In this document: positions 1 through 52,936 of the stretch, in pieces
How positions within the stretch are numbered: the first letter of the stretch is position 1
Layout of the letters: every line of letters starts with the position of its first letter
DNA from: Escherichia phage JEP7
Sequence record: MT764207.1
Reading direction: 5' to 3' (one strand)
DNA: 52,936 nucleotides
Translations under genes and position numbers: made by a program
Notes under the pieces: generated by a model
What the model saw: only the letters and a program-made list of their open reading frames with translations
Told to the model about the DNA's origin: nothing
Databases searched by the model: none

Positions 1-1449
1 ATGAATCTTGACTTTCACCTGCATGACAGACAAGGTGCCGCTCTGCGGTCTCAGGCAACTGAGATTCTGTACGGGGGTGCTGCTGGTGGTGGTAAGTCTC
101 ACCTTATGCGTGTAATGTCAATTATCATGTGTTGCATGATACCTGACTTGCAGATTTACCTTTTCCGCCGAAACTATAACGACCTTACGGCTAACCACAT
201 GGTTGGTCCCACAAGTTATCCTGCCTTGCTGGATGGTATGTGCAAAGCTGGCAAGTGCAAGATTAACTACTCTAGCAACACTATTAAATTCTGGAACGGT
301 GCGAACATCAAACTCTGTCACCTCCAGTACGAAAAAGATATTTATACCTACCAGGGTGCGGAGATTCACGTTCTGCTGATGGATGAGCTTACTCACTTCA
401 CAGAAACGATGTACCGCTTCTTGCGTAACCGTGTCCGACTCGGTGCTCTCAAAGTCCCCGAGAACTTTTTCCGGCCTCTGCCACTCATCTTTTGTGGGTC
501 AAACCCCGGTGGTGTAGGTCACAACTGGGTTAAGCGTACTTTCGTAACTGCTGCTCCTCCGATGAAAATCGTTAAGCAGGAAAAACGCGAAGGTGGTATG
601 GCGCGTCAGTACATACCAGCTAAGATGACTGATAACCCTACGTTGATGGAAAACGACCCTGATTACGGCGACCGTCTTGAAGGTCTTGGTGACCCGGCGC
701 TTGTTGCCGCGATGAAAGAAGGCGACTGGGATATTGTTGCAGGTGGTGCACTCGACGATGTATGGTCAACCAAGTGTATTCTGCCTCGTATGCGTATTCC
801 AAAAGGCTGGACTATCGAACGTTCTCTTGACTGGGGTTCTACTCACCCGTTCTCTGTTGGTATCTGGGCTATTGCAAATGGCGCTTCGCTTACAGACGAC
901 GAAGGCAATGAGTACTTTATTCCGCGTGGTTCCATTATACGTATAGCTGAATGGTATGGGTGCTCTGAAAAAGAAGCTAACAGGGGTATTAAACTTTCTG
1001 CTGCCGAAGTTGCTCAAGGTGTTCTCCGCTTACAGGAAAATCTGCAAGCTGGTGGCTGGATTCAAAGCAACGTTAATCCTGGTCCGGCTGATAGTCAAAT
1101 TTATGCGTGTAAGGAAAAAGACGTTGAGACTATCGCGAAGAAAATGGAAGACGAAGGCGTAACCTGGGTCAAGGCCGACAAGTCACAAGGTTCGAGAATA
1201 AATGGCTTAGAACTATTCCGTCAGCTTCTGAAAAATGTTAAGATGGACGAAACGGAAAAGCCGGGCATTTATTTCATGGAAAACTGTCCAGCAGCCATAA
1301 ACACGTTGCCGGTTCTGCCGCGTGACAAGAACAACACGGAAGATGTCGACACGAACTCTGAAGACCACGTATACGATGATTGTCGTTACATGGTGTTGCG
1401 TGGCATCAACCGTTATACTACCAAGCTCAAAATAAATATGGGACGGTAA
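1..1449 (+). CDS. terL: terminase large subunit
   Basis: 482 aa; N-terminal Walker A-like P-loop YGGAAGGGKS; immediately upstream of portal-sized gene; first gene of the morphogenesis block. Confidence 0.8.
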   Translation: MNLDFHLHDRQGAALRSQATEILYGGAAGGGKSHLMRVMSIIMCCMIPDLQIYLFRRNYNDLTANHMVGPTSYPALLDGMCKAGKCKINYSSNTIKFWNGANIKLCHLQYEKDIYTYQGAEIHVLLMDELTHFTETMYRFLRNRVRLGALKVPENFFRPLPLIFCGSNPGGVGHNWVKRTFVTAAPPMKIVKQEKREGGMARQYIPAKMTDNPTLMENDPDYGDRLEGLGDPALVAAMKEGDWDIVAGGALDDVWSTKCILPRMRIPKGWTIERSLDWGSTHPFSVGIWAIANGASLTDDEGNEYFIPRGSIIRIAEWYGCSEKEANRGIKLSAAEVAQGVLRLQENLQAGGWIQSNVNPGPADSQIYACKEKDVETIAKKMEDEGVTWVKADKSQGSRINGLELFRQLLKNVKMDETEKPGIYFMENCPAAINTLPVLPRDKNNTEDVDTNSEDHVYDDCRYMVLRGINRYTTKLKINMGR

Positions 1450-1450
1450 A

Positions 1451-3013
1451 ATGTCGATAACCCCAAGCAGCACGCCTAACGTCGGATACCAGCGTCCTGA
1501 GCTGACTAAGAACGCTGGTAAGTACCGAATGATTAAGGACTGCATCGAGGGTCAGGAAGCTGTTAAAGCACGCGGTGATTTTTATCTGCCTCGTCCTGAC
1601 CCTACGAACTGCACAGAAGAAAACCTGATGCGGTACAATTCGTACCTGCGTCGCGCTGTGTTCTATAACGTACTACAGCGAACTCTTTCGGGTATGACTG
1701 GCCTGGTATTCCAGCAGCAACCTGAGATGCTGATGCCTGATGATATGGAAGTGCTGAAAGTAAATATCGACGGTGCAGGTATCGGTGCTATTCAGCAAAT
1801 GCGTAAGTGCTTTAAATCAGTGCTTGCGTTTGGACGGGCAGGATTGCTGACTGACTTTCCAAAAGCACGTATCGGTGAGTTTGGTGAATCCATTGGTTTT
1901 ACACGTAAAGAACTAATGGACGGAGAAGTGCAGCCGACAGTAACGCTGTACATGCCATGGCAGATTATAAACTGGCGAGAAGAGTATCGCAACGGCAAAG
2001 TGATGCTCACTCAAGTTGTCATTTGCGAGCAAATACCGGGGGTTACTGATGGCTTTCAGCAAGACTACACACCCGTGTGGCGTCACCTTTACCTGGATGA
2101 AGAAGGCAATTGCAACCAGTCTTTGTGGGTCAATAAGGGCGACAAGAATGCGCAGAACGTCTCCGGTGGTGCGTTGTATGTCACGCAGGAAAATGTTGTC
2201 TTACGCGACTCCAATGGCTTACCGTTGAAGTTTATTCCGTTCCAGTTTATTGGTTCTGAAACAAACAGCGCTGAGATTGACCCTCCGCCGATGTACGACT
2301 TAGCTGTGCTTAATATTGCACACTACCGTAACTCTGCTGACTACGAAGAGTCATGCTTCGTAACAGGTCAACCCACAGTATGGGCGTCTGGGCTTACTGA
2401 GGCATGGGTTGAAGATGTTCTGAAGGGTGAACTGCGACTTGGTTCGTTTGGTGGTATTCCGCTGCCGGCTAACGCCGCTGTAGGTATTATCCAGACCAAC
2501 CCTAACACCCAGCCGTTTGAAGCGATGAAGCAAAAAGAAGCGCAGATGATTGCAATCGGTGCTCGACTGATTCGCGAGAACGGTAAGGTAGAACGACGCG
2601 AAGTTGAGATTAAGAACGAAGCTGCATCTGAGGCATCGCTTATCGTAACTGTTGCGCAGAACGTTGAAGCTGCTTACCGTAAGGCAATCGAATGGTGTGG
2701 TCTGTTCTACGGACACCCTAAAGAAGAGATTACGATTAACCTGAGCTACAACTTCATCTATAGCCAGTTGACGTATCAAGAACGCCAACAGCTGGTTAAC
2801 GAATGGATTGCTGGTGCTATCACGTTCAGTGAGATGCGTAGTAATCTCAAACAGGCTGGCATTGCTAAACTCACTGACGAAGAAGCCAAGAAGCTCATTG
2901 ACGAAGAGCTGGCTGAACGTGATGCACGTGAGGTAGCAAAAGAAGCAGAAAAGAACGCTCAAGCAGCTAAGAACAGCGATGGGCAGGAAAATAATCCAGA
3001 AAAAACTGAATAA
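1451..3013 (+). CDS. portal protein (putative)
   Basis: 520 aa ORF directly after terL (stop/start 1 nt apart) and before scaffold/capsid genes; acidic C-terminal tail; assignment by synteny and size. Confidence 0.55.
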   Translation: MSITPSSTPNVGYQRPELTKNAGKYRMIKDCIEGQEAVKARGDFYLPRPDPTNCTEENLMRYNSYLRRAVFYNVLQRTLSGMTGLVFQQQPEMLMPDDMEVLKVNIDGAGIGAIQQMRKCFKSVLAFGRAGLLTDFPKARIGEFGESIGFTRKELMDGEVQPTVTLYMPWQIINWREEYRNGKVMLTQVVICEQIPGVTDGFQQDYTPVWRHLYLDEEGNCNQSLWVNKGDKNAQNVSGGALYVTQENVVLRDSNGLPLKFIPFQFIGSETNSAEIDPPPMYDLAVLNIAHYRNSADYEESCFVTGQPTVWASGLTEAWVEDVLKGELRLGSFGGIPLPANAAVGIIQTNPNTQPFEAMKQKEAQMIAIGARLIRENGKVERREVEIKNEAASEASLIVTVAQNVEAAYRKAIEWCGLFYGHPKEEITINLSYNFIYSQLTYQERQQLVNEWIAGAITFSEMRSNLKQAGIAKLTDEEAKKLIDEELAERDAREVAKEAEKNAQAAKNSDGQENNPEKTE

Positions 3014-3018
3014 AGCTA

Positions 3019-3047
3019 TTTACTTTCGGTTTACCTGGCTATATAAT
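3019..3047 (+). promoter_or_regulatory. sigma70-like promoter (TTTACT-N17-TATAAT)
   Basis: -35 TTTACT at 3019-3024, 17-nt spacer, -10 TATAAT at 3042-3047, in the gap between portal and scaffold genes. Confidence 0.45.
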
Positions 3048-3190
3048 CCTTCATGTCAACCGCGCAACAGCCGGCCACGAGAGTCTGCAGGGCTCAGTGG
3101 ATTTCGGATGGCTGGCTGCGCGGTTTGACCCAAACCTGTTCAGAGCCCACTTGAGTGGATTGAGCCCCTCTCATATAGGATTGTAAAATT

Positions 3191-3904
3191 ATGGCACTTA
3201 AAACAGTTGTAACTGACCTTACCGAAGTTGATGAAGGCTTCCGTGGCCTGTATATCAAAGACGAAGCATCTGGCGCATTCCGTTTGGACGTTGAACCAGA
3301 CGAAAAAACGCTGAAAGAATTAGAAGACCTGCGCAAAGAAAAACAGCGTATGGAACAGCACACCAAAAAGCTTCTCGAAGAAAAGAAAAAAGAAGCTGAA
3401 CGTGCTCGCCTGGCTGAAGAAGAACGCGCACGTCGTGAGCGTGATGTTGAATCTCTTGAGCGCTCTATCAAAGAGAAACATCAGGCTGAACTGGAACAGT
3501 ATACTAATCGTCAGGCACAGCTGCAAGCTCAGCTGGAAGCGCAAATGGTTGATAACCTGGCGCTGAACCTGGCTAACCAACTCTCTGACACCCCGGCACT
3601 TATTATGCCACACATCAAGGCCCGACTGCGCGCTCAGGAAATTGATGGTAAGTGGCGTACTACTGTCGTGGATGTTATGGGTAACCCGACTGCTACAACG
3701 CCAGATGAACTAGTGGAACATATGCGCGCTGATAAGCAGTTTGCACCTCTTGTGCGTGGAACCAAGGCTGGCGGTGGCGGTGCCAACGGCGGCGGAGCTA
3801 ATCCTGGTGGGAACGGCGGTGGCGAACAGCACACTTTCGGAGGCGGGGACGACCGCATAGCACGTGCTCGTGCTAAAATCCAAAACACACAATGGGGCAA
3901 ATAA
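3191..3904 (+). CDS. scaffolding protein (putative)
   Basis: 237 aa, highly charged coiled-coil-like (EEKKKEAERARLAEEERARRERD), Gly-rich C-terminus, located between portal and major capsid genes. Confidence 0.5.
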   Translation: MALKTVVTDLTEVDEGFRGLYIKDEASGAFRLDVEPDEKTLKELEDLRKEKQRMEQHTKKLLEEKKKEAERARLAEEERARRERDVESLERSIKEKHQAELEQYTNRQAQLQAQLEAQMVDNLALNLANQLSDTPALIMPHIKARLRAQEIDGKWRTTVVDVMGNPTATTPDELVEHMRADKQFAPLVRGTKAGGGGANGGGANPGGNGGGEQHTFGGGDDRIARARAKIQNTQWGK

Positions 3905-3907
3905 GTT

Positions 3908-4885
3908 ATGTCACTGTATATTTTTAACGAACAAGTACGTTCTACCGCCACCGAACTGGTCGACCAGGACGTACAGAAGTTTAACGAAGCTTCTGCTGGT
4001 ACCCTTATCCTGGGTAACCAGTACGTAATCGGTGATTACGTTGAGCAGGCAATGTGGCAGCTGGTTGACGGTATCGCTACTCGTCGTAACGCTTACGCAG
4101 GCACCAACAAAGTTGATGCGCAGACTCTGGGCCAGATTCTGGACCGCTCTGTTAAGATCGACGGCCGTGTTGGTCCTCTGAACATTACCGGTACTATGAT
4201 GCGTCGCATCGGTGCAGGTGATACTGAACCAGCAGCTGTTGTTGCTGCACAGGCTTCTGCTGCGATGTTCCAGGATTACCTGAACACCACTGCTGCATGT
4301 CTGGTAGCTGCTATCGGTGCAAACGCTGATGTTGTTCTGGACGTAACTGCAGGCTCTGGTGCTGCTGCAAACATCACCATGCAGAACCTGAACAAAGTCA
4401 ACGCGAAGATGGGTGACCGTTCTCAGCAGATTCGTGCGTACATCATGCACTCTACTGCGTTCCACTCCCTCATCGACCAGGCTATCAACAACACAGAACA
4501 CCTGTTCCAGATTGGTGACCTGAACGTGTACAAAGACTTCCTGGGTCGTCGTTATGTCGTTTCCGACATCCCGGCTCTGGTTGATGGCGCCGGTGCTTCC
4601 GCTAAGTACCGCACTCTGGGTCTGACCCCGTCTGCTGCAATCGTTCAGGTCGGCGGCCTGTACGACATGGTTACCTCCGAGCAAACCGGTGGTGAAAACA
4701 TCCTGCGTCAGATGCAGGGTGAATACGACTTCAACGTGTCGCTGAAAGGCTACAGCTGGGTCGGTCACAAAGCTGGTCAGTCTCCGACTGATGAAGACCT
4801 GGCTGCTCAGGCTTCCTGGTCTAAAGTTGCAACTTCCAACAAAGACACCGCTGGTGTTATGTTGCTGGCTAAGTCTGCAATCTAA
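3908..4885 (+). CDS. major capsid protein (putative)
   Basis: 325 aa, follows scaffold gene by 3 nt; strong intrinsic terminator immediately downstream; assignment by synteny. Confidence 0.6.
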   Translation: MSLYIFNEQVRSTATELVDQDVQKFNEASAGTLILGNQYVIGDYVEQAMWQLVDGIATRRNAYAGTNKVDAQTLGQILDRSVKIDGRVGPLNITGTMMRRIGAGDTEPAAVVAAQASAAMFQDYLNTTAACLVAAIGANADVVLDVTAGSGAAANITMQNLNKVNAKMGDRSQQIRAYIMHSTAFHSLIDQAINNTEHLFQIGDLNVYKDFLGRRYVVSDIPALVDGAGASAKYRTLGLTPSAAIVQVGGLYDMVTSEQTGGENILRQMQGEYDFNVSLKGYSWVGHKAGQSPTDEDLAAQASWSKVATSNKDTAGVMLLAKSAI

Positions 4886-4907
4886 CCCACAAACGGGACT
4901 AACAAAA

Positions 4908-4937
4908 GGCGAGCTGACGAGCTCGCCTTTTTTATTT
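4908..4937 (+). terminator. rho-independent terminator
   Basis: GGCGAGC-TGACGA-GCTCGCC hairpin (4908-4927) followed by TTTTTTATTT. Confidence 0.75.
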
Positions 4938-4963
4938 ACACGTATAAAGTTCTGGTATATAAT
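4935..4963 (+). promoter_or_regulatory. sigma70-like promoter (TTTACA-N17-TATAAT)
   Basis: -35 TTTACA 4935-4940, -10 TATAAT 4958-4963; 27 nt upstream of ATG at 4990. Confidence 0.5.
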
Positions 4964-4989
4964 CGGACTAAACTTGCTGGAGGCTTTCT

Positions 4990-5490
4990 ATGGCATACAC
5001 ACTTGTTGTGGAAGACGGTTCAATTGTTCCGGGTGCTAACTCGTATGTTAGCGCTGCAGAAGTAGACGAGTTTATCACTAACGAAGGTATTCTCATTCAG
5101 CCAGGAACTGACCCGTATTACCAGGCTGCCAAAGCAGCTATTCGACTTGATAACCAGTTTAACTGGCTAGGTCGTAAGGTCAGCAAAACACAGAGCATGG
5201 CTTGGCCCCGTACAGGTCTCGGTGCGTGCAATGTTGATATAGCGGAATCTGTAATTCCGCGAGAAGTTAAGCTGGCACAGCTTTATATGCTGGCTAGCGT
5301 ATTGAGCTACGACGGCGAGGAAGGTGTACGCGGTGACCAGGCTTTGCGCCGTAAGAAAGTTGGTAACCTGGAGATTGAATACTTCGACTCCAAGTCAGGT
5401 GTTACCGGTGCAACTGACCTTTGGACTTCAGACGTCAAGGTCATGCTCAAGCACCTTGTGGGTGCATCACTGAGAACGCGGAGAGTATAA
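4990..5490 (+). CDS. head-tail connector / head completion protein (putative)
   Basis: 166 aa ORF with GGAGG RBS, first gene after capsid terminator; function by position only. Confidence 0.35.
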   Translation: MAYTLVVEDGSIVPGANSYVSAAEVDEFITNEGILIQPGTDPYYQAAKAAIRLDNQFNWLGRKVSKTQSMAWPRTGLGACNVDIAESVIPREVKLAQLYMLASVLSYDGEEGVRGDQALRRKKVGNLEIEYFDSKSGVTGATDLWTSDVKVMLKHLVGASLRTRRV

Positions 5491-5978
5491 TGATTCGCAT
5501 ACGCCTTTACCGTCGTGACAAACAAAAGTTCGAGTTCACCTACCGTGCCTTTAAGTCATTCGAAGGTCAAGGCGTATCAGTAGGTGTTCACCCAGAACAT
5601 AACAGACGCGTAAACCCTAGAGATCGTATAACAAACGCTGAGCTTGCAATGGTGCATGAATACGGTCTTAACGGTCTACCAGAACGAAGCTTTCTTCGTA
5701 GCGCTGTTGGCGGTAGGGGTAAAGGTCGACAGGCGATAAACAAAGCTTTCCGTGATAACGTGCCTGCCGTTCTTAGAGGAAGTATGACTGCCCATGAACT
5801 TAACGACAGAATAGGCCGTATGCTTGTCGATGCTGTTCACGACAGAATGGACAGTGACGTGCCACCTCCTAACACCGAGCTGACAGAAGAACGCAAGCGC
5901 GGACCTGGTACACTTAGAGAATCTATGCAATTGTATGATTCGATAGGTTACAAGGTTGGCAGAAACTGGAGGCTATAA
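5490..5978 (+). CDS. neck / head-tail joining protein (putative)
   Basis: ATG at 5490 overlaps upstream stop (TAATG), RBS GAGAG; track ORF 5421-5978 trimmed to this start. Confidence 0.3.
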   Translation: MIRIRLYRRDKQKFEFTYRAFKSFEGQGVSVGVHPEHNRRVNPRDRITNAELAMVHEYGLNGLPERSFLRSAVGGRGKGRQAINKAFRDNVPAVLRGSMTAHELNDRIGRMLVDAVHDRMDSDVPPPNTELTEERKRGPGTLRESMQLYDSIGYKVGRNWRL

Positions 5979-6355
5979 TGCTCAAGATAACTTCGCTAAT
6001 GAAGGATAAGTCCTTTGTGGCATTAACAGATGTTCTTCTCCGAAATGATTCGCGCTTACCAAACGGTGACTTCGAAGACGAATATACAGCTGCAAAGTAT
6101 CTGTGTAATATTCAACCTGGTGCAGCTACCAACCAGCCTAACCTGTTGACTAAAGACGATGGCGAGCATGAGTTCCCACGTATTGCGATATACTGTGGAC
6201 AAGAGCTGAAGCTCGGAGACTTCGTTATATACGAAGACCAGCCATACCGTGTATTCCGTATCGACCCATGGAGTCGTCATGGCCACTACTACGTTACAGC
6301 AATTCTACATAAAGGACCTCAGGGAGCTCGTTCAGAAGCTTTTACCATTACCTGA
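5978..6355 (+). CDS. hypothetical virion protein
   Basis: 125 aa; ATG overlaps upstream stop (TAATG), RBS GGAGG. Confidence 0.3.
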   Translation: MLKITSLMKDKSFVALTDVLLRNDSRLPNGDFEDEYTAAKYLCNIQPGAATNQPNLLTKDDGEHEFPRIAIYCGQELKLGDFVIYEDQPYRVFRIDPWSRHGHYYVTAILHKGPQGARSEAFTIT

Positions 6356-6806
6356 CGGGACATGTATTATTGGTGAAGAGTCTGGTACAGTTGACGGTAG
6401 TCCGTATGTTTACTTGCGCCCTGGCGACGCATATGACTTCGGACCTCCTCGAACCAGACAAGGCGCTGACGGCTTTGAGTACGTCAGTAAGCCTATGATG
6501 ACATCTGTACGTATTACAGCTGTCGGTAAGAATGCTGCTGAGCTAATGCGTAAGCTACACATAGCACTAGGTAGTTCACCAGCTAAGCAGTTTAACCGTT
6601 TACGACATTATGCAATAACCAAAATATCGAAGATTGATAATGTCGGTGGTGCTATCGGTGCAGGCTATGCCCAGAAGTCAATGATGACTGTTGACATTAG
6701 CTATGTGCATAAAGTTAAGATTGAGCAACCGTACATCTACAAGGTTGACATCACTTGTATGGATGATAACGGTAACAAAGCGACTGGTACAGTAGAGGAA
6801 CCGTAA
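6279..6806 (+). CDS. hypothetical virion protein
   Basis: ATG at 6279 preceded by GGAG; track ORF begins at a GTG at 6249; overlaps upstream gene. Confidence 0.3.
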   Translation: MATTTLQQFYIKDLRELVQKLLPLPDGTCIIGEESGTVDGSPYVYLRPGDAYDFGPPRTRQGADGFEYVSKPMMTSVRITAVGKNAAELMRKLHIALGSSPAKQFNRLRHYAITKISKIDNVGGAIGAGYAQKSMMTVDISYVHKVKIEQPYIYKVDITCMDDNGNKATGTVEEP

Positions 6807-7429
6807 TGGCAACTGGAGTAGACCCGGAACTGCAAGCGCAGCTGGATAAGCTAACAACTGCTGTCCAGCTCATTCATGACTTCGGTATGTCAGACGACCC
6901 AAACATCCCTAACCCGGAAGGTGGTGTCATACGCACACTCGAAGGCATTAACGCTGCAATTAACGAAGCTATACCAAACTTTGAAAATGCTAACGAAGCT
7001 GCTATCCAGGCGCGCGCTGCTCGTGATGTAGCTATTGCAGCCAAAGAAGCTGCAGAAACCGCAGCTGAACAGGCTACAGTATCTTCGACGTCAGCAATCT
7101 ATGAGTATGGCAATGTTGCAAGTGCAGCTACCGTAACTATACCTGCTGCATCTAAAACAATTGTTAGCATTACCCTTAATCAGCCAAACACCGTAATTAA
7201 TATCGGTAATGTATCTGACCCGTCTACTGTTGCGCGTCAGATTACTATTGCTATTAAGCAAGGTACTGGTTCTAACAAGGTGACCGCTTGGGATCCCAGA
7301 ATAAAATGGGCCAACAACAGGAAGCCCGTTCTGTCATTCCTTGTGGGTTACACAGATGTTGTTACGTTGCTGACCTTTGACTCAGGCGCAACTTGGATGG
7401 GTTTCTTTAACGGTGGATGGATTAAATAA
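6806..7429 (+). CDS. hypothetical virion protein
   Basis: 207 aa, Ala-rich helical N-terminal half; start overlaps upstream stop. Confidence 0.3.
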   Translation: MATGVDPELQAQLDKLTTAVQLIHDFGMSDDPNIPNPEGGVIRTLEGINAAINEAIPNFENANEAAIQARAARDVAIAAKEAAETAAEQATVSSTSAIYEYGNVASAATVTIPAASKTIVSITLNQPNTVINIGNVSDPSTVARQITIAIKQGTGSNKVTAWDPRIKWANNRKPVLSFLVGYTDVVTLLTFDSGATWMGFFNGGWIK

Positions 7430-10386
7430 TGCACACGATGTTGCTTAAAGACGGATCAGACCATCGAGCTAATGTCGAAAGCCTTATCGAAGGTCACCAC
7501 CATTTTCTTGAGCGCAATACTGGTAGAACTGACGACGCTACGCGTCAGCACTATATCTTCAACCCAGAAGGAGTAGTGTCGAACAACCGCCATTTTATTG
7601 CGCACACTATGATGGAGTACCAGCCTAACGGTGATGCTCCGTCTGAAAGTCAGTCGCTGCTGATACTCGGCGAAATTCACGCGTACCTTGCTACTAAGGA
7701 ACAGCGGTATCTGGACAAAGCAATTGAGTACTTCAATGCTTACGTCAAGTACTATTACGAGGGGGACCCAATCCCTGATACTCCTCGACGCTGGATCGCT
7801 AACTGGCTTTGTAATGGCAAAGAGCCTGTGCTAGCCAGCTTCCCGATCAACCCTGATTCACCAACACAGGGCGGCTATAAAAATGTGCCTGTTAAATTTG
7901 TTAACGGCAAAGCACAAATCCCTCATGGTTCTCCTTTCTGGGGCGAGTACCTGGATGTTGCTACTTGGGCCCACAGGGGGCACATGGCTTGGCCTGCTAT
8001 TAATGGTGGTGTCCGTGTTATTAAAAATAAAGTTGACTGGGACGATATTTACAACAATTATCGCATCACTACCATGCCAGCTGACCCGTGGAATCAGTTA
8101 GCCTGGATTGACTGGCCGAGGTATCTGGGTGAACCAAGCTACACTGTGGACTGGTCAGCTGCTGAACCTCCTGTACATCTCATCGAGTATATTGTTGCAT
8201 GGACCAATAACAAGATTGGTGTTCTGCCTGGCAAAAACGATGAGCTATGGGGAGGCGAGATTCTTGAGACTGGACTGCCTGACTCTCGTAGAGGTGAGAT
8301 TCAACTCCGTGACCACACTGTTAACGGTGTGTATCTGCTTAACTATGCCGTTAAGCTTCCTGTTGAACACGGTGGTTATTTGCTTAAGCGAAATGAAGTA
8401 TGGCACAACAGACCGGTAAACGTTCCATTGTACGGTGAGCTTCAACGCGGTAATGCTGCTGATGCTGAGTTGTGGTTCTGTGACTGCTGCTATATGCTGT
8501 GGCGAATTACTAACGAGCAAAAGTATTACAACGCTTGGCGAGCTGTCCTGTTTACACTGGAGGAGTATATTGATATTGATAAACAAGACCAGTTCTTCAG
8601 ACAAGACCCTCACGCGTCGTCTCCGTTTACTGATGGTATCTCTTATGATTGGACTTATCCTGAACTGGCACAAGCTATATATTCACGTGATGAAAATGGT
8701 TATATAGTTCTACGTCAGAACCAAAAAGCTCAATCATCTCTGGAGCAACAGGCTGTATGGTTTAAGTGTAAGCCAACAGCTAAGATACGTACCGAGGTTG
8801 GTGGTAAAGATGACGCTGGTCAGAATATCAGTGTCAAGGTGGAAATGTACATGAACCGTGAAAAGGTTGACGTCGAGCAAAACGTCTATCGTTTTGTCAC
8901 ACAGCTACCTGCTCTTGGTGCTTCTCCTGCTAACTACGACATTCCGTTAAGCGATTTTGTCGCAGGTACTAAGCCAGACGGTTCTGAGTATATCTTAGCT
9001 GATATTCGTTCATCCACTGATTATGGTAATGCCACTATTGCAGTGTCTTATCGTACTGACATACTCGACAACAGACGTGGCAACACTGTTCGTATGACTA
9101 TACCTGATAGTTCGTCAGGTGCCATTATAGGCTTTTGGTTACTGGAATCTTCCCAGGCACCTTTAAACTCGCTGACGTATACTTCTACAGGTCCGTTGTA
9201 CATCAAAGTAACTGACGCGCAAGGCTGGAGCTGGGTACGTGATTTACCTGCCGCATCAGGCTGGGTAACTCAGCAGATTCGTACATGGGAGTTCAGGCTG
9301 GCGTCATACCAGGAAAACCCAGGTACACCACCTACCAGCCCACAATTCGGCGAGATTAAGCAGTTCTCGTTTGTACTGCCTGACGGCGTTAATACGTCGA
9401 CAAGTATTAGCTGGTACTGTGTGAATGATGTTCCGCCTCGCTATAACTGGCCAATTGGTTACACGATTAAGTATCGTCTTACTTTCTCGGCTGATAACCC
9501 GTACACAGCTAAGCTAGGTGACTGTACTGTGCTGGACTATGAGAACGATAACCTTGCATATACGCCTGGTGTTATTCCGTTCTCCAACATTTATAACCCT
9601 GATTCTCAGCAGTTTGACGGCTGGCATGGTCTACCTTACCCTGGTTATCAGTATCCGTTTGTCTTTACGCATGATGATACTGCGGCTGGTACGACCAGAC
9701 TTAACAACATGGTTAACTTCTTATACGATTCTCAGCAATGGTACTTTAAGAAGTTTGGCCAGCTAGGTCCTGGCGCATCTGCTTTTATCTGGAACCGTTG
9801 GGATAACTTTAAATACGGTGTACCTGATACATTTACCATGTATCACTGGGGCAACGGTAGTGCATGGTCAGGTTACCAGCCTCGTGCTTACTTCTCCGCA
9901 GCACGTGGATGGTATGAGCTAGTAAACCGTGGTAAGCCGGTTCCGAGTAAGCTTATTGCTTACGTGGATAACTGGTCAAAATGGTTGCTTGACTTCATGG
10001 AAAGGTCAGGAGGTGTGTCACCTTCTAACTTCCCGCAAGAAGGTGTTGCTCTGCCAGTCCCTTCAGACTTCACAGGTCACATGTGTGGACTATGGCTTGC
10101 TGGAGCAGCTATGTCAGCCCTTTGTGGGTCAACAGTATCAGGACTTGATAAGCTGATGGATATGCTTGTCAATGAGCTAGAAGACCACTATGACCTAACT
10201 GGTATTCCGGGGCATGTAATGGATGGTGGTTGGTCGCCAGCGTTACGCCTTGAAACTGGTACAGGACCTGAAAGCAACGCCATGTACTATGGTTTTTACT
10301 CTGGCGAAATATTACGAGGGTTGGGCTTATACCTGCTATACAAAAACAAAGGGGCTAAAGCAGATATTTATGATTTAGGCCCGTAA
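7429..10386 (+). CDS. large Trp/Tyr-rich virion-associated protein, possibly carbohydrate-active
   Basis: 985 aa single ORF, very rich in W/Y/N/D/G; lies between neck genes and Ig-like proteins; no P-loop or other motif recognised. Confidence 0.3.
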   Translation: MHTMLLKDGSDHRANVESLIEGHHHFLERNTGRTDDATRQHYIFNPEGVVSNNRHFIAHTMMEYQPNGDAPSESQSLLILGEIHAYLATKEQRYLDKAIEYFNAYVKYYYEGDPIPDTPRRWIANWLCNGKEPVLASFPINPDSPTQGGYKNVPVKFVNGKAQIPHGSPFWGEYLDVATWAHRGHMAWPAINGGVRVIKNKVDWDDIYNNYRITTMPADPWNQLAWIDWPRYLGEPSYTVDWSAAEPPVHLIEYIVAWTNNKIGVLPGKNDELWGGEILETGLPDSRRGEIQLRDHTVNGVYLLNYAVKLPVEHGGYLLKRNEVWHNRPVNVPLYGELQRGNAADAELWFCDCCYMLWRITNEQKYYNAWRAVLFTLEEYIDIDKQDQFFRQDPHASSPFTDGISYDWTYPELAQAIYSRDENGYIVLRQNQKAQSSLEQQAVWFKCKPTAKIRTEVGGKDDAGQNISVKVEMYMNREKVDVEQNVYRFVTQLPALGASPANYDIPLSDFVAGTKPDGSEYILADIRSSTDYGNATIAVSYRTDILDNRRGNTVRMTIPDSSSGAIIGFWLLESSQAPLNSLTYTSTGPLYIKVTDAQGWSWVRDLPAASGWVTQQIRTWEFRLASYQENPGTPPTSPQFGEIKQFSFVLPDGVNTSTSISWYCVNDVPPRYNWPIGYTIKYRLTFSADNPYTAKLGDCTVLDYENDNLAYTPGVIPFSNIYNPDSQQFDGWHGLPYPGYQYPFVFTHDDTAAGTTRLNNMVNFLYDSQQWYFKKFGQLGPGASAFIWNRWDNFKYGVPDTFTMYHWGNGSAWSGYQPRAYFSAARGWYELVNRGKPVPSKLIAYVDNWSKWLLDFMERSGGVSPSNFPQEGVALPVPSDFTGHMCGLWLAGAAMSALCGSTVSGLDKLMDMLVNELEDHYDLTGIPGHVMDGGWSPALRLETGTGPESNAMYYGFYSGEILRGLGLYLLYKNKGAKADIYDLGP

Positions 10387-10392
10387 CCACTA

Positions 10393-10421
10393 TTTACTTA
10401 ACCGAGGCGCCAGCCTATAAT
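10393..10421 (+). promoter_or_regulatory. sigma70-like promoter embedded in an inverted repeat
   Basis: TTTACT 10393-10398, N17, TATAAT 10416-10421; GCGCCAGC...GCTGGCGC dyad straddles the -10. Confidence 0.45.
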
Positions 10422-10453
10422 AAGCTGGCGCACCCAATAAGAGGATTCTCCAG

Positions 10454-11092
10454 ATGGCAAATCGTACTACAGCCAACCGTCCTGTTAAAGACGCAGACCT
10501 GCGTCAAGAGTCGGTTACTCAGTTCCCGTTAGCAAAGCCGACCAAGCTTGATGAGAACGGAAAATTCATTCCAACCCCAGTTACCGGTGTAACTGTTACC
10601 CCTAAAGCTAAGTCAATTGCTGTTGGTGAGTTTACTACTCTGACAGCAGCAGTAGCCCCGGCAGACGCAGATGACGTCACCGTATTGTGGGAAAGCGATA
10701 CACCTGCTAATGCAACTGTTGATGGTTCAGGTCGTGTTCAGGGTATCAAAGTAGGTTCAGCAACTATTACTGCTAAATCCAAGCTTGACCCTGCCAAAAC
10801 CGATACCGTAGCAATTACGGTAACTGCTCCGCCTGTAGCCGTCACTGGTGTTACGTTAGCGCCTAAGTCGCCCAGCGTTGTAGTAGGCTCTACTGTACAG
10901 CTGACTGCAACTGTGCTGCCTGCTGGCGCTACTAACAAAGCTGTTACCTACGAGTCCAATGACACGGCTAAAGCTACTGTTAGCGCTACCGGTCTGGTGA
11001 CTGGTAAAGCAGCTGGCGTCGTCACCATCACTGTCAAAACAGCTGATGGCAGCTTCACTGACACCGCGTCAGTAACTGTTACTGCTGAGTAA
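10454..11092 (+). CDS. Ig-like (BIG2) domain protein
   Basis: 212 aa with two repeats of the pattern VTGVT..PK...VGxT.QLTATV.P..AT...V.W.S....ATV...G.V.........TIT typical of bacterial Ig-like group 2 domains. Confidence 0.6.
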   Translation: MANRTTANRPVKDADLRQESVTQFPLAKPTKLDENGKFIPTPVTGVTVTPKAKSIAVGEFTTLTAAVAPADADDVTVLWESDTPANATVDGSGRVQGIKVGSATITAKSKLDPAKTDTVAITVTAPPVAVTGVTLAPKSPSVVVGSTVQLTATVLPAGATNKAVTYESNDTAKATVSATGLVTGKAAGVVTITVKTADGSFTDTASVTVTAE

Positions 11093-11103
11093 GGAGCTGA
11101 TTG

Positions 11104-13233
11104 ATGTCGCTTCCACTTAATGAGGTTGTCGACGTCCAGTTCAGTAAGAGCAACGGGGGTAAAGGTTTTACCCCCAATGTTCCGCTGGAAGGTATAATGC
11201 TTTCTAACTACGAGTACTCAATCGTCGCGGGTGATGACCCTGTTCAGCTAGTTGTGCGTTACATTCCAACCAACGCTACTGAGCGTGGTATGGCATGGAA
11301 ATCTAGCGACCCGGACGTTATCACTGTTGATGAGCTCGGATTTGTGAAGCCACTGGCGGAAGGTGTTGCATACGTGACTGGTACGTCTGTTGACGGCGGT
11401 TATACAGTACGGGCAAAGTTTAACATTGCTCGGGCACCTATCCTTGTTGAATCTGTTACAGTGTCTCCCACAAGTGTGACGCTTGAAGAGGGCAAGACTC
11501 AACGCCTGACATACACCTATTTACCTGCTAATGCAGACAAACCTGATTTCTACTGGATTTCAGACGATGAGTCTGTTGCTATAGTTAACGACAGCGGGCT
11601 TGTCACTGCCATTGGAGATGGCGAAACAACTGTAAACGTGCAGTACGGTGTTGACAGCTCTATATTCGATAGCTGTACTGTAACTGTTATTCCGCCTGTT
11701 GTACACGTTACAGGAGTTGAGTTTCTTACTCAGTCGCCTATTAACGTTAATATCGGAAGCACAGCTGGTACTAGTATTCGTATATCGCCAGAAGATGCCA
11801 CTGACAAAACAGTGACATACGAAAGCAGTGCGCCTGATGTAGCAACTGTGGATACTGACGGAAATGTTACTGGTATTATAGCTGGTAATGCCACTGTTAC
11901 TGTTAAGACGAATGACGGTGATAAGACTGACACTCTTGACATTATAGTCAGGGTACCTGCTGTAAATGTTACAGGTGTAAGTATTGATGAAGGCGATACA
12001 GCTTCTATGGAGGTTGGTGACACGCTTCAGCTACATGCCACTGTGACTCCTGAAAATGCTACTGACCCGTCTGTTGTATGGAGTGCTCCTGTATCAGAAG
12101 TTGCGTCTGTGACTGAAGCTGGTTTGGTAACCGCTAACGCTGCAGGTTTAATTGATGTTACTGTTATCACTAATGATGGGAACTTTACTGATAGAATCGA
12201 GGTTAAAGTTACAGACCCCAGAATCGCAGTTACGGATGTTGCATGGGCTCCTGACTCTCCGACTAAAGTAAGTGCCGGCCATCAGGTGCAAACTAAAATT
12301 GTTATAACACCTGACAACGCAACTAACAAAAAAGTTAGCTACAATAGTTCAAACCCAGACGCTGTTACTGTTGACACTAACGGAGTTATATACGGCCAAT
12401 CTCCTGGAACTTCGACTATTACAGTTACAACAGACGACGGTGGACTTGTTGCTTCGTTTGTAGCGACTTGCACAGAGGTGGCTGTTATTACACCAGATGG
12501 TCTTGGTGGTATTCCAGTAGGTGGTACTCAGCAGTTCACTTACACTGTTAACCAGTCTGACGCTGAGCTGACTAATATTCGTTATGAGTCTGCTGACCCA
12601 GCTATTGCAACTGTTGATTCATCAGGCGTTGTAACTGGTGTTGCTAGCGGCGGATGTAACATCTGGATTTACGCAACTAGTAATGGTGCTGACATTAGCG
12701 CAGCTACTTGGGCACAAATTTCTGAGAGGGTACAGGTCTATCCGCAGTATGCTGAATGGCTTGTGGGTAACACCAAACAACTTGATGTTGAGATCTATCC
12801 GTCGGACTCTAAGAGCGTTACTGTTACTTATAGCTCGTCAGATGACTCTATAATTAGTGTAGATGCAAATGGCTTGATGACTGCTAAGTCTGAAGGTTCA
12901 GCAACTATTACTGCTAACGTTGTAATGAACGGTGTTGCTGCTTCTGGTACAACATCTCCTTACGTGTCTGAGCTTTCTGTTACTACGGATTCGCTGCCTG
13001 CACTTACTGTTGGTAACACGCAGCAGCTCGTTGTAACTGTTAGACCTGAATACGCTAAGACAGACGCAGGCTATAGCATTCAGTATACAACTACAGACGA
13101 TACTGTCGCTACTGTAAGTAATGCTGGTGTTATTACTGGTGTTGGTAGTGGTGGATGTCGTATTGGTGCCACAGTAACTGTGAGAAACGCTACAGCGTCG
13201 GACAGCTCTTATCAGTCCGTCGATGCAGCATAA
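11104..13233 (+). CDS. multi-domain Ig-like (BIG2) repeat protein
   Basis: about 709 aa with at least six tandem Ig-like repeats of the same pattern; ATG at 11104 with AGGAG RBS (track starts at a TTG at 11101). Confidence 0.6.
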   Translation: MSLPLNEVVDVQFSKSNGGKGFTPNVPLEGIMLSNYEYSIVAGDDPVQLVVRYIPTNATERGMAWKSSDPDVITVDELGFVKPLAEGVAYVTGTSVDGGYTVRAKFNIARAPILVESVTVSPTSVTLEEGKTQRLTYTYLPANADKPDFYWISDDESVAIVNDSGLVTAIGDGETTVNVQYGVDSSIFDSCTVTVIPPVVHVTGVEFLTQSPINVNIGSTAGTSIRISPEDATDKTVTYESSAPDVATVDTDGNVTGIIAGNATVTVKTNDGDKTDTLDIIVRVPAVNVTGVSIDEGDTASMEVGDTLQLHATVTPENATDPSVVWSAPVSEVASVTEAGLVTANAAGLIDVTVITNDGNFTDRIEVKVTDPRIAVTDVAWAPDSPTKVSAGHQVQTKIVITPDNATNKKVSYNSSNPDAVTVDTNGVIYGQSPGTSTITVTTDDGGLVASFVATCTEVAVITPDGLGGIPVGGTQQFTYTVNQSDAELTNIRYESADPAIATVDSSGVVTGVASGGCNIWIYATSNGADISAATWAQISERVQVYPQYAEWLVGNTKQLDVEIYPSDSKSVTVTYSSSDDSIISVDANGLMTAKSEGSATITANVVMNGVAASGTTSPYVSELSVTTDSLPALTVGNTQQLVVTVRPEYAKTDAGYSIQYTTTDDTVATVSNAGVITGVGSGGCRIGATVTVRNATASDSSYQSVDAA

Positions 13234-13258
13234 AAATTAATTAACTTTGCCTCGGCCA

Positions 13259-13287
13259 TTTACTTGGGTAAACTTACTGAGTATAAT
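13259..13287 (+). promoter_or_regulatory. sigma70-like promoter flanked by an inverted repeat
   Basis: TTTACT 13259-13264, N17, TATAAT 13282-13287; CGGCCAT...ATGGCCG dyad flanks it. Confidence 0.45.
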
Positions 13288-13319
13288 GGCCGGAAAGTCC
13301 ACCCAAGAGGTAATCAAAA

Positions 13320-14459
13320 ATGCCGTTGAATGTAAACCAGATTGTAAACGTTCAACTGAACAACACTCCAACTGGTATCAGCAAAGGTGACTTCGGTAAG
13401 CTGGCTCTTTTAACTCAGGACCCTGGCACTGCTTTTCCTGACAGCGAAAACGGACACTATGTTGAAATCGGCAGCTACTCTGAAGCCGAGTCTTATTGGG
13501 GTACTGGTTCAGTTGTGCTTGGCGCGTTGAAGATTTTCTTTGCACAATCTCCGCGTCCTCGTTCAGTAGTTATCGCCTCATGGAACAACACCTCTACTCT
13601 GGATGCGGCTATTAAAGCATTCAACGATGTGTACCCTGACTGGTATGTTCTGCGTCCGCTCCCACCTACTGGTGAGCTGTCTGACGATGACATCGATTTG
13701 CTGGCGTCAACTGTTGCTGCTTACGACAAAAAGCGTTGCAGCTATACTACCACTAAAGCAACTCATATTGAAAACAGCGACTCCAACCCGATTAAAGTTC
13801 TGGCTGGTAAAGGCTACAACAATATGTGGCTTCAGTACGATAAGAACAACCAGCACTACGCAGACATCTCTGCTATGGCGCGTGCTCTGTCTGTTAACTT
13901 CTCTGGTAACCGCACCACTATTACCATGAAGTTCAAACAAGAGCCTGGTATTACACCGAACAACACTTTAACGCTTACTGAAGCTAACAAGTGTAAAGCG
14001 CTGGGTATTAACTGGTACACCTACTACAGCACCTTTGCTATGCTTGCAGAAGGTACTGTCCTTGGTACGTCCAAGCCGCCGCGCTTCTGGGATGAAGTAC
14101 ACGGTCTAGACTGGTTCTGTAATGCAGTTCAGACTTACGTCTTCAACTCAATCGCTACGTCACCCACGAAGGTGCCGCAGACGAACAAAGGTCACGAGCG
14201 CCTTACCGGTGCTGCAGCTGTTGCTTGTCAGCAGGCTGTCGACAACGGCTTGGTTGCGCCTGGTATCTGGTACGGTGATGAGTTTGGTACACTGTCTTAT
14301 GGTGACCGACTCGAAACAGGTTTCTACATCTACATCCCTGACGTAGATGACCAGCCTCTGGATGAGCGTGAAGCTCGTCAGGCCGTTGTAATGCAAATCG
14401 CGATTAAGCTGGCTGGTGCAATCCACTCCAGCGACATCCTGATTAACTTCACTCGCTAA
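13320..14459 (+). CDS. tail sheath protein (putative)
   Basis: 379 aa, first gene of tail block, followed by a tube-sized gene, a frameshifted chaperone and the tape measure gene; assignment by gene order. Confidence 0.4.
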   Translation: MPLNVNQIVNVQLNNTPTGISKGDFGKLALLTQDPGTAFPDSENGHYVEIGSYSEAESYWGTGSVVLGALKIFFAQSPRPRSVVIASWNNTSTLDAAIKAFNDVYPDWYVLRPLPPTGELSDDDIDLLASTVAAYDKKRCSYTTTKATHIENSDSNPIKVLAGKGYNNMWLQYDKNNQHYADISAMARALSVNFSGNRTTITMKFKQEPGITPNNTLTLTEANKCKALGINWYTYYSTFAMLAEGTVLGTSKPPRFWDEVHGLDWFCNAVQTYVFNSIATSPTKVPQTNKGHERLTGAAAVACQQAVDNGLVAPGIWYGDEFGTLSYGDRLETGFYIYIPDVDDQPLDEREARQAVVMQIAIKLAGAIHSSDILINFTR

Positions 14460-14470
14460 GGAGCAGATCA

Positions 14471-14902
14471 ATGATCATCGATTCTTCTGAATGCGTGTTG
14501 AGCCTGAATGGTGTTCAGCTGTCCGACTGGGCAGACGGTGCCGATGTCATTGACGTGCAATGGGTGGACCCAGCTTCCACCTATCTTGCAGGCGCTGATG
14601 GCGGTGGTATCCAGATTATGAACCCGTCCAAAGCCATTAAGCTGACTATCAAAGTTAAGCAAAGTGGTCCGGACGCCAAATGGCTTAACGACCAATACAA
14701 CCTGCAGCGTAACAACATTCGTGGATTCGTCCCGTTTGTGCTGCAAGCTAAAGACCTGCTGAACCAGGATTTGGCATGGGGTAAAAAAGGTTACTTTACC
14801 GATGGTTCCCCGTGGACTCGTGGTAACGGCCATAACCCGACTACCTTCTCTATTGTGTTCCACCAAGGTGGCATGCAGTTGACTGAAGGCTTTGACCAGT
14901 AA
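14471..14902 (+). CDS. tail tube protein (putative)
   Basis: 143 aa, between sheath-sized gene and chaperone; synteny only. Confidence 0.4.
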   Translation: MIIDSSECVLSLNGVQLSDWADGADVIDVQWVDPASTYLAGADGGGIQIMNPSKAIKLTIKVKQSGPDAKWLNDQYNLQRNNIRGFVPFVLQAKDLLNQDLAWGKKGYFTDGSPWTRGNGHNPTTFSIVFHQGGMQLTEGFDQ

Positions 14903-14920
14903 CAATAAAGGAAAGCACAA

Positions 14921-15349
14921 ATGACTGAGCCCAAATCATTTGACATCGACGACGTAACGTACAACATGACACTCGCAAACGCGCTGCAAGCCTGGACAGT
15001 CCTGAAAAAAGCAGGTAAGCTGTTCAAAGGCATTGGCAACGCTGACATTGTGGGTAAAGACGGCAAAGTGGACGGTAAGAAAGCAATGCTGGTCCTGTTG
15101 GACGCTGTTCTGGAGAACGCAGGTTCTGACGAGATGACAGCTATTGAGGAATTAATCTTCCGCAATACTGTTGTTGTAGTTGATGGCAAACCGCGTAAGC
15201 TGTCTGACTGTAAAGACCAACACTTCAACGCATATCGTAGCCACATCTTCGGTGTGCTTAAGGAGGGATTGGTATATCAGTTCGCGGATTTTTTCAAAGG
15301 GAATGGCCTGTCAGGTCTAGCGGGTCTAGCCACGCCCTTGACGAAATAA
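14921..15349 (+). CDS. tail assembly chaperone (G-like, short form)
   Basis: 142 aa immediately upstream of tape measure gene; contains slippery heptamer T_TTT_TTC near its 3' end. Confidence 0.55.
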   Translation: MTEPKSFDIDDVTYNMTLANALQAWTVLKKAGKLFKGIGNADIVGKDGKVDGKKAMLVLLDAVLENAGSDEMTAIEELIFRNTVVVVDGKPRKLSDCKDQHFNAYRSHIFGVLKEGLVYQFADFFKGNGLSGLAGLATPLTK

Positions 15350-15531
15350 AACGCAAGCAACAGTCAGGGACGCAAGAAACTGACTGGTTCATTTGGCTTC
15401 CTATTCTCAAGGGTCATGTGACCCTTGCAGAATTAAAGTCGTCTTACAGCTTGTGTGATTTGTGCGACCTGCATATTGCTATTCTGGACTATGCCGAGTT
15501 AGAGGAAATCCATGGCGACCATAATCGATAG
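14921..15531 (+). CDS. tail assembly chaperone, -1 frameshift-extended form (GT-like)
   Basis: slippery site T_TTT_TTC at 15289-15295 in the zero frame; the -1 frame is open for 78 codons from 15295 to TAG at 15529-15531, filling the apparent gap before the tape measure gene. Confidence 0.5.
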
Positions 15532-17173
15532 CTTTCTGGTAACGCTTGAGAGTAAAGCCGATAGCGCAGGCTTTGACCTCTTCGACCAGCTGTCCCGCCG
15601 TTTTGTGATTACCCTCGGCGATGTAATCAATCTTGCTGAGCGTGCCGCTGGTGCGCTCGGTAGGATGTTTGCGCCTGCGTTAGAGGCTGACGTACTCGCC
15701 GCCAAGATTAAAGGCTTCGGCTACGACGTCGAATCGACGTGGAAAACGCTGATGGATATGTCTTTGCAAATGGGTACACCATTTCAAGAGGCACTAGACG
15801 GCTTTACTAAACTTAAAGCGTATGGCGTTGACCCGTTAAACGGTTCACTACAAATGCTCAAAACAATCACTGCTGCAACAGGCGGTGATTTGGCGCGTAC
15901 CATTGTTGCGTATGGCCAGGCAACTGCGATGGGTTCATTGCAGGGCCAGGAAAAGAACCAATTCATTAACGCCGGTGTTGACATCTGGGGCGCATTGTCC
16001 CGTTACACTGGTAAGAAGCTTGGCGAGCTTCAGGATATGATGCGGCAGAAGCAAATCACTGCCGACATACTGACTAGCGCGCTCAAACAAGAAGCCGAAC
16101 GTTTAAAACCAATTGCCCACGAAGTGTCGCAGACACTCAAAGCGCAGTTAACTAACCTGAGTACAATTTGGTATGCTGCTCGCTCTAAGATTACCCAGAC
16201 CCGAGTATGGGACGAGGTAACCAAAGGCGCGATAAATATGGTTAAGTCACTTACCGCAGTGCTTAACGATACCACACTTACTGCAGCATTTAAAAAGTTT
16301 GATGAAATTGTATTCAATACAATTGAAAATATAAAACGACTTATCTACGTTATCGGGGATAACTTCCCGTTAATGGTTGCAATAACTTCGTACGCACTAT
16401 TGGCACTTATTCCCGTGCTGACTAAGGTCGGCAATGCCTTTGTGGGTTTAGCTGCCAAAATACTTATGAACCCGCTTACGTGGATTGTACTTGCTATCGG
16501 CGCAGTTATTGCTGTACTCGCTGACCTCGATGATGCTCTGGCAGGACGTGAGACAGTTGTTAAGTGGTCAAAAGACGTTGTTGCTGCATGGGGAATTGTC
16601 AAGCAGTATATCGTAGTTATTGCAGACTTTATTCTGTCAATATTTGACGGCCGCTTATGGAACCGGCTCGGTAACTGGTGGCAAGGTTTCCTCGGCGAAG
16701 TTAAGCAAGGCATAGAGCAAATAAAGCTGTGGTTGTCTGAAGCACTTTACCAGCTGCCTGGCGGTAAGTTCCTGATGGCGTTGTTTGGTAAGCTCGATTC
16801 TACGCTTGGCTTTGCTGGCAACAAACTTGTGACAGGTGCTGAGGCCACTGTTAATGCTGTGTCGCCTACAACTGAGCAGGGCGGAAGCTTCTGGAGTAAG
16901 GCACTCAACTGGTCAATGCGTAACTTCAACCCTATCACAGGGGAGATGACAGCTGGGGGTCAGGCTATGCAGTCGGCGATAAATACTGCTAAGCAAAACC
17001 AGCAGCAGAACGCGACTGTTATCCACCAGGATAATAGCGTTAAAGTTGACGCTACTATTACCGGTGTACAGAACCCACAAGAAGTAGGTCGTGAGGTCAA
17101 TGACCAGGTCAAACAGGCGCAGAAAGAGAATGCTACTGTAAGGGCTAACAACAAAACGGCGGTAACACAATGA
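15512..17173 (+). CDS. tail tape measure protein
   Basis: 553 aa; Ala/Gln-rich helical protein with central hydrophobic segments (LMVAITSYALLALIPVL..., IVLAIGAVIAVLADL); directly after chaperone frameshift cassette. Confidence 0.65.
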   Translation: MATIIDSFLVTLESKADSAGFDLFDQLSRRFVITLGDVINLAERAAGALGRMFAPALEADVLAAKIKGFGYDVESTWKTLMDMSLQMGTPFQEALDGFTKLKAYGVDPLNGSLQMLKTITAATGGDLARTIVAYGQATAMGSLQGQEKNQFINAGVDIWGALSRYTGKKLGELQDMMRQKQITADILTSALKQEAERLKPIAHEVSQTLKAQLTNLSTIWYAARSKITQTRVWDEVTKGAINMVKSLTAVLNDTTLTAAFKKFDEIVFNTIENIKRLIYVIGDNFPLMVAITSYALLALIPVLTKVGNAFVGLAAKILMNPLTWIVLAIGAVIAVLADLDDALAGRETVVKWSKDVVAAWGIVKQYIVVIADFILSIFDGRLWNRLGNWWQGFLGEVKQGIEQIKLWLSEALYQLPGGKFLMALFGKLDSTLGFAGNKLVTGAEATVNAVSPTTEQGGSFWSKALNWSMRNFNPITGEMTAGGQAMQSAINTAKQNQQQNATVIHQDNSVKVDATITGVQNPQEVGREVNDQVKQAQKENATVRANNKTAVTQ

Positions 17174-18066
17174 GTGACATCTTTGCTGGAATTACTGATG
17201 CTGCCAACGACTTGTACCAAGAAGCCCGCGACAGACTCATGGGCGACGGTACGACCACCTTACGCTTCCGCAACTGCGGAGGCATTAAGATGGATGCTGT
17301 CACCAATGAGGAACATCAGTCTGACCTTGACATCGCTGACAATGAACTTGAGTCCGGGGCTAAGGCTTCGGACCATGCTGCAGTACAACCAAAAGTTATT
17401 ACTGTAACTGGCGTGGTAGTTGGTTATATCGACGAGTCAATTCAAGAGTCAACAATTAAGGATGTAACCGGTCTACGGTCTATGGATTTCTTGGATGATA
17501 TTCAGCTTCCACAGGTAGTGTCTACTGCGCTTGAAGGAACAAGGGACTTTGCTGTTAACAAGCTAGCATCCTTTATAGACTGGGGCGGTTTAGACGCTAC
17601 CATTTCACGCTCTTTAGTTCCATGGCTTCCTGACTTTAGTATAGCTGAACAGCTTAAGTCTTCGGACAATATGAGGATTGAACAGGTATACCGTACCTTG
17701 CTGGATTTACAGAAAAACGTTATCTACTGTGACGTTGACACTGGTATCTTCAAGTATACGAATATGCTTTTGAAGTCTGTTCGTGTTGTACAGGAGAAAG
17801 ACGGTTCAGCTACGTTTACCCTTACGTTCCGTGAAGTCATCGAAGTGCCGATTGTAGTTACAAACGCTGTAGCCGCTAAGTCGACAGGTCGCCCTGCTAA
17901 TAACGGCACTAAGAAAAGCGGACGTGCACAAGGACAGGGTGATGCCACCAGTAAGAAGGACATAAACACAACTACACCGATTAGCGAGAAACGTGTAAAC
18001 GATAACCGCGGTTTTGGTGTAACACTCGGTGACATGTTTGGCTTTAACTTACGAGGCATATTCTGA
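17170..18066 (+). CDS. tail/baseplate protein (putative)
   Basis: 298 aa ORF after tape measure gene; position only. Confidence 0.3.
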   Translation: MSDIFAGITDAANDLYQEARDRLMGDGTTTLRFRNCGGIKMDAVTNEEHQSDLDIADNELESGAKASDHAAVQPKVITVTGVVVGYIDESIQESTIKDVTGLRSMDFLDDIQLPQVVSTALEGTRDFAVNKLASFIDWGGLDATISRSLVPWLPDFSIAEQLKSSDNMRIEQVYRTLLDLQKNVIYCDVDTGIFKYTNMLLKSVRVVQEKDGSATFTLTFREVIEVPIVVTNAVAAKSTGRPANNGTKKSGRAQGQGDATSKKDINTTTPISEKRVNDNRGFGVTLGDMFGFNLRGIF

Positions 18067-18458
18067 TGATATTTACCACAACTGCTTTCCTTGACATTAT
18101 AGGTAATGATGGTTCTGGTATTTACGACTTGGAACCTACCTCCGAAGGTAAGCAATCAATATCAATTTCTATCGCTGGATATACGTATAACATTGAGTTG
18201 TACTATAACACGGTAGGTCAGCTCTGGCAGGCTACAGTGACTGACATATCAAGTAATGCTGTACTTTGTTCCAGTTATGCTTTACAATATGGGCGTATTG
18301 CTTTTGGTAACTGGGACACGCGTATAGCGTTGCTGGTAAGTGACAAATCCTCCAGCCGCATCGGTCCTATGACTACAGATGACATGGGAGGACGTTGCAG
18401 TGTCTACATCGTCGACAAAACAGCCTACCCGTCAGTTTGGCCGCGCGTTAAAGCTTGA
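18066..18458 (+). CDS. tail/baseplate protein (hypothetical)
   Basis: 130 aa; ATG overlaps upstream stop. Confidence 0.3.
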   Translation: MIFTTTAFLDIIGNDGSGIYDLEPTSEGKQSISISIAGYTYNIELYYNTVGQLWQATVTDISSNAVLCSSYALQYGRIAFGNWDTRIALLVSDKSSSRIGPMTTDDMGGRCSVYIVDKTAYPSVWPRVKA

Positions 18459-19359
18459 GGTCAGCAACGGTAAAGATGAAGGCATAATCATCTCAAATCT
18501 TCGTGTTACCTTTGACATTCAAAAGGGTAACACGAAGCATCCAAACAAAGCGACAATCACAGTGTTCAACTTGACTGAATCCAACCGTTATAAGTTGGCG
18601 TCAGGTACCTGGGATTACGTCCGTCTCTCTGTGGGTTACGGTCTTGACAACATAGTTTATCGTTTGATATTCGAAGGCGATATTACTCGTGCTAACGACC
18701 AACGAAACGGCCTTGACATTCAGACTGTTCTCGAATGCGGCGATGCCCGTAAATCTTACAACGATGGCTTTGTTAATACGACGCTGGCTGCTGGCTCTAC
18801 GTATGACAGTGTTGTTGACGTTTGCCTGGCTAGTATGCCAAGCGTTGAAGAAGGGTACGTCTGCCTTGACAGCAACAAACCAGCTTTCCTGAGAGCACGT
18901 ACTCTGTTCGGACAAACGCACAGTGTACTCGACCAGGTTGCTGCTGCCAACAAGGCTACCTGGTCTATACAAGACAATAAACTTAATATCATTCCTAATG
19001 ACTCTGTTACTGACTATGACGTTGTTGTGCTGTCAGAATCGTCTGGCATGATTGGTGCTCCTCGCGGCACAGACAAAGGTCTTGAGGTTACTTGCAACCT
19101 GAATCCTACTCTGGCCATTGGTGGTCTTGTACAAGTAAATTCTATGTTTACACAGTACAACGGACAGTATAAAATCGACACTATAAGATTTCGGGGTGAC
19201 AATAAACCGAAAGGACCGTGGCGTGCTGACTTGACGGTTCTTGGCGGACAGTTCGCGAAGAAAGTTCGTCGACTCAAGAAGCCACGCAAACTGTCGAAGA
19301 TTGAGTACGACTATGTTACTGAACCCGGTGTTGACCATACAGTAGGCGGAGGTAGCTGA
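18400..19359 (+). CDS. baseplate hub / tail protein (putative)
   Basis: GTG at 18400 preceded by GGGAGGA RBS (track ORF starts at ATG 18379, same frame); about 319 aa. Confidence 0.3.
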   Translation: MSTSSTKQPTRQFGRALKLEVSNGKDEGIIISNLRVTFDIQKGNTKHPNKATITVFNLTESNRYKLASGTWDYVRLSVGYGLDNIVYRLIFEGDITRANDQRNGLDIQTVLECGDARKSYNDGFVNTTLAAGSTYDSVVDVCLASMPSVEEGYVCLDSNKPAFLRARTLFGQTHSVLDQVAAANKATWSIQDNKLNIIPNDSVTDYDVVVLSESSGMIGAPRGTDKGLEVTCNLNPTLAIGGLVQVNSMFTQYNGQYKIDTIRFRGDNKPKGPWRADLTVLGGQFAKKVRRLKKPRKLSKIEYDYVTEPGVDHTVGGGS

Positions 19360-20006
19360 TGTCAGCTATTGATTATAATACAGCAACACTTGACGAGGCC
19401 ATTGAAGCTGCACTGTTTGCCGCAATGATTGGTAAGCGCCACTGTTTACCTGGTCGTATAGTATCGTTTAACAGTGACCTACAGACTGTTGTTGTTGAGC
19501 CTATGGTTAGCGCCGAAAACGAAGATGGTTCAATGAGACCACTACCACCAGCAGCTGATGTTCCTTTATTCCAGCTAGGCGGTGGTGATTTTGTTATAAC
19601 GCTTGAACCAAAGAAAGGCGACCCGTGCTTACTTCTTGTTGCCGACAGATGTATTGACGTATGGTATGAGCTGGCTGAAAACGCTATACCAGGTGACTTC
19701 CGACAGAATGACCTGTCAGACTGCTTCTGTCTTGTGGGCTTCAGACCTAAGCCTCTGAAGATAACAAACTGGATGGAAGGCGTAACTATCCGTAAGGTTG
19801 ACGGAAGTCACTATATCAATATTAATAATGCTGGCAAGGTATCGATAAAGGCTACAGTAGTGGACTTGCTTGATACACCAACACTTAATGCACCAAACAC
19901 AGAAGCCAAGTTTAAAGAAGTTGACATTGGCGGCGTTAAGATGTCCAAACACAGACACCAAGAAAATGGTGACGGTGGCGGTATTACTAATGGCCCGCAA
20001 AACTAG
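19359..20006 (+). CDS. baseplate spike protein (gpV-like, putative)
   Basis: 215 aa, His-rich C-terminus (KHRHQENGDGGG); synteny with W- and J-like genes. Confidence 0.35.
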   Translation: MSAIDYNTATLDEAIEAALFAAMIGKRHCLPGRIVSFNSDLQTVVVEPMVSAENEDGSMRPLPPAADVPLFQLGGGDFVITLEPKKGDPCLLLVADRCIDVWYELAENAIPGDFRQNDLSDCFCLVGFRPKPLKITNWMEGVTIRKVDGSHYININNAGKVSIKATVVDLLDTPTLNAPNTEAKFKEVDIGGVKMSKHRHQENGDGGGITNGPQN

Positions 20007-20016
20007 GTAACCCACA

Positions 20017-20388
20017 ATGCGAACTAGACGACTCGATTCAAACTGGGACTGGAATTTTGGGCGTGGCCGACTTGACTACGCCGATACGTCTGAGTCCATT
20101 GAACAACGCATCGTGCAGATACTCCGCTGTTATACTATGGACTGGGTACATGACCTGGACTATGGTATTGACTGGTTCGGACTAATGGAGAAGCCTGTTC
20201 GATGGGCTGACCTGGAAGCTGCAATCAAGACAGCAATACTTGCGGAGTATGGAGTTAGTTCTATCGAGAGCTTTACCCTAAGCTTCGACCCTGACTCACG
20301 TCACGCTGTTTATTCGGTTGAGGTTAATGATATTTACCACAACACAACCTCTATTAACAGAAGTATTAATTTAACCGGAGAAAACTGA
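20017..20388 (+). CDS. baseplate wedge protein (gpW/gp25-like, putative)
   Basis: 123 aa small protein immediately upstream of J-like gene. Confidence 0.35.
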   Translation: MRTRRLDSNWDWNFGRGRLDYADTSESIEQRIVQILRCYTMDWVHDLDYGIDWFGLMEKPVRWADLEAAIKTAILAEYGVSSIESFTLSFDPDSRHAVYSVEVNDIYHNTTSINRSINLTGEN

Positions 20389-21560
20389 TGGGCTCTGTAA
20401 CTAGCACAGGCTATGTTCCCGTCAAGCTCGACGACTGGATCAGCAGATTCGAAACGCTCTTCCGTCGTGTGTACGGCGCGGATATTGATTTGTCAGCTAA
20501 GTCTGCTGACGGACAAATGGTTGGTATTCTGGCGCAGATGTTTGCAGACCAGGACGAGCAAGTTGCAATTCTGTTTTCTATGCTTGACCCTAACCAGGCA
20601 TCTGGTGTATACGTAGACCAGTTCCTTGCCTACGTAGCGCTTCAGCGTAAAGGCGAGATGTCAACGCTGTTGACCAGGGTTAAGATCGAAGGTGACCGTA
20701 ACACTATTATACGTACTCCTTACTATGTAACTGACAGCTCGAATAACGTGTACCAGCTTAACTCCACTGTTGCGCTGGATGATAACGGTGTAGTCGAAAC
20801 AAGCTTCAGTTCTGTTAAGACTGGCCGCTTTGTCGTACTTGCAAACGATGAGCTTAAACCACAGACCATCGTTTCTGGCGTGCGTAAAGTTACCAACATG
20901 CAAGTGTCATCTGGCGGTGCGTCCACTGAGCTCGACTCTGAGGCAATAGACCGGGCGTATAACTCTTACGGCAAACCTGGCACGAACAGCTTAGACGGTA
21001 TTGTTGCTGAGATTCGTCAGATGACTGATGTTATCGCGTGTAACGGTTACGAGAACGAAGAAGATACTCGGGACCCGTTAACTGGCTTACCTCCTCACAG
21101 TATGCAGATTGTTGTGGATGGTGGTTCGCCTGCTGCTATTGCTGACTGTATCTTCCGTCGTAAAACTAATGGCTGTAAGCAGATTGGCACTGTGTCTTAT
21201 CAGATTACGGATAAGTCAGGTACACAGCGCACAATGAAATGGAGTCAGCCTACTTATGTTGAGGCTTATGCTTCACTCGTTGTAGCCCGTAAGGAACTGT
21301 TTACCGACGTTTCCGAGGAACTTATTAAGAATGCTATTCTGTCCAAGGTATACAATATCGGTGAAGAGGTATCAACCTACGAACTGGGTCAGCTAATTCA
21401 AGAAGCGAATGGCGTAAGCCCTAACTTCTACATCAAGACTTTCTTTGTGGGTAAATCAGCTAATCCGTCGACAGATACGATTCTGCGTATCACTGCTCTT
21501 GAGCGTGCAATATTCGCTGCAGACCGTATCACTATTGCAGTGGTGAATGCTGATGGCTGA
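20388..21560 (+). CDS. baseplate J-like protein (putative)
   Basis: 390 aa; position between W-like and I-like genes upstream of tail fibre. Confidence 0.4.
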   Translation: MGSVTSTGYVPVKLDDWISRFETLFRRVYGADIDLSAKSADGQMVGILAQMFADQDEQVAILFSMLDPNQASGVYVDQFLAYVALQRKGEMSTLLTRVKIEGDRNTIIRTPYYVTDSSNNVYQLNSTVALDDNGVVETSFSSVKTGRFVVLANDELKPQTIVSGVRKVTNMQVSSGGASTELDSEAIDRAYNSYGKPGTNSLDGIVAEIRQMTDVIACNGYENEEDTRDPLTGLPPHSMQIVVDGGSPAAIADCIFRRKTNGCKQIGTVSYQITDKSGTQRTMKWSQPTYVEAYASLVVARKELFTDVSEELIKNAILSKVYNIGEEVSTYELGQLIQEANGVSPNFYIKTFFVGKSANPSTDTILRITALERAIFAADRITIAVVNADG

Positions 21561-22206
21561 ATATCATAAACTACTTATTCAACAGTACGCTGATAAACCA
21601 AAAGCTGTTGCAACTATTAAGGGCTTCGATGATGCAATTCAAGGTATCTGGGACGGCGCCCAACAAGTTGTTGATAGCCTTAATATAGATAAAGCTTTTG
21701 GTAAAGGTCTTGATAATGTTGCAGCCCGCGTCGGTGCATCTCGTGTTCTCAAGAAAGGCGTAGACCGTAAGTTCTTCGGCTTTACCAACAAAGTACCAGA
21801 CGTGCTTGGCTTCGGTGGTTCGTCTGGTAATAAAGGTGGCCCGTTCTATCGCTACGGTGCATCAGTTTGGGACCCGGTAATTCTTGACGACATTGACCTG
21901 CGTACTTACATCAAGATGAAAATCTGGAAGAACATGCAAGACGGTACTATGCCGTATCTAATTGACTTCCTGATTGAATTCTTCGGAATGAATAACTTCG
22001 TTATAACTGACAACGAAGATATGACAATGACTCTGGAGATATACAGTACTCTGACTCCGCTTAAACAAGTGTTGATTCAGAACTATGATATTCTTCCGCG
22101 CCCCACAGGGGTGAAGATTGAACTTAACACGAGCGTTGACGTCACGGATAGTCTGTACCGTTACGCTACTGTAAACTTACCAGCACAGGTGAATGTATAT
22201 GGCTGA
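21547..22206 (+). CDS. baseplate/tail protein (gpI-like, putative)
   Basis: 219 aa; overlaps both neighbours; synteny. Confidence 0.3.
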   Translation: MLMAEYHKLLIQQYADKPKAVATIKGFDDAIQGIWDGAQQVVDSLNIDKAFGKGLDNVAARVGASRVLKKGVDRKFFGFTNKVPDVLGFGGSSGNKGGPFYRYGASVWDPVILDDIDLRTYIKMKIWKNMQDGTMPYLIDFLIEFFGMNNFVITDNEDMTMTLEIYSTLTPLKQVLIQNYDILPRPTGVKIELNTSVDVTDSLYRYATVNLPAQVNVYG

Positions 22207-23533
22207 TGTACAAACAAGACCCGATAACGACATCTTCGCCAGCTCCGCGGGTACTGGTGAACTGCTGCCGTTCGGTGACCTTGCTCGTGGCTGGGGTGCA
22301 ACCCTTGGCTACTCAGAAGGTATTCCTCCGATGGAGTGGTTTAACTTTATCGGTAACCGTACTGACAAAGGTATCCACTACATCCTTCAGCAGGGTGTTG
22401 ATATATGGGTAGAAACTGAGACCTACCCGGTTGGTGCACTGGTTAAAGTTAACGCCGACAATATGCTGTACCGTTGTCTGGTGCAGAACATTAATATGCC
22501 ACCGTCTGCTAACCCTACACAGTGGCGTCCTGTACTTGACCTGACAGCTGCATCTGCTGCAGCACGACAGGTTGGTAAAGCCTCTGGTAACGTAATCCAG
22601 GTCGGTGCATTTGGCTTAGGCGGCAACGCTGAGGTAGTTACTAATGCTAACAGCATTGTAAACGACGGTATCTACCAGCTTCCAGCGTCAGGTACGGGCG
22701 GACCTACTAACGGCGTTGAGACTGAGATTCTGCATATCAACTGGGATGAGAAAAACGCTTCACAGTGGGGACGCACCAAGGGTAAGCGCGTAATAGCCAT
22801 GCGCGAGAAGGTTAACAATACCTGGGGCGGATGGTCATACTCTTACGGGCCTGACAATAAACCTACTGCCTCTGAGCTGGGTATTAATCAGGACTTCATC
22901 CCTATGGATGGTTCTGACTCAATCCGAGGTAACTTAGGTACTGTCGGCTGGCTGCATATTGCACGTACTACTTCCGACTTGCTACGTGCTGCTAACTCCG
23001 CCGGCGTAGGTACTGTTGAGTACTCCGGTAACATCGCAGGCGGTACTGCTGTTCAGGAGTTGCTGACTTCGGTTTCTGTTGCGGCTAACAGTAATGTTAT
23101 CACTGCGGCTCGCTGGGGTTCTGTGCCTATGTCACATATCCAGCACCTTCTTACGGCAGGTGGCGCTACCCAGATTAACATGGCGGTATGTCGCCCTGGT
23201 GGTATTGCCGACCGCCGTACAGTAGCTTTGCAGGTGGATGGCCTTAACAGCCGAGTAACTACCACAAATAGCTTTATTTTATGCGAGAATGGTGTTAGAG
23301 TATATTCACCTAACAACCCGCAGCCTATCGATACTTCAGCCGGTAACGTTCGGGGTATTCGACTCGGCGCTCGTATTGCTGCTGGTGTATCCGAGTCAAC
23401 GTTCTACCCTGGGCATGTAATGACTGGCTGGCGCTTCGGCAATAAGAAAGAGCTGCGTGGTGGTACATACTGGTCAGCGCCGTTACAGTATTATATCAAC
23501 GGCACTTGGATTAACGTAAGCAACGTATCGTAA
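22193..23533 (+). CDS. tail fibre protein
   Basis: 446 aa, Gly/Ala/Thr/Ser-rich; followed by two tail-fibre-assembly-like genes. Confidence 0.5.
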   Translation: MYMADVQTRPDNDIFASSAGTGELLPFGDLARGWGATLGYSEGIPPMEWFNFIGNRTDKGIHYILQQGVDIWVETETYPVGALVKVNADNMLYRCLVQNINMPPSANPTQWRPVLDLTAASAAARQVGKASGNVIQVGAFGLGGNAEVVTNANSIVNDGIYQLPASGTGGPTNGVETEILHINWDEKNASQWGRTKGKRVIAMREKVNNTWGGWSYSYGPDNKPTASELGINQDFIPMDGSDSIRGNLGTVGWLHIARTTSDLLRAANSAGVGTVEYSGNIAGGTAVQELLTSVSVAANSNVITAARWGSVPMSHIQHLLTAGGATQINMAVCRPGGIADRRTVALQVDGLNSRVTTTNSFILCENGVRVYSPNNPQPIDTSAGNVRGIRLGARIAAGVSESTFYPGHVMTGWRFGNKKELRGGTYWSAPLQYYINGTWINVSNVS

Positions 23534-23542
23534 AGGTTTATT

Positions 23543-24085
23543 ATGACTAAGCATAAGGTGTTCCGTAACTTTACCATGTACCATCCTGAGGTAACAGAAG
23601 AGAACGAGAACATTGTAAATGCTGGTGCAATCTTCCTCAAGGATGAGGAAGGTCGCGACTGGTACAATCTAGCAAAAGAGTTCGCTATCAAATACGAAGG
23701 CGCAACGTTCTTGCAGGTAGATAAGAACGGAGTTGTAATTGCCGCACATACCGACCCGACTATGTTCCATCCTGTGGGCTGCGATATGGTTGTAACGTAC
23801 GACCCGCCCTTCAACATCTTCGAGACGGTTGGCGAATGGCTGTTTGACGGTAAAGAGTTTACGCTTAACGCACCAATGATGAAGGAGATTGCTCGTGAGC
23901 GTAAAGAACAAGCTCTGTCCATCGCTTCGACCAAGGTCAGTGTTTTACGCGACACAGTTGATAGTGGCAATGCTACCGATGAAGAAAAAGAGCTATTTGC
24001 TAAGTGGCGTGATTACAGGATTGCTGTCAATCGTCTTGACATTAACCTTGGTTCCGCTATGGTTGTTCCACCTATGCCGGAGTAA
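23543..24085 (+). CDS. tail fibre assembly protein (putative)
   Basis: 180 aa; paralog of next gene (shared ...FLKDEEGRDWYNLAKEFA... vs ...FIKDNNGNDWRKLAKELA...); position after fibre gene. Confidence 0.5.
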   Translation: MTKHKVFRNFTMYHPEVTEENENIVNAGAIFLKDEEGRDWYNLAKEFAIKYEGATFLQVDKNGVVIAAHTDPTMFHPVGCDMVVTYDPPFNIFETVGEWLFDGKEFTLNAPMMKEIARERKEQALSIASTKVSVLRDTVDSGNATDEEKELFAKWRDYRIAVNRLDINLGSAMVVPPMPE

Positions 24086-24088
24086 ACC

Positions 24089-24592
24089 ATGCAACTGTCA
24101 TTTTTCAACTTTACAGAATACAACCCACAAAGGACAGCGGAGACACTTCCGCTGATTAAGCAAGGCGTTGTATTCATCAAGGATAACAATGGTAATGACT
24201 GGCGCAAGCTGGCTAAAGAGCTGGCTAAGAATAAAGAGCTGGTTCATTACATTGTTGTGGACAAGTACAATGCTGTTGCCGCGTATGCTAACGATCCTAC
24301 GCTACTGTTTCCTGTTAATTGCGATTTGCATATTGTTGAGTCTGTCCCTGCTGATAAGTTTGCGGATTGCTATTACGAGTGGTCTTACGTTAATGGCAAA
24401 TTCGTTAAGCACTCAGAACTGCAGAAGGTGATTGCAGAAGAACGCCTGCAGGAAGAACAGGCTTGGGTTGAAGGACAACTCGACACTGAAGAAGATGAGG
24501 AACGTATTATCGCTCTCCATAAATTCCGTGCCGATTTGTTGCTGCTTGTTATGTCAGATGCGCCGCATATCGACTGGCCTGTACGACCGTAA
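24089..24592 (+). CDS. tail fibre assembly protein paralog (putative)
   Basis: 167 aa; paralogous to 23543-24085. Confidence 0.45.
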   Translation: MQLSFFNFTEYNPQRTAETLPLIKQGVVFIKDNNGNDWRKLAKELAKNKELVHYIVVDKYNAVAAYANDPTLLFPVNCDLHIVESVPADKFADCYYEWSYVNGKFVKHSELQKVIAEERLQEEQAWVEGQLDTEEDEERIIALHKFRADLLLLVMSDAPHIDWPVRP

Positions 24593-24599
24593 CTAATTG

Positions 24600-24640
24600 C
24601 TACCAGCAAGCTTGTGCAGTTGCTGGTAGTGTTTCTTTTA
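24600..24640 (+). terminator. rho-independent terminator (putative)
   Basis: CTACCAGCAA / TTGCTGGTAG 10-bp stem with 10-nt loop followed by TGTTTCTTTT, just after the stop of 24089-24592. Confidence 0.5.
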
Positions 24641-24660
24641 CGCTTGAGTCGTGCTATAAT
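24632..24660 (+). promoter_or_regulatory. promoter with extended -10 (TGcTATAAT)
   Basis: TGCTATAAT at 24652-24660 upstream of holin start. Confidence 0.4.
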
Positions 24661-24694
24661 CCACTCTGGGTATACAATAAACCGGAGATATGGG

Positions 24695-24955
24695 ATGTTT
24701 GACTACAACGACAAGTCTTCCCTTATTGGCCAGTTTGTGGCTTGGGTAACAATAACAGTAAGTACTTTATCACTAAGTGATTGGGGTACTCTTATCGGTA
24801 TACTCAGTTCCTTGGTGATGCTGATTGTTGTTACGTATAACCAAACACGGCGAACCAAAATTATGTCGGATTATTACAATCGTAAGAAGCCGATAGAGGA
24901 TGAAGTCGCATCGAAAGAAGAGGTGTTGCGTGAGTCTGAAATCAGCAGCGACTAA
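24695..24955 (+). CDS. holin (class II-like)
   Basis: 86 aa from ATG 24695 (RBS GGAGAT); two hydrophobic helices (LIGQFVAWVTITVSTLSL, WGTLIGILSSLVMLIVV) and charged C-terminus; directly upstream of lysozyme. Confidence 0.6.
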   Translation: MFDYNDKSSLIGQFVAWVTITVSTLSLSDWGTLIGILSSLVMLIVVTYNQTRRTKIMSDYYNRKKPIEDEVASKEEVLRESEISSD

Positions 24956-25475
24956 AGGAGGTTGCAGCGTGCTGGCTATCATCGGGCTTGTATTGTCGAT
25001 GACGAGTACACATGTCCGTACTAATAAAGAAGGTCTTGAAATAATCGGTAATGCAGAAGGTTGTATGCGCAACCCGTATGTATGTCCTACTGGTTACTTA
25101 ACAGTTGGCATTGGTAGCCGCATCTACAGCGATGAGCCCGCTGTACGGCGCGAAGGCCTGACAGACCAGGAGATTGCTGACCGCTGGGTCAAGAATATTC
25201 AAGAGGCTGAAAAGTGTGTTAATGACTGGTTTCACGGTAAAGACATGAACACCAACCAGTTCAGCGCCATGACCTCTATGGTATTTAACCATGGTTGCAC
25301 TAGACTCCGTAAGAACAAGGATGGTTCACCTACCAAAATATATACTGCTGCTCGTAAACAAAACTGGACGGAAATGTGTAACCGCATAACTGACTGGGAT
25401 ATGGGCGGCAAGTACAGGGGCTTGACAATACGTAAGCAAAAGGAAAAAGCGTTATGTCTAAAACCGGTGCAATAA
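24900..25475 (+). CDS. endolysin, lysozyme family with N-terminal signal-anchor (SAR)-like segment
   Basis: catalytic-region pattern EGLEIIGNAEGCMRNPYVCPTGYLTVGIG resembles T4/P21-type lysozymes; N-terminal Gly/Ala-rich weakly hydrophobic segment GGCSVLAIIGLVLSMTST; alternative GTG starts at 24930 and 24969 (the latter with AAAGGAGG RBS). Confidence 0.7.
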   Translation: MKSHRKKRCCVSLKSAATKGGCSVLAIIGLVLSMTSTHVRTNKEGLEIIGNAEGCMRNPYVCPTGYLTVGIGSRIYSDEPAVRREGLTDQEIADRWVKNIQEAEKCVNDWFHGKDMNTNQFSAMTSMVFNHGCTRLRKNKDGSPTKIYTAARKQNWTEMCNRITDWDMGGKYRGLTIRKQKEKALCLKPVQ

Positions 25476-25783
25476 TTGCAGCTATTCTCGGCATCGCCAT
25501 TGTGTTCTTGTCTTTGTGGGTACGTGAGCTGAAAGATGATGTTGCCGATCGCGACTGTACAATCAAACAGCTTAACAAAACCAATGGCGAATTGTCTGCT
25601 GCTAATCAAACGCTGATTAATTCCGTAAAGGATGAGCGTGAGGCTTCAGCCAAACGCGCTAGTAAGATAGCTGAGCTTGAGCAACAACTGCGTGACAGGA
25701 AAGGTAAATATGACGAAGCTACAAAAGATGATTCGTGCGCTAATACCGTTGCTCCTTCTGCCGTTCTTGACCTCATGCGCTGA
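25454..25783 (+). CDS. i-spanin (Rz-like)
   Basis: 109 aa; N-terminal transmembrane helix (GAIIAAILGIAIVFLSLWV) then charged coiled-coil periplasmic domain; follows endolysin. Confidence 0.6.
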   Translation: MSKTGAIIAAILGIAIVFLSLWVRELKDDVADRDCTIKQLNKTNGELSAANQTLINSVKDEREASAKRASKIAELEQQLRDRKGKYDEATKDDSCANTVAPSAVLDLMR

Positions 25784-25985
25784 TAAACCTGAAGTTGTTT
25801 ATGTTGACAGGATAGTCAAGGTTTATCCGCCTGGCGCATACATGGTTAAATGTCATAAGCCTGAATTAACCGGTAACACCTGGAAAGCAATAGGTCAGTT
25901 AGCTATTGAACGTGGAACAGCTCTTGATGATTGTGCAGACAAGATGGACAGCATAATTGACTGGAGTAACAAAGGGGCCGAGTGA
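25710..25985 (+). CDS. o-spanin (Rz1-like lipoprotein)
   Basis: ATG 25710 in the +1 frame inside/overlapping the i-spanin; signal peptide MTKLQKMIRALIPLLLLPFLTSC with lipobox LTSC. Confidence 0.55.
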   Translation: MTKLQKMIRALIPLLLLPFLTSCADKPEVVYVDRIVKVYPPGAYMVKCHKPELTGNTWKAIGQLAIERGTALDDCADKMDSIIDWSNKGAE

Positions 25986-26002
25986 AGGCCCCTTCATTTA
26001 TT
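25974..26002. terminator. bidirectional terminator hairpin between convergent gene blocks
   Basis: GGGGCC-GAGTGAA-GGCCCC hairpin flanked by A-run upstream and TTCATTTATT downstream, at the junction of + strand lysis genes and - strand genes. Confidence 0.55.
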
Positions 26003-26225
26003 AGCGTTTACCTTTTAGTTCGTTATACTGCGCACACGCTGCACACAGCACTGTACCGGGTAAAAGCTGACGTCGTTTTTCTTCAATGTCTTCCCCACAC
26101 TGGTAGCACGTCAGCGGGCTTACTCCGGTGTATCTTACTCGGTTCGATAGTGCTGCGTCCCGGGCAACTTGTTCAGCTTCAGAAGCCATATCAGTAATGT
26201 CCGATGTGCGCATAGACTCAATCAT
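26001..26225 (-). CDS. DksA/TraR-family C4 zinc-finger protein
   Basis: 74 aa with CxxC-N17-CxxC (CYQCGEDIEEKRRQLLPGTVLCAACA) characteristic of the TraR/DksA zinc finger. Confidence 0.6.
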   Translation of the reverse strand: MIESMRTSDITDMASEAEQVARDAALSNRVRYTGVSPLTCYQCGEDIEEKRRQLLPGTVLCAACAQYNELKGKR

Positions 26226-26500
26226 TATTTTCCCTCTTCTTCACAATACAGGGTTTCTAATTCATCGCATAGCTGTTGCGTCCAGTAATCATCCTCGCCA
26301 CGTATCTGGAAGCACAGCACAGGAATATCCTGTCGTAAAATATCGCTCTTGTAAATCTTTTTGGCAACAGCTTCTGGTTCTTCCTGGAATATCTTCATAA
26401 ACCAGTCCAGGCCTGACGTGCAGCCTGAGGCGTCTAGTATCTCCTTCGCCCTTAACTTAAGCGTTTCATCTACCTTATACTCTAAACCTATATTAGACAT
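26225..26500 (-). CDS. hypothetical protein
   Basis: 91 aa ORF, ATG overlapping downstream stop. Confidence 0.3.
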   Translation of the reverse strand: MSNIGLEYKVDETLKLRAKEILDASGCTSGLDWFMKIFQEEPEAVAKKIYKSDILRQDIPVLCFQIRGEDDYWTQQLCDELETLYCEEEGK

Positions 26501-26515
26501 ATCATAGACCTTTAA

Positions 26516-28483
26516 TTAGTGCGCCTCTGCCCAGTTACTTTCTATCTTAGCATCAGTAAGAACAGGTACACGAAGCGGTAGCACAGTTTCCATGACCCGT
26601 ACGAAATCGTAGAATCCATCTTCTGCTTGCTTACCAGTTGGTAGAGAGAAGTTAAGCTCATCGTGTACCGTCAGGCGAGGCACGCCAATCACGTCGAAGT
26701 AACCGTCTTCATACCCTTTCAGCATTGCAGACTTCATCTGGTCTGCTGACGACCCTTGCAGCACTCGGTTGATTGCTTTGTGGGTGTCTGCCAGTTTAAT
26801 GTTTGGGCCATACTCCTGACGTGCTTCTTCAAATGGCAAAGGCGTCTTCCCGAATCCACCACGTTTTGGGACCCATTTGTTGAACCACGTTTTCCGGCCC
26901 ATAAAGGTTTCTACATACCCCTGGCTATAACATAAATCTTCATAATGCTTCATGGTAGCACCAATGAATGGTGCACCCTGATGGTACGCCTTCAGAACAG
27001 GTTCTGCTTCTTCAGGTGTCATTGCTAACTTACGGGCAAGAGCATTAAGCATCATGCCGTACAACAAACCAAAGTTGATGGTCTTAGCCGGTTTACGCTC
27101 TATAACGTGACCTGAGGCTTCCTTGATAATATCGACCATAACATTGTGGTAATCTGCTTCCGGGTTAGCCGCGAAAATTGCTCGTAACTCATCAGCGCCC
27201 GGGCCGACTGCAAAATGCGCCATGAATCTATATTCAATTTGGGCGTAGTCTGCGGATCCCCATCGGTGTCCGACATCCGGTACGAAACAAGCACGAAGGA
27301 GTGGTCCCAGTATTTTGTGTCTAGACGGTATATTCTGCAGATTAGGGTCAGATGAGCTAAACCGACCACTAACGGTTCCACCGTCATCACCGCGCATTTG
27401 ATGGAATTGACCGTGAAGGAAGCCATTTGTATTCATCCCCAATATATAGCCACGAATAAACGTGGACTGGATTTTTTCATAAGACTTAATCTCAGACACC
27501 AGTTCCGCAAACGGATGGTGCAAGCCTGCTAAGAAGTCCGCTGTAAACGACGGATTACCCGCCGCTGTTTTGAAGTACTCCAGACCTAAATGGTCAAATG
27601 CAAGTGCTAAATCAGGACCGGAGTTAACGTTAATGTTAAAGCCAATCTGGTCTTTAATCTGCTGGTGCATTTTCCTTATTTCAGCGCTAAGCGTATCATC
27701 CGCCTCTTTGGCTTTGTCAAGGTCAACACGCACACCTGCAAAACGCATCTTAAGCATTAATGGAATGAGCTTGCACTCCATATAGAATACGTCTGTTAAA
27801 CACCAGCGACTTAACAAAGGCCACTGGGCTTTGATAATGTGTATTGGTAAGTCGGCGTCAGATTCAGCGTAGTAACCCACAAGACGAGGAGGTGTTTTGT
27901 AGATGTACTTTCTGGCTTCACCTGTTGGCTTACAACCATAAGCATCTGAAATCCATTGGTACATCTCAGCTGAGTCTTTACCTTCGCCTACATACTTTCG
28001 TCCAAGTCCTTCAAGTGCAACACGCGCGCCTGGGTCGAGTAATGCTTCCGCGAATTGTACATCCATGCACAATCCTTTGACTTCCACGCCTTCTGCTGCA
28101 AGCCAGCCCAAGTCATATGTGATGTTAGCACCGACTTTAACTTGGTTAGGTCGCGAGAGTTCGAGCCGAAGCCAACCAAGTACTTCCTCAGCTGGAAGGT
28201 TATCCTCTTCGCCGAGCTCGTGTCTGATTGGGTAGTAAGCCTTGAAGCCATTGTCCGTAGCGATACTAACTCCAACGATATGACCTTCCCTCCTGGCCCA
28301 ACCACTACCATTTGCATCCATCCCTGGGTCATATGTTTCACAGTCAAGACCGATAATCTTCGCAGAAGACAAATCCGGGTAATGCGCGCGCGGCCGCCAT
28401 CCAGTATCCCTGACGTATGGTATAGGACGGTTGATAGGTTTAACATTCTTTGCACCTTCAAAGCTATCGAATAAAAAGCTCAT
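26516..28483 (-). CDS. DNA polymerase, family A (PolI-like) with 3'-5' exonuclease domain
   Basis: 655 aa; polymerase motif A (DYAQIEYR), motif B (KTINFGLLYGM), motif C (TVHDELNF); N-terminal exonuclease-like region (GLDCETYD). Confidence 0.9.
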   Translation of the reverse strand: MSFLFDSFEGAKNVKPINRPIPYVRDTGWRPRAHYPDLSSAKIIGLDCETYDPGMDANGSGWARREGHIVGVSIATDNGFKAYYPIRHELGEEDNLPAEEVLGWLRLELSRPNQVKVGANITYDLGWLAAEGVEVKGLCMDVQFAEALLDPGARVALEGLGRKYVGEGKDSAEMYQWISDAYGCKPTGEARKYIYKTPPRLVGYYAESDADLPIHIIKAQWPLLSRWCLTDVFYMECKLIPLMLKMRFAGVRVDLDKAKEADDTLSAEIRKMHQQIKDQIGFNINVNSGPDLALAFDHLGLEYFKTAAGNPSFTADFLAGLHHPFAELVSEIKSYEKIQSTFIRGYILGMNTNGFLHGQFHQMRGDDGGTVSGRFSSSDPNLQNIPSRHKILGPLLRACFVPDVGHRWGSADYAQIEYRFMAHFAVGPGADELRAIFAANPEADYHNVMVDIIKEASGHVIERKPAKTINFGLLYGMMLNALARKLAMTPEEAEPVLKAYHQGAPFIGATMKHYEDLCYSQGYVETFMGRKTWFNKWVPKRGGFGKTPLPFEEARQEYGPNIKLADTHKAINRVLQGSSADQMKSAMLKGYEDGYFDVIGVPRLTVHDELNFSLPTGKQAEDGFYDFVRVMETVLPLRVPVLTDAKIESNWAEAH

Positions 28484-29478
28484 CAGTCCCCTCTCACATA
28501 CGCAATTACAACTGTACGAGTTGAGTTTTCCATTTTGAGCGCCTGACTACCAAGCCCTATTCTTTCCATGCCTTTAGCCAGTTTACTCATCTGACTAATA
28601 ACACAGTTGAACGGTTTACTAAACTTAGTCGACTGGAACTTAATGTCGACGGACATCTTAGGAATAATCTTGTCTGGTAAGTCTGCTTTTGCTGTTGACT
28701 CGCCAGTTATCTCCAGAATGGCTTGACCTTCGTCATACCCAGTAAGCTGGTCCATAACTTCCAGGAATTCAGGAGTGATGGCCTGCATATCCATTTCCAT
28801 ATTGAAGAACTTCGATACGTCTGGCCATTTGGCTGCGAGTACCGGAGCATCCATCTGTACGCCATCCGCAAAACCGAAGAACATCTGACCGCGGGTATAT
28901 CCTACGCTTGTGGGTTCCATCTTCAGCTTAACCAGAGCCTCAAGCATTGGTTTGGCTATGGCACATTCAAATTCAAAATCTACATTCAACTTCTCGCGTA
29001 TCATATACTTACCGTTAGTGGCGTAAGCATAACCATCGCGCAGAAGTAAAGATGTTGCCCATACCTGCGGTGCTTCGTTAGGTACCCATTTGGCTAAGGC
29101 AGTTAATACCGGGAGTAATTCGCCATGTGCTGAATACCAGTTGTTAACTGTAGCAAGCGGCGGTATTGGTTCATTAAGCGCTTGCATTCTTGTTTTAAGT
29201 ACACCTGCTGTGACCGTGAGGTTTCCAGCGGCTGTAATGTTAAAAGTAATCTGTTCAGTTCTTGCCGCATTAACGGCCTTACGAAATGATTCAGCATCCA
29301 CTTGCAGGTCTGGAAATCCTTTACATGGCGCTCGTAGTAATACGTTCTTGTAGTATGAATGGATTGTTCCGTCTGCAATCCATATTTTGCCCATAAGACC
29401 ACTATCAGTATACTTGATGGGACGAGCTTGTTGAACGGCAGTCTGTATTTGTTTGGTGTCATAGTTAAACTTGCTCAT
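28483..29478 (-). CDS. hypothetical protein (replication-associated by position)
   Basis: 331 aa ORF between DNA polymerase and ThyA-like gene; no motif recognised. Confidence 0.3.
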   Translation of the reverse strand: MSKFNYDTKQIQTAVQQARPIKYTDSGLMGKIWIADGTIHSYYKNVLLRAPCKGFPDLQVDAESFRKAVNAARTEQITFNITAAGNLTVTAGVLKTRMQALNEPIPPLATVNNWYSAHGELLPVLTALAKWVPNEAPQVWATSLLLRDGYAYATNGKYMIREKLNVDFEFECAIAKPMLEALVKLKMEPTSVGYTRGQMFFGFADGVQMDAPVLAAKWPDVSKFFNMEMDMQAITPEFLEVMDQLTGYDEGQAILEITGESTAKADLPDKIIPKMSVDIKFQSTKFSKPFNCVISQMSKLAKGMERIGLGSQALKMENSTRTVVIAYVRGD

Positions 29479-29508
29479 AGCATAACGGGGCCGAAGCCCC
29501 GCTCCATC

Positions 29509-30393
29509 TTATACGGCCATTTGTAGTTTGATGTTTGGCATTGGTTTGTACTTCTCAACCATTGGCGTAACATCGGCAGGAGTGAAGTCAAACACTGACA
29601 CGTCGTAAATTGCGTTAATGTCAGGACGACCTTCAAAGTTAGTGTCCAGTGTAGTATCAGAATTGCTTACGATACGTTGCAGGAAAATCTTTGCAGCATC
29701 GATATGATTCTGATAGATGTGATAGTCACCCAGCGTAACAGTCATATCACCTACCCCAGTACCCAGCTCAGCAGCAATGGTAATCTGCAGCATTTGATGC
29801 AACAGAATATCGTGAGGCAGACCCAGAATAACATCCGCGCTACGCATGTGGAACATCAGCTCTAATTCATTGCGGTTGTTAATGAACAGCTGAAAACCAT
29901 GGTAACAAGGCGGAAGGGCCATGGCGTCCATCTCTTGTGGGTTCCATGCCGTAATGTATGCCCGGCGGTCAGTAGGCTTAACCTTCAGCGTTTCAATAAC
30001 ATCTTTAAGCTGGTTAGTAAGAACACCATTCTTGTAGAATGGCTTAATCCATTGCACGCCGTACACAGGACCTAAGTCACGGTTGTCTGGCGTACCCCAG
30101 CGTTTGTTTGCGTCCTGCAGGTTACCTTCCCACCAGTTGCAGCCAAAGCCTTTGAGCGTGTCGACGTTTGAAATACCGTTGATAAAGCAGTAAAGCTCAG
30201 CAGCAACAGCTTTGATGTTAACAGGTTTAAACACCGGCACCATCAGTTTGTTGTCGTTAAAAGCCAGCTTAAATGCTGTACCAAAACAACGGCGTGTACC
30301 AACACCTGTACGGTCTACAACATCCTCGCCTTTACGCAGGATAAAAGAAATGATGTCGCTGTAAAGAGAATCGACAGTGCTATATGTTTTCAT
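29509..30393 (-). CDS. thymidylate synthase-fold enzyme with Asn-to-Asp at the pyrimidine specificity position (putative dCMP C5-hydroxymethylase or -methylase)
   Basis: 294 aa; by-eye alignment to E. coli ThyA across DRTGVGT, DLGPVYGVQW, RRAYITAWNP, ALPPC (catalytic Cys163, codon 29905-29907), RSADVILGLPHD, GDYHIYQNH; residue matching ThyA Asn177 is Asp195 (codon 29809-29811). Confidence 0.85.
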   Translation of the reverse strand: MKTYSTVDSLYSDIISFILRKGEDVVDRTGVGTRRCFGTAFKLAFNDNKLMVPVFKPVNIKAVAAELYCFINGISNVDTLKGFGCNWWEGNLQDANKRWGTPDNRDLGPVYGVQWIKPFYKNGVLTNQLKDVIETLKVKPTDRRAYITAWNPQEMDAMALPPCYHGFQLFINNRNELELMFHMRSADVILGLPHDILLHQMLQITIAAELGTGVGDMTVTLGDYHIYQNHIDAAKIFLQRIVSNSDTTLDTNFEGRPDINAIYDVSVFDFTPADVTPMVEKYKPMPNIKLQMAV

Positions 30394-30986
30394 TAAAACA
30401 GTTCCTTTTGAGCCGGGTTAACGTGTGCGTCGATGATGGCCTGGATGTCAGGTGCTTTCCATCCTTCAGGCTTAACAATATCCTGACCAGACTTATGCTT
30501 ACTGTTGCTTGCATCAGGCTTAGCACGTTCTTTCGCCATGTTAGCAACTTGTACCGCATCCCATGCTGCGTCGAGTGGCCAGTTGTTGTTTGCACACCAG
30601 GTAATCAGGTGGATAATTAACTGGGCCAGACGGTCGCAATGAGTGTCTTCAGTATCCTTAACGTATACAATAAGGCCGTCAGCATCGAAGCGGTCCATAA
30701 ATCCGCATGGCGTAGTTAACAGAATCGGATACTCAAATTCGTTGGTGAACCATGCAGTCTGGTCATACAGATATAACGTACCTGCAGCAATGTAAATTAA
30801 ATCTACAATACCGTCTAAGAATCCAGCTTTATCGCCGTCCTTCTTAGCTTGTTTAATTTCTTCCATCTCCTCAATAAGACGGTCATAGCGAAGCTTGAAC
30901 TCAGGTTTACCGCCTTGACTAACAGGCTTGAGGTCAAACTTCTCATGAAAAGCGGTAACGCCTGCAGCAATTTTACTGAATCGCAT
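30393..30986 (-). CDS. MazG-like nucleoside triphosphate pyrophosphohydrolase (putative)
   Basis: 197 aa; acidic helical segment RLIEEMEEIKQAKKDGDKAGFLDGIVDLIYIAAG resembling the EExxE...D metal-binding helices of all-alpha NTP pyrophosphatases; AGGAG RBS. Confidence 0.45.
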   Translation of the reverse strand: MRFSKIAAGVTAFHEKFDLKPVSQGGKPEFKLRYDRLIEEMEEIKQAKKDGDKAGFLDGIVDLIYIAAGTLYLYDQTAWFTNEFEYPILLTTPCGFMDRFDADGLIVYVKDTEDTHCDRLAQLIIHLITWCANNNWPLDAAWDAVQVANMAKERAKPDASNSKHKSGQDIVKPEGWKAPDIQAIIDAHVNPAQKELF

Positions 30987-31371
30987 TTCGTAACTCCTTA
31001 CAAACAGTTTCGATAAACTTACGCTTAATTTCTGTAGACCAGATAATATGACGAGCCTGTTCTAAAGTGTCCCAACGTTCTTTACCCACAGGAAAGGGAA
31101 CAATGAAAAGGCCGGTACGGGATATGCGCTTGATAAACGGGAATTTACAGCGCATGGTTGTTTCAAACTTGATAAAGTTGGTTTGCACTTCGCGTGTAAA
31201 CTTGACCTTATCAAATTCATGTTCAAGAGTTTGAGCAAGGTTGCATACTTCCTGGAAAGAAGATGTGGGTAAATAATCTTCGCGGCCGACGGTGTTCACG
31301 TAGTCGATTTGGCCTTCGAGTCGAAGTATCCAAATCCTGTAATAAGCTTCAGCAACACGTTGTAGGTTCAT
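30973..31371 (-). CDS. hypothetical protein
   Basis: 132 aa; GAGGAGAG RBS; first gene downstream of promoter at 31398-31426. Confidence 0.3.
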   Translation of the reverse strand: MNLQRVAEAYYRIWILRLEGQIDYVNTVGREDYLPTSSFQEVCNLAQTLEHEFDKVKFTREVQTNFIKFETTMRCKFPFIKRISRTGLFIVPFPVGKERWDTLEQARHIIWSTEIKRKFIETVCKELRNAIQ

Positions 31372-31397
31372 TGTATCTCTCCTCTAAAAGATAACTT

Positions 31398-31426
31398 ATT
31401 ATACCACATCACTCTCTAGTGGTAAA
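31398..31426 (-). promoter_or_regulatory. promoter with TTTACC -35 and extended -10 (TGgTATAAT), CCAC/GTGG dyad in spacer
   Basis: minus-strand reading CTTTACCACTAGAGAGTGATGTGGTATAAT; 17-nt spacer. Confidence 0.5.
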
Positions 31427-31453
31427 GCACTTTTTACGCTTCTGGTAAAAATA

Positions 31454-31482
31454 AAAAGGACCAGCGTTAACTGGTCCTTTTG
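31454..31482 (-). terminator. rho-independent terminator (minus-strand orientation)
   Basis: GGACCAG-CGTTAA-CTGGTCC stem-loop with A-run on + strand, i.e. hairpin followed by TTTTTATTTTT on the minus strand. Confidence 0.6.
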
Positions 31483-32047
31483 GCAGGGTGGCGTAAGGAG
31501 ATACAAGGCATCATAACTATGCAACCAGGCAGCGCATATGAGATTGGCCAAAAGATTTACCATTTTAATCCCCGCGACGAGACGAAAGGAGGTGCCATCA
31601 AGTAGCCAATCACATATGCGTTACTTGCTGTGTGCTCTCACCGCGGAAAGTATAGAGCGTTGCACTTATCACACCGATGGAGTGGCAAAAGCACACAGCA
31701 AGTACAACCTTAGTTGTGGTGTCTTAGCACCTGAGTTATTGTGGATAACCTGCACCCGACGGGTGTCAAAAAGATACGCCAAAACACCACAACTAAAATT
31801 GTGACCGCCGTCTACACCAGGCGCCTGGGGTCAAGGTAGCGAGCCAATACCCTTTTCAGCGTCGGAGGAATCGAACCTCACACATCACGGCTTTTACCAA
31901 ATCTCGGTCAGCGAGCAGAATTGAACTGCATTCACTGGACACCCTCACTGTTTCAACACACCAGGCTTAATTGATTGTTGATAAGAAGAGAGATGTAAGG
32001 ATGTCCATTGAATGCACCTCCGTAGAGGTGCGTTCAGATCAGCGCTA
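31483..32047 (-). ncRNA. candidate structured non-coding RNA / long 3' UTR
   Basis: about 570 nt without a credible ORF between the stop of 32048-32515 and the terminator; contains nested inverted repeats (CTTAGTTGTGGTGT ... ACACCACAACTAA enclosing CACCC-GAC-GGGTG), a 12-bp palindrome CCAGGCGCCTGG and a tRNA T-arm-like GAGGTTCGATTCCTC on the minus strand. Confidence 0.3.
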
Positions 32048-32515
32048 TTATTCAGCAACTTCTTCGTTGTCGCCTTCGATCGCGCCAGCCAGTTTAGCAG
32101 CTTCAGCTTTAGCAGCTTCTGCTTTCTGGCGAGCTTTTTCAGCTTTCTCTTCAGCTTTGCGAATCTGCTCAGCAGCTTTCGCTTCGGCTTTTTCAGCTTT
32201 GATGCGAGCACGCTCTTCAGCTTTACGCTGTTTTTCAGCGGCTTTAGCAGCATCGCGTTCTGCTTTAGCGGTATCAACACGCTTAGCCAGAACTTTACCA
32301 GTGGCTTTACGCCAGTAGGTCAGCTGGGAAGAAACAGTACCACGGGACATTTCGGTAGTGGCAACAACTTCGTCCATAACGTCAGAGCTGGACTTGCCTT
32401 CTTCATGGGCTTTATCAGCCAGGTCCCATACGTAACGTGCGCCAGTACCAGCTGCCGGATACAGTACGCCGTTAACTTCTTCTTTACCAGTTACAAAAGT
32501 CAGTTTCTCGCTCAT
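32048..32515 (-). CDS. Lys/Ala/Glu-repeat protein (histone H1-like, putative DNA-binding)
   Basis: ATG 32515 with GAGGA RBS; C-terminal third is KAAEK/AEKA low-complexity repeats; codon choice typical of highly expressed genes. Confidence 0.4.
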   Translation of the reverse strand: MSEKLTFVTGKEEVNGVLYPAAGTGARYVWDLADKAHEEGKSSSDVMDEVVATTEMSRGTVSSQLTYWRKATGKVLAKRVDTAKAERDAAKAAEKQRKAEERARIKAEKAEAKAAEQIRKAEEKAEKARQKAEAAKAEAAKLAGAIEGDNEEVAE

Positions 32516-32621
32516 AATTTTTTCCTCGTCTACAGGGCTTAATGTTTGTTCGTTACGTGAGTTAATATACGTCATTTAAAAGAGTGTGTAAACACCTTTT
32601 TTAAACTTTTTTCATTAGTGT

Positions 32622-32849
32622 CTAGAAAGGCACATCATAGTCAAAAAGTTTACATCCGGAAGACAGGACTGCCGGCGGTGGTGTTTTGCCTCCGGATAAT
32701 AGACAACCTCCTGCCTGAAAACTACGGCAGTTCGCACAGCTCATATCCTGCAGGTATATAATAAGCTGCCGGCGAACATGCCGTGGTAAAGCTTTAGCTT
32801 GGGTAGCTACCCGTTCAAATAGTTCTCTGTCATCGAGCGCCATAGCCAT
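32622..32849 (-). CDS. hypothetical small Cys-containing protein
   Basis: 75 aa ORF overlapping the helicase 3' end; weak call. Confidence 0.25.
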   Translation of the reverse strand: MAMALDDRELFERVATQAKALPRHVRRQLIIYLQDMSCANCRSFQAGGCLLSGGKTPPPAVLSSGCKLFDYDVPF

Positions 32850-34500
32850 TCCCCCAGTCGTAGTTCATGATTTGTGGGTAGGGTCGTTTAATCCATACCT
32901 TGATGCGCTTAGGAATAGCCAGCTCACCCTTACGGCGAATAAACTCATCGCATGTTTCAGGCGGTTCGGTTCCTGCAGCATTACGCCACCAGGCATCTGC
33001 CATTTGCTTAGCATTACCATGGGCCTCAATATTTACCCAAGTTGTGTACACTTCCAGGTTTGAATAATACACAACCTTTATACTGTCAGGCCGTCCTTGC
33101 TTCTGGAATAAAGAATAGTTTACCAGCGTAACATCCTTATCCACAACACGAAGCTGACCGTTAGTCATTACCTCTTCTTCTGATGAAGTGAAGGCAATAG
33201 CAGGTCCGTTAACTGTAAATTCAAATTCATGTCCGCACATCGGATATACACCATTCTCGTCTGGCGTACTTCCTTTAGCCGGATGTTTACATGTACGAGC
33301 AGCATAACCACTTACCTGGTGGCAGATAGGGCACTCTTTACCGCCAGGTGTTTTCTCTGACCGTTTCTTTTTCTTCTTACCAAGACGTGGCGGAACAGCC
33401 GGGTCATCAATAGGACCAAGGTCAATGGTGTTAGATGTGAAGTCCATAACAAGACAGTCATGCTTACCAGGCGCTGTACGTAATCCTCGACCGAGTATCT
33501 GCACCCACAAGGCAACAGACGTGGACGGGCGCAAGATGCCGAGCATATCAATTTCAGGATAGTCAAAGCCTGTTGTCAATACGTTTACGTTTACGCATAC
33601 CCTGGCACGTCCGCTTGTAAACTCTTCCAGTGCGGCTTCACGTTCTTTCTTTGTAAGACCGCCATGCACAACTACAGTCTGCCACCCGCGCAGATTAAAT
33701 TCGTCTGCTATGTTGTGGGCGTGCTCAACACTTGTGGCAAATACAAGAACGTGGTTCCTGTCTTTACCGTAGTGCATCATCTCACGAATAGCCGCGACTG
33801 TTATACTATGCTGGTTGGCTACCTTCTCGAGCTCTGACGGGATATAGTCACCCATCCTTTCGCCAACATTACTGGTGTCAATCTTGGTTAACACTTTCTT
33901 GTTGACCAGGCGCGACAGGAAGCCTTCATTTACCAGTCGGGTGAATGCGTCAGGTGTTGTAAGGTCATAGCAGATGTCGGTAAATATACCACAGTCAAGC
34001 AAGTGACCACCTGCCAGTCGATACGGAGTTGCTGTAAGGCCTGTTACCTTTACCTTAGGATTAAGCTCTTTGAAATGAGCAATAACCTTACGGTATGTTG
34101 TTTCAGACTTCTCAGGAACGAGATGGGCTTCGTCAATGAATATAAGATTGAACTTACCTGCTTCTTCCAGGTTCTTAATAATCGACTGTACTGACGCTAC
34201 AACTATACGACCTGAAAAGTCTTTGTGTCCTGCACCTGAAGAGTAGATTGATACTGGTGCTTGTGGCCAGTGGCGAACAATTGCTTTGGCGTCTTGTTCT
34301 ACCAGCTCCTTGACGTGTGTCAATATAAGAATGCGCTGACGTGGATAGCTGGTAAGAATATCCTTCATCAACATACCAAGCACAGGTGATTTACCTGAAC
34401 CTGTTGGCATGACAATAAGTGGGTTACCACTATAAGAATTGAAGTACGACCACCAAGCGGTCACAGCTTCTTGTTGATACCAGCGAGCTTCAAAAGCCAT
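32830..34500 (-). CDS. superfamily 2 DEAD/DEAH-box DNA helicase with C-terminal zinc-ribbon
   Basis: 556 aa; motif I VMPTGSGKS, motif II FIDEAH, motif III-like LTATP; C-terminal CPICH...C...C cluster. Confidence 0.8.
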   Translation of the reverse strand: MAFEARWYQQEAVTAWWSYFNSYSGNPLIVMPTGSGKSPVLGMLMKDILTSYPRQRILILTHVKELVEQDAKAIVRHWPQAPVSIYSSGAGHKDFSGRIVVASVQSIIKNLEEAGKFNLIFIDEAHLVPEKSETTYRKVIAHFKELNPKVKVTGLTATPYRLAGGHLLDCGIFTDICYDLTTPDAFTRLVNEGFLSRLVNKKVLTKIDTSNVGERMGDYIPSELEKVANQHSITVAAIREMMHYGKDRNHVLVFATSVEHAHNIADEFNLRGWQTVVVHGGLTKKEREAALEEFTSGRARVCVNVNVLTTGFDYPEIDMLGILRPSTSVALWVQILGRGLRTAPGKHDCLVMDFTSNTIDLGPIDDPAVPPRLGKKKKKRSEKTPGGKECPICHQVSGYAARTCKHPAKGSTPDENGVYPMCGHEFEFTVNGPAIAFTSSEEEVMTNGQLRVVDKDVTLVNYSLFQKQGRPDSIKVVYYSNLEVYTTWVNIEAHGNAKQMADAWWRNAAGTEPPETCDEFIRRKGELAIPKRIKVWIKRPYPQIMNYDWGNGYGAR

Positions 34501-34526
34501 TTATCATCTCCTCATTAACTTTATAT

Positions 34527-34555
34527 ATTATACCACTTCCTTGTGGTAAAGTATA
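34527..34555 (-). promoter_or_regulatory. promoter with extended -10 (TGgTATAAT) and CCAC/GTGG dyad
   Basis: minus-strand reading CTTTACCACAAGGAAGTGGTATAAT upstream of helicase gene. Confidence 0.45.
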
Positions 34556-34558
34556 CTT

Positions 34559-35437
34559 TTATTTTAAGGAAAGTTTAACGGGCTTCTCATCCTGCGGGAA
34601 GACATCAGCAGGGCGATAATCATCACAAGCTGCTAATTGCTCTTCGAGTGTTTCGAGTTCTTTCTGGTGCTTGTTGCAGTACCACACTTTGCCCTGGAGC
34701 GGTTTACTGTAATGGCAGGTTCTGCAGTTCCTGTCTGGCATTGCTCCTTTGTGGCACAGGTGATGGTATTCGCACATCCCTGGTTTGCACTCCCACCAAA
34801 TAGGCGATTCAGAAATCTTCGGCATATCCAAACCAGATTCCGCATATACAACAGCCTCCGCTTTACTCAGTTGTATGTCGCTTTCCAGTAAGTCAATCTC
34901 GACCACCTCAAAATACATCTCGTCGGTGTTCTTGTTGATTGCGATGTACACAGCTTGATTCAGCTTAAGCTTCCGCATGTATACCTGCATCTGGGCATAG
35001 TGTACCGGCTTACTTGCTTTAACAGACTTGAGCTTGACTAACTCTTTAAACGACTTATCGCCATGCGTCTTGAATTCAGCAAGTGCCCATACGCCTTTGT
35101 ATTTAATTACACAGTCACAAGACCCAGAGAAGATGTCATTGAATTCGTGTATGCGCCATTGCTTACCAGTCTTGGGATTGACGTCCAGCACCTCATCACA
35201 TACGGAACGAAGCCACTTTACAATTCTGCTTTCTTCAAGGTTACCTCGCTCAAACAGACGAAGTTGCTTAGCTGTAAACTTCTCCTTGAACGACCAGTGC
35301 AGAACGTGCCAAAGATAGCGATAGCAGTTGTGCCCTATCTGCGATGCTCCAAGATGCCCGCGTCGTTCTTCTCTTTCGTGGGCTTCGACTATCTTGATGT
35401 CAATACGTTTCTGCAGGTCGTCAAACGGACTTGGCAT
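34559..35437 (-). CDS. PD-(D/E)XK exonuclease (Cas4/RecB-nuclease-like) with C-terminal Cys cluster
   Basis: ATG 35437 with GAGGAG RBS; D...EFK motif (DCVIKYKGVWALAEFKTHGD); C-terminal CKPGMC...C..C....C cysteine cluster. Confidence 0.5.
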   Translation of the reverse strand: MPSPFDDLQKRIDIKIVEAHEREERRGHLGASQIGHNCYRYLWHVLHWSFKEKFTAKQLRLFERGNLEESRIVKWLRSVCDEVLDVNPKTGKQWRIHEFNDIFSGSCDCVIKYKGVWALAEFKTHGDKSFKELVKLKSVKASKPVHYAQMQVYMRKLKLNQAVYIAINKNTDEMYFEVVEIDLLESDIQLSKAEAVVYAESGLDMPKISESPIWWECKPGMCEYHHLCHKGAMPDRNCRTCHYSKPLQGKVWYCNKHQKELETLEEQLAACDDYRPADVFPQDEKPVKLSLK

Positions 35438-35906
35438 TGTTAAACTCCTCAACGCTGAATTCATCGTACACAATATTATGAGCCCACAAATGAGCGACGG
35501 CGTTTGCCATACTGTCTTTCCATTTGGATTGTGAAGCTGTATGAGCCAATGCAACTACACGAACCAGGTTAAGGTTGGCTATCAGCATATCTGCACAATG
35601 TTCGCACGGCGGGTAGGTTATGTAGATGGTAACCGGGCCTAAAGAAGGAGTGTCTAACTCACTCCTTATATTAGCTAAGGTATTTATCTCGCTATGAATA
35701 GTTAGAGCGTTCTTGAGGCTATTAGGCACTATTCTTATAGAGTCTAGCTGCGTAGGTAAGCCGTTATATCCAGTGGAAATAATACGCTTGTTCTGGTCCA
35801 CAAGAACACTACCGACTTGACGTTTCGGGTCCTTTGACCAGCTTGCAACTTCACAAGCTATGCGCATAAACCGCTTGTCCCACTTGTCCATCTTCTTCTT
35901 TTGCAT
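35421..35906 (-). CDS. dCMP deaminase (cytidine/deoxycytidylate deaminase family)
   Basis: 161 aa; zinc-binding motifs HSEINT and PCEHC. Confidence 0.85.
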   Translation of the reverse strand: MQKKKMDKWDKRFMRIACEVASWSKDPKRQVGSVLVDQNKRIISTGYNGLPTQLDSIRIVPNSLKNALTIHSEINTLANIRSELDTPSLGPVTIYITYPPCEHCADMLIANLNLVRVVALAHTASQSKWKDSMANAVAHLWAHNIVYDEFSVEEFNNAKSV

Positions 35907-35925
35907 GGTAGTCTCCGTATACGAA

Positions 35926-35945
35926 AATAGGGGCCGAAGCCCCTA
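35926..35945 (-). terminator. GGGGC-UUCG-GCCCC hairpin (possible terminator/attenuator)
   Basis: minus-strand hairpin GGGGCTTCGGCCCC followed by TATTTTCG, between SSB-like gene stop and dCMP deaminase start. Confidence 0.4.
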
Positions 35946-35967
35946 TTGAATATCTACTCGGCAGGGA

Positions 35968-36513
35968 TTACTCTTCCCAAGGAGCTGCTTCACCACCATC
36001 AGTACCAGGTGCCGTTGCAGTAGCACTCCCCTTCATTGAAGTACCCGCACCTGCACCTACTTTCTTCGTCGTCGATGCAGTTGCTTGAGACTGACCGCCT
36101 ACTGCAGTAGTTGCTTCAGTTGACGCTTTGTATTCGCGAATATCGTTTTGTGGGTCGTATTCACCGGTCTTGTCGATACGAACACCAACTTTACCGGCTA
36201 CAATACGGTTTTCCAGTAAGTCGGTAGAAGTCAGTTCAACAATACCCAGCGCACGACACAACGCAGACAGTTTGCGATGACCGATTTCAACAGCTTGTGC
36301 ATTAGGGTTGGAGTAGGTAATCATGTCAAATACAACACGGTTAGCGAACTCACCTTCCTGCACTTTCAGACGCAGGGACAGGTAAGAACCAGTGCCTGCT
36401 TTAGTCGGCTTCAGCTCAACCTCTTCAATCATGAAGTTGTACCAGCCTTTCGGGATAGGGTCAAAAGACTGTTGCGGTTCGACGGTAGAGCTGTTGAAGT
36501 TTAATTCAGCCAT
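35968..36513 (-). CDS. putative ssDNA-binding protein
   Basis: 181 aa; Gly/Ala/Thr-rich flexible C-terminal region ending in acidic tail (APWEE); adjacent to RecA-like ATPase; weak call. Confidence 0.3.
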   Translation of the reverse strand: MAELNFNSSTVEPQQSFDPIPKGWYNFMIEEVELKPTKAGTGSYLSLRLKVQEGEFANRVVFDMITYSNPNAQAVEIGHRKLSALCRALGIVELTSTDLLENRIVAGKVGVRIDKTGEYDPQNDIREYKASTEATTAVGGQSQATASTTKKVGAGAGTSMKGSATATAPGTDGGEAAPWEE

Positions 36514-36585
36514 TGTTTGGTATCCTGTTTAAGTTTAGTTTAATTTCGTTTAACGCTTTACCGGCAGCGTTCGGCCGTGATGCTT

Positions 36586-36615
36586 ATTATACGCCACTTT
36601 TTATCATGGCGTAAA
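36586..36615 (-). promoter_or_regulatory. promoter (TTTACG ... GTGGCGTATAAT)
   Basis: minus-strand reading GTTTACGCCATGATAAAAAGTGGCGTATAAT. Confidence 0.4.
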
Positions 36616-36620
36616 CACTT

Positions 36621-37505
36621 TTATTTGCTGGTTTCTTTCTCAGCTTGAGCGGCTTTCTTCGCCATCCAGGCTTGGTGCTTCTCTTTCGATTCGTCCGAAC
36701 CGATTTTAGTGAGCTGCACGTTTGGGTCGTCGTTCTGCATCTGTTCTGCAGCTCGACCTGTCAGGAGCAGGTAGCTGTCTGACTCCGGATGATAATACCA
36801 CAGCTGGTAAGGATGATAGCCTTGTAGCTTATCATAAATCCAGCCCAGATCTGCAGGTTCACGTGCATCCAGTTCACGGCCTGGTGCGTTACGGCACTTA
36901 GCTTCCCATTGATAGTCAGGTTGTGTCTGAATATAGCGCTCGCTGTTACCATTGGCATCAGGTGCAGTCATACGTAAAGCAAGCACCGCATCCATAAGGT
37001 ACGGTAACTGTTTAGGTAACTGCTGACCAGGCATAAGAGGTGAGTACAACATTGCACCAGTAACCTCGTCCTTGTTCTTCTCAAGCTTGCACAGGTATGC
37101 AACGCTGAAAGGCAAGTCACGGAACTGACGCATGATATACATCATCTTGTCGTTGGTATTACCATACGCCTGTCGTTTGTCATTAACCTGTGACTTCTCG
37201 TAGTCCAGACAAACTTCAGCAACATCTGATAGTGAGTCGAAAATCAGATGCTCATACTTCTGCGCATCCTTACTTTCGGTAAGCCATTTGTACAGCGCCA
37301 GAATGTCGTTGAACGTATTGATTGGCGTAGAGTCGATGTCAGCGTCTGCAATTGACATCAAACCGCCTTCGGCATTAATGACAAGAACCTTGTCATGAGG
37401 CAAGGTCTTAGCCAGGGTGGTTTTACCAACACCTGATGCGCCGTAAATAGCGACCTTAGGTCGCTTATTTTCTACGGCTTGTTTAGTAGATACAATCTGA
37501 ACCAT
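36621..37505 (-). CDS. RecA-like P-loop ATPase (Sak4-like recombination protein, putative)
   Basis: 294 aa; Walker A AIYGASGVGKTT near N-terminus; Walker B-like LIFD. Confidence 0.5.
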   Translation of the reverse strand: MVQIVSTKQAVENKRPKVAIYGASGVGKTTLAKTLPHDKVLVINAEGGLMSIADADIDSTPINTFNDILALYKWLTESKDAQKYEHLIFDSLSDVAEVCLDYEKSQVNDKRQAYGNTNDKMMYIMRQFRDLPFSVAYLCKLEKNKDEVTGAMLYSPLMPGQQLPKQLPYLMDAVLALRMTAPDANGNSERYIQTQPDYQWEAKCRNAPGRELDAREPADLGWIYDKLQGYHPYQLWYYHPESDSYLLLTGRAAEQMQNDDPNVQLTKIGSDESKEKHQAWMAKKAAQAEKETSK

Positions 37506-37735
37506 TAATGATAGTCCTCGTAAAGTGATTCTTCATCGCAGTACATACGATAAAGAGCTTCTTCGGCTTCTTCCAGGGTGTCAAACTCCTCGCCACAGAC
37601 GGAGTATTTTGTGGGTTCATCGAATGACTCGACGATGTGCCAGTCATGATGAATACCGTATGTCCACAAGTCGCAGTCATCTTTTGCAACAAGCTTACGT
37701 GTGGAACGAAATTGTGCTAGAGTATTGATGCTCAT
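37505..37735 (-). CDS. hypothetical protein
   Basis: ATG 37735 with AGGAGAG RBS (track ORF extends to 37774 across the promoter). Confidence 0.3.
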   Translation of the reverse strand: MSINTLAQFRSTRKLVAKDDCDLWTYGIHHDWHIVESFDEPTKYSVCGEEFDTLEEAEEALYRMYCDEESLYEDYH

Positions 37736-37762
37736 ATTCTCTCTCCTCATGTGTATAGAGGT

Positions 37763-37791
37763 ATTATACACCACTTACATGGGGTAAGTAC
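37763..37791 (-). promoter_or_regulatory. promoter (CTTACC ... GTGGTGTATAAT)
   Basis: minus-strand reading GTACTTACCCCATGTAAGTGGTGTATAAT. Confidence 0.4.
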
Positions 37792-37795
37792 ACTA

Positions 37796-38242
37796 CTATT
37801 TTACACTAACAGCTTGACACGATAGCCGTGACAAACCGAGGTTGGCTATGACACCATCGAGCAATACTCCTGCATGCTCTTCGTTGTATGCTTCTACCCA
37901 CAAAGGGATGGTCACGCCCTTCATATGGTCGCTGTATACGTTGAACGTAAACAATTGTTTGTGTGCTTTGTCAACACGCACAACAGTAAGATTACCATCC
38001 TCTCGTGGCGGAAGCTCAACGCCGTTATTACTCCAGAAGCTACGGAATTCGTCGCTGTTAACAATACCATGCACGACACGTTCTGTAAGTTCTGTTTTGA
38101 GGTCAGCACGTGCCTTTGTACTGATAAAGAAACGACAAGAGAAGAAGGCATTGACGTTTAGCACATCAACAGCATACACAACGTTATGCTCTTCAGTAGT
38201 TGGCGCTTTATAAACAATATATTTAGTCTTGAACAGGTCCAT
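37796..38242 (-). CDS. hypothetical protein
   Basis: ATG 38242 with GGAGAG RBS (track ORF starts at a GTG at 38278). Confidence 0.3.
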   Translation of the reverse strand: MDLFKTKYIVYKAPTTEEHNVVYAVDVLNVNAFFSCRFFISTKARADLKTELTERVVHGIVNSDEFRSFWSNNGVELPPREDGNLTVVRVDKAHKQLFTFNVYSDHMKGVTIPLWVEAYNEEHAGVLLDGVIANLGLSRLSCQAVSVK

Positions 38243-38290
38243 AGTACTCTCCAGGGAGGAAGACTGGCGGGCTTGCACCCGCCTAAGTTA

Positions 38291-39196
38291 TTACAGCAGT
38301 TCTGCTTTCAGCGCAGCGATACCATCGAGCAATGCTTTGATGTCCGGGTTAGATGCCGCCAGGTCAGCAACAACTGACTGACGACGACGTTCCAGCTCTT
38401 TCTCAACTTCCAGGTCGAGTCGTGCTGACGCTTCACGCAGTAAGTCTTCAACCTGCTGACGACGCTGATACTTGTTAAAGTCAGGCACATCAACCAGCCA
38501 TTTGAGAGTTGCAGTGTTATAGCCGGAAGTATTGGCTGCACTTACAGACACAACATCAACGAGCTTGGTACCGTTCAGCTCCGGATAATTAACATTGCGA
38601 ACGTCAACAACTGCTTTGTCACCTACACTTACTTTGCCGATGTACTTGTAAGTGTACACACGACCATTCGGTTCAAACTTAACACCAACAAACTTCAGTT
38701 TGTCGTCTGCAATAACCTCTTCCTCAACTTTGAAGTTGATTGCAGTATTCTTAACAGGTGCAGCCGCTTTGAGCTTAGCAACCATGTACTGTTCGGAATG
38801 AGACGGACGGCACAGACGGAAGACGTCTTCATTGTAGGTCAGCCAGTTACCGGTCTCATCCATGCATGCAATCTGATTAGTGCCATCCAGCGAACGAACG
38901 CCCGGGCGATTCTTCTCAACACGATACAGCTTACCTTCTTTCAGGTTAGCATAAGAACGGCGGGCGATACCCCAGTTGTGTTTTTCAGATTCATACTTAG
39001 CGAAACGGTCAACACTGAAGTTCTGCTTCAGGCCACGGTCGTCGATTACCCATAAGTTATCGTAAGCCCCGCAAAAAGAACCTAGGTTGGCATACACTTT
39101 GCCCTGCGTCAACAGGGAAGTGGTTCCCTCGTCAACACAGATAACAAAACCCAGAGCTTCGTGTGCTTTACCGCTGCGGTCAAATACTGTAGTCAT
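38291..39196 (-). CDS. hypothetical protein
   Basis: 301 aa; AAGGAAAC RBS; coiled-coil C-terminus. Confidence 0.3.
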   Translation of the reverse strand: MTTVFDRSGKAHEALGFVICVDEGTTSLLTQGKVYANLGSFCGAYDNLWVIDDRGLKQNFSVDRFAKYESEKHNWGIARRSYANLKEGKLYRVEKNRPGVRSLDGTNQIACMDETGNWLTYNEDVFRLCRPSHSEQYMVAKLKAAAPVKNTAINFKVEEEVIADDKLKFVGVKFEPNGRVYTYKYIGKVSVGDKAVVDVRNVNYPELNGTKLVDVVSVSAANTSGYNTATLKWLVDVPDFNKYQRRQQVEDLLREASARLDLEVEKELERRRQSVVADLAASNPDIKALLDGIAALKAELL

Positions 39197-39278
39197 TTCT
39201 TGTTTCCTTGTATACCAGTTTAATTGTATGCCAGAGTTATTCCCTGCGCATGTGCTTTATTGCTTAACCGTTAAAGAC

Positions 39279-39307
39279 ATTATATCATTAGCGAGTGGTG
39301 ACGTACA
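39279..39307 (-). promoter_or_regulatory. promoter with extended -10 (TGaTATAAT)
   Basis: minus-strand reading GTGTACGTCACCACTCGCTAATGATATAAT. Confidence 0.4.
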
Positions 39308-39310
39308 CAT

Positions 39311-39601
39311 TTATTTTAAGGCAGAAGTGCAAATAGCATCACACAAACAATAATGAGCACGGTCGTAGTCTTCAAACAAGAACACTTCGCCATTGGCGAC
39401 AACTTCATTACTGTTGACCTGCAGGCTAATACCTGAATGCAGAAGCACATCCATAGCCTGGTCCTTGTTCTTGTACGGGTCCCAAATAAGCTGGAAGCCT
39501 GACCCACAAAGGAGACATCCCTTGAGCTCCGGAAGAGTTGACTCCTTCACGGTCACATTACAAATCTTAGCCAGCTTAGCACGAGAATCGAGAGTACTCA
39601 T
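39311..39601 (-). CDS. hypothetical protein
   Basis: 96 aa; ATG overlaps upstream stop. Confidence 0.3.
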   Translation of the reverse strand: MSTLDSRAKLAKICNVTVKESTLPELKGCLLCGSGFQLIWDPYKNKDQAMDVLLHSGISLQVNSNEVVANGEVFLFEDYDRAHYCLCDAICTSALK

Positions 39602-39876
39602 TTACGTTTGTGTGGAGGTGTATATGTTTTCTTCGGTACGCCGAACATGGCCGCATATGTACCGACTTCTTTCTTTGTTGGCTTATCCACAATCTCGTCA
39701 ATCACGATTAAGTCATGGTTGATATTGCGAAAGACTTCAGCCGCTCTTTTCTCAACAGGAGTAAAGTCAATAACCAGCTCTTTGCCTATCAGGCTTTCTT
39801 TGAACTTGTCAAATAGCCATTTGTCACGCGGACCAGGATTGCCCATAAACATAACACGCATCTGCTTATTGTCCAT
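39598..39876 (-). CDS. hypothetical protein
   Basis: 92 aa basic protein. Confidence 0.3.
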   Translation of the reverse strand: MDNKQMRVMFMGNPGPRDKWLFDKFKESLIGKELVIDFTPVEKRAAEVFRNINHDLIVIDEIVDKPTKKEVGTYAAMFGVPKKTYTPPHKRK

Positions 39877-39944
39877 GGATGATATACCCCGTTATTTGTG
39901 TTGCCAGGTACAAACCGTATACCACACACCCAACTAGTATGGCA

Positions 39945-40244
39945 TCAAGAATAAGATGGGCTATCCTCACGTTTGATCTCCACGTTACGGCTGTTAACAA
40001 CTTCCAGGCTGGTACCATCATTTTTGTGGGTTACACGAATAAATGCAACACCCTCAGCCTGTGCCTGCTCAATAGCTTTATTCAGCACAACATTATCCTG
40101 TACCATATGACGTACGCGAGGAAGGATATTACAAAGAGGTTCCATCTCATCCATTCCTGCAGTACGCATGACGGACTTGAGAATGCCAAGATGATGCTTG
40201 TAACGGTCTTCAAGATTATACTTCTTGCTGTTATCTGATGCCAT
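39945..40244 (-). CDS. hypothetical protein
   Basis: ATG 40244 with GGAG RBS (track ORF starts at a TTG at 40256). Confidence 0.3.
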   Translation of the reverse strand: MASDNSKKYNLEDRYKHHLGILKSVMRTAGMDEMEPLCNILPRVRHMVQDNVVLNKAIEQAQAEGVAFIRVTHKNDGTSLEVVNSRNVEIKREDSPSYS

Positions 40245-40263
40245 GTAAGTCTCCAAAAGTCAA

Positions 40264-40282
40264 GGGGCTTGTGCTAAGCCCC
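40264..40282 (-). terminator. hairpin (possible terminator)
   Basis: GGGGCTT-GTGCT-AAGCCCC stem-loop between genes; minus-strand downstream CTTTTGG. Confidence 0.35.
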
Positions 40283-40288
40283 GTCTAA

Positions 40289-40738
40289 TTACTCGGCTTC
40301 TTCCGTAGCCGCCGGGGTGAATGTTACAGTCGGAATACCAGGCGAGGTCTTCACAACAGGGTCGACGATAGCCAGTTGTTCTGGTGTCAGGTTACGGTAT
40401 GCAGTAACTGACATTTCATACTTGGTTTTAAACAGCTTGGCAACAACAGTCTTCGGTAACTTCTTCATTACATCAGGCACAAGCTTCTGATCAAGTGAGC
40501 GGTTAACCTTCTGCTCAACCTTGAGTTTACCAGGTACGCCATGCATACTGAACTCAACAGTTTGTGTACCTTCTTTACCGCGGTTGATAATCATGTCGCG
40601 TTCAAGACGTGCTTTAATGGTCCGGCGCAACGTCTCCTGGTCAGCTTTCGCTTGTGCCATCCAGCGGTTCAGATTCGCCAGCTTGTCGTACAGCTGTTCC
40701 GTGTCCATCGATTCCAGTTCTTGTGGGTTCAATGCCAT
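40289..40738 (-). CDS. hypothetical protein
   Basis: ATG 40738 with GAGGA RBS; overlaps upstream ORF by about 98 nt. Confidence 0.3.
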   Translation of the reverse strand: MALNPQELESMDTEQLYDKLANLNRWMAQAKADQETLRRTIKARLERDMIINRGKEGTQTVEFSMHGVPGKLKVEQKVNRSLDQKLVPDVMKKLPKTVVAKLFKTKYEMSVTAYRNLTPEQLAIVDPVVKTSPGIPTVTFTPAATEEAE

Positions 40739-41009
40739 CAGTTGTTTCCTCAGGTTGCATGTGCATAGTTGCACCAATTAGTAGACAATAGTTATTGAAC
40801 ATTGTACGTAGTGCCTGGCCCGCAGCAATATCCGTTACGTCTATTATACCACTTTTAGTGGTGACGCGTAAAGCTTTTTCTTTCTTTGTTTTTTCCACGA
40901 ATGCAATGCTGATGATTTCTTCCGCATGGATTACGTGGATGGTACCTGCAAACTCACCAGTCTTAGCTGGCGCCTGGTACACTAACGACATAGACGGTTG
41001 GTTACTCAC
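40641..41009 (-). CDS. hypothetical protein
   Basis: GTG start at 41009 with AGGAG RBS; 3' part overlaps next gene and contains promoter-like sequence. Confidence 0.25.
   Translation of the reverse strand: MSNQPSMSLVYQAPAKTGEFAGTIHVIHAEEIISIAFVEKTKKEKALRVTTKSGIIDVTDIAAGQALRTMFNNYCLLIGATMHMQPEETTDGIEPTRTGIDGHGTAVRQAGESEPLDGTSES
40843..40872 (-). promoter_or_regulatory. promoter with extended -10 (TGgTATAAT) and CCAC/GTGG dyad
   Basis: minus-strand reading CTTTACGCGTCACCACTAAAAGTGGTATAAT. Confidence 0.4.
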
Positions 41010-41019
41010 TTAATTGCTC

Positions 41020-41457
41020 CTATTTGTATAAGTCCATCCAGTTACGATACTCGTCATAAAACCGGTCAAACTCGTTTTTGGTGAGTGCAATAGCAACACC
41101 ATTTACCAGATGCATGGTTCGTGTTTTGATGTTGACATACATGACATTGCTGTACGGGAATAAGCTACCGTCATTGTCAGTAAAATAAGTAGGTGTAATA
41201 TGAAGCGCATCACGCAATGCAACCAGTGATTCAACAGCTTCAGCGTGCCATTCACGTTTGAAGGTCATGCAAGGCGGTGCACCGTCTTCGTCCTGGGTAC
41301 CGCGCAAAGTAAGGTATACAATTTCGGCAGTATCATTGTGTACAATTACGCTAATGTCAACGATGTCGCTGGTACGGAAGGTAACAAAGTGCTCTTCAAT
41401 TACTTGTTCGTCGGTATTAGGGCTGACGCCCTGAAAGGTCTTGAGTGTGTGAAACAT
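41020..41457 (-). CDS. hypothetical protein
   Basis: ATG 41457 with AAGGAG RBS; last gene of the minus-strand replication block. Confidence 0.3.
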   Translation of the reverse strand: MFHTLKTFQGVSPNTDEQVIEEHFVTFRTSDIVDISVIVHNDTAEIVYLTLRGTQDEDGAPPCMTFKREWHAEAVESLVALRDALHITPTYFTDNDGSLFPYSNVMYVNIKTRTMHLVNGVAIALTKNEFDRFYDEYRNWMDLYK

Positions 41458-41550
41458 TGGTTGTATCTCCTTAGCAGAATGTACGTCTATTATGTATATA
41501 AAGGAGGGGAAAGTAAATAGATATAAATGTATAAAATACATAAAAGTCTA

Positions 41551-41580
41551 TTTACTCTGGTTTAATAACGTGTATATAAT
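41551..41580 (+). promoter_or_regulatory. sigma70-like promoter (TTTACT ... TATAAT)
   Basis: in AT-rich divergent intergenic region 41458-41610. Confidence 0.4.
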
Positions 41581-41610
41581 GAGAGCCCCACAAACAAGAG
41601 GAGAGACTCA

Positions 41611-41943
41611 ATGATAAAGCCAAAACTGTTGCGGCATATTCGCAACGGTATTAAGCTACTCGCCGAAGGCAATGAATATGCCTGCAAGCAACGCGGTATT
41701 ACAAAAGTCGGCCTGTTCAATAAAGAGTTACCAACTCGCTACTTTACCAAATCACCACTAACACTCGTACCTGCAGCGGAGTATTATAAAGACCCCGAAG
41801 CAGCCCGGGCTAAAATCAAGGAAGGTCTTGACCGACTTGTAGAGGAAGGCTATTTGACAGTACGTCAACACACTGAATCATCTTATTACTATAAGCCAAC
41901 TTCTAAGGTAACCAGCAATGACAATGACGAGTCAGCCGAGTGA
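41611..41943 (+). CDS. hypothetical protein (possible regulator)
   Basis: 110 aa basic protein with GAGGAGAG RBS, first gene of rightward operon containing primase-helicase. Confidence 0.3.
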   Translation: MIKPKLLRHIRNGIKLLAEGNEYACKQRGITKVGLFNKELPTRYFTKSPLTLVPAAEYYKDPEAARAKIKEGLDRLVEEGYLTVRQHTESSYYYKPTSKVTSNDNDESAE

Positions 41944-44452
41944 TATTCTCGGTCTGAAATACTTTAAGCCAGAAGGGATTCCCCAAGTCTTCAAAGATAT
42001 GAAGCGCTGGGCTATCTTTGAGCTAACGTACGAAGACGAGACTCTTGAAGTTCAATCCAAACCGAAGAAACCTGCAAGAGCGCCATCAGGCCGTTCCTTC
42101 AGCACAACAGTGCCTGAAGAGTGGATGACTTTCGACGACGCCCTGACACGTTGTATTCGCAATCGTGAAATGAAGATTAAAGCTGTACAGGGTAATATCA
42201 CCTTTGTGCCGGCTTTGGTTGTTCCTCGCCAGTGGTACTTTGTTGACCTGGACAACCATGAAGATAACCCAGACATTGAAGCTACCCACAAGGCGATAAT
42301 TGAGGGGACCCGTGGTGCTTATGCCGAGACGTCAATCTCTGGCAAAGGGCAACACATTGCAATCCCTTTACCCTGGACTGCAGCAACATCTAAAGAGAAA
42401 GACGAACAGCTGGACATCAAAATCCAGAAGGCTGAGATGTTCCTGGTAATGACGGGTAACGTGTTGAGTGAGTTCAATGCTAATCCTGTTTCAGCCCGTG
42501 AATGGCATGCAGCAATTGAGAAGTTCTTTCTTGAATCAAGCGCACCTGACATTGATGTTGAGTTTGAGCAAGACGAAGACCGTGGCGAAGAGTATGACAA
42601 AGAGCTGTACGAACAGCTAGCCGACAATACTCGCTGGGCTTTAGAACACTATCTGAATGAGCATGCACCAGACGGTGTTGGTGTGAGTAACGACGGTTCT
42701 GAACGTTTAAGCCGTATCCTAAAAGACTTGCTTCGTGTAACCCGTAACTATGAAGTTACACAACGCATCTTTATGGCCAGCAAAGCTGCAGCATACGAAG
42801 GTCGTCGTCCTAGCCGACATAACTTGTCTGTTGATAAGTACCATCAGTGGTTCAGTCGTGTCGGTAAGACTGTGCTGAAAGAGATGCAACGTGATGGCTT
42901 ATTCGTTAAGACCAAGTTTGCTCTTGACATCAACAAAGAGTTAACCAAGAATTCTGGTGTCTCCCTGGCTGAGAATGTTGAGTTCAAAGTCAACGACGAT
43001 ATTCTGCCATCTGATGTATTCGTCAGGACGGCTCCGTCCGGGTTTAAACGGCTTATTGCTGAGATACAGGATAACATATCTCCTGCTAACAGGGTTAACG
43101 ACTATGCCATCGGCACAGCTCTTAACATCCTGAGCAACTGCGCTGGTCGCAAGTATGTTTGTCCAGTAGGCGGTCATGCTAACTTCCTGGTAACCAACAT
43201 CATTCTTGTGGGTGGTTCATCAATCGGTAAATCGTTGTATACTGAGATGTTCCCACAAATCCAGGCAAGCTTACCTGACACATCGCCTATCAGCCTTAAT
43301 CGTATTCCAAGGGAACAGACTTTTGCAACCAGGACGTTTGCTGAACTGATGTCCAACCCGTCATACCATTCAGTACAGTTGTTCTATCCTGAATTTGGTC
43401 TGGCTTTAGGTTCAGGCTTACGCATGAATCCTAACAACCCGGACAACTTTCAGAAAGCTCTGATGGACGCTTCAACCAAGCGTAAGGTTGGTGGTATACT
43501 GACAGGTATCAAACGTGCTAATGCTGACAATGATGTCAAGACAGTAAGCGAACCGTGTTACTCTATCCTGGGTGACTCCACTCAAGAGCTTATTCTTGAC
43601 AACACCCGGAAGCAAGACTTCTCAAGTGGCTTTTTGCCCCGCTTCCTGTTCATCCCGAACTATGAACGAGCGGAGTTTGCCAAACCTGAGAAGGTAGGAC
43701 GTCGCCAGCAGATTCGCCGTACTCAATTCTCCAAAGAGCTGATTGAGAAGCTGGAAGCAATCGCTTATGTGAATGCTATCCCGCCTAACGGTAAACTAAG
43801 GCATGACCCGATTCCTATTTACGACGAATCGGACGATGATGACTTCCTGTATGAGTACCAGTGCAATATTAATGACATGCGCAAGTATTACAGGGACAAC
43901 GAAGTAGCATCCGCCTTTGTGGGCCGAATGGGTGAGTATGTATTCAACATAGCAGCACTGATTGGCTTACTCGACAACTGGGATGCTCCTGTAATGACCA
44001 GGGACAACATCGAATGGGCTTACAAATATGTTCTTCGTTGTATAACCGCCTGGGTCAATAACACAAGCAGGATAGTCGCACCACCAACTACCAACGCCGA
44101 AGTAGTGGACGGCTTCCTAAAAGTCTACAGGGACATTTTGGCCCTTTACACCAAAAGAGGATGGTCTGGCATTGTCAAGCATTATCCCGAAGGTGTTGTA
44201 AGAAGTATCCGGGAAGAACACCTCCAGATGAATGGTTTAAGCATATATGCTATTCGTCAGTCTTTGAGCTGGTTTAAATCGAATTACGGTTTTAACATCA
44301 CAGCTAATAACAAAGTCATTGACGGTATGCTCCAGGATATGATTGACCAGGACTATTTAGCAGTACAAGTATATAAGCCCACAAGAGGCCGATCTGCTAA
44401 CATTTACTGCCTGACGGAGCGAGGATATGACACTGCTAAGAAGTTAAAATAA
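41918..44452 (+). CDS. DNA primase / SF3 helicase fusion (D5/P4-type)
   Basis: 844 aa; C-terminal Walker A GGSSIGKS in a helicase-like domain; N-terminal region with acidic DxD-like motifs (FVDLDNHED); replication-block position. Confidence 0.65.
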   Translation: MTMTSQPSDILGLKYFKPEGIPQVFKDMKRWAIFELTYEDETLEVQSKPKKPARAPSGRSFSTTVPEEWMTFDDALTRCIRNREMKIKAVQGNITFVPALVVPRQWYFVDLDNHEDNPDIEATHKAIIEGTRGAYAETSISGKGQHIAIPLPWTAATSKEKDEQLDIKIQKAEMFLVMTGNVLSEFNANPVSAREWHAAIEKFFLESSAPDIDVEFEQDEDRGEEYDKELYEQLADNTRWALEHYLNEHAPDGVGVSNDGSERLSRILKDLLRVTRNYEVTQRIFMASKAAAYEGRRPSRHNLSVDKYHQWFSRVGKTVLKEMQRDGLFVKTKFALDINKELTKNSGVSLAENVEFKVNDDILPSDVFVRTAPSGFKRLIAEIQDNISPANRVNDYAIGTALNILSNCAGRKYVCPVGGHANFLVTNIILVGGSSIGKSLYTEMFPQIQASLPDTSPISLNRIPREQTFATRTFAELMSNPSYHSVQLFYPEFGLALGSGLRMNPNNPDNFQKALMDASTKRKVGGILTGIKRANADNDVKTVSEPCYSILGDSTQELILDNTRKQDFSSGFLPRFLFIPNYERAEFAKPEKVGRRQQIRRTQFSKELIEKLEAIAYVNAIPPNGKLRHDPIPIYDESDDDDFLYEYQCNINDMRKYYRDNEVASAFVGRMGEYVFNIAALIGLLDNWDAPVMTRDNIEWAYKYVLRCITAWVNNTSRIVAPPTTNAEVVDGFLKVYRDILALYTKRGWSGIVKHYPEGVVRSIREEHLQMNGLSIYAIRQSLSWFKSNYGFNITANNKVIDGMLQDMIDQDYLAVQVYKPTRGRSANIYCLTERGYDTAKKLK

Positions 44453-44463
44453 GTAAGTAAATC

Positions 44464-44506
44464 AAGGGCTTGGGTAATTGTAAAAATCCTAAGCCCTTAT
44501 TTTTTA
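44464..44506 (+). terminator. rho-independent terminator
   Basis: AAGGGCTTGGG / CCTAAGCCCTT stem with 13-nt loop followed by ATTTTTTAAG directly after primase-helicase stop. Confidence 0.6.
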
Positions 44507-44599
44507 AGCTTATTTTACAAACTGATTAATATTTAAACTATAATTAAATATATGGGCTCTAAGAGTATGATTTTATTACTCTTTTACAAATCATAATAT

Positions 44600-44860
44600 A
44601 TGAGCTCCTTATAAAAGATTAAGGGGGTAAAAAAGGGGGATACAAGTACCGGATAAAGGGGGTATATATTTATTTATTATTATTATTATTATTATATATT
44701 ATTAATTATATTAGAAGTAATAAAAACAGCTACTTAGAGGCGTCTATATGTATGATCCGGTTTATCTCTTTATTAATATCAGAACCGGATGAAAAAAATT
44801 TACGCCGGCGAAAAAAATAAAAAAGCCGGATTGATAAATAAATCTGTAGACGTTTACACT
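44600..44860. repeat. AT-rich iteron/microsatellite region (candidate replication origin or regulatory hub)
   Basis: three AAGGGGG(T/A)A copies (44622, 44634, 44656); (TTA)7 microsatellite about 44676-44697; repeated CCGGAT/ATCCGG/GCCGGC motifs each followed by A-runs. Confidence 0.4.
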
Positions 44861-44882
44861 GTAAAAAAGATGTGCTACAATA
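44854..44882 (+). promoter_or_regulatory. sigma70-like promoter (TTTACA-N17-TACAAT)
   Basis: upstream of gene starting 44936. Confidence 0.45.
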
Positions 44883-44935
44883 TTTATCAATGTTGCTGAT
44901 TACCAAAACTTTGAATTGTATACGAGGCTGAATAA

Positions 44936-45367
44936 ATGGTTAATATAAGACAGAAAGGACAGAACTTTGAGCGTAAAATGGCTAAGAAGTTTAATAGCTC
45001 GTTCGGATTAACTGTTGAGCGCAATCTTCAACAGTCTATTAATGGCGGGGATGACTTGCTGGGTGTGCCGTTTTTCAGTGTTGAACTGAAGAAGCACAAT
45101 ACCAAGTCTATCGGAACATGGTGGAGACAGTGTGCGGCATCGGCAAAGGCTCAGAACAAGATGCCGGTACTGATATACGAACTACCAAGAAAACAGCCTA
45201 CCGTGGTGATGAATAAGGCTGATGTGATTGACTGTTTTCCAAGTGGCACGACTTTTAACGAGGCATCGAACCGCCTCTTTGTGGGTCTAGTAGAATTAAC
45301 ATGGGAACAATTTTGCCGGGTCTACAACTATTACGTTGCGCCCGGCACTCAATATCACGTCAATTAA
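44936..45367 (+). CDS. putative PD-(D/E)XK-type nuclease (Holliday-junction-resolvase-like)
   Basis: 143 aa; motif GGDDLLGVPFFSVELKKH consistent with D...ExK nuclease core; weak call. Confidence 0.3.
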   Translation: MVNIRQKGQNFERKMAKKFNSSFGLTVERNLQQSINGGDDLLGVPFFSVELKKHNTKSIGTWWRQCAASAKAQNKMPVLIYELPRKQPTVVMNKADVIDCFPSGTTFNEASNRLFVGLVELTWEQFCRVYNYYVAPGTQYHVN

Positions 45368-45549
45368 TCTTGTTTCAGCTCGTCACAAATGACACGCTGA
45401 TTTTTGGCAGGGATAATACCAAGATTCAGTAAGGTGTATGGACTATCGGCGGCACATTGTTCAACGGTAGTCCATTCAGTTTTGGATTCAACAATTTTGT
45501 AACTACAATCATGAGTAGCCACACATGTTGCCAGGATTAAGCCAATCAC
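45364..45549 (-). CDS. hypothetical small protein
   Basis: 61 aa, GTG start; hydrophobic N-terminus with LATC lipobox-like motif but no charged n-region. Confidence 0.25.
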   Translation of the reverse strand: MIGLILATCVATHDCSYKIVESKTEWTTVEQCAADSPYTLLNLGIIPAKNQRVICDELKQD

Positions 45550-45725
45550 AAGTAATCGCCTTCAACCAGGAACTCAAACAGTTGGTTGTAAACGTTGCAA
45601 CCTTTAGCGAAAGAGCTTTCAGCAGGTTTACCATCGCGGACGATCATCATATACTCACCGCCATGAATATCAACCCAATATTGCATGCCACCTTTGACCG
45701 TGTTACGTTGTAAGAATTTAAACAT
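45546..45725 (-). CDS. hypothetical small protein (not in ORF track)
   Basis: 59 codons; ATG overlaps upstream stop (TAATG); AAGGAG RBS; translation MFKFLQRNTVKGGMQYWVDIHGGEYMMIVRDGKPAESSFAKGCNVYNQLFEFLVEGDYL. Confidence 0.35.
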   Translation of the reverse strand: MFKFLQRNTVKGGMQYWVDIHGGEYMMIVRDGKPAESSFAKGCNVYNQLFEFLVEGDYL

Positions 45726-45970
45726 TATTTGCTCCTTATTCCAAGTTTATTCAATAACCAAATTGTCATGTCAACCCAGGTTAACGGTACAGTTTTCGGG
45801 GGTTGATAATTCCAGCAGCTTGCAGTTCTTTGTATTTCTGCTTGGCGCCGCTCCGCTTCGCGTAATACCGCATCGTCAGAAGTGCCGGCAGAAAAAAGAT
45901 CGGTAACACCAGATAAATCGCGTTGATTAACACGTCGAGCAATGTCATATAAATCATCCTTAGAAAACAT
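45725..45970 (-). CDS. hypothetical protein
   Basis: 81 aa; start overlaps the 3' end of the 41-codon ORF upstream. Confidence 0.3.
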   Translation of the reverse strand: MFSKDDLYDIARRVNQRDLSGVTDLFSAGTSDDAVLREAERRQAEIQRTASCWNYQPPKTVPLTWVDMTIWLLNKLGIRSK

Positions 45971-46085
45971 AAGCCAATACCATAAGAATTATCAGAAAGA
46001 TCCCAACCAGCTTCCTCATAGCCCGACCTTCAGCATATGCAGGATTCACAACAGAATACTCAACAACATGTTTACATCGGACCAT
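45960..46085 (-). CDS. hypothetical small membrane peptide (not in ORF track)
   Basis: 41 codons; GGAGG RBS 4 nt before ATG; C-terminal hydrophobic helix KLVGIFLIILMVLAYVF. Confidence 0.3.
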   Translation of the reverse strand: MVRCKHVVEYSVVNPAYAEGRAMRKLVGIFLIILMVLAYVF

Positions 46086-46197
46086 AAGGCCTCCACTTGT
46101 GGGTTAATTCAAGCATGAGGACTTTCATCAAATCCTCAGGATTGAATTAATTACCAGCTTTTAATCAAGCCCTGTCAGCGCCAGGACTTGACTAATA

Positions 46198-46398
46198 TCA
46201 CTCTATCATTACCTGAACTACTATTATACACTCTTTATTGAAGCGAGTAAACACTTTTCCACCATTAGTGCGTTTAGCCCCAGATTTTAGAGCTGACTGG
46301 CACCAGATATGCCACTCCTCAACTGTCAAGAATTTTTGCTCAGCTTTGGGTGGCAATCCATGGGCAAGGTCTACCGTCGTAAATTTGACTAGTGGCAT
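46198..46398 (-). CDS. hypothetical protein
   Basis: 66 aa from ATG 46398 (track ORF starts at a GTG at 46401). Confidence 0.3.
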   Translation of the reverse strand: MPLVKFTTVDLAHGLPPKAEQKFLTVEEWHIWCQSALKSGAKRTNGGKVFTRFNKECIIVVQVMIE

Positions 46399-46787
46399 CA
46401 CTTGACCTCAAACTTTGACTCGTCGTATTCCGGATCAGTCACGTCCCGGGTCGCACAATTTTTGATTGCTTCCCAGTAGCGTTGGGCATCATCACCATCG
46501 ACGTAAACCGTCCAGTGGCCATAACCACCTTCAAATCTGTCCCAGGCTTGTTCCCAGACTTTGCCATCTTCCAGCTTGTACCAAGTTGGACGACTGTCAA
46601 ACTCACGAATTGGATGGTACCCCATCAAGGGATTCATCAGGTCGATAATGTCTTCCCGACTAATCTCCTGGTTCTCCCACAACACCGTCATGAATTGCTC
46701 AAACTTGAAGGCGTTTGGCAGAACTTTGAGTACTTTACCGTCACAATATACGGTATAGGTGCCATCTTCGCATTTTGCACTGTACAT
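46398..46787 (-). CDS. hypothetical protein
   Basis: 129 aa from ATG 46787 with AGGAGAG RBS; preceded by conserved leader and dyad. Confidence 0.35.
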   Translation of the reverse strand: MYSAKCEDGTYTVYCDGKVLKVLPNAFKFEQFMTVLWENQEISREDIIDLMNPLMGYHPIREFDSRPTWYKLEDGKVWEQAWDRFEGGYGHWTVYVDGDDAQRYWEAIKNCATRDVTDPEYDESKFEVK

Positions 46788-46855
46788 GTTTCTCTCTCCT
46801 ATTGATATAATTTCAATCATGAACTATCACAACTTTGGATAGTTCATTGTTGAAA

Positions 46856-47029
46856 CTATACTAACTTTGTTGCGATCTGAATTGTCAGCCGGAAATCTTC
46901 CATCAAGTTATCAAACTCTTTGGAACCACCAACAGCATCAGATATTTGATCTTTCACAATTTGGGCATTTGATTCCAGTAATTCAATCAGGTGCGCCAAT
47001 TCGTCTTCAGTCAATTTCAAATCTTTCAT
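46856..47029 (-). CDS. small acidic helical protein, paralog family member A
   Basis: 57 aa from ATG 47029; N-terminus MKDLKLTEDELAHLIELLE similar to the products of 47289-47447 and 48144-48317. Confidence 0.35.
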   Translation of the reverse strand: MKDLKLTEDELAHLIELLESNAQIVKDQISDAVGGSKEFDNLMEDFRLTIQIATKLV

Positions 47030-47283
47030 AATGCATCCACCCAAGCCATAACTTTTGCCAGTCTTACAACGTCTTCATGGTCCCGCTCGCCATCAGAAAA
47101 TTCGCTGGCGATGATATCCATAATTGACGCCAGATTCATGTTGATGATGTAGGCGTGTTGGCGCACTTCATCAATTCCTGAATCTATCACCAGTTCCGCA
47201 AATTCTTGTGAACCTTCATCCCATTCAGCCCAATACTGCTCAGCATAAAAGTCCAGTTCTTTTTTCATCTCAATATCAGTCAT
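47026..47283 (-). CDS. highly acidic small protein
   Basis: 85 aa, many D/E and aromatic residues; AGGAG RBS. Confidence 0.35.
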   Translation of the reverse strand: MTDIEMKKELDFYAEQYWAEWDEGSQEFAELVIDSGIDEVRQHAYIINMNLASIMDIIASEFSDGERDHEDVVRLAKVMAWVDAL

Positions 47284-47288
47284 TTTGA

Positions 47289-47447
47289 TTACTCCTCAGA
47301 ACCTGAAAATTTGTCATCAATGGACTCAACAATATAATCAAGAGTTGAAGTGTGAGAACTATCAGAAAAAGTGCCCATCTTCTCCAGCTCAATCATCATA
47401 TCCCGTAAAGCCATTGCCTGGTCTTTGGTCAGTTTAATTTTAAGCAT
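47289..47447 (-). CDS. small acidic helical protein, paralog family member B
   Basis: 52 aa from ATG 47447 with CAGGAGAG RBS; MLKIKLTKDQAMALRDMMIELE. Confidence 0.35.
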   Translation of the reverse strand: MLKIKLTKDQAMALRDMMIELEKMGTFSDSSHTSTLDYIVESIDDKFSGSEE

Positions 47448-47511
47448 GTTTCTCTCCTGTTGATTGTGAATAATTTCAATTGATGGCACTACTTGAGTGC
47501 CATCTCAAAAA

Positions 47512-48048
47512 TTACTCTTCAGTTTCTTGGGTTTCAGGTTTTTGACCAGTTACTGACTTGCCATCAGTCACTTTACCAGATTTTACATCATTCCGGTAGT
47601 ATGACATATATGACTGGATAACTCTTTTGGCTTTGATGTCATCCGCCTCCATCCCACAGGCTTTCATGGCATCAACTAGGGCCAGTTTGGAATCTTCCTT
47701 ATCCATCAGGTTATAATCCTTAAACACCAGATAACAAGTGTCCTTGGTTGATGGACCAGATGACTTCCGGGTCCCGCCATTGGAAGATCTTGATGCCACA
47801 ACTTTGACCTCTTCAACTTCCAGTTGGTTCAGTTCATCAAACAATGCCTTGACCAACACTTCTTTGGAGTCCTTGACAGTTGCAGAACTTTCATCATTAA
47901 GGGACTTAATCATCTTAATGATCTGGTTATTGGCAAAGTACTGAAGACTATCCATCTGCACTACAATAGTCCCAAGACTTTCAGTAGTCAGACCAGATTT
48001 TACAGACTCAACAGAAAAGGCGGAAGTCAGGTAAACATAGTTAGTCAT
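47512..48048 (-). CDS. hypothetical protein
   Basis: 178 aa from ATG 48048 with GAGGA RBS; Ser/Lys/Glu-rich. Confidence 0.35.
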   Translation of the reverse strand: MTNYVYLTSAFSVESVKSGLTTESLGTIVVQMDSLQYFANNQIIKMIKSLNDESSATVKDSKEVLVKALFDELNQLEVEEVKVVASRSSNGGTRKSSGPSTKDTCYLVFKDYNLMDKEDSKLALVDAMKACGMEADDIKAKRVIQSYMSYYRNDVKSGKVTDGKSVTGQKPETQETEE

Positions 48049-48143
48049 TGATGTATCCTCATTGATAGAATTTTTGATAAGTGTCAATCCTTGACAAGTA
48101 AGTCCAATCATGAGGACTTTTACCAAGTCCCCATTGTTGGAAA

Positions 48144-48317
48144 TTACTTCAACTTATCCAGAATTGATTGGAGTAACTTGACCCTCACTTCCTGGTCTTT
48201 GACATCCCTTCCACTCTCCCTGTCATATTCCAACAGGTCACTTTCCATAAATAAAGTAGTGTCCAATTGGTCAACCAATAATTCCAGTTCTTCTTGGGAC
48301 AATTCTAAAACTTTCAT
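48144..48317 (-). CDS. small acidic helical protein, paralog family member C
   Basis: 57 aa from ATG 48317 with AGGAGT RBS; MKVLELSQEELELLVDQLD. Confidence 0.35.
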   Translation of the reverse strand: MKVLELSQEELELLVDQLDTTLFMESDLLEYDRESGRDVKDQEVRVKLLQSILDKLK

Positions 48318-48321
48318 CTTA

Positions 48322-48468
48322 TTACTCCTGATATTTAATAACTTGGGATTGGATAAAGTCAACACAATCTTCCACATCCATTGACTCAAAGTCTGGAACT
48401 GGACCATTGTTTATATTGACACACCAAAGCCCTTCATTGGTATCATACCAAAGTGTGTAGTTGTCCAT
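48322..48468 (-). CDS. hypothetical small protein
   Basis: 48 aa from ATG 48468 with GAGGTGA RBS; first gene of leftward early block. Confidence 0.3.
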   Translation of the reverse strand: MDNYTLWYDTNEGLWCVNINNGPVPDFESMDVEDCVDFIQSQVIKYQE

Positions 48469-48834
48469 CTTAATAGTCACCTCTTGTACTAGTTTCCAGT
48501 TGTGACTACTGTTACCAATAGTCACTGGTTGAAACTATTACTAGTGTTACTATCAACAAGAAACATGTTACCAGATTGTTAAAGAGCAAAAGGTACCATT
48601 GACATCTACCAGATGTACCTGTTGACTGGTTAAGTACTACCTACCCAAATTAAACCATACTAATACCCTCCAGACCAGTTGACTGGTCACTTGGTCATCA
48701 CATTCAATAAATATATAATAGTCCAATCCCTCTTGATTGTACACCTTATATTTGTAAGTTTATGCAAGTTTTTAGAAATGATAATCACTTGCGATTGAGA
48801 GTGGTTCTCATATGCAATTGATATAGTTTCACAT

Positions 48835-48914
48835 GTAATTACTCACTTCAAAATGGTCGGCGGGGGTTATAGTAACGTAGGGGTGCCACTTAAAGGAGCC
48901 GGCGAAATTATTTC
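48835..48914. repeat. GC-rich direct repeat, copy 1
   Basis: TAATTACTCACTTCAAAATGG-TCGGCGGGGGT...GGGTGCCAC...AGGAGCCGGCGAAATT; imperfect copy of 49010-49090. Confidence 0.5.
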
Positions 48915-49009
48915 TAAAAATATAATTTCAATCTGAATTATAGACGCTTTGTACTATAACGGCCGAAGTAGTTCACCCGGTAATTGTACCAATCATAATA
49001 GTTACCAGA

Positions 49010-49090
49010 GTAATCATTTCAATCGAAATAGGTGCGGCGGGGGTAATTTCGCAAGGGTGCTACCCGCCAGGAGCCAGCGGAATTTTTTTA
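49010..49090. repeat. GC-rich direct repeat, copy 2
   Basis: TAATCATTTCAATCGAAATAGG-TGCGGCGGGGGT...GGGTGCTAC...AGGAGCCAGCGGAATT followed by a T-run. Confidence 0.5.
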
Positions 49091-49319
49091 TTTTTTGGTA
49101 TTTTTGCCTTATCAGGACCAATCATCATCAGATTGATACAATAGGAGCTAACCTTTTGCCTAACACAATAATAAGTGAAGCCCCTCTAAAATTTTTTTTT
49201 ATATTTTTCGGAAATTGTGTAGACACTCACTAAAAAGTGGTGTACTTTCTCTCCTCCACGCGCTATCATTAATGTGAATCATCAAACGGCCTCACGGTCT
49301 CCTACTTGTGGGTAACATT

Positions 49320-49805
49320 ATGAAAATTGTTCAATTAGAGCCATATCCGCCTCAATTGGCTATCGTTTGCAGCGAAAAAGAGCACGAAGAGCTCCAAAAA
49401 CTGATGGATTTGCCTGATTTTGGCAACTGGAATGACCGAGAAACGCGTACTGCATCTACCTTTACGTTCTCTCGCGTTAACTATCCGTACCTGTTAATCG
49501 TCGTCGAGCTGTACCACCCGGACGACCTGAAGTACAACACCATTTCCCACGAAGGCATTCACGTAATGTCGTCGCTGATGAACTATGTCGGCCTTAAATA
49601 CGACCCAGAAAACGATGAATGGTACGCATATCAGCATGATTTCATCGTAAATGCCATTTGTAAGGCCCATGACGAGTACATTGAGCGCCAAAAAACGCCA
49701 AAAACTAAGCCAAAAATCGAAACAGGCAACCATCCTGTGATACTGCCACAAGACGTTATGAACTCGCTTTTGACTGACACTACTGGGGACTTTTTAGGTG
49801 ATTGA
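49320..49805 (+). CDS. HExxH-motif protein (putative zinc metallopeptidase-like)
   Basis: about 161 aa from ATG 49320 (track starts at a GTG at 49308); HEGIH motif (NTISHEGIHVMSSLM). Confidence 0.3.
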   Translation: MKIVQLEPYPPQLAIVCSEKEHEELQKLMDLPDFGNWNDRETRTASTFTFSRVNYPYLLIVVELYHPDDLKYNTISHEGIHVMSSLMNYVGLKYDPENDEWYAYQHDFIVNAICKAHDEYIERQKTPKTKPKIETGNHPVILPQDVMNSLLTDTTGDFLGD

Positions 49806-50307
49806 AATACTCCGTAAGTATTTTCGCTATGAGCCAGACACAGGCTTATTGTACAGAATACGACAGGCTAAAACAGGTAAACGAGTCGATTTGAGCCAGC
49901 CTGTAGGCACGGAACATAGCGGTTATCTGTTTTGCAGTGTACCAGAAGGCATTCGTACAAAGCCTGTGCACGTAATCTGCTATGCTTTACAAACTGGCGA
50001 ACTACCTGAAGTAGTTGACCATAAAGATGGTAACGGGCTTAACAACAAATGGTACAACCTTCGTAACGGTACTCAAACGCAGAACCGGTATAACTCAAAA
50101 GTCAAATCAAGTAACACAACAGGCGTAAAAGGCTTGTTTGAGTACGCACCAAAAGGTCGTAAACCTCTTTGGAAAGCCAGCATTAAAGTAGATGGAGTCA
50201 ATCATCAGAAGTATTTCCCTTATACTGATAACGGTAGGCTGGAAGCTATTGAGTGGCTTGACGAACAAAGACATCAACATGGCGAATTCGCCAACAAAGG
50301 AAATTAA
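49798..50307 (+). CDS. HNH homing endonuclease with AP2-like DNA-binding domain
   Basis: 169 aa; HNH core VVDHKDGNGLNNKWYNLRNGTQTQN; C-terminal GVKGLFEYAPKGRKPLWKASIKVDGVNHQKYFPYTDNGRLEAIEW resembles AP2 domain. Confidence 0.75.
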   Translation: MIEILRKYFRYEPDTGLLYRIRQAKTGKRVDLSQPVGTEHSGYLFCSVPEGIRTKPVHVICYALQTGELPEVVDHKDGNGLNNKWYNLRNGTQTQNRYNSKVKSSNTTGVKGLFEYAPKGRKPLWKASIKVDGVNHQKYFPYTDNGRLEAIEWLDEQRHQHGEFANKGN

Positions 50308-50308
50308 T

Positions 50309-50983
50309 GTGATAAACCTAATCTTCGCAATGGGCCAAAATGGGGAATTCGGGTTATCTCCGGAGTTTATGAAGCATCAGGTTGACTCGTGCAAGACCAT
50401 GGAAGAGGTTCGTGCGCTTCCTAAGTCTGGTCTGCCCTGGAAATGTCCGTCAGACATGCTCTTTTTCAGGACTATGACTAATTCAGTTGCGACAGAACCA
50501 GGCTATAATGCGTATCAGCAACTACGTGGACAGTTCCCAAGTGACCAGTTGCGAAACATGATAGCAGATGTAACGGTAAAAATGGTCGGACATAGTGTAC
50601 TGTTAGCCGGTCGTAACACGTATATGACTATGAGTCTGCCTATGTCAGCCCACAGAATACTGCTGCCGGTATCTCGCCAGATTATGGCTTCAGAAGGCTA
50701 CAATAATTTGGGTGAGATGGCAGCAGACCTTGAATCCAGAGGTACTGACGTCTGGATTGTAGGCGGTGCCGAGTTGATACTTTCGGCCCTTGAAGAGCAT
50801 GCAAAAGACTTACTCCGTATCGACAACATGTTTATCAGTACGATCAAGCAATCAGGTCCAAGTGATATTTTAATGGATCGTAGCAAATTAATGATGTACA
50901 TTGATAGCGACTTCACTTATAATGATGAATATGTTGATAACAAACAAGTTCTGATACAACGGTACAGGAGTTTACACGAATGA
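50309..50983 (+). CDS. dihydrofolate reductase
   Basis: GTG 50309 with AAAGGA RBS (in-frame ATG also at 50279); DHFR-like order of motifs: INLIFAMGQNGEFG, LPW, DMLFF, VLLAGRNTY, VWIVGGAELI. Confidence 0.75.
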   Translation: MINLIFAMGQNGEFGLSPEFMKHQVDSCKTMEEVRALPKSGLPWKCPSDMLFFRTMTNSVATEPGYNAYQQLRGQFPSDQLRNMIADVTVKMVGHSVLLAGRNTYMTMSLPMSAHRILLPVSRQIMASEGYNNLGEMAADLESRGTDVWIVGGAELILSALEEHAKDLLRIDNMFISTIKQSGPSDILMDRSKLMMYIDSDFTYNDEYVDNKQVLIQRYRSLHE

Positions 50984-51486
50984 ACATCATAATCGAGGGT
51001 CCCGATAATGCTGGTAAAAGTACACTTATTGAGTTCCTTAAATCTCATACTGGCCGCAATGTTATTCATAATACTGTTGATAAAGACCCCGAATCGGTCA
51101 TGGCTAAACAGGCCAAAGAAAACGCGTTGGAAGGCAATTGCATTTATGACCGTAGCGCTGTTATATCTGAGTATATCTATTGTCTGGTTCTTCAACGTAC
51201 GCCTGTCATCAATATTAATGTATCACATGTAGCAGATATGTGTGACAACGCCATCGTTATCTTTTGTATGCCGCCTGTTGAAAAGGTACTGGCAACTACA
51301 AAAGACGAAATGCCTGGTGTTGTGGAAAATCTTGAGGCGTTATACAATCAGTATGACAACCTCATTGACGAGCTGGTTATGATGAGTAAGCAGTTCTTCA
51401 TTTACGACTGGACTGTTGAAGAAGACGGTCCTGAAGCAGTTCTCGAATACATCAACGAACGTATTAATAAGGAGTGGAACAAATGA
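50980..51486 (+). CDS. P-loop deoxynucleoside monophosphate kinase (thymidylate-kinase-like)
   Basis: 168 aa; N-terminal Walker A IIIEGPDNAGKST; CAGGAG RBS; adjacent to DHFR. Confidence 0.55.
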   Translation: MNIIIEGPDNAGKSTLIEFLKSHTGRNVIHNTVDKDPESVMAKQAKENALEGNCIYDRSAVISEYIYCLVLQRTPVININVSHVADMCDNAIVIFCMPPVEKVLATTKDEMPGVVENLEALYNQYDNLIDELVMMSKQFFIYDWTVEEDGPEAVLEYINERINKEWNK

Positions 51487-52175
51487 GCCCAGTATACAAT
51501 AGCACAGTCACGCTGTCAGCAACCGTAGGAGACGTCAACAAGACTGTTACTGTGGGTTCAACTAACCCGAACCTGTCAGGTGACGACCTGCTGCGCCTGG
51601 CCAAACGTGCTCTTGAAGATAACGAAGTGACTGGTACTGAAGGCGTCAGCATTGAAATTAACGTCGAAGGATGTCCACACAGCATCAGTATTGCGACTTC
51701 TGGCGATGAAATTGAAAAGTTCAACGATGAGCTGGAATATCGTACTGGTGAGATGTTCAGCAGTGCTCTAAACTGGTACTTGTGCAAGGCCTCAAACTAC
51801 GCTGGCGCTCCTATGTCAGACCGTATGTTAGCTGATATGTCAGCTCGCGAAATTGCTAAAGGCTGGGCGCATGTACAGATGCTGCAGGAGCATATCTGCA
51901 AGCTGGAAAGCTGCAATAAAGATGCGTCTGAGCTTATCACTGCCTATAAACGGCAGATTACCGACCTGCAGCAACTGATGGGCAAGCGTGCTGAAGAATA
52001 TGAGGCTGAGATTCGTAGCCTTAACGGTACAGCTGTTGCTAATAACCGTGCTTTCAGCGAAGAGCGTAAAGCGCTTATTGCCCAGCGTGACGCTGAAAAA
52101 CGTCGTGCAGACGACCTGGCAGATCGTCTCAACTTTATCCGTAAGCATATGGATGCTATGGAAGGGGTAATCTGA
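51483..52175 (+). CDS. hypothetical protein
   Basis: 230 aa from ATG 51483 (overlaps kinase stop, GGAGTGG RBS); C-terminal coiled coil. Confidence 0.3.
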   Translation: MSPVYNSTVTLSATVGDVNKTVTVGSTNPNLSGDDLLRLAKRALEDNEVTGTEGVSIEINVEGCPHSISIATSGDEIEKFNDELEYRTGEMFSSALNWYLCKASNYAGAPMSDRMLADMSAREIAKGWAHVQMLQEHICKLESCNKDASELITAYKRQITDLQQLMGKRAEEYEAEIRSLNGTAVANNRAFSEERKALIAQRDAEKRRADDLADRLNFIRKHMDAMEGVI

Positions 52176-52465
52176 TGGACTTGTTCGATATGGTCGAACA
52201 TCCTGAAGTAAACGGCTTAGCCTCCGCCAAGCCGTTTAGCTGGGATGAGTTCGTAGCAGGCAAACCTGCTGTAACCCACAACGGGCAGATTGCATATTAC
52301 GGAGGCCATAGCGAACATCCGATGTGCACTCACCTGTACAACGCTATAACAACCATAACCGATGAAAACGTTATTAAATACGGAAAAGAGGTAATGCCTT
52401 TTCTTGTAGATGAGCGCGGTTACTTCGAAGGTAAATGGTTCCCGTTTCTGGTAGAAATGGCCTAA
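52175..52465 (+). CDS. hypothetical protein
   Basis: 96 aa; ATG overlaps upstream stop. Confidence 0.3.
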   Translation: MDLFDMVEHPEVNGLASAKPFSWDEFVAGKPAVTHNGQIAYYGGHSEHPMCTHLYNAITTITDENVIKYGKEVMPFLVDERGYFEGKWFPFLVEMA

Positions 52466-52581
52466 AAACCGGATAAATATAAAGGCGTCTAAGCTAGTTC
52501 TTCATCTATATAAGCTACTTATTCGCCTTTCTACTGTAGACTTTCTCATCATCTCTCTAGACACTTCATTTTTATATTCTG

Positions 52582-52610
52582 TTTACTTACTTCGCGTAAC
52601 TCGTTATAAT
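52582..52610 (+). promoter_or_regulatory. sigma70-like promoter (TTTACT-N17-TATAAT)
   Basis: -35 52582-52587, -10 52605-52610, upstream of 52643 gene. Confidence 0.5.
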
Positions 52611-52642
52611 CCCGACTATCCGGATTAACGAGGACGACACCC

Positions 52643-52933
52643 ATGGCAAAACCGAAAAAAACCCGTGAGGCAACAGAAGAACTGTTGGCCACGATGCGAC
52701 GTATCCAGCTGGACCCGTTGGAAGTTATGCAACGGGCTATCATACTTGCTGAACGTGAAGACGACTACAAAGCAATGATGGATGGTGCACTGGGCGTTAT
52801 GCCGTACATGTATCCTAAGCTGAAAGAATCCGTTGTCAAAGCAGACATCGACCAGAACCTGTCTGGTAATGGTGTCAACCTGAACATTACAATAGGCGAC
52901 CAGAAAGTGGTAGATACTACTGGGGAAGAGTAA
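52643..52933 (+). CDS. terminase small subunit (putative)
   Basis: 96 aa with basic N-terminus (MAKPKKTREATEE); last gene of window, so directly upstream of terL if the genome is circularly permuted; GAGGA RBS. Confidence 0.4.
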   Translation: MAKPKKTREATEELLATMRRIQLDPLEVMQRAIILAEREDDYKAMMDGALGVMPYMYPKLKESVVKADIDQNLSGNGVNLNITIGDQKVVDTTGEE

Positions 52934-52936
52934 TAA

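What the first reader, a model, noticed from the sequence alone, without database searches (positions are those of the whole stretch)
31483..32047. About 570 nt of structured non-coding sequence between a gene stop and a strong terminator
In an otherwise tightly packed genome this stretch has no credible ORF (the + strand ORF 31538-31804 is antisense to the local transcription direction and lacks an RBS). It lies between the stop of the KAAEK-repeat gene and a strong minus-strand terminator at 31454-31482. It contains nested dyads: CTTAGTTGTGGTGT near 31708 pairs with ACACCACAACTAA near 31785, enclosing CACCC-GAC-GGGTG; there is a perfect 12-bp palindrome CCAGGCGCCTGG (31818-31829), a GCACCTC-TACG-GAGGTGC hairpin (32013-32030), and a near-consensus tRNA T-arm GAGGTTCGATTCCTC on the minus strand (about 31863-31877). 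This looks like a structured RNA: a long 3' UTR, a small RNA, or a tRNA-derived fragment.
Basis: seen in the sequence. Interest (0 to 1): 0.55.

Follow-up and report, generated by a model that had tools for sequence, protein, structure and literature searches.

The report
Phage tRNA-like RNA with two elbows
The "empty" 570 bases encode a heavily folded RNA whose centre belongs to a widespread, apparently undescribed family of phage RNAs that imitate the shape of transfer RNA and often sit in a tRNA's place inside phage tRNA gene arrays.

Summary
The window is a Rosemountvirus (BP63-like coliphage/Salmonella phage). The gap between the KAAEK gene and the terminator keeps its position in three related clades and has no conserved ORF. 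It folds far better than shuffles on the minus strand (z -9.5) and shows compensatory changes.

A covariance model built only from unrelated metagenomic phage contigs matches this core at 69.9 bits, E 1e-14. About 100 instances were collected. Rfam 15, ARAGORN and the literature searches do not recognise it, and it is almost absent from 100,044 cellular genomes.

In about half of the first 60 or so loci it directly follows a tRNA gene, often with 1-nt spacers. It has two T-arm hairpins, each apparently docked to a GG-containing loop as in a tRNA elbow, and three further helices that all covary.

It is probably a tRNA-shape mimic handled by tRNA enzymes. A decoy or scaffold role is inferred only. 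In this phage it is embedded in a longer transcript with family-specific hairpins P1, P2 and LH1-3. A natural deletion in phage rivia suggests it is dispensable in culture.

The parts
32564..32592 (-). Sigma-70-like promoter (TTTACA-17-TATATT) that drives the KAAEK gene and, by read-through, the structured region
   Evidence: Consensus scan, 10/12 match. BP63 annotates a promoter at the equivalent place. Consensus match only; not shown to be functional.
32048..32515 (-). KAAEK-repeat gene (155 aa, phrog_28664, function unknown); its stop codon abuts the structured RNA
   Evidence: Always directly upstream of the RNA in the three related clades.
32014..32031 (-). P1 hairpin: 7-bp stem GCACCUC/GAGGUGC with a UNCG tetraloop (UACG here, UUCG in the other clades)
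   Evidence: Sequence. Near-invariant in the 10 aligned phages; the loop stays UNCG.
31930..32013 (-). P2: 18-bp long-range helix (32013-31995 with 31948-31930). Its last pairs, AUU/AAU, abut T-arm A. Its loop carries an invariant GCCUGGUGYGUUG.
   Evidence: Two fully compensatory pairs (GC->AU, AU->GC) plus wobble changes between clades.
31800..31932 (-). tRNA-like core: a member of the widespread phage 'twin T-arm' RNA family
   Evidence: Model R1, built from 13 non-Rosemount sequences, scores 69.9 bits, E 1e-14, full length. It is the only hit in the window.
31915..31929 (-). T-arm A: GCAG-UUCAAUU-CUGC
   Evidence: 100% paired in 47 distinct sequences; 3 of 4 pairs change on both sides. RNAalifold recovers it on an unfitted alignment.
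31891..31909 (-). P0 5' strand GACC (31909-31906), then the D-loop-like segment GAGAUUUGGUAAAAG (31905-31891). GG at 31898-31897 is the proposed partner of T-loop A.
   Evidence: P0 pairs with GGUC at 31806-31803. All 4 pairs covary in alignment A6, e.g. GAUU/AAUC, UACC/GGUA, UAUU/GAUA. The tertiary C:G -> A:U double change appears in L125 and L109.
31865..31879 (-).
   Evidence: Stem is CUGGG/CCCAG in Loughboroughvirus and GCCUG/CAGGC in the fHy-Eco03 clade. 94.5% paired with 4 covarying pairs family-wide.
31803..31861 (-). Four elements in order:
- Hairpin C, expanded here: CGCU 31861-31858 with GGCG 31825-31822, plus an inner AAGG/CCUU helix.
- D-loop-like CCUGGUGUAG (31821-31812).
- Pc 3' strand ACGG (31811-31808), which pairs with CCGU at 31890-31887.
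- P0 3' strand GGUC (31806-31803).
   Evidence: cmsearch alignment. Pc and hairpin C each covary at all 4 pairs. Pc is CCGU/ACGG here, CCAU/AUGG in S144 and CCCU/AGGG in fHy-Eco03.
31704..31802 (-). LH1: long hairpin with a lower stem of about 25 bp and a branched tip (CACCC-GUC-GGGUG and GGUUAU-CCACA-AUAACU). The tip contains a perfect DnaA-box sequence at 31740-31748.
   Evidence: Five fully compensatory pairs between clades, plus wobble changes. In the fHy-Eco03 clade LH1 sits on the other side of the core.
31623..31703 (-). LH2: hairpin with a 20-bp near-perfect lower stem
   Evidence: MFE. Variation is mostly U-A/C-G <-> U.G, compatible with pairing only on the minus strand; one CG->UA double change.
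31533..31620 (-). LH3: hairpin specific to Rosemountvirus, absent from Loughboroughvirus
   Evidence: MFE. Only wobble-type changes are seen. Deleted in S144 and SE4.
31454..31481 (-). Intrinsic terminator that ends the transcription unit
   Evidence: 12-bp stem plus U-run. Conserved in all clades, with a different stem sequence in the fHy-Eco03 clade.

Best explanation
The region is the non-coding 3' part of a minus-strand transcription unit. The order is promoter about 32592-32564, KAAEK gene, about 570 nt of structured RNA, terminator 31481-31454.

Its centre (31932-31800) is a roughly 133-nt tRNA-like RNA of a widespread phage-specific family. The 5'-to-3' layout is:
- a short closing helix;
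- T-arm A;
- helix P0;
- a D-loop-like GG segment;
- helix Pc, which encloses T-arm B, a small hairpin C and a second GG segment.

Each T-loop appears to dock on a GG segment through a pair like G19:C56 of tRNA, so the RNA displays two tRNA-like elbows.

In other phages the compact form, about 100 nt, occupies a tRNA slot in tRNA arrays. I infer that enzymes which read tRNA shape excise, modify or stabilise it, and that it acts as a decoy or scaffold for a host factor that recognises the tRNA elbow rather than the anticodon. Candidate factors are RNase P, RNase BN/Z, TruB, TrmA, a tRNA-processing factor, a ribosomal factor or a tRNA-targeting defence nuclease.

Rosemountviruses have no tRNA genes. 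Here the core is flanked by family-specific hairpins (P1, P2, LH1-3) that probably replace the neighbouring tRNAs as stacking, processing or protective elements.

Shown: the structure, family membership, strand, genomic context and covariation. Inferred: transcription, processing and the decoy function.
For: Identity and synteny:
- The window is a Rosemountvirus, and the gap is syntenic in three clades.

Strand and stability:
- Minus-strand MFE z is -9.5 and 37 kcal/mol better than the plus strand.
- Substitutions in LH2 and LH3 are U-A/C-G <-> U.G, which pair only on the minus strand.
- UNCG and GNRA tetraloops are present.

Family membership:
- nhmmer first linked the core to unrelated IMG/VR contigs, E 1e-8 to 1e-11.
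- Model R1, built without any Rosemount sequence, hits the window at 69.9 bits, E 1e-14.
- R1 also hits 53 and 47 further loci but none of the many tRNAs in those loci.

Covariation:
- Unfitted alignment A4: 89.9% paired against 72.8% in shuffles; covariation score 0.441 against 0.138 (0/500 shuffles); slid controls at most 0.115.
- A5: 91.4% against 64.4%; score 0.544 against 0.122.
- A6: P0 changes at all 4 pairs.
- RNAalifold independently recovers T-arm A, P0 and T-arm B.

Elbow-type tertiary pair:
- In T-loop A, C->A coincides with GG->GU in 2 of 3 cases; none of about 77 other sequences has GU.
- In T-loop B, C->G coincides with UGG->UGC in the fHy-Eco03 clade.

tRNA-slot context:
- The element starts 1 nt after a tRNA in at least 15 loci and ends 1 nt before the next tRNA in L051, L102, L134 and L059.

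Phage specificity and novelty:
- 40 metagenome hits against 1 hit in 100,044 species genomes; that one is a Rosemount-like contig.
- Not in Rfam 15.
- No paper in the library contains the core sequence.
Against: - There are no expression or end-mapping data for any member; transcription is inferred from a consensus promoter and a terminator.
- Phage rivia lacks 143 nt covering most of the core and half of LH1 yet was isolated as a plaque former. The element is therefore not essential in culture.
- Family members were collected with exact sequence patterns, which inflates apparent conservation of the junction sequences. Alignments A5 and A6 are fitted to the model.
- The closing helix P00 is weak (52-69% paired).
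- The tertiary-pair argument rests on 3 events, with 2 exceptions (L059/L114 and L146) and one ambiguous case (Loughboroughvirus).
- No 3' CCA, no anticodon arm and no recurrent partner gene were found, so the decoy function has no direct support.
- LH2 and LH3 have almost no double compensations.
Confidence: 0.6

Rival explanations
1. The whole region is a purely cis-acting 3' UTR. Its stack of hairpins protects the KAAEK mRNA from 3' exonucleases or provides RNase III/E processing sites. The tRNA-like core is only a processing signal (tRNA punctuation) with no trans function.
For: The region lies directly between a stop codon and a terminator with no internal promoter. LH1 and LH2 have 20-25-bp near-perfect stems, long enough for RNase III by general knowledge. 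The family-specific hairpins vary between clades and LH3 is dispensable.
Against: In most other phages the same core is a free-standing unit of about 100 nt in tRNA arrays or between operons, not behind a homologous gene. Conservation of two elbows across phages of Bacteroidota, Alphaproteobacteria and Enterobacteria is more than a cleavage signal needs.
Confidence: 0.2
2. The region acts at the DNA level as a replication origin or primosome-assembly region. Inverted repeats extrude as hairpins and a DnaA box recruits host DnaA.
For: A perfect DnaA box, TTATCCACA at 31740-31748, is invariant in all three clades. Perfect boxes are enriched in the genome: 3 against about 0.4 expected. The region lies in the replication/nucleotide-metabolism module. 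Several other family members also sit in replication or recombination modules.
Against: - No AT-rich unwinding element is present; GC is 0.46-0.50, at or above that of the flanks.
- No iterons were found.
- There is no GC-skew inflection at this position.
- The second nearby box-like site is not conserved.
- Strand-specific G.U substitutions, UNCG/GNRA loops, T-loop motifs and co-orientation with tRNAs at 1-nt spacing all argue for RNA.
Confidence: 0.07
3. The T-arms are decaying remnants of former tRNA genes, and the region is non-functional spacer.
For: ARAGORN and the Rfam tRNA model find nothing. Relatives have no tRNAs. Rivia tolerates a deletion.
Against: The gap is 95-99% identical within the genus, and the structure is maintained by compensatory changes between genera. 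The same non-tRNA architecture recurs in about 100 unrelated phage contigs with strong covariation.
Confidence: 0.04
4. The region encodes one or more small proteins, as several GenBank records annotate.
For: ORFs of 30-88 aa exist on both strands. Records annotate 0-5 'hypothetical proteins' here. An SD-like GGAGGUG followed 7 nt later by AUG opens a 13-codon ORF at P1/P2.
Against: The annotated ORFs differ in position and strand between records. Clade-specific indels remove or shift them; for example LH3, which covers about a third of the 88-aa ORF, is absent in Loughboroughvirus. The mini-ORF is 13, 25 or 18 codons long in the three clades, conserved only where P2 is. Its SD is paired within P1.
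Confidence: 0.03

Closest known systems
YrlA-type bacterial Y RNAs (tRNA-like domain; Chen et al. 2014, PMC4201824)
   Same: A non-coding RNA with a tRNA-mimicking module in permuted order: stem 5' strand, linker, T-arm, closed 'acceptor' hairpin, D-loop element, stem 3' strand. This is the order of the Pc-enclosed half of the core (T-arm B, hairpin C, CUGGUG). YrlA is also found in some phages and is handled by tRNA enzymes.
   Different: No GNCGAA(N)G Ro-binding motif was seen, and there is no D-stem. A second T-arm and GG loop is present. The context is tRNA arrays rather than a Ro60 gene. No Rfam family matches, Y RNA or otherwise.
tRNA (and class II tRNAs by size)
   Same: T-arm hairpins with the UUCRANU loop, GG loops with a covarying pair like G19:C56, a size of about 100 nt, and occupation of a tRNA slot with 1-nt spacers in arrays.
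   Different: No anticodon arm, no D-stem, no 7-bp uninterrupted acceptor stem and no CCA, and two T-arms. ARAGORN and Rfam RF00005 do not call it.
Phage T4 species 1 and 2 RNAs (rnaC, rnaD)
   Same: Small stable RNAs of unknown function encoded immediately after a phage tRNA. rnaD starts 1 nt after tRNA-Arg and begins AAUG, as the family does. rnaC carries a T-arm.
   Different: Model R1 finds no match in the rnaC/rnaD region at E up to 10. The architectures do not align by eye.
tRNA-like structures (TLS) at the 3' ends of plant RNA viruses, and the tmRNA tRNA-like domain
   Same: Viral or bacterial RNAs that rebuild the acceptor/T-arm/elbow shape from non-canonical connectivity so as to engage tRNA enzymes.
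   Different: Those are 3'-terminal with CCA and are aminoacylated. This element has no CCA and is internal in this phage. ARAGORN finds no tmRNA. A TLS-like pseudoknot (UCG/CGA plus P0) is possible but not supported: L193 and L194 break it.
Large ornate phage-associated RNAs (GOLLD, ROOL)
   Same: Large, structured, phage-borne RNAs, often found near tRNA genes (from my own knowledge).
   Different: No Rfam match even at E up to 10. The conserved unit here is only about 100 nt.

Membership tests
tRNA | Cloverleaf with acceptor stem, D-arm, anticodon arm and T-arm, detectable by ARAGORN or Rfam RF00005 | tested here: not met
   ARAGORN finds 0 genes in the window and in 6 related loci. There is no RF00005 match at E up to 10 in 31300-32200.
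tmRNA | tRNA-like domain plus a tag reading frame, standard or permuted | tested here: not met
   ARAGORN (tRNA and tmRNA mode) finds nothing. Rfam gathering scan gives 0 hits.
Any Rfam 15 family (including GOLLD, ROOL, group I intron, riboswitches, 6S) | Score at or above the family's gathering threshold | tested here: not met
   0 hits in the whole window. Only chance-level matches appear at E up to 10 in the region. In six other loci that carry the element, only tRNAs are found.
YrlA / bacterial Y RNA | Permuted tRNA-like module in the order T-arm, closed acceptor hairpin, D element, enclosed by a stem | tested here: met
   Pc encloses T-arm B, hairpin C and CUGGUG in that order, matching the description in PMC4201824.
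YrlA / bacterial Y RNA | GNCGAA(N)G Ro-binding motif near the 5' end, and a gene within about 4 kb of a Ro60 (TROVE) gene on the same strand | tested here: not met
   No such motif was seen when reading the minus strand 32047-31800 by eye. Neighbouring genes are a helicase, a 75-aa ORF, the KAAEK gene, a 132-aa ORF, a pyrophosphohydrolase and thymidylate synthase. The rest of the genome was not scanned for TROVE.
T4 rnaC/rnaD-type stable RNAs | Sequence and structure homology to T4 species 1 or 2 RNA | tested here: not met
   R1 has no hit in the rnaC/rnaD region (L140 2909-3172) at E up to 10.
Viral tRNA-like structure (TLS) | 3'-terminal position with CCA, aminoacylation, and a pseudoknotted acceptor stem | tested here: not met
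   There is no CCA after P0 (GGUCACAAUUUU), and the element is internal to the transcript. The pseudoknot is not supported by L193 and L194. Aminoacylation cannot be tested here.
Phage 'twin T-arm' tRNA-like RNA (family defined here, model R1) | Full-length match to the covariance model | tested here: met
   69.9 bits, E 1e-14, model positions 1-101 of 101.
Phage 'twin T-arm' tRNA-like RNA (family defined here, model R1) | T-arm A, P0, Pc, T-arm B and hairpin C all able to form, in that order | tested here: met
   All pairs are standard in the window. Pc, T-arm B and hairpin C change in a compensatory way between the three related clades.
Phage 'twin T-arm' tRNA-like RNA (family defined here, model R1) | Directly follows a tRNA gene on the same strand (seen in about half of the members checked) | tested here: not met
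   The window has no tRNA genes. Helix P2 precedes T-arm A instead. This is a frequent feature of the family, not a universal one.
DnaA-dependent replication origin | A cluster of DnaA boxes next to an AT-rich unwinding element, with a skew or strand switch | tested here: not met
   There is one conserved perfect box and no AT-rich tract (GC 0.46-0.50). GC skew turns near 26 kb, not at this region.

The most novel reading that the evidence does not exclude
The core defines a previously undescribed, widespread class of phage non-coding RNA: a double-elbow tRNA mimic that occupies tRNA slots in phage tRNA arrays. It is carried by phages of several bacterial phyla, from 50-kb phages to jumbo phages of over 400 kb. 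Host tRNA enzymes would process it, and it would work as a shape decoy or adaptor for a universally conserved tRNA-binding machine. One candidate role is neutralising tRNA-directed antiphage nucleases; another is hijacking RNase P or the ribosome.
Probability: 0.3. Interest if true: 0.85.

Novelty: new variant of a known kind. Interest (0 to 1): 0.72.

Why it matters
Phage tRNA clusters are usually read only as codon-supply or anti-defence tRNA sets. A conserved non-decoding RNA that sits in the same arrays and copies the tRNA elbow twice would be a new player in phage-host conflict over tRNA and translation. It would be a new RNA family for Rfam and a compact natural example of tRNA-shape mimicry.

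It also explains a conserved 'empty' 0.6 kb in Rosemount- and Loughborough-type phages that are being developed for Salmonella and E. coli biocontrol. In those genomes annotators currently place arbitrary hypothetical ORFs there.

The covariance model and a natural deletion mutant (phage rivia) make the question directly testable.

Tried and rejected
- tRNA/tmRNA search (ARAGORN) on the window and relatives found nothing.
- Rfam at gathering and permissive thresholds gave only chance hits; mir-957 matches the long hairpin.
- Origin of replication: no AT-rich tract, iterons or skew change.
- Neighbouring proteins (Pfam, PHROGs, PDB sequences) were uninformative.
- A protein-anchored search of IMG/VR with the 132-aa neighbour returned only the same known phages.
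- Hits to the DnaA-box hairpin motif in IMG/VR were chance; nhmmer found no extended homology.
- T4 rnaC/rnaD: suggestive position and AAUG start, but no model match.
- Base-pairing of the conserved junction with E. coli rRNA: a 9-mer complement in 23S (position 578) has duplex energy within the shuffled background. It is rejected.
- A recurrent partner gene near the element in 27 loci: none found.
- Pseudoknot S1 (UCG/CGA): L193 and L194 do not keep it.
- Repeats of the region elsewhere in the genome: one 13-mer, as expected by chance.
- A phage-specific promoter motif (GTGCTTTAC) inside the region: none.
- Literature: no description of the gap in Rosemount or S144 papers; no paper contains the core sequence; supplements of the large phage structured-RNA survey are not held.
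- blastn with two other family variants against cultured phages: no further carriers.
Full report
WHAT THE WINDOW IS

megablast shows the window is a Rosemountvirus, a BP63-like myovirus of Salmonella and E. coli. The queried region is 99.5% identical to phages CF2, BEC1-17 and LPSEYT. The window has the same length and coordinates as vB_EcoM_PiR. It differs from that record by 41 substitutions in 28880-34620, and these are concentrated in non-coding DNA.

Both flanking genes are on the minus strand:
- the KAAEK-repeat gene, annotated as 32048-32515;
- a 132-aa gene at 30973-31371.

The surrounding genes form the helicase, thymidylate synthase and DNA polymerase module.

CHECKING THE OBSERVATION

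All listed features exist; some coordinates are off by 1-2 nt.
- The 88-aa plus-strand ORF is present.
- The terminator is a 12-bp stem at 31481-31454 followed by a U-run.
- The long dyad has arms at 31704-31728 and 31778-31802.
- The palindrome CCAGGCGCCTGG lies at 31817-31828.
- The GCACCUC-UACG-GAGGUGC hairpin lies at 32014-32031.
- GAGGTTCGATTCCTC on the minus strand lies at 31865-31879.

The minus-strand RNA folds at -241.9 kcal/mol against -183 +/- 6 for dinucleotide shuffles (z -9.5). The plus strand gives -204.5 kcal/mol (z -7.3).

The only sigma-70-like promoters nearby are at 32592-32564, upstream of the KAAEK gene, and at 31426-31398, after the terminator. None lies inside the gap. 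The region is therefore formally the 3' extension of the KAAEK transcription unit.

CONSERVATION AND CODING POTENTIAL

The gap keeps its position, at about 530-680 nt, in Rosemountvirus, in Loughboroughvirus (S144, SE4, ZCSE2) and in a third clade (fHy-Eco03, KE25/26, SE1_KM). The small ORFs that depositors annotated inside it differ in number, place and strand.

Clade-specific indels argue against a conserved ORF:
- Loughboroughviruses lack the whole LH3 hairpin.
- The fHy-Eco03 clade has the modules in a different order.

ARAGORN finds no tRNA or tmRNA in the window or in relatives. Rfam 15 gives nothing at gathering thresholds and only chance-level matches at E up to 10.

THE KEY RESULT: A WIDESPREAD RNA FAMILY

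The stem is GAGG/CCUC here, CUGGG/CCCAG in S144 and GCCUG/CAGGC in fHy-Eco03. It also revealed a second T-arm-like hairpin, GCAG-UUCAAUU-CUGC, 50 nt upstream.

A 16-mer from the conserved junction found 52 IMG/VR stretches. nhmmer showed that a subset of them share extended homology with the region at E 1e-8 to 1e-11, although they come from unrelated phage contigs. Further searches added more:
- 40 metagenome contigs;
- 47 more IMG/VR loci with a looser pattern;
- a few more from a third pattern, including contigs of 409-412 kb;
- Cellulophaga phages phi19:3 and phi13:2, and Rhizobium phages RHph_N38 and I1_6.

The same pattern found only one hit in one genome for each of 100,044 bacterial and archaeal species. 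That hit is a Rosemount-like contig in a MAG. The element is therefore essentially phage-specific.

Rfam finds only ordinary tRNAs in six of these loci. No paper in the searchable library contains the core sequence.

STRUCTURE OF THE FAMILY

I built covariance model R1 from 13 compact members (98-104 nt), none from the Rosemount group, using a hand-derived structure.
- It matches the window at 31932-31800 (-) with 69.9 bits, E 1e-14, over its full length. That is the only hit in the window.
- It hits every other collected locus once and none of their many tRNAs.

Covariation by alignment:

| Alignment | Cells paired | Shuffled | Covariation score | Shuffled | Shuffles reaching it | Other |
|---|---|---|---|---|---|---|
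| A4 (unfitted MAFFT) | 89.9% | 72.8% | 0.441 | 0.138 | 0/500 | slid controls at most 0.115 |
| A5 (model-fitted) | 91.4% | 64.4% | 0.544 | 0.122 | 0/500 | 20 of 24 pairs change on both sides |
| A6 (model-fitted) | 87.8% | 65.1% | 0.399 | 0.128 | 0/500 | P0 changes on both sides at all 4 pairs |

RNAalifold independently recovers T-arm A, P0 and T-arm B.

The first pattern search had made helix P0 (GACC/GGUC in the window) look invariant. In A6 it changes on both sides at all four pairs: GAUU/AAUC, UACC/GGUA, UAUU/GAUA, GGCC/GGCU and others. The apparent 'invariant 16-mer' was thus partly ascertainment bias.

The consensus, 5' to 3', is:
- AAU, weakly paired with the 3' tail (helix P00);
- T-arm A;
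- a 5-6-nt linker;
- P0 5' strand;
- GAGAUU..GGUAAA;
- Pc 5' strand;
- a linker;
- T-arm B;
- hairpin C, often with a GNRA loop;
- A..GGUG..;
- Pc 3' strand;
- one nucleotide;
- P0 3' strand;
- a tail.

EVIDENCE FOR tRNA-LIKE ELBOWS

In tRNA the T-loop C56 pairs with the D-loop G19.

T-loop A:
- Its third base is C, and the GG segment is intact, in nearly all members.
- In L125 and L109 the C is A and the second G is U.
- No other of about 77 sequences has GU.
- One further C->A case (L059/L114) is uncompensated.

T-loop B:
- The fHy-Eco03 clade has G in place of C, and UGC in place of UGG.
- Loughboroughviruses have U, with CGGAUG in place of CUGGUG. This reads either as U-A or as U.G with a 1-nt shift.
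- L146 is an uncompensated exception.

This supports two tRNA-type T-loop/GG-loop contacts, moderately and not conclusively.

The half enclosed by Pc has the order T-arm, closed hairpin, GG loop. That is the permuted topology described for the tRNA-like domain of YrlA Y RNAs. The Ro-binding motif and the Ro60 gene context were not found.

GENOMIC CONTEXT

In about half of the first 60 or so loci, which were the ones checked with ARAGORN, the element directly follows a tRNA gene on the same strand.
- In at least 15 loci it starts 1 nt after the tRNA.
- In L051, L102, L134 and L059 it also ends 1 nt before the next tRNA. It therefore occupies exactly a tRNA slot.
- No protein gene recurs next to it. 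It lies at operon boundaries, several times in replication or recombination modules, beside terminase genes or near integrases.

T4 has small stable RNAs in the analogous position: rnaD starts 1 nt after tRNA-Arg and begins AAUG. R1 does not match them.

THE ROSEMOUNT-SPECIFIC SETTING

These phages have no tRNA genes. Here the core is embedded in a longer structured RNA.
- P1 is a UNCG-capped hairpin right after the stop codon.
- P2 is an 18-bp helix with two compensatory pairs. Its terminal AUU/AAU pairs take the place of the P00 closing helix and abut T-arm A.
- Hairpin C is expanded by about 32-41 nt.
- LH1 follows directly after P0. It has five compensatory pairs against the fHy-Eco03 clade, where LH1 has moved to the 5' side of T-arm A.
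- LH2, LH3 and the terminator follow.

Substitutions in LH2 and LH3 are almost all U-A/C-G <-> U.G. These preserve pairing only on the minus strand.

Phage rivia carries a 143-nt deletion that removes most of the core and the 5' arm of LH1. The element is therefore dispensable for plaque formation.

HOW IT PROBABLY WORKS

Shown:
- It is a minus-strand structured element.
- It belongs to a covarying, phage-specific, tRNA-array-associated family.
- It has two T-arms with elbow-type tertiary covariation.

Inferred:
- It is transcribed by read-through from the KAAEK promoter to the terminator.
- In arrays, the 1-nt spacing implies that its ends are made by the same cuts that mature the neighbouring tRNAs. 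RNase P at the downstream tRNA would make its 3' end.
- An RNA that shows tRNA elbows but has no anticodon or CCA most plausibly acts by shape. It would be a substrate or decoy for a factor that reads the elbow: RNase P, RNase BN/Z, TruB/TrmA, the CCA-adding enzyme, ribosomal elbow contacts or tRNA-directed defence nucleases.
- The stacked P00+P0+Pc helices total 11 bp plus one unpaired layer. This is close to the 12-bp acceptor/T ruler of tRNA, with elbow B at its end. That is a geometric argument only.

My confidence that this is a structured RNA of this family is about 0.9. My confidence in the decoy or adaptor mechanism is about 0.25-0.3.

RIVALS

- A purely cis-acting stabilising or processing 3' UTR remains possible (about 0.2).
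- A DNA-level origin is suggested only by one invariant perfect DnaA box in the tip of LH1 and a genome-wide excess of such boxes. Composition, absence of iterons, GC skew and the RNA-specific signals argue against it.
- Decayed tRNA genes and small ORFs are disfavoured by the covariation and the indel pattern.

NOVELTY

tRNA mimicry by non-coding RNAs is a known principle; examples are YrlA, tmRNA, viral TLS and possibly the T4 stable RNAs. This particular twin-T-arm architecture, its breadth in phages and its tRNA-slot context are absent from Rfam 15 and from the literature I could search.

I cannot exclude that it is an unnamed entry in large automated surveys of phage structured RNAs; the supplements of PMC10690425 are not held. 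I rate it a new variant of a known kind.

Noticed in passing
window 31740-31748 (-); also 33137-33145 (+) and 39683-39691 (+): A perfect DnaA-box 9-mer, TTATCCACA, sits in the apical hairpin of LH1 (GGUUAU-CCACA-AUAACU). It is invariant in all three clades while the flanking stem varies. The genome has three perfect boxes against about 0.4 expected, and 25 against 13.5 with at most one mismatch.
   Followed up: partly
window 28880-34620 vs OM313461.1: The window has exactly the length and coordinates of Escherichia phage vB_EcoM_PiR. It differs from that record by 41 substitutions and no indels. Of these, 23 lie in 31437-31680, where the window matches BP63/CF2-type sequence instead. The cause could be a mosaic, a different record version or an assembly difference; it is unexplained.
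   Followed up: partly
L009 (Salmonella phage rivia, MT074438), equivalent to window ~31752-31895: A natural 143-nt deletion removes T-arm B, hairpin C, the 3' strands of Pc and P0, and the 5' arm of LH1. GGT microhomology is present at the junction. This is a ready-made mutant.
   Followed up: partly
window 31986-32027 (-), P1/P2: The 3' strand of P1 reads GGAGGUG, followed 7 nt later by AUG. This opens a mini-ORF of 13 codons here (MDILTSLFLSTIN), 25 codons in S144 and 18 codons in fHy-Eco03. Only the first 5 codons, which form the P2 5' strand, are conserved. The SD-like sequence is paired within P1 to a CACCUC, which resembles the 16S 3' end.
   Followed up: partly
window ~31588-31601 (-) vs 32008-32021: LH3 contains CACCUCCUUU, which resembles the 3' end of 16S rRNA. 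A 14-nt stretch there is 86% complementary to the P1/P2 junction 406 nt away (inverted repeat I5). This is a possible alternative long-range pairing specific to Rosemountvirus.
   Followed up: no
L005/L006/L008 (fHy-Eco03 clade) vs window: Module order differs between clades. In the fHy-Eco03 clade the LH1 hairpin, including the DnaA-box tip, lies between P2 and T-arm A, and a different hairpin starting UUUAGUUG follows the core. This suggests hairpin transposition or duplication within the RNA.
   Followed up: partly
window 31958-31966 and 31814-31822 (+): GCCUGGUGU occurs twice on the minus strand: once as the D-loop-like partner segment of the core and once in the P2 loop, where GCCUGGUGYGUUG is invariant in all clades. 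It could be a third docking site for a T-loop.
   Followed up: no
L106, L111, L113, L123, L135-L137 (metagenome contigs): Contigs with 7-15 tRNA genes include a CUA-anticodon (amber-reading) tRNA in L111 and tRNAs that ARAGORN could not assign to an amino acid. They carry the element directly after a tRNA-Gln(CUG) in most cases, and after the CUA-anticodon tRNA in L111. These may be recoded large phages.
   Followed up: no
L034 3453-3548: ARAGORN calls a 96-nt 'tRNA-Ser(cga)' that overlaps the element: an upstream hairpin, T-arm A, the junction and T-arm B. This is probably a false tRNA call caused by T-arm B. Such calls may hide family members in annotations.
   Followed up: partly
L140 (phage T4) 2909-3172: T4 rnaD starts 1 nt after tRNA-Arg with AAUG and contains UCGCUACCGGUAAG, which is reminiscent of the family's UCGCUGACC...GGUAAA. 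It ends ACGGCGCACCA, compared with ACGGCGGUCA in the family. The covariance model does not match it. This is either distant kinship or coincidence.
   Followed up: partly

Follow-up and report, generated by a model that had tools for sequence, protein, structure and literature searches.

Does the Lys/Ala/Glu-rich tail of a small protein encoded by Escherichia phage JEP7 make it a histone H1-like factor that compacts or shields phage DNA, as a first-pass annotation had suggested, or does its working part lie elsewhere? We addressed this question in a window consisting of the whole 52,936-nucleotide stretch of sequence record MT764207.1. The open reading frame is located at positions 32048..32515 of the minus strand, on which all features described below are found unless otherwise indicated, and encodes 155 amino acids, with the ATG start codon at 32515-32513 and the TAA stop codon at 32050-32048. 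This reading frame was recovered as annotated, with the quoted tail sequence found verbatim in its product, and so was the GAGGA Shine-Dalgarno element, read from the sequence at 32523..32527, 7 nt ahead of the ATG. The gene is a real phage gene, with equivalents in BP63_59, fHy-Eco03 gp60 and S144 ORF48, and its product matches phrog_28664 with an E value of 6e-99. A longer form of 175 amino acids starting at ATG 32575, used in some annotations, is unlikely, since this codon has no Shine-Dalgarno element and precedes the predicted -10 box, and since the additional N-terminal stretch is not kept in frame among relatives. Two antisense open reading frames on the plus strand (32012..32542 and 31971..32318) were also discarded as genes, being by-products of a GCN-periodic coding strand.

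The codon usage of this gene is extreme. Using the E. coli weights of Sharp and Li, the codon adaptation index (CAI) was computed for the approximately 65 open reading frames of the window, and the 155-aa gene ranked first with 0.759, above the major capsid protein (0.720) and far from the window median (0.312, sd 0.10). The genes ranked next, namely those for capsid, tail sheath and the DUF669 SSB-like protein, all specify stoichiometric proteins. A compositional artefact due to the richness in Lys, Glu and Ala was rejected, as the gene still ranks first when all codons for these residues are removed (0.775 versus a median of 0.270); furthermore, codon choice is uniform, with 6/6 Leu codons being CTG, 10/10 Arg codons being CGT or CGC, and 9/9 Gly codons being GGT or GGC. 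This trait is not restricted to the studied phage, given that family members are local CAI outliers in every lineage checked, including JenK1 (0.63 versus 0.24-0.36), Vid5 (0.54), fHy-Eco03 (0.71), S144 (0.75), SOI901 (0.72) and RF1 (0.67). The earlier impression of a codon choice typical of abundant proteins is thus strongly borne out, and the gene product is probably abundant in the infected cell, CAI being a predictor rather than a measure of expression.

The surrounding signals point in the same direction. A consensus scan located a sigma-70-type promoter at 32564..32592 (TTTACA, 17 nt, TATATT; 10/12 matches), which is conserved in relatives and is marked at the equivalent position in the BP63 annotation. 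Just upstream of the -35 box, an A-tract read from the sequence, GAAAAAAGTTTAAAAAAGG (32595..32613), is near-invariant in an alignment with fHy-Eco03, S144 and SOI901 and may act as an UP element. Together with the top CAI and the strong Shine-Dalgarno element, this near-consensus promoter and the conserved A-tract substantiate the description of the protein as highly expressed-looking.

Downstream of the gene, the transcription unit continues into a structured non-coding region. Directly 3' of the stop codon, a stem-loop formed by GAACGCACCTC-TACG-GAGGTGCATTC (32010..32035) was identified with RNAalifold on 6 phages, displaying 10 pairs and one compensatory change; it has no T-run and is therefore not a canonical terminator, and might instead contribute to stabilisation or processing of the mRNA 3' end. 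It is followed by a second conserved hairpin at 31936..32007 (inverted repeat I3), with a 13-bp stem, a loop of about 50 nt, and 3 of the 13 pairs found by RNAalifold carrying compensatory changes. The next stretch (31482..31935), within the transcription unit of the 155-aa gene, contains long hairpins and remnants resembling tRNA T-arms; Erwinia phage SOI901 harbors intact tRNA-Pro and tRNA-Gln genes at the equivalent position, and searches with ARAGORN and Rfam detected no tRNA or known ncRNA in the window. The first canonical terminator past the gene is an intrinsic one at 31454..31481, constituted by the hairpin AAAAGGACCAG..CTGGTCCTTTT and a T-run, whose stem is invariant in 8 phages, while fHy-Eco03, SOI901 and KM show a variant with compensatory changes.

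The tail itself only partially agreed with its first description. The low-complexity array of Lys, Ala and Glu is real, but it extends over residues 82-146 (32078..32272), and so occupies 42% of the protein instead of a C-terminal third. AlphaFold2 (AF2) predicted one continuous helix over residues 82-149, with pLDDT values of 85-91. Residues 86-146 (61 residues) include 12 Lys, 6 Arg, 12 Glu, 1 Asp, 22 Ala and no Pro, with a net charge of +5, and opposite-charge pairs at i+3/i+4 are enriched along the helix (22 observed versus 14.6 +/- 3.0 in shuffled sequences, P=0.012), which also shows a weak Ala seam at heptad periodicity (P=0.011). A true tandem DNA repeat was rejected, as the only unit reported by TRF measures 15 nt and is present in 2.2 copies. 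The tail is followed by an acidic tip of the IEGDNEEVAE type at residues 147-155 (32051..32077), with a net charge of -5 and ending in Ala-Glu; an acidic tip with this ending is near-invariant within the close subfamily and frequent across the family as a whole. As a consequence of the tip cancelling the tail, the whole protein has a net charge of 0 and a pI of 6.7.

These features bear directly on the proposal that the tail is an H1-like polycation compacting or shielding DNA electrostatically, which we consider scarcely tenable. H1-type tails are polycationic, almost devoid of acidic residues, Pro-containing and disordered. The phage tail has in common with the H1 C-terminal domain, AlgP and Hc1 a low-complexity sequence rich in Lys and Ala; in addition, the isolated segment carries a net charge of +5 and the gene appears highly expressed. 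Nevertheless, the composition already contradicts it: 18 basic residues are balanced by 13 acidic ones (20% Asp plus Glu), Pro and the S/TPKK-type units of H1 are missing, the protein is neutral overall, and the segment is predicted as a stable helix rather than a disordered chain, with its Lys side chains engaged in the enriched intrahelical salt bridges. Moreover, in relatives the A/K/E segment is N- or C-terminal, or missing altogether, as in the 105-aa protein of Bhz54; a flank of this type of at least 30 aa is present, on either side of the domain, in 74% of 214 single-domain relatives, and the tails of homologues conserve composition while varying in sequence. Single alpha-helix (ER/K) domains and (EAAAK)n-type linkers, comparable in being long unbroken helices with opposite-charge pairs from i to i+3/i+4, offer another parallel, ER/K domains being dense in Glu, Lys and Arg and free of a hydrophobic seam; the predicted phage helix differs in its 34% Ala, its only 48% charged residues and its weak Ala seam, as well as in the Leu/Ile heptads of some relatives.

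A DNA-associated role remains plausible, but through an N-terminal domain that had been overlooked rather than through the tail. This domain spans residues 10-75 (32291..32488) and, in a confident AF2 model, comprises a beta-hairpin (11-20) and three helices (25-39, 43-53 and 58-72), the latter forming a predicted tri-helical helix-turn-helix (HTH) core. The topology is non-canonical for a winged helix, as the hairpin precedes helix 1 instead of lying C-terminal to the recognition helix; the combination of a beta-hairpin and an HTH is also known from domains of the paired and Tc1 types. Basic and polar positions conserved family-wide are found in the hairpin and in helix 3, where the pattern T-x-x-T/S-Q-Y-x-R-W-R-K is maintained, and the median domain charge is +3. 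The weak Pfam matches obtained with relatives all correspond to HTH families (HNH_repeat, KfrA_N, Sigma70_r3/r4, HTH_23 and Myb). The three-helix HTH-like core and the signature aromatic-x-x-W-x-x-x-x-G are traits in common with tri-helical HTH domains, HNH_repeat (PF18780) among them. In the comparison with HNH_repeat, one relative, P0064, scored 27.1 bits against a gathering threshold of 26, 6/56 relatives matched at E values of 0.003-1, and the query gave no hit; the query and most relatives fall below every Pfam threshold. Matches to ATP-synt_B, CAF1A_acidic, RR_TM4-6 and similar entries were dismissed as compositional, and NCBIfam and PADLOC returned only coiled-coil noise (adenylate kinase, PspA, JetC). 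Foldseek gave no significant match against the PDB, a BFVD search returned only uncharacterised family members, and sequence searches of the PDB with the single protein and the family profile yielded low-complexity or chance matches only, with no solved structure. The likely working part of the protein is an uncharacterised N-terminal domain of the DNA-binding type, common to many phages.

The architecture is reminiscent of KfrA from IncP/IncU plasmids, in which a small N-terminal HTH-type domain also precedes a long Ala-rich alpha-helix and helix 3 bears a similar W-R/K signature. Membership in that family was tested and rejected: the query has no match to PF11740 at E <= 1, and 2/28 and 1/56 relatives gave sub-threshold hits only (E 0.014-0.052). 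Further, the tail of KfrA, a multimerising Ala-rich coiled coil, measures about 250 aa versus 65 aa in the phage protein, which displays no convincing heptad core and adds the N-terminal beta-hairpin and the acidic tip, and the context is that of plasmid partition or control versus a lytic phage replication module after a helicase. We therefore retain KfrA as an analogy.

When the domain was used as a profile, 1955 cluster representatives were recovered, all in PHROGs annotated as "unknown" and with no curated entry, the family spanning phrog_28664, 18634, 11298, 21588, 17772 and 7864. Its signature over about 70 aa, N-G-V-x-x-P ... W-D-x-A-D ... Q-x-x-x-W-R-K-x-x-G, is present in the query, with P20 and W30 invariant and D34, Q64, W68, R69 and G73 near-invariant. 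Family members occupy a replication-module slot following a Cas4-like exonuclease and an SF2 helicase in 9/9 sampled distant phages and contigs, and lie just upstream of 7-deazaguanine DNA-modification genes in 9/9 sampled non-Rosemountvirus phages; the exonuclease and helicase of the window are 40% and 38% identical to their Bhz54 counterparts, and shared ancestry of the whole module, rather than functional coupling, could account for this conserved position. Two copies of the domain were also found inside proteins combining MuF, ADP-ribosyltransferase and HExxH (metallopeptidase-like) domains, whose genes neighbour the portal gene. MuF or polyvalent proteins of this kind travel with phage DNA, and their presumed function is to act against host systems after injection (Iyer et al., 2017; PMC5512222); they carry the domain within a multidomain packaged effector, while the protein of the window is small, stand-alone and encoded in the replication module. 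Source names such as "membrane protein involved in colicin uptake", "sRNA-binding protein", "plectin 1" and "transcriptional activator FtrA" were set aside as artefacts of the A/K/E helix or as unsupported. Our literature search found no experiment on any family member, nothing on this gene in infection transcriptomics or proteomics of Queuovirinae or Rosemountvirus, and no discussion of it in the Vid5 and R7M papers.

An HTH-like fold, even if predicted, invites the alternative of a sequence-specific transcription factor, either an activator of middle/late genes or a KfrA-like autoregulator, with the HTH reading an operator and the helix mediating dimerisation. In agreement with this possibility, several GenBank records label relatives as "transcriptional activator", a label for which we found no supporting paper; the phage relies on the host RNA polymerase, its known timing regulator being only a DksA-like protein (PMC7432712); and a 10-nt inverted repeat brackets the region upstream of the -35 box, with arms at 32602-32611 and 32643-32652. 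The true Leu/Ile heptads in the distal tail of some relatives could also dimerise, but in the query clade no heptad window holds more than 2-3 strong hydrophobic residues, and the query helix has only 3 such residues at a/d positions. The sequence around the 155-aa gene showed no recurring operator-like motif, site-specific regulators do not usually have a CAI exceeding that of the capsid gene, and the reading of an operator is hard to reconcile with a domain that also occurs in injected MuF toxin proteins. On this basis, we regard a transcription factor as unlikely.

The occurrence of the domain in injected effectors can be interpreted otherwise, with the N-terminal domain titrating an abundant host protein (for instance a nucleoid protein, a defence sensor or RNA polymerase) as a host-takeover or anti-defence factor. 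The best Foldseek match in the PDB, albeit not significant, was a peptide-binding winged helix, the RiPP recognition element (RRE), and this resemblance implies that a winged-helix-like fold need not mean DNA binding; in addition, the query clade has a non-basic domain, as Rosemountvirus members have a net domain charge of 0, with Y19 and A21 replacing the basic hairpin residues R and K of relatives. A titrating decoy would also need high expression, as is the case for T7 Ocr. Conversely, no match was obtained in anti-defence or defence libraries, and the replication-module position is strictly conserved across phages of Rhizobium, Vibrio, Pseudomonas, Xanthomonas and E. coli, which argues against a host-specific target, so that this role also appears improbable. 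The fHy-Eco03 orthologue was left outside a toxicity screen, as it had been classed as particle-associated.

That classification introduces the question of whether the protein travels inside the virion together with the genome, either in the head or bound to the DNA. LC-MS/MS of purified particles identified fHy-Eco03 gp60, annotated as a "putative structural protein", from 6 peptides and 8 PSMs (45% coverage; PMC8145870 Table S6), and the domain is also present in head-packaged MuF proteins. Nonetheless, the same preparation yielded many replication enzymes, its contents including primase/helicase, DNA polymerase, thymidylate synthase and DHFR along with terminase and scaffold protein, which indicates cytoplasmic contamination. 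ORF48 is absent from the 32 proteins of the S144 virion proteome, CsCl-purified R7M virions comprised 14 proteins (13 predicted structural ones and ORF28, from the head-tail module), and the gene belongs to the replication module and is preceded by a host promoter of the early type. Given the contaminated fHy-Eco03 sample, the absence in S144 and the R7M protein list, a virion-internal protein was rejected as the main explanation, and we judge it very unlikely.

The reading we tentatively prefer is that of a very abundant, non-virion protein of the replication/recombination module, which would associate stoichiometrically with phage dsDNA as an architectural element or an adaptor. The N-terminal domain of about 70 aa would bind dsDNA via helix 3 and, in most relatives, also via the basic hairpin; the helix of about 65 aa (about 10 nm), stabilised by salt bridges, would probably serve as a rigid spacer and perhaps as a weak self-association element, rather than as a polycationic DNA-condensing tail; and the acidic Ala-Glu tip, by analogy with SSB tips, may contact a partner protein or fold back onto basic surfaces. 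The protein would act on phage dsDNA during replication and transcription. What the sequence analysis establishes is the gene and its expression signals, the extreme codon adaptation, the domain layout, the family and the conserved genomic slot; DNA binding, abundance during infection, the roles of helix and tip, and the biological function are inferred. Some observations count against this proposal: the neutral Rosemountvirus domain, devoid of the basic hairpin residues, weighs against DNA binding, and the mere 8 PSMs of the fHy-Eco03 orthologue weigh against abundance, the latter sample being virions and not infected cells.

Small, very highly expressed early/middle dsDNA-binding proteins of the replication module are known from other phages, namely phi29 p6, which has its own fold, SPO1 TF1, which has an HU fold and acts in a phage with modified DNA, and T5 D5. 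The proposed role of coating or organising the viral genome is the same, with DNA binding being predicted here; these proteins have no kinship in sequence or fold with the phage protein, and common ancestry is not implied. Short conserved acidic C-terminal tips are likewise present in E. coli SSB, T7 gp2.5 and T4 gp32. The order of a DNA-binding module (predicted in our case), a spacer and an acidic C-terminus in an abundant replication-module protein is shared with SSB proteins, from which the phage protein differs in having no OB fold and a tip ending in Ala-Glu instead of an aromatic residue; the phage already encodes the DUF669 SSB-like protein.

A bolder extension, which we hold as decidedly doubtful, is that the architectural protein is the founder of a so far unrecognised but widespread family of phage "chromatin" proteins, which would be super-abundant and linked to phages whose DNA is hypermodified. 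The modification is 7-deazaguanine in Queuovirinae-like phages, and the DNA of Rosemountvirus and Loughboroughvirus is restriction-resistant by an uncharacterised chemistry. The HTH-like domain would coat or mark the modified genome and the acidic tip would recruit replication or modification enzymes, whereas in MuF/ADP-ribosyltransferase effectors the domain would tether the injected protein to DNA for joint entry.

Even if the function proves mundane, a tempting mis-annotation is corrected, as the labels "H1-like", "TolA-like", "plectin" and "transcriptional activator" given by annotators derive from the low-complexity helix, and a domain of about 70 aa is brought to attention that is missing from Pfam and NCBIfam although it counts about 2000 cluster representatives. 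If a DNA-associated role holds true, the gene with the strongest codon adaptation in Rosemountviruses, a group widely put forward for the biocontrol of Salmonella and E. coli, would encode an uncharacterised DNA-associated protein, and the same would apply to the equivalent genes of Seuratvirus, Nonagvirus, Nipunavirus, Vidquintavirus, Kleczkowskavirus and many uncultured phages. The fixed slot between helicase and DNA-hypermodification genes, along with the reuse of the domain in injected polyvalent effectors, makes this protein a cheap and specific target, and the study of its family could reveal how such phages organise, replicate or protect their modified genomes.

The gene lies in a Rosemountvirus (BP63-like myovirus) genome and is read on the minus strand from the ATG at 32515 to the TAA at 32048, encoding 155 amino acids. 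The Lys/Ala/Glu-rich tail quoted in the first-pass annotation is found exactly in the translation, and the GAGGA ribosome-binding site noted there is located 7 nt upstream of the start codon. A 175-aa form adopted by some annotators (ATG at 32575) is unlikely, since this start has no SD sequence and precedes the -10 box, and since relatives do not keep the extension in frame. Two antisense ORFs opposite the gene, 32012-32542 (+, 176 aa) and 31971-32318 (+, 115 aa), are not genes; their Ser/Phe/Ala/Leu-rich products simply mirror the GCN/AAA/GAA periodicity of the coding strand. One of them exceeds the real ORF in length, and gene callers that rely on length can be misled by it. The gene region displays 99.0-99.5% identity to numerous phages of Salmonella and E. 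coli, including Escherichia phage vB_EcoM_PiR (OM313461), which shares its length (52,936 bp) and coordinates with the window, yet in the 1.1 kb compared its identity is only 99.4%; PA13076, at 99.5%, is slightly closer. The ORF is named "hypothetical protein" everywhere (BP63_59, zoltan_37, UNY42534), and its sole PHROGs match is phrog_28664, of unknown function.

The codon choice had been described as that of abundant proteins, and this was confirmed: using the Sharp and Li E. coli weights, the gene has the highest codon adaptation index (CAI) of the window, 0.759 against a median of 0.312 (sd 0.10) for about 65 ORFs, followed by the Gp13-like major capsid protein (0.720), the DUF669 SSB-like protein (0.544), an unknown 301-aa protein (0.521) and the DUF3383 sheath-like protein (0.492). 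This is not an artefact of composition, as the gene still ranks first when all Lys, Glu and Ala codons are removed (0.775 over 74 codons, median 0.270). Furthermore, the family member is a local CAI outlier in every lineage checked (n = 6 phages): JenK1 (0.627; neighbours 0.24-0.36), Vid5 (0.541; 0.28-0.38), fHy-Eco03 (0.705; 0.30-0.44), S144 (0.751; 0.25-0.43), SOI901 (0.722; 0.22-0.34) and RF1 (0.673; neighbours 0.37). A sequence scan located a sigma-70-type promoter, TTTACA-17-TATATT, at 32592-32564 (-), also annotated in BP63 and preceded by an A-tract block, GAAAAAAGTTTAAAAAAGG, that hardly varies among fHy-Eco03, S144 and SOI901. The 301-aa ORF (38291-39196, -; no Pfam match) ranks fourth in the genome by CAI, beside the DUF669 SSB-like gene, and its product is another candidate abundant replication-module protein.

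An AlphaFold2 model built on a 28-sequence alignment predicts a beta-hairpin (residues 11-20) and three helices (25-39, 43-53 and 58-72; pLDDT 90-97), forming an HTH-like domain whose topology is unusual because the hairpin comes before helix 1, followed by one unbroken helix over residues 82-149 (pLDDT ~85-91) and an acidic end of low confidence. The tail (residues 86-146) contains 12 Lys, 6 Arg, 12 Glu, 1 Asp, 22 Ala and no Pro (net +5), whereas the last nine residues carry -5, so that the whole protein is neutral (pI 6.7). Opposite-charge pairs at i+3/i+4 are enriched in the tail (22 versus 14.6 +/- 3.0 in shuffles, P = 0.012), and a weak alanine-rich seam follows a heptad periodicity (P = 0.011); strong hydrophobic residues number only 2-3 per heptad window in the query clade and 5-6 of 7 in relatives P0031-P0035. 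Given this composition, charge pairing, seam and predicted helix, the tail is modelled as a salt-bridged, Ala-rich helix, a stalk or weak coiled coil. The histone H1-like tail suggested initially has the Lys/Ala richness in its favour; it does not agree with a segment that is not polycationic (18 K/R against 13 D/E), lacks proline and is predicted as helical rather than disordered, and we regard it as very improbable. A true tandem DNA repeat encoding the tail was rejected at the DNA level.

Searches with phmmer recovered 42 relatives, and a profile of the N-domain (residues 10-75) recovered 1955 cluster representatives at E <= 1e-3 (645 at E <= 1e-10). The domain is present in 154 cultured phages, among them Seuratvirus, Nonagvirus, Nipunavirus and Iggy-like, Vidquintavirus, Kleczkowskavirus, Vibrio, Xanthomonas and Stenotrophomonas phages. 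Pfam, NCBIfam and PADLOC gave no assignment for any family member, and all PHROGs are "unknown". Positions P20, W30, D34, Q64, W68, R69, K70 and G73 are invariant or nearly so. Basic positions shared across the family occur in the hairpin and in helix 3; the domain charge has a family median of +3 and is 0 in the Rosemountvirus clade. The weak Pfam similarities of relatives are to HTH families only, including KfrA_N and Sigma70_r3/r4; HNH_repeat matches 6 of 56 relatives, one of them scoring just above threshold. A sequence-specific regulator would accord with an HTH-like fold, and less readily with a codon adaptation above that of the capsid gene; we consider it rather improbable. Foldseek found no significant match in PDB, the weak ones being HTH proteins and one peptide-binding RRE, and only uncharacterised relatives in BFVD.

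A flank of >=30 aa with A+K+E >=50%, on either side of the domain, is present in 74% of 214 single-domain members, while others carry 2-3 tandem domains. The C-terminal 12 residues are net <= -2 in 49% of 231 members and the final residue is A or E in 74%; in the close subfamily an acidic run and then Ala-Glu almost always end the protein. Further, large MuF-type head proteins with ADP-ribosyltransferase (+ HExxH) regions (P0049, P0062, P0086, P0156; loci such as L016:6001-8799) carry two domain copies, and the gene of one such protein directly follows the portal gene. This architecture fits the "polyvalent proteins", for which delivery together with the DNA has been proposed (PMC5512222). The 70-aa domain appears to be a module that injected polyvalent effectors can reuse. 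A takeover or anti-defence factor acting by protein binding would accord with this reuse and with the RRE match, and less readily with the conserved place in the replication module across different hosts; we likewise judge it unlikely.

In the window, the gene follows DUF669, dCMP deaminase, a Cas4-like exonuclease, an SF2 helicase and a 75-aa ORF, and precedes a non-coding stretch, a 132-aa ORF, a MazG-like protein, ThyA and the polymerase. In all nine distant members sampled (Xanthomonas phage DoCa3, Pantoea phage Vid5, E. coli phage JenK1, Stenotrophomonas phage Bhz54, Rhizobium phage RHEph04 and four metagenomic contigs) the family member also sits after the exonuclease, the helicase and 1-5 small ORFs, with QueE-QueC-QueD-FolE(-DpdA) immediately or nearly immediately downstream. 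The position is orthologous, since the window exonuclease shares 40% identity, and the helicase 38%, with the counterparts in Bhz54, a phage whose family member matches the gene directly (E 3e-4). No Que or DpdA homologues were found in the window; the ThyA-family enzyme, the MazG-like pyrophosphohydrolase and the dCMP deaminase (29509-31371, 34559-36513) fill the slot of the relatives' 7-deazaguanine cluster. Rosemountvirus and Loughboroughvirus DNA reportedly resists most restriction enzymes (PMC8145870, section 3.2; PMC7432712, section 2.5). The 75-aa ORF (32622-32849, -) overlaps the helicase stop, contains several Cys (C-x-x-C ... C ... C) and has no Pfam match; a 71-77-aa ORF is kept after the helicase in fHy-Eco03, S144, SOI901, SE4 and KM.

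Downstream of the gene, two conserved hairpins with compensatory changes (32035-32010 and 32007-31936, -) are followed by about 450 nt in which remnants resembling tRNA T-arms and long inverted repeats occur. The whole non-coding stretch (31482-32047, -; ~570 nt) contains several such remnants, e.g., GAGGTTCGATTCCTC and GCAGTTCAATTCTGC, as well as four of the long inverted repeats; ARAGORN and Rfam gave no match in the window. The stretch resembles a tRNA array that has decayed or been remodelled, possibly into a structured RNA, and that shares a transcript with the gene. Considering these remnants, the intact tRNA-Pro and tRNA-Gln in the same slot of Erwinia phage SOI901, and the first canonical terminator at 31481-31454, the strong promoter of the gene probably once drove, or still drives, a unit of the gene and tRNAs. 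The promoter of the next gene (31398-31430, -; AAAAAGTGCTTTACC-N-TGTGGTATAAT) is almost invariant in 8 phages, as is an extended block preceding its -35 box, and may represent a phage-specific promoter class; GCTTTACCAC is repeated within the end of the helicase gene (32783-32792).

The orthologue gp60 of fHy-Eco03 is a real protein, as purified particles yielded 6 of its peptides (8 PSMs, 45% coverage), in a list that also includes primase/helicase, polymerase, ThyA, DHFR, terminase and scaffold protein; it was left out of the toxicity screen because it was classed as particle-associated (PMC8145870). A virion-internal role would account for this detection; given that mixed list, the lack of the S144 orthologue ORF48 in its published virion proteome list, and CsCl-purified R7M virions limited to 14 proteins (13 of them predicted as structural, plus ORF28 of the head-tail module), the protein is expressed, yet not convincingly a virion component, and such a role is highly unlikely.

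Taken together, our results point to a stoichiometric, non-virion replication-module protein whose conserved working part is the HTH-like domain, although the DNA binding, abundance and function that we infer are advanced tentatively. The domain would bind dsDNA, the long helix would serve as a rigid spacer or mediate weak self-association, and the acidic tip (residues 147-155) may contact either a partner or basic surfaces of the protein itself, a layout parallel to that of SSB proteins (binding fold, linker and acidic tip). In its predicted role the protein is comparable to phi29 p6, SPO1 TF1 and T5 D5, with no homology to them. The sequence is already in databases as a hypothetical protein with nothing published on its function, and its design, an HTH domain with a helical extension, is of a known kind. 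What is new is that the domain family is recognised, together with its architecture and its conserved position adjoining DNA-modification genes, as well as its consistent extreme codon adaptation and the reuse of the domain in packaged effector proteins.

What the first reader, a model, noticed from the sequence alone, without database searches (positions are those of the whole stretch)
40641..40738. About 98-nt out-of-frame overlap between two minus-strand genes, with a promoter inside the upstream one
The ORF 40641-41009 (GTG start, AGGAG RBS) and the ORF 40289-40738 (ATG, GAGGA RBS) overlap in different frames, and the promoter-like element at 40843-40872 lies inside the upstream ORF. Either this is a genuine overprinted region, or one ORF is extended by a sequencing frameshift.
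Basis: seen in the sequence. Interest (0 to 1): 0.3.

Follow-up and report, generated by a model that had tools for sequence, protein, structure and literature searches.

The report
Real gene overlap hiding a conserved promoter
Two neighbouring phage genes really do overlap by 98 bases, but the overlapped end of the upstream protein is a floppy, freely drifting tail, and what evolution keeps is a promoter and ribosome-binding site for the downstream gene written inside the upstream one; this is ordinary compact phage gene layout.

Summary
Gene A (40641-41009, minus strand, GTG start) and gene B (40289-40738, ATG start, Pfam DUF7173) overlap by 98 nt, with B in the +1 frame. A sigma-70-type promoter (TTTACG-N18-TGgTATAAT, 40872-40843) lies inside A.

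The window is a Rosemountvirus (BP63-like) phage. A tblastn search found full-length A in 54 phage records, and the 24 loci I inspected all keep the same frame relation. This rules out a sequencing frameshift.

It is not a region selected in two frames:
- Substitutions in the overlap follow only B's codon periodicity.
- A's stop codon sits at five positions among the long-overlap relatives, and overlaps across lineages range from none to 140 nt.
- AlphaFold predicts the overlapped part of A as disordered.

The promoter is what is conserved. In 11 lineages whose A proteins share about 30% identity, the -35 and -10 hexamers are kept even at wobble positions and across amino-acid changes. One lineage keeps the promoter although A's reading frame is broken there. 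B's GAGGA-N8-ATG is invariant in Rosemountvirus, Loughboroughvirus and the KE25 group. A hairpin terminator follows B in Rosemountvirus and Loughboroughvirus.

Best reading: B is a nested promoter-gene-terminator unit, and A's tail is a tolerated run-on. This is an ordinary kind of arrangement, so interest is low. The functions of A and B remain unknown.

The parts
40641..41009 (-). Gene A: 122-aa protein of unknown function, restricted to Rosemountvirus, Loughboroughvirus and related phages. Residues 8-77 form a folded domain (5 strands plus a helix). Residues 86-122 form a disordered tail.
   Evidence: ORF list. Coding periodicity of substitutions. Homologs at about 30% identity in 11 lineages. 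The start codon is ATG at the same position in phages birk and IntR. AlphaFold gives pLDDT 82-90 for the body and below 50 for residues 86-122. The fHy-Eco03 homolog Gp75 was detected by LC-MS/MS with 60% coverage.
41017..41021 (-). AGGAG Shine-Dalgarno sequence of A, overlapping the TAG stop (41020-41022) of the upstream gene.
   Evidence: Read directly from the sequence.
40289..40738 (-). Gene B: 149-aa DUF7173 protein (phrog_2480), function unknown.
   Evidence: Pfam PF23791, E=8e-44, covering residues 6-145. PHROGs match. 99-100% identical in most Rosemountvirus genomes. AlphaFold mean pLDDT 86. The fHy-Eco03 homolog Gp74 was detected by LC-MS/MS.
40641..40738 (-). 98-nt overlap. It encodes A residues 91-122 plus the A stop (frame 0) and B residues 1-33 (frame +1).
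   Evidence: Substitution pattern follows B's codon periodicity only.
40843..40872 (-). Internal sigma-70-type promoter for B. -35 TTTACG at 40872-40867, 18-nt spacer, extended -10 TGgTATAAT at 40851-40843. It encodes A residues A-L-R-V-T-T-K-S-G-I-I.
   Evidence: Promoter scan. The block is invariant in 23 loci from three lineages. Wobble positions within the hexamers and TG are invariant in 5 of 5 cases, against 2 of 64 elsewhere in A (Fisher p=1.9e-6). The element is kept in 11 lineages through amino-acid changes, and in L030 although A's frame is broken there. PhagePromoter independently predicted a promoter at the homologous place in phage AEV23.
40874..40894 (-). A-rich tract directly upstream of the -35 hexamer; possibly an UP-element-like sequence.
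   Evidence: The region is A-rich in every lineage examined: aaagaaagaaaaagc, gcagaaaaataatgt, cggaaataaaaaggt, and GAAATAAAAAG in L030. A role as an UP element is inferred, not tested.
40747..40751 (-). GAGGA Shine-Dalgarno sequence of B, lying inside A, where it encodes the Glu-Glu of the P-E-E motif.
   Evidence: GAGGA-N8-ATG is invariant in Rosemountvirus, Loughboroughvirus and the KE25 group. Other metagenomic lineages carry GGAG-type variants.
40254..40282 (-). Intrinsic-terminator-like hairpin GGGGCTT-AGCAC-AAGCCCC followed by a T-rich run, starting 7 nt after B's stop codon.
   Evidence: Terminator scan. Folding energy -12.3 kcal/mol. An equivalent hairpin plus T-run follows B in SE13, birk, ZCSE2, SE4 (different loop and stem) and Erwinia phage RF1. 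It is absent in the KE25 group.

Best explanation
The window is a Rosemountvirus (BP63-like) phage genome. A and B are two real, separately initiated genes in the leftward early-gene cluster, which diverges from the rightward primase/helicase genes.

B (DUF7173) is the constrained gene. Its expression signals are written into A's coding sequence:
- a sigma-70 promoter (TTTACG-N18-TGgTATAAT) at A codons 46-56;
- an inferred transcription start near 40836, giving a leader of about 100 nt;
- a GAGGA Shine-Dalgarno sequence at A codons 87-88;
- an intrinsic terminator directly after B's stop codon.

B can therefore be made in two ways. One is from a short monocistronic transcript that carries no A start codon. 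The other is by read-through from the upstream operon promoter.

A's functional part is the folded domain, residues 8-77. A has no in-frame stop before B begins, so ribosomes translating A run on into B's first 33 codons in the other frame. This adds a disordered tail whose sequence is dictated by B's codons. Its length is set by wherever a T at a B third position first creates a stop.

Shown here:
- the anatomy of the locus;
- that both genes are real;
- selection on B's frame only in the overlap;
- a wandering A stop codon;
- DNA-level conservation of the promoter.

Inferred, not shown:
- that the promoter fires;
- the transcription start site;
- that the short transcript spares B initiation from interference by ribosomes elongating in A's frame.

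The biochemical functions of A and B remain unknown.
For: Identity of the genome.

The overlap is real and recurrent. Full-length A is found in 54 phage records. The frame relation is +1 in all 24 inspected loci that carry both genes.

Only B's frame is selected in the overlap.
- Parsimony counts on 15 Rosemountvirus sequences give B3/A1 sites 0.531 substitutions per site inside the overlap against 0.590 for B3 outside (p=0.79).
- A1 sites in the body of A change at 0.172 (p=0.002).
- A3 (= B2) sites change at 0.030 in the overlap against 0.500 in the body of A (p=2e-5).
- B's dS in its first 33 codons is not consistently depressed: 0.82 vs 0.33, 0.94 vs 1.08, 0.55 vs 0.91 and 0.29 vs 0.50 in four pairs.

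The A stop is mobile. Overlaps are 92, 98, 125, 140 and 26 nt, 20 and 26 nt, and 17, 17, 26 nt or none.

The tail is disordered: pLDDT is below 50 for residues 86-122 and 82-90 for residues 8-77.

The promoter is conserved at the DNA level.
- It is invariant in three lineages.
- Wobble positions are invariant in 5 of 5 cases within the element against 2 of 64 elsewhere (p=1.9e-6).
- In 11 lineages the codon before the Leu encodes Ala, Val, Cys or Arg but always ends in T. The Leu is always TTA. The Gly/Ser/Asp codon always ends in T. None of the 63 other wobble columns is invariant.
- L030 keeps the block GAAATAAAAAG...TGTATAATAACTATCAA although A's frame has two stops there, and B starts about 40 nt downstream of the -10 hexamer.
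- The same TTTAC-N19-TATAAT pattern occurs at three intergenic positions just upstream of genes in this window.
- PhagePromoter predicted the homologous site in phage AEV23.

The terminator after B is conserved.

Both proteins were detected in fHy-Eco03.

B's true start is M1 or at the latest M11. The Pfam profile aligns from residue 6. Conserved N-terminal residues lie inside the overlap. GAGGA-N8-ATG is conserved.
Against: - No transcript or transcription-start data exist for any of these phages, so promoter activity is inferred from sequence only.
- The conserved block also encodes the best-conserved peptide motif of A (L-R/H-V-x-T-x-x-G-I). Part of the conservation is therefore due to the protein; the wobble-position argument is what separates the two causes.
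- Phage SPHG1 lacks the promoter and A codons 1-71 yet keeps B. The promoter is therefore dispensable, at least when read-through transcription is available.
- The KE25 group lacks the terminator after B.
- A's frame stays open for 31-46 codons in two genera separated by dS of about 1. This is somewhat longer than synonymous recoding predicts (P = 0.005-0.03 per lineage), so weak selection for having a tail is not excluded.
Confidence: 0.75

Rival explanations
1. A's overlapped tail is a functional overprinted region. It would be an intrinsically disordered, acidic C-terminal extension selected for its presence, length or composition rather than its exact sequence, so premature stops are avoided in A's frame.
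For: - Given B's protein sequence and codon usage, A's frame stays open over the observed length in only 2.5-3% (window), 1.2% (SE13) and 0.5-1.3% (ZCSE2, SE4) of synonymous recodings.
- T-ending B codons are used in about half of the stop-prone contexts outside the overlap (11-14 of 24-25) but are absent from the 8-11 such contexts inside it, apart from the terminal stop.
- Rosemountvirus and Loughboroughvirus differ by dS of about 1 in B, yet both keep long tails.
- The window's tail has 7 acidic residues against 3.5 expected (p about 0.001).
Against: - There is no site-wise constraint in A's frame, and B's dS in the overlap is not consistently reduced.
- The stop moves among very close relatives, giving A proteins of 120, 122 and 131 aa.
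- Seven other lineages have overlaps of 26 nt or less, or none.
- The acidic enrichment is not reproduced in SE13 (p=0.04), ZCSE2 (0.14-0.43) or SE4 (0.3-0.65).
- T depletion is not significant in contexts that cannot form stops (p=0.08-0.77), so it is largely a consequence of how the overlap is defined.
- The window's case was selected because the overlap is long, which is an ascertainment bias.
- A rough neutral estimate gives about 7% probability that two lineages both stay stop-free over dS of about 1. This is my inference, not a tool result.
Confidence: 0.13
2. The overlap is an artefact: a sequencing or assembly indel has falsely extended A, or A or B is mis-called.
For: - Long out-of-frame overlaps in automated annotations are often artefacts (general knowledge).
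- GenBank records disagree. A is left unannotated in LPSEYT, ZCSE2, AEV23, emiel and ES2-BCU-3, and B's start is placed at several different Met codons.
Against: - The region is identical in register in 15 Rosemountvirus genomes, aligned without a single gap over 721 nt.
- The same frame relation holds in all 24 inspected loci carrying both genes, from different laboratories and platforms.
- A's body shows coding periodicity.
- B's N-terminus inside the overlap is conserved as far as Erwinia phage RF1 and is covered by the Pfam model.
- Both proteins were seen by mass spectrometry in fHy-Eco03.
Confidence: 0.01
3. A and B are joined by a programmed ribosomal frameshift in the overlap, producing an A-B fusion protein, as in phage tail-assembly chaperones.
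For: - B's frame is open 13 codons upstream of its ATG in the window and 26 codons in ZCSE2.
- The frame relation is the same in all lineages.
Against: - The shift needed is +1 (or -2), not the common -1.
- I saw no slippery X_XXY_YYZ heptamer on reading the junction. No systematic motif search was run.
- In the KE25 group, B's frame opens only one codon before its ATG.
- L032 has no overlap at all.
- B has its own conserved Shine-Dalgarno sequence and ATG at a fixed 8-nt spacing.
- The leader shows no significant RNA structure (z=-0.76) and there is no Rfam hit.
Confidence: 0.02
4. The conserved DNA block inside A is not a promoter but another DNA- or RNA-level signal, for example a protein-binding site or a translational pause at rare TTA/ATA codons.
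For: - The evidence for selection is at the DNA level only; function is not measured.
- TTA and ATA are rare codons in enterobacteria (general knowledge), so conserved rare codons could reflect a pause site.
Against: - Conservation maps precisely onto the two hexamers at an 18-nt spacing, while the spacer's wobble positions vary.
- The T that starts each hexamer is kept as the last base of codons for different amino acids (Ala/Val/Cys/Arg and Gly/Ser/Asp). This is not a rare-codon effect.
- The -10 variants seen (TATGAT, TACAAT) keep the critical T1, A2 and T6 positions.
- L030 keeps the block outside an intact reading frame, directly upstream of B.
- The same pattern marks three intergenic positions just upstream of genes in this window.
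Confidence: 0.07

Closest known systems
Same-strand gene overlaps in bacteria and phages created by loss or displacement of the upstream gene's stop codon (3'-end elongation); see the survey in Salmonella, PMC3843671 (abstract seen)
   Same: - The two genes are co-directional and out of frame.
- The upstream gene runs on into the downstream gene until the next chance stop.
- The overlap is gained, lengthened, shortened or lost between close relatives.
- Only the older frame is constrained.
   Different: - At 98-140 nt the overlap is much longer than the usual 1-4 nt.
- It has persisted across two genera.
Microviridae (phiX174/G4) overlapping genes with promoters inside coding sequence, e.g. 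promoter P_B and gene B inside gene A (from my own knowledge; not checked with a tool)
   Same: - The promoter and ribosome-binding site of the downstream gene lie inside the upstream gene's coding sequence.
- The two genes are read in different frames over a shared stretch.
   Different: - In phiX174 both frames encode essential, constrained proteins (true dual coding).
- Here only B's frame is constrained, and the shared stretch is the dispensable tail of A.
Viral overprinting (de novo birth of a protein region in an alternative frame); review PMC8227390 (abstract seen)
   Same: - A protein segment is encoded in the +2 frame of an older gene.
- That segment is compositionally biased and predicted to be disordered, as young overprinted regions typically are.
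   Different: - There is no evidence of selection on the new frame.
- The stop position is unstable, and the tail is absent or very short in most lineages.
Internal (intragenic) sigma-70 promoters that create nested transcription units in phage early or middle regions, e.g. T4 and lambda (from my own knowledge)
   Same: - A host-type promoter embedded in an upstream ORF gives the downstream gene a second, independent route of transcription.
- A terminator closes the unit.
   Different: - Activity is not demonstrated here.
- The conservation evidence is purely comparative.
Programmed -1 frameshift in tail assembly chaperone genes (lambda G/GT type)
   Same: Two overlapping ORFs in different frames that are conserved in relatives.
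   Different: - The shift required here would be +1, not -1.
- I saw no slippery site on reading the junction.
- B has its own conserved Shine-Dalgarno sequence and ATG.
- The genes are not in the tail module.
- One lineage has no overlap at all.

Membership tests
Genuine same-strand gene overlap (both ORFs are expressed genes) | The upstream ORF is a real protein-coding gene. | tested here: met
   - Codon-position substitution rates are 0.17, 0.035 and 0.50.
- Homologs exist in 11 lineages.
- The fold is predicted with confidence.
- The fHy-Eco03 homolog was detected by LC-MS/MS with 60% coverage.
Genuine same-strand gene overlap (both ORFs are expressed genes) | The downstream gene really starts upstream of the upstream gene's stop codon. 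| tested here: met
   - The Pfam DUF7173 model aligns from residue 6.
- Conserved residues L20, N24, W26 and A30 lie inside the overlap.
- GAGGA-N8-ATG is conserved.
- Even the latest homology-compatible start, M11, leaves a 68-nt overlap.
Genuine same-strand gene overlap (both ORFs are expressed genes) | The arrangement is reproduced in independently sequenced relatives (not an indel artefact). | tested here: met
   - All 24 inspected loci carrying both genes show the +1 frame relation.
- Full-length A is found in 54 phage records.
- The 721-nt alignment of 15 genomes has no gaps.
Functional dual-coding / overprinted region | Purifying selection acts in both reading frames, seen as depressed synonymous rates in the older frame. 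| tested here: not met
   - B3 rate is 0.531 in the overlap against 0.590 outside (p=0.79).
- A first positions change three times faster in the tail than in the body of A (p=0.002).
- B's dS is not consistently reduced in the overlap.
Functional dual-coding / overprinted region | The extent of the second frame is stable (conserved stop codon) across relatives. | tested here: not met
   Overlaps are 92, 98, 125, 140 and 26 nt, 20 and 26 nt, and 17, 17, 26 nt or none.
Functional dual-coding / overprinted region | The alternative frame stays open longer than chance allows. | tested here: inconclusive
   P is 0.005-0.05 per lineage by synonymous recoding. This is confounded by ascertainment and by shared ancestry (dS about 1).
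Sigma-70 (host RNA polymerase) promoter | -35 and -10 hexamers close to consensus with a 16-18 nt spacer. | tested here: met
   TTTACG-N18-TATAAT with TGn, 10 of 12 matches plus an extended -10.
Sigma-70 (host RNA polymerase) promoter | Conservation of the hexamers beyond what the overlapping coding sequence requires. | tested here: met
   - Wobble positions are invariant in 5 of 5 cases within the element against 2 of 64 elsewhere (p=1.9e-6).
- In 11 lineages, Mann-Whitney p=4e-4.
- The block is retained in L030 without an intact A frame.
Sigma-70 (host RNA polymerase) promoter | Transcription initiates 6-9 nt downstream of the -10 hexamer. | not testable with these tools
   No transcriptome or 5'-end data for Rosemountvirus or Loughboroughvirus turned up in the paper searches.
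Intrinsic (Rho-independent) terminator after B | A GC-rich hairpin followed by a T-run, conserved in relatives. | tested here: met
   - Hairpin at 40282-40264 followed by TTGACTTTT.
- Equivalent hairpins with changed loop and stem occur in ZCSE2, SE4 and RF1.
- Termination activity itself was not tested.
Pfam DUF7173 (gene B) | Whole-protein score above the Pfam gathering threshold. | tested here: met
   149.5 bits against a cutoff of 27, covering profile positions 2-143 of 145.
Programmed ribosomal frameshift (G/GT type) | A slippery heptamer in the overlap, and a downstream ORF lacking its own initiation signals. | tested here: not met
   - B has a conserved Shine-Dalgarno sequence and ATG.
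- The required shift is +1.
- I saw no X_XXY_YYZ motif on reading the junction; no systematic search was run.
- L032 has no overlap.
- No stimulatory RNA structure is predicted.
Translational coupling by termination-reinitiation | The upstream stop lies within a few nucleotides of the downstream start (ATGA, TAATG and similar). | tested here: not met
   A's stop lies 98 nt downstream of B's ATG in the window, and 17-140 nt downstream in relatives.

The most novel reading that the evidence does not exclude
The long run-on tail of A in the Rosemountvirus and Loughboroughvirus clade is not neutral. It would be a young, overprinted, intrinsically disordered acidic extension kept open by selection against stops but free in sequence. 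Together with the nested promoter-B-terminator unit it would set up a switch: on operon transcripts, ribosomes elongating A occlude B's initiation site, and B is made mainly from its own short transcript. That would make this a tractable natural series for watching a protein region being born in an alternative frame, with overlaps from none to 140 nt in otherwise syntenic phages.
Probability: 0.12. Interest if true: 0.4.

Novelty: new member of a known kind. Interest (0 to 1): 0.2.

Why it matters
Mostly it matters for annotation.

- This gene pair is annotated inconsistently across the inspected GenBank records. A is missing in several, antisense ORFs are called in its place in two, and B's start is moved downstream to hide the overlap.
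- The comparative evidence fixes both genes: A from GTG 41009 to TGA 40641, and B from ATG 40738.
- It gives a clean worked example for judging long overlaps. Codon-position substitution counts show which frame is under selection.
- The most conserved DNA inside a fast-evolving small phage gene can be a regulatory signal for its neighbour.
- The natural series of overlap lengths (none to 140 nt), plus one lineage that kept the promoter but lost the frame, could serve as a small model for how overlaps arise by stop-codon displacement.

It does not reveal a new mechanism.

Tried and rejected
1. Function of A and B. None of the following gave a functional assignment.
- Pfam, PHROGs and PADLOC give only DUF7173 and phrog_2480 for B and nothing for A.
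- PDB sequence search found nothing.
- The 'virion-associated' label in fHy-Eco03 covers 48 of 81 predicted gene products. I use it only as evidence that the proteins are expressed.

2. IMG/VR scan with B returned only two near-identical loci. The word-index protein search with A returned five close relatives. The useful diversity came from the phage GenBank collection and from Logan/ENA contigs carrying B homologs.

3. RNA-level explanations found nothing. The putative 137-nt leader is not unusually structured (z=-0.76) and there is no Rfam match in 39800-41700.

4. Acidic-composition selection on the tail was significant in the window (p about 0.001) but not in SE13, ZCSE2 or SE4. I rejected it as not robust.

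5. T depletion at B third positions in the overlap is explained mostly by the definition of an open frame. Contexts that cannot form stops are not significantly depleted.

6. The programmed-frameshift and termination-reinitiation coupling models were rejected on anatomy.

7. An apparent shared 'AAGTGG' block before the -10 in three minus-strand promoter-like sites is out of register between sites. I treated it as coincidence.

Full report
**What is there.**
- ORF A is 40641..41009 on the minus strand (122 aa). It starts at GTG 41009, with AGGAG 7 nt upstream.
- ORF B is 40289..40738 on the minus strand (149 aa). It starts at ATG 40738, with GAGGA 8 nt upstream.
- The two share 40641-40738, which is 98 nt. 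B is in the +1 frame relative to A.
- The promoter scan finds TTTACG-N18-TATAAT with an extended-10 TG at 40872-40843, inside A. It also finds a hairpin plus T-run terminator at 40282-40264, just after B.

**Where the window comes from.**
- The region matches Rosemountvirus (BP63-like) phages of Salmonella and E. coli at 95-98% identity.
- The nearest record is Escherichia phage vB_EcoM_PiR. It has the same length and coordinates, and differs by substitutions only.
- A and B lie in the leftward cluster of small early genes that diverges from the rightward primase/helicase genes.
- The PiR and BP63 records annotate the same 98-nt overlap.

**Both ORFs are genes.**
- B matches Pfam DUF7173 (149.5 bits, cutoff 27, residues 6-145) and phrog_2480. 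It is 98-100% identical across Rosemountvirus genomes.
- A has no family assignment. Its non-overlapped part shows clear coding periodicity of substitutions: 0.17, 0.035 and 0.50 per site at codon positions 1, 2 and 3 on a parsimony tree of 15 genomes.
- A has homologs at about 30% identity in Loughboroughvirus (ZCSE2, SE4, S144, AEV23), in the KE25/fHy-Eco03 group and in several metagenomic lineages.
- The GTG start of A is ATG in phages birk and IntR.
- In fHy-Eco03, both homologs were detected by LC-MS/MS of phage preparations. Gp75 (A) had 60% coverage and Gp74 (B) 31% (PMC8145870).

**It is not a sequencing artefact.**
- tblastn finds full-length A in 54 phage records.
- In all 24 loci I inspected that carry both genes, A is in frame 0 and B in frame +1.
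- Fifteen Rosemountvirus sequences align over 721 nt without a single gap.
- B's true start cannot be moved downstream of the overlap. The Pfam model and the conserved residues L20, N24, W26 and A30 lie inside it. GAGGA-N8-ATG is invariant in the three main lineages.

**It is not dual-coding under selection.**
- In this frame relation, B's third codon position is A's first.
- B3/A1 sites change at 0.531 substitutions per site in the overlap. B3 sites outside it change at 0.590 (p=0.79). A first positions in the body of A change at only 0.172 (p=0.002).
- A third positions in the overlap (= B second positions) change at 0.030, against 0.500 in the body of A (p=2e-5).
- Pairwise dS of B in its first 33 codons is not consistently lower than in the rest of the gene.
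- A's stop codon moves. A is 120 aa in SPLA2 and KE24, 122 aa in most genomes and 131 aa in SE13, birk, SenM-1 and brorfarstad. The overlap is 140 nt in Loughboroughvirus and 26 nt in the KE25 group.
- Metagenomic lineages have overlaps of 20 and 26 nt and of 17, 17 and 26 nt, or none at all in L032.
- AlphaFold models A residues 8-77 as five strands plus a helix, with pLDDT 82-90. Residues 86-122 have pLDDT below 50. The overlap covers residues 91-122.
- The simplest reading is that A lacks a stop before B begins. Its ribosomes run on until a T at a B wobble position happens to create TAA, TAG or TGA.

**A caveat on the tail.**
- Given B's protein sequence and codon usage, A's frame stays open this long in only 0.5-5% of synonymous recodings.
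- Rosemountvirus and Loughboroughvirus both keep long tails although B's dS between them is about 1.
- This could reflect weak selection for having a tail. It is confounded by shared ancestry and by the fact that the finding was chosen because the overlap is long.
- T depletion at B wobble positions is largely confined to stop-forming contexts, which follows from the definition of an open frame.
- An excess of acidic residues in the window's tail is not reproduced in other lineages.
- I keep this idea as the main rival, at about 13%.

**The promoter is what is conserved.**
- In an alignment of Rosemountvirus, Loughboroughvirus and the KE25 group, TTTAC and TGGTATAAT are invariant, although the A proteins share only about 30% identity.
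- In a codon alignment, third positions are invariant in 2 of 64 columns outside the element. All 5 third positions that fall within the hexamers and the TG are invariant (Fisher p=1.9e-6).
- In the 11-lineage codon alignment:
  - The codon before the Leu encodes Ala, Val, Cys or Arg but always ends in T.
  - The Leu is always TTA.
  - The Gly/Ser/Asp codon always ends in T.
  - None of the 63 other wobble columns is invariant (Mann-Whitney p=4e-4).
- The -10 variants seen across these lineages are TATAAT, TATGAT and TACAAT, which all keep T1, A2 and T6.
- In L030, A's frame has two stops at this point. The block GAAATAAAAAG...TGTATAATAACTATCAA is still retained, and B starts about 40 nt downstream of the -10 hexamer with no overlap.
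- The same TTTAC-N19-TATAAT pattern occurs at three intergenic positions just upstream of genes in this window: 36586-36615, 37763-37792 and 41551-41580.
- PhagePromoter independently called the homologous site in phage AEV23.
- A hairpin terminator directly follows B in Rosemountvirus, Loughboroughvirus and Erwinia phage RF1, with different stems and loops.
- B is therefore bracketed by its own promoter and terminator.

**Mechanism proposed.**
- B can be transcribed from the upstream operon promoter or from its own promoter inside A.
- The short transcript would start near 40836. It has a leader of about 100 nt with no notable structure and carries no A start codon. B would then be translated without ribosomes passing over its initiation site in another frame.
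- These steps are inferred. No transcript data exist for these phages.
- SPHG1 has lost A codons 1-71 together with the promoter, yet keeps B. The promoter is therefore not indispensable.

**Comparison with known systems.**
- The arrangement belongs to well-known classes: same-strand overlaps made by stop-codon displacement, and intragenic promoters forming nested transcription units. phiX174 is the textbook phage example.
- It fails the tests for a functional overprinted region, for a programmed frameshift and for termination-reinitiation coupling.
- Fold and sequence searches gave no function for A or B.

**Verdict.**
- Sequencing error is rejected.
- 'Overprinted region' holds only in the trivial sense that two frames are translated.
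- The internal promoter is real by comparative criteria.
- This is a new, well-documented member of a known kind. Interest is low, at about 0.2. Its main value is in correcting inconsistent annotations of this gene pair.

Noticed in passing
window 33000-45000 (whole window likely): The window is collinear with GenBank OM313461 (phage PiR). Both are 52,936 bases long. In 12 kb there are 267 substitutions and no indel, spread very unevenly (0 to 68 per kb). This suggests a mosaic close relative or a reference-guided consensus rather than an independent assembly.
   Followed up: partly
window 36586-36615 (-), 37763-37792 (-), 41551-41580 (+): Three further matches to TTTAC-N19-TATAAT (one of them with a single mismatch) all lie in intergenic gaps directly upstream of genes. 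They are probably the host-type early promoters of this phage and belong to the same motif class as the one inside gene A.
   Followed up: partly
L030 1-155 (Logan SRR27912338 contig): In this relative, A's reading frame is interrupted by two stops exactly at the promoter, and the C-terminal half of A is missing. The A-rich tract, the -35-like and -10 sequences and the following AACTATCAA are still retained about 40 nt upstream of B. The contig starts here, so the upstream gene is incomplete.
   Followed up: partly
L012 1100-1300 (Salmonella phage SPHG1): A codons 1-71 and the internal promoter are replaced by an unrelated 342-nt gene. The same gene sits upstream of A in Loughboroughvirus and in SenM-1. 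B and its Shine-Dalgarno sequence are intact. This is a natural deletion showing that A and the promoter are dispensable.
   Followed up: partly
L013 110-2143 (Salmonella phage UPF_BP2): There is a 534-bp tandem duplication covering the 3' part of the homolog of gene 41020-41457 and the 5' part of A. It may be an assembly artefact or a mis-resolved terminal repeat.
   Followed up: no
GenBank records of relatives (L003, L004, L007, L011, L014-L024): Annotation of this gene pair is inconsistent. A is not annotated in LPSEYT, ZCSE2, AEV23, emiel and ES2-BCU-3. Antisense ORFs are annotated in its place in SenM-1 and KE24. B's start is placed at M1, M11, M27 or later to shrink or remove the overlap.
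   Followed up: yes
window 41918-41943 (+): The 110-aa gene 41611-41943 and the primase/helicase gene overlap by 20-26 nt on the plus strand. The primase start is either 41918 or 41924, depending on the caller. This is another out-of-frame same-strand overlap in the same region.
   Followed up: no
window 40254-40282 (-): Immediately after the terminator hairpin that follows B comes TTGACT, a good -35 hexamer. Phage S144's record annotates a promoter at the equivalent spot. A terminator-promoter junction may therefore separate B from the next gene (39945-40256).
   Followed up: no
[not shown]
   Followed up: partly

What the first reader, a model, noticed from the sequence alone, without database searches (positions are those of the whole stretch)
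45546..46085. Two small ORFs absent from the ORF track but with good translation signals
A 59-codon ORF (45546-45725, minus) starts at an ATG overlapping the upstream stop (TAATG) with an AAGGAG RBS. A 41-codon ORF (45960-46085, minus) has a GGAGG RBS 4 nt before its ATG and encodes a peptide ending in the hydrophobic helix KLVGIFLIILMVLAYVF. Both fill apparent gaps in a tightly packed block, which supports them being real.
Basis: seen in the sequence. Interest (0 to 1): 0.4.

Follow-up and report, generated by a model that had tools for sequence, protein, structure and literature searches.

The report
Two real, already-annotated small phage genes
Both small ORFs are real phage genes of unknown function: a 41-residue membrane-anchored peptide from a family shared by many unrelated enterobacterial phages, and a 59-residue soluble accessory protein. 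Both are already annotated in public records, so the finding is correct but ordinary.

Summary
ORF B59 (45546-45725, minus) and ORF D41 (45960-46085, minus) exist with the stated start codons, ribosome-binding sites and overlaps.

Both are annotated CDSs in vB_EcoM_PiR, yarpen, BP63 and others, and both match PHROG families.

Both are real genes. Start codon and RBS are conserved in every relative. Only the proposed frame stays open in all relatives. dN/dS is 0.02-0.08 for B59 and 0.23-0.56 for D41.

- **D41** is a tail-anchored inner-membrane peptide of phrog_10979. It has a conserved cytoplasmic motif (EYTxxNPxYxEGRxM) and occurs in Rosemountvirus, Loughboroughvirus, rV5-like, phi92-like and Klebsiella siphophages.
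- **B59** is a lineage-restricted accessory cassette with a 59-aa allele, a 65-aa allele, or absent. Its predicted fold is confident (pLDDT 94.9) and has no informative relative.

Published work on phage fHy-Eco03 found both homologues non-toxic in E. coli, and found the gene between them the most toxic of 32 tested.

That middle gene is the more interesting item. A conserved 55-aa membrane-protein ORF is nested inside the annotated 81-aa ORF. Both frames show signs of selection, so the published toxicity cannot be assigned to the 81-aa product alone.

The parts
45546..45725 (-). B59: 59-aa soluble accessory protein gene (phrog_34345). The predicted fold is a 4-strand beta-meander plus a C-terminal helix.
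   Evidence: ORF. Annotated as UNY42536.1, yarpen gp18 and BP63 gp03. PHROG E=3e-46. dN/dS 0.02-0.08. pLDDT 94.9.
45732..45737 (-). Shine-Dalgarno AAGGAG, 6 nt upstream of the B59 ATG. The same RBS serves the A gene in phages that lack B59.
   Evidence: Sequence. (A/C)AGGAG is conserved in all relatives.
45960..46085 (-). D41: 41-aa tail-anchored inner-membrane peptide gene (phrog_10979). It has an N-terminal cytoplasmic motif KHVVEYSVVNPAYAEGRAM and a C-terminal TM helix L26-F41.
   Evidence: ORF. Annotated as UNY42520.1 and as 'membrane protein' in yarpen gp16 and BP63 gp05. PHROG E=1.3e-23. Family alignment and profile search. KD(15)=3.07 with net +3 on the N side.
46090..46094 (-). Shine-Dalgarno GGAGG, 4 nt upstream of the D41 ATG.
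   Evidence: Sequence. GGAGG is conserved in all 16 genomes.
45781..45948 (-). C55: 55-aa membrane protein gene (N-terminal TM, basic C-terminal tail; phrog_28081). It is nested in the +1 frame inside the 81-aa ORF, with its own SD AAGGA at 45957-45961.
   Evidence: PHROG E=5.8e-42. Annotated in yarpen, BP63, birk, S144 (TMHMM N-out C-in) and KE25. The ATG is conserved in all 16, with a stop just upstream in distant relatives. dN/dS 0.33-0.58, against 1.15-3.1 for the other frame.
45725..45970 (-). C81: 81-aa ORF annotated in PiR, SE13, ZCSE2 and fHy-Eco03 (the 'toxic Gp05'). Its status is uncertain, and it is possibly co-translated with C55.
   Evidence: Open in all 16 genomes. The tail beyond the C55 stop is 3-periodic, 6/3/14. 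C55 synonymous sites are suppressed. Against it: no SD, the ATG lies inside D41's YVF codons, SE4 lacks the ATG, and pLDDT is 62.5.
45364..45549 (-). A61: 61-aa Cys-containing small protein gene. Its GTG start overlaps the B59 stop (GTGA). It is the last gene of the block.
   Evidence: dN/dS 0.06-0.27. Junction.
46104..46150 (-). Conserved leader hairpin (ATTCAA..TGAGGA...TCCTCA..TTGAAT), about 10 nt upstream of the D41 SD.
   Evidence: RNA fold z=-3.95 for the leader. Conserved from Rosemountvirus to ZCSE2. No Rfam match.
46161..46195 (-). Distal leader hairpin, inside a roughly 50-nt segment that looks like a deletion scar of an accessory gene.
   Evidence: The segment is absent from BP63 and birk. 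It keeps the GCTGGTAAT-TGA end of the gene present at this site in SE13.
46223..46251 (-). Candidate sigma-70 promoter TTTACT-17-TATAAT inside the 3' end of the upstream gene E67. It could drive D41-C55-B59-A61.
   Evidence: Consensus scan gives 10/12. Conserved in six Rosemountvirus genomes. This is a consensus match only.

Best explanation
Both ORFs are real protein-coding genes of a tightly packed minus-strand block of small genes, D41 - C55/C81 - B59 - A61. In the related phage fHy-Eco03 this block lies inside the 3.7-kb direct terminal repeat, so it is probably expressed early.

**D41** is a 41-residue tail-anchored inner-membrane peptide. About 25 N-terminal residues face the cytoplasm (positive-inside rule: RAMRK precedes the helix and nothing follows it). 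The last 16 residues form the membrane anchor. The cytoplasmic part carries the family motif (V/I)-E-Y-(T/S)-x-x-N-P-x-Y-x-E-(G/S)-R-x-M. The gene occurs as an independent unit in unrelated phages that infect Enterobacterales, next to different neighbours. I therefore infer that the motif docks on a conserved host protein at the cytoplasmic face of the inner membrane and changes its activity without killing the cell. The most likely role is protective, as a moron-type function such as superinfection exclusion or interference with a membrane-associated defence.

**B59** is a soluble 59-residue beta-meander-plus-helix protein. It is an exchangeable accessory cassette placed between a fixed RBS and the next gene, and it is translationally coupled to that gene (GTGA). 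I infer that it is a non-toxic protein-binding modulator of a host factor, and an anti-defence role is the leading guess.

Shown: both are coding, conserved, under purifying selection and members of their families; D41's topology is a sequence-based prediction; the homologues are not toxic. Inferred: early timing, host targets and biological roles.
For: **Both are genes**
- Annotated at the same coordinates in PiR, yarpen, BP63, birk, SE13 and PEA2-3.
- PHROG matches: E=3e-46 for B59 and 1.3e-23 for D41.
- ATG and SD conserved in all relatives.
- Only the proposed frame is open in all relatives.
- dN/dS is 0.02-0.08 for B59 and 0.23-0.56 for D41.

**D41 family**
- Y10, N14 and P15 are invariant. 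V8, E9, Y17, E19, R21 and M23 are nearly invariant. The TM segment is variable but hydrophobic.
- The profile search finds 39 cluster representatives, nearly all 32-58 aa.
- PVP-SE1 gp187, phi92, WPEC6 and Ss1 members all match phrog_10979.
- Neighbourhoods vary, including a position right after the tape-measure gene in Klebsiella siphophages.
- Hydropathy 3.07 and net +3 on the N side. TMHMM 'N in C out' is noted in the S144 record.

**B59**
- pLDDT 94.9 from 10 sequences.
- The 65-aa allele shares the fold, TM 0.87.
- Cassette presence or absence at a fixed junction.

**Experiment (PMC8145870)**
- fHy-Eco03 g04 (98% identical to B59): NGS ratio 3.30, plating 0.67.
- g06 (the D41 homologue): 2.43 and 0.68. 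Both are non-toxic.
- The genes lie among the 11 genes of the 3699-bp terminal repeat.
Against: - There is no direct evidence of expression (transcript, ribosome footprint or peptide) for either protein in any of these phages.
- No function is known for any member of either family. There are no hits in Pfam, NCBIfam, PADLOC or by PDB sequence search.
- D41's dN/dS (up to 0.56) is high for a coding gene, and its membrane segment changes quickly.
- The non-toxic results come from a cloning screen in which expression of such small products was not verified.
- The early-expression inference rests on position in one relative's terminal repeat and on analogy with T5 (from my own knowledge), not on data.
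Confidence: 0.85

Rival explanations
1. One or both ORFs are chance open frames in a non-coding or differently coded stretch.
For: ORFs of this length are abundant by chance: 357 of at least 41 aa and 212 of at least 59 aa in the window. D41's dN/dS reaches 0.56 and its variable columns are only weakly 3-periodic, 25/23/32.
Against: The frame is intact in all relatives down to 33-54% identity, while all five other frames carry stops. ATG and SD are conserved. B59 dN/dS is 0.02-0.08. B59 folds at pLDDT 94.9. D41-like proteins with the same motif and architecture occur in unrelated phage lineages.
Confidence: 0.02
2. D41 is not an autonomous host-directed factor. Instead it is the dedicated partner (regulator or antidote) of the adjacent toxic membrane protein C55, and the two form a two-component membrane module.
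For: D41 and C55 are adjacent in all 16 Rosemountvirus, Loughboroughvirus and Erwinia-phage genomes. The D41 stop overlaps the C55 SD. The two have complementary predicted topologies, N-in tail-anchored versus N-out/C-in. The DNA carrying C55 is highly toxic when cloned without D41.
Against: D41-family genes occur without any C55-like neighbour in PVP-SE1, phi92, Phapecoctavirus, Cronobacter phage Ss1, Klebsiella siphophages and metagenomic contigs. D41's membrane helix is its least conserved part, while C55's helix is nearly invariant. That is not the pattern expected for a helix-helix partnership.
Confidence: 0.15
3. D41 is a lysis-related or membrane-damaging peptide, such as a holin, antiholin or type I toxin-like peptide.
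For: It is a very small single-pass membrane peptide, like many holins and type I toxins.
Against: The fHy-Eco03 homologue g06 was not toxic, with ratio 2.43 and plating 0.68. In S144 the lysis cassette (holin, endolysin, spanins; ORF34-37) is in a different cluster, far from this block. The most conserved part is the polar cytoplasmic motif, not the helix.
Confidence: 0.04
4. B59 is an anti-CRISPR-like or other anti-defence inhibitor related to AcrIF13.
Confidence: 0.1

Closest known systems
phrog_10979 'membrane protein' (e.g. Salmonella phage PVP-SE1 gp187, BP63 gp05, yarpen gp16 / VOG6014)
   Same: D41 matches the profile end to end (E=1.3e-23). It shares the 37-45 aa length, the EYTxxNPxYxEGRxM motif and the C-terminal transmembrane helix.
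   Different: Nothing substantive. D41 has two extra N-terminal residues compared with the 39-aa profile. The family has no known function.
fHy-Eco03 Gp04 and Gp06 (Viruses 2021;13:750, PMC8145870)
   Same: Gp04 is 98% identical to B59. Gp06 is the D41 orthologue, 65% identical over 37 residues. Gene order is the same.
   Different: Only these homologues have been tested experimentally (non-toxic in E. coli). In fHy-Eco03 the block lies in a 3699-bp terminal repeat, and the ends of the window's genome were not determined here.
Small inner-membrane superinfection-exclusion or moron proteins (T4 Imm, HK97 gp15), recalled from my own knowledge
   Same: They are small phage-encoded inner-membrane proteins that are non-essential and not toxic. 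In some phages the D41-family gene is inserted as a moron next to tail genes, as in the Klebsiella siphophages.
   Different: There is no sequence similarity. Imm and gp15 are larger with different topology. An exclusion phenotype has not been tested for any D41-family member.
Pre-early genes in the T5 terminal repeat, recalled from my own knowledge
   Same: Small genes of unknown or host-takeover function sit in a long direct terminal repeat and so are among the first DNA to enter the cell (fHy-Eco03 repeat).
   Different: There is no homology. Timing has not been measured in Rosemountvirus, and stepwise DNA transfer is not known for these phages.
AcrIF13 (PDB 7fi4)

Membership tests
phrog_10979 (small tail-anchored phage membrane peptide) | Significant match to the family profile | tested here: met
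   E=1.3e-23, residues 3-41 against profile positions 1-39 of 39. Distant members PVP-SE1, WPEC6, phi92 and Ss1 match the same profile.
phrog_10979 (small tail-anchored phage membrane peptide) | N-terminal polar motif (V/I)EY(T/S)xxNPxYxE(G/S)RxM | tested here: met
   D41 has VEYSVVNPAYAEGRAM. Y10, N14 and P15 are invariant in 13 diverse members, and the motif recurs in the 39 representatives.
phrog_10979 (small tail-anchored phage membrane peptide) | A single C-terminal hydrophobic helix that ends at or near the C-terminus, with total length about 37-45 aa | tested here: met
   LVGIFLIILMVLAYVF is residues 26-41, with KD(15)=3.07. Actual membrane insertion is not testable here.
phrog_34345 (B59 family) | Significant full-length match to the family profile | tested here: met
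   E=3e-46, residues 1-59 against 1-59 of 59. Homologues are found only in Rosemountvirus and Loughboroughvirus relatives.
Holins / lysis-cassette membrane proteins | Encoded in the lysis cassette next to the endolysin and spanins | tested here: not met
   In the collinear relative S144 the lysis cassette is ORF34-37 in cluster B, while the D41 orthologue is ORF73 in cluster E. The window's own lysis genes were not mapped.
Small toxic membrane peptides (type I toxin-like) | Expression is toxic to the host | tested here: not met
   From the literature, not tested by me: the fHy-Eco03 g06 ratio is 2.43 and plating 0.68, so it is non-toxic. Expression level was not verified in that screen.
Anti-CRISPR AcrIF13-like proteins (for B59) | Specific structural or sequence similarity beyond a generic alpha+beta fold | tested here: inconclusive
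Anti-CRISPR AcrIF13-like proteins (for B59) | Inhibition of a CRISPR-Cas or other defence system | not testable with these tools
   Needs plaque assays on defence-carrying strains.
Superinfection-exclusion inner-membrane proteins | Expression blocks infection or DNA entry by the same or other phages | not testable with these tools
   This is a functional definition. Only the contextual hints are available (moron-like distribution).

The most novel reading that the evidence does not exclude
The annotated 81-aa gene between the two ORFs, orthologue of the experimentally 'most toxic' Gp05 of fHy-Eco03, is really two nested genes read in different frames. The conserved 55-aa membrane peptide C55 would be the toxic effector, while the 81-aa frame is also translated, at least through its conserved C-terminal part. 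D41, whose stop codon overlaps the C55 ribosome-binding site, would then be produced together with C55, and may modulate it.
Probability: 0.3. Interest if true: 0.55.

Novelty: already known. Interest (0 to 1): 0.2.

Why it matters
For the finding as posed, the value is mainly quality control. A 60-aa ORF cut-off hides real, conserved phage genes, and the D41-family gene is left unannotated in several deposited genomes, including phi92, muut, ALITA, inny and SD350.

Two things go beyond that:
1. D41 belongs to a roughly 40-residue peptide family with an unusually well conserved cytoplasmic motif. It has spread among unrelated phages of Enterobacterales, which points to a common host target that nobody has identified.
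2. The published toxicity of fHy-Eco03 Gp05 was interpreted through weak RecG similarity of the 81-aa product. The cloned fragment also contains a better-conserved nested membrane-protein ORF with its own strong ribosome-binding site, so that result may need re-attribution. This bears on efforts to mine phage toxic proteins as antimicrobial leads.

Tried and rejected
**No hit, or no useful hit**
- Pfam, NCBIfam and PADLOC scans of all six small proteins gave nothing significant.
- PDB sequence searches with family profiles gave nothing.
- The afdb50 library was unavailable.
- A single-sequence homology search with D41 found only close relatives. The profile search was needed to reach further.
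- IMG/VR gave no C55 relatives more distant than the isolates already in hand.
- Rfam had no match for the leader hairpins.
- A literature search for work on the D41 family found nothing relevant.
- The siphovirus-context family member was not found in E. coli genomes, so there is no prophage support for the moron idea there.

**Programmed -1 frameshift from C55 into the 81-aa frame: considered and judged unlikely**
- There is no canonical X XXY YYZ heptamer.
- The natural variants CGA>CAA and CGA>CTA do not create one.
- A search with a synthetic fusion found no natural fusion protein.
- Conservation in the 81-aa frame (W53) begins upstream of the only slippery runs.

**Other ideas dropped**
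- AlphaFold of the 81-aa product gave pLDDT 62.5, which neither supports nor excludes it.
- A61 as a lipoprotein was considered, but the N-terminal segment before the Cys is too short and lacks a typical lipobox. I did not pursue it.

Full report
**What the window is.** The window is a complete Rosemountvirus-type myophage genome of about 53 kb. It is collinear with Escherichia phage vB_EcoM_PiR (OM313461.1) and has the same length, but it differs at 145 of 4901 positions in the stretch compared, with no indels. The region of interest is a minus-strand block of very small genes, downstream of the primase/helicase and a RusA-like resolvase that lie on the other strand.

**Checking the observation.** Both ORFs exist as described. 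B59 is 45546-45725 (59 aa, ATG) and D41 is 45960-46085 (41 aa, ATG, ending KLVGIFLIILMVLAYVF).
- B59's ATG shares one base with the TAA of the 81-aa ORF 45725-45970, and AAGGAG lies 6 nt upstream.
- D41 has GGAGG 4 nt upstream.
- ORF length by itself is uninformative. The window has 357 ORFs of at least 41 aa and 212 of at least 59 aa, against about 71 annotated genes.
- Only 58 ORFs of at least 41 aa begin at an ATG preceded by a Shine-Dalgarno motif, so the translation signals are the meaningful part of the observation.

**Already annotated.** Both ORFs are annotated CDSs at these exact coordinates in PiR (UNY42536.1, UNY42520.1). They are also annotated in PEA2-3, yarpen (gp18; gp16 'membrane protein', VOG6014), BP63 (gp03, gp05), birk and SE13. 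Both match PHROG families: B59 matches phrog_34345 (E=3e-46, unknown function), and D41 matches phrog_10979 (E=1.3e-23, 'membrane protein', category moron/host takeover). Pfam, NCBIfam and PADLOC give nothing.

**Are they real genes?** I compared the window with 15 relatives spanning Rosemountvirus (90-98% nucleotide identity), Loughboroughvirus (about 72-77%), fHy-Eco03-like phages and Erwinia phage SOI901.
- *B59:* dN/dS against seven relatives is 0.02-0.08, and variable columns at codon positions 1/2/3 are 8/3/24.
- *D41:* dN/dS is 0.23-0.56, so the constraint is weaker. The ORF is nevertheless intact in all 15 relatives down to 54% amino-acid identity.
- ATG and SD are conserved everywhere.
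- As a negative control, only the proposed frame is free of stops in every genome, and each of the other five frames is interrupted.

The chance-ORF explanation is therefore rejected.

**What D41 is.** The alignment shows a conserved polar N-terminal motif, a variable but always hydrophobic 16-17-residue segment, and usually a YVF end. Y10, N14 and P15 are invariant, and V8, E9, Y17, E19, R21 and M23 are nearly so.
- *Reach across phages:* tblastn found weak but full-length matches in many large myophages. Inspection shows the same motif and architecture in PVP-SE1 gp187, an unannotated ORF of phi92, Phapecoctavirus WPEC6 and the Cronobacter podophage Ss1. All of these match phrog_10979.
- *Family size:* a profile search of 1.84 billion representatives found 39 clusters at 50% identity, nearly all 32-58 aa.
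- *Topology:* hydropathy (KD 3.07) and the positive charges before the helix (RAMRK, net +3), with nothing after it, predict a tail-anchored peptide with the N-terminus in the cytoplasm. This agrees with the TMHMM note in the S144 record.
- *Context:* neighbours differ between lineages. Here they are C55 and A61. In rV5-like and phi92-like phages it is a roughly 95-aa 'KGYYSLAYH...NDVF' family. In one metagenomic contig it is an HTH gene. In Klebsiella siphophages KLB24/28/29 the gene sits immediately after the tape-measure gene.

A small gene that moves alone between unrelated phages of Enterobacterales, keeping a cytoplasmic motif rather than its helix, most plausibly acts on a conserved host component at the inner face of the membrane. 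That last step is inference.

**What B59 is.** The family is confined to Rosemountvirus and Loughboroughvirus relatives.
- *Cassette behaviour:* it exists as a 59-aa allele or a 65-aa allele (33% identical; ZCSE2, KE25). It is missing from S144, AEV23, S1, SE1_KM, SOI901 and SE4. In every case the same RBS is followed either by B or directly by the A gene, and when B is present the A start overlaps B's stop.
- *Fold:* AlphaFold2 with only 10 sequences gives pLDDT 94.9, a four-stranded beta-meander plus a C-terminal helix. The ZCSE2 allele has the same fold, TM 0.87.

**Experimental evidence from the literature.** Kasurinen et al. (Viruses 2021;13:750, PMC8145870) screened 32 hypothetical genes of fHy-Eco03 for toxicity in E. 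coli.
- g04 (98% identical to B59) gave an NGS ratio of 3.30 and plating 0.67.
- g06 (the D41 orthologue) gave 2.43 and 0.68. Both are non-toxic.
- g05, the gene between them, was the most toxic (0.003 and 0.16), and this was confirmed in pBAD30.
- The same paper places g01-g11, which include this block, inside a 3699-bp direct terminal repeat. By analogy with the T5 terminal repeat (my own knowledge), that suggests early expression.
- The S144 paper describes the block as 'cluster E': low-GC small genes of unknown function, separate from the lysis cassette ORF34-37.

**The gene between the two ORFs.** Records disagree on the annotation here. PiR, SE13, ZCSE2 and fHy-Eco03 annotate an 81-aa ORF (45725-45970). 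Yarpen, BP63, birk, S144 and KE25 annotate a 55-aa membrane protein in the +1 frame (45781-45948, phrog_28081).

Evidence favouring C55:
- Its ATG is conserved in all 16 genomes, and distant relatives have a stop just upstream.
- It has a conserved SD (AAGGA or GAGGAG, 7-8 nt upstream).
- Its dN/dS is 0.33-0.58, against 1.15-3.1 for the 81-aa frame over the same nucleotides.

Evidence against the 81-aa ORF:
- It has no SD.
- Its ATG lies within D41's conserved YVF codons and is absent in SE4.
- Its AlphaFold model is poor (pLDDT 62.5).

Evidence that the 81-aa frame is nevertheless constrained:
- The 18 codons of the 81-aa frame beyond the C55 stop are 3-periodic in that frame (6/3/14, dN/dS 0.03-0.36).
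- A 26-nt block is invariant in all 16 genomes.
- C55's synonymous sites vary far less than those of neighbouring genes (9/32 against 41/53, p=1e-5). Mosaic recombination is a caveat here.
- Two metagenomic C55 variants (R51Q, R51L) are synonymous in the 81-aa frame.

A -1 frameshift is unlikely: there is no slippery heptamer and no natural fusions were found. I put true dual coding at about 50%. The screen cloned genes as NcoI-NotI fragments, which I take to mean from each annotated ATG. On that reading the g05 clone contains C55 together with its SD. The published toxicity and its RecG-based interpretation therefore cannot be assigned to the 81-aa product alone.

**The leader of D41.** A candidate promoter, TTTACT-17-TATAAT, lies in the 3' end of the upstream gene. 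The 112-nt spacer folds into two strong hairpins (z=-3.95).
- The proximal hairpin is conserved from Rosemountvirus to ZCSE2.
- The distal hairpin lies in a roughly 50-nt segment that is absent from BP63 and birk. It retains the 3' end of an accessory gene found at this site in SE13, which makes it a deletion scar.
- The site between E67 and D41 is an insertion hot spot, holding no gene or a gene of 300, 306 or 573 nt.

**Verdict.** Their functions remain unknown.
- D41: my best-supported reading is a non-toxic, autonomously mobile, tail-anchored inner-membrane peptide that acts on a host target.
- B59: my best-supported reading is a non-toxic soluble accessory modulator.
- The most interesting by-product is the nested C55/C81 gene and its bearing on a published toxicity result.

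Noticed in passing
window 45725-45970 (-), nested ORF 45781-45948 (-): Two overlapping frames are annotated alternatively in different GenBank records: an 81-aa ORF and a nested 55-aa membrane protein. Both show signs of selection. The orthologous fragment is the most toxic gene of phage fHy-Eco03, but the published work considered only the 81-aa product.
   Followed up: partly
window 46086-46197 (-): The 112-nt leader upstream of D41 folds into two strong hairpins (z=-3.95). The proximal one (46104-46150) is conserved across genera. The distal one (46161-46195) lies in a roughly 50-nt remnant of an accessory gene present at this site in SE13 and ZCSE2. The site is an insertion hot spot that holds no gene or a gene of 300, 306 or 573 nt.
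   Followed up: partly
window 46198-46398 (-): A 66-aa gene (E67, phrog_35966) is unannotated in the PiR record but annotated in yarpen and BP63. It is under strong purifying selection (dN/dS about 0.1), so it is a real gene missed in the closest public record.
   Followed up: partly
window 45364-45549 (-): The A61 gene starts with a GTG that overlaps the B59 stop (GTGA). In phages lacking B59 it starts with an ATG behind the same RBS. A second, very different allele exists (SE1_KM, SOI901, S1, SE4). That allele resembles PVP-SE1 gp188 (pairwise E=4e-6), which is the neighbour of that phage's D41 homologue.
   Followed up: partly
L017 (phi92, NC_023693.1) 1489-1605, and one search hits labelled 'none': The D41-family gene is not annotated in several deposited genomes: phi92, muut, ALITA, JLBYU50, PATM, inny, EspYZU08 and the Rosemountvirus SD350.
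   Followed up: partly
L028/L029 2501-2614; Klebsiella phages KLB24/28/29: A D41-family gene sits directly after the tape-measure gene in the tail module of 40-kb Klebsiella siphophages. That is a moron-like position.
   Followed up: partly
window 45699-45701 (codon 9 of B59): The window encodes Thr at B59 residue 9, while every relative whose residue 9 I saw aligned has Pro, and the closest relatives in the phage collection are uniformly 98.3% identical to the window's B59. More generally, the window has the same length and coordinates as PiR but differs at about 3% of positions without indels.
   Followed up: no
L013 (fHy-Eco03) 1-2986: In fHy-Eco03 the whole block (g01-g11) lies in a 3699-bp direct terminal repeat. 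I did not determine whether the window's genome has such repeats.
   Followed up: no
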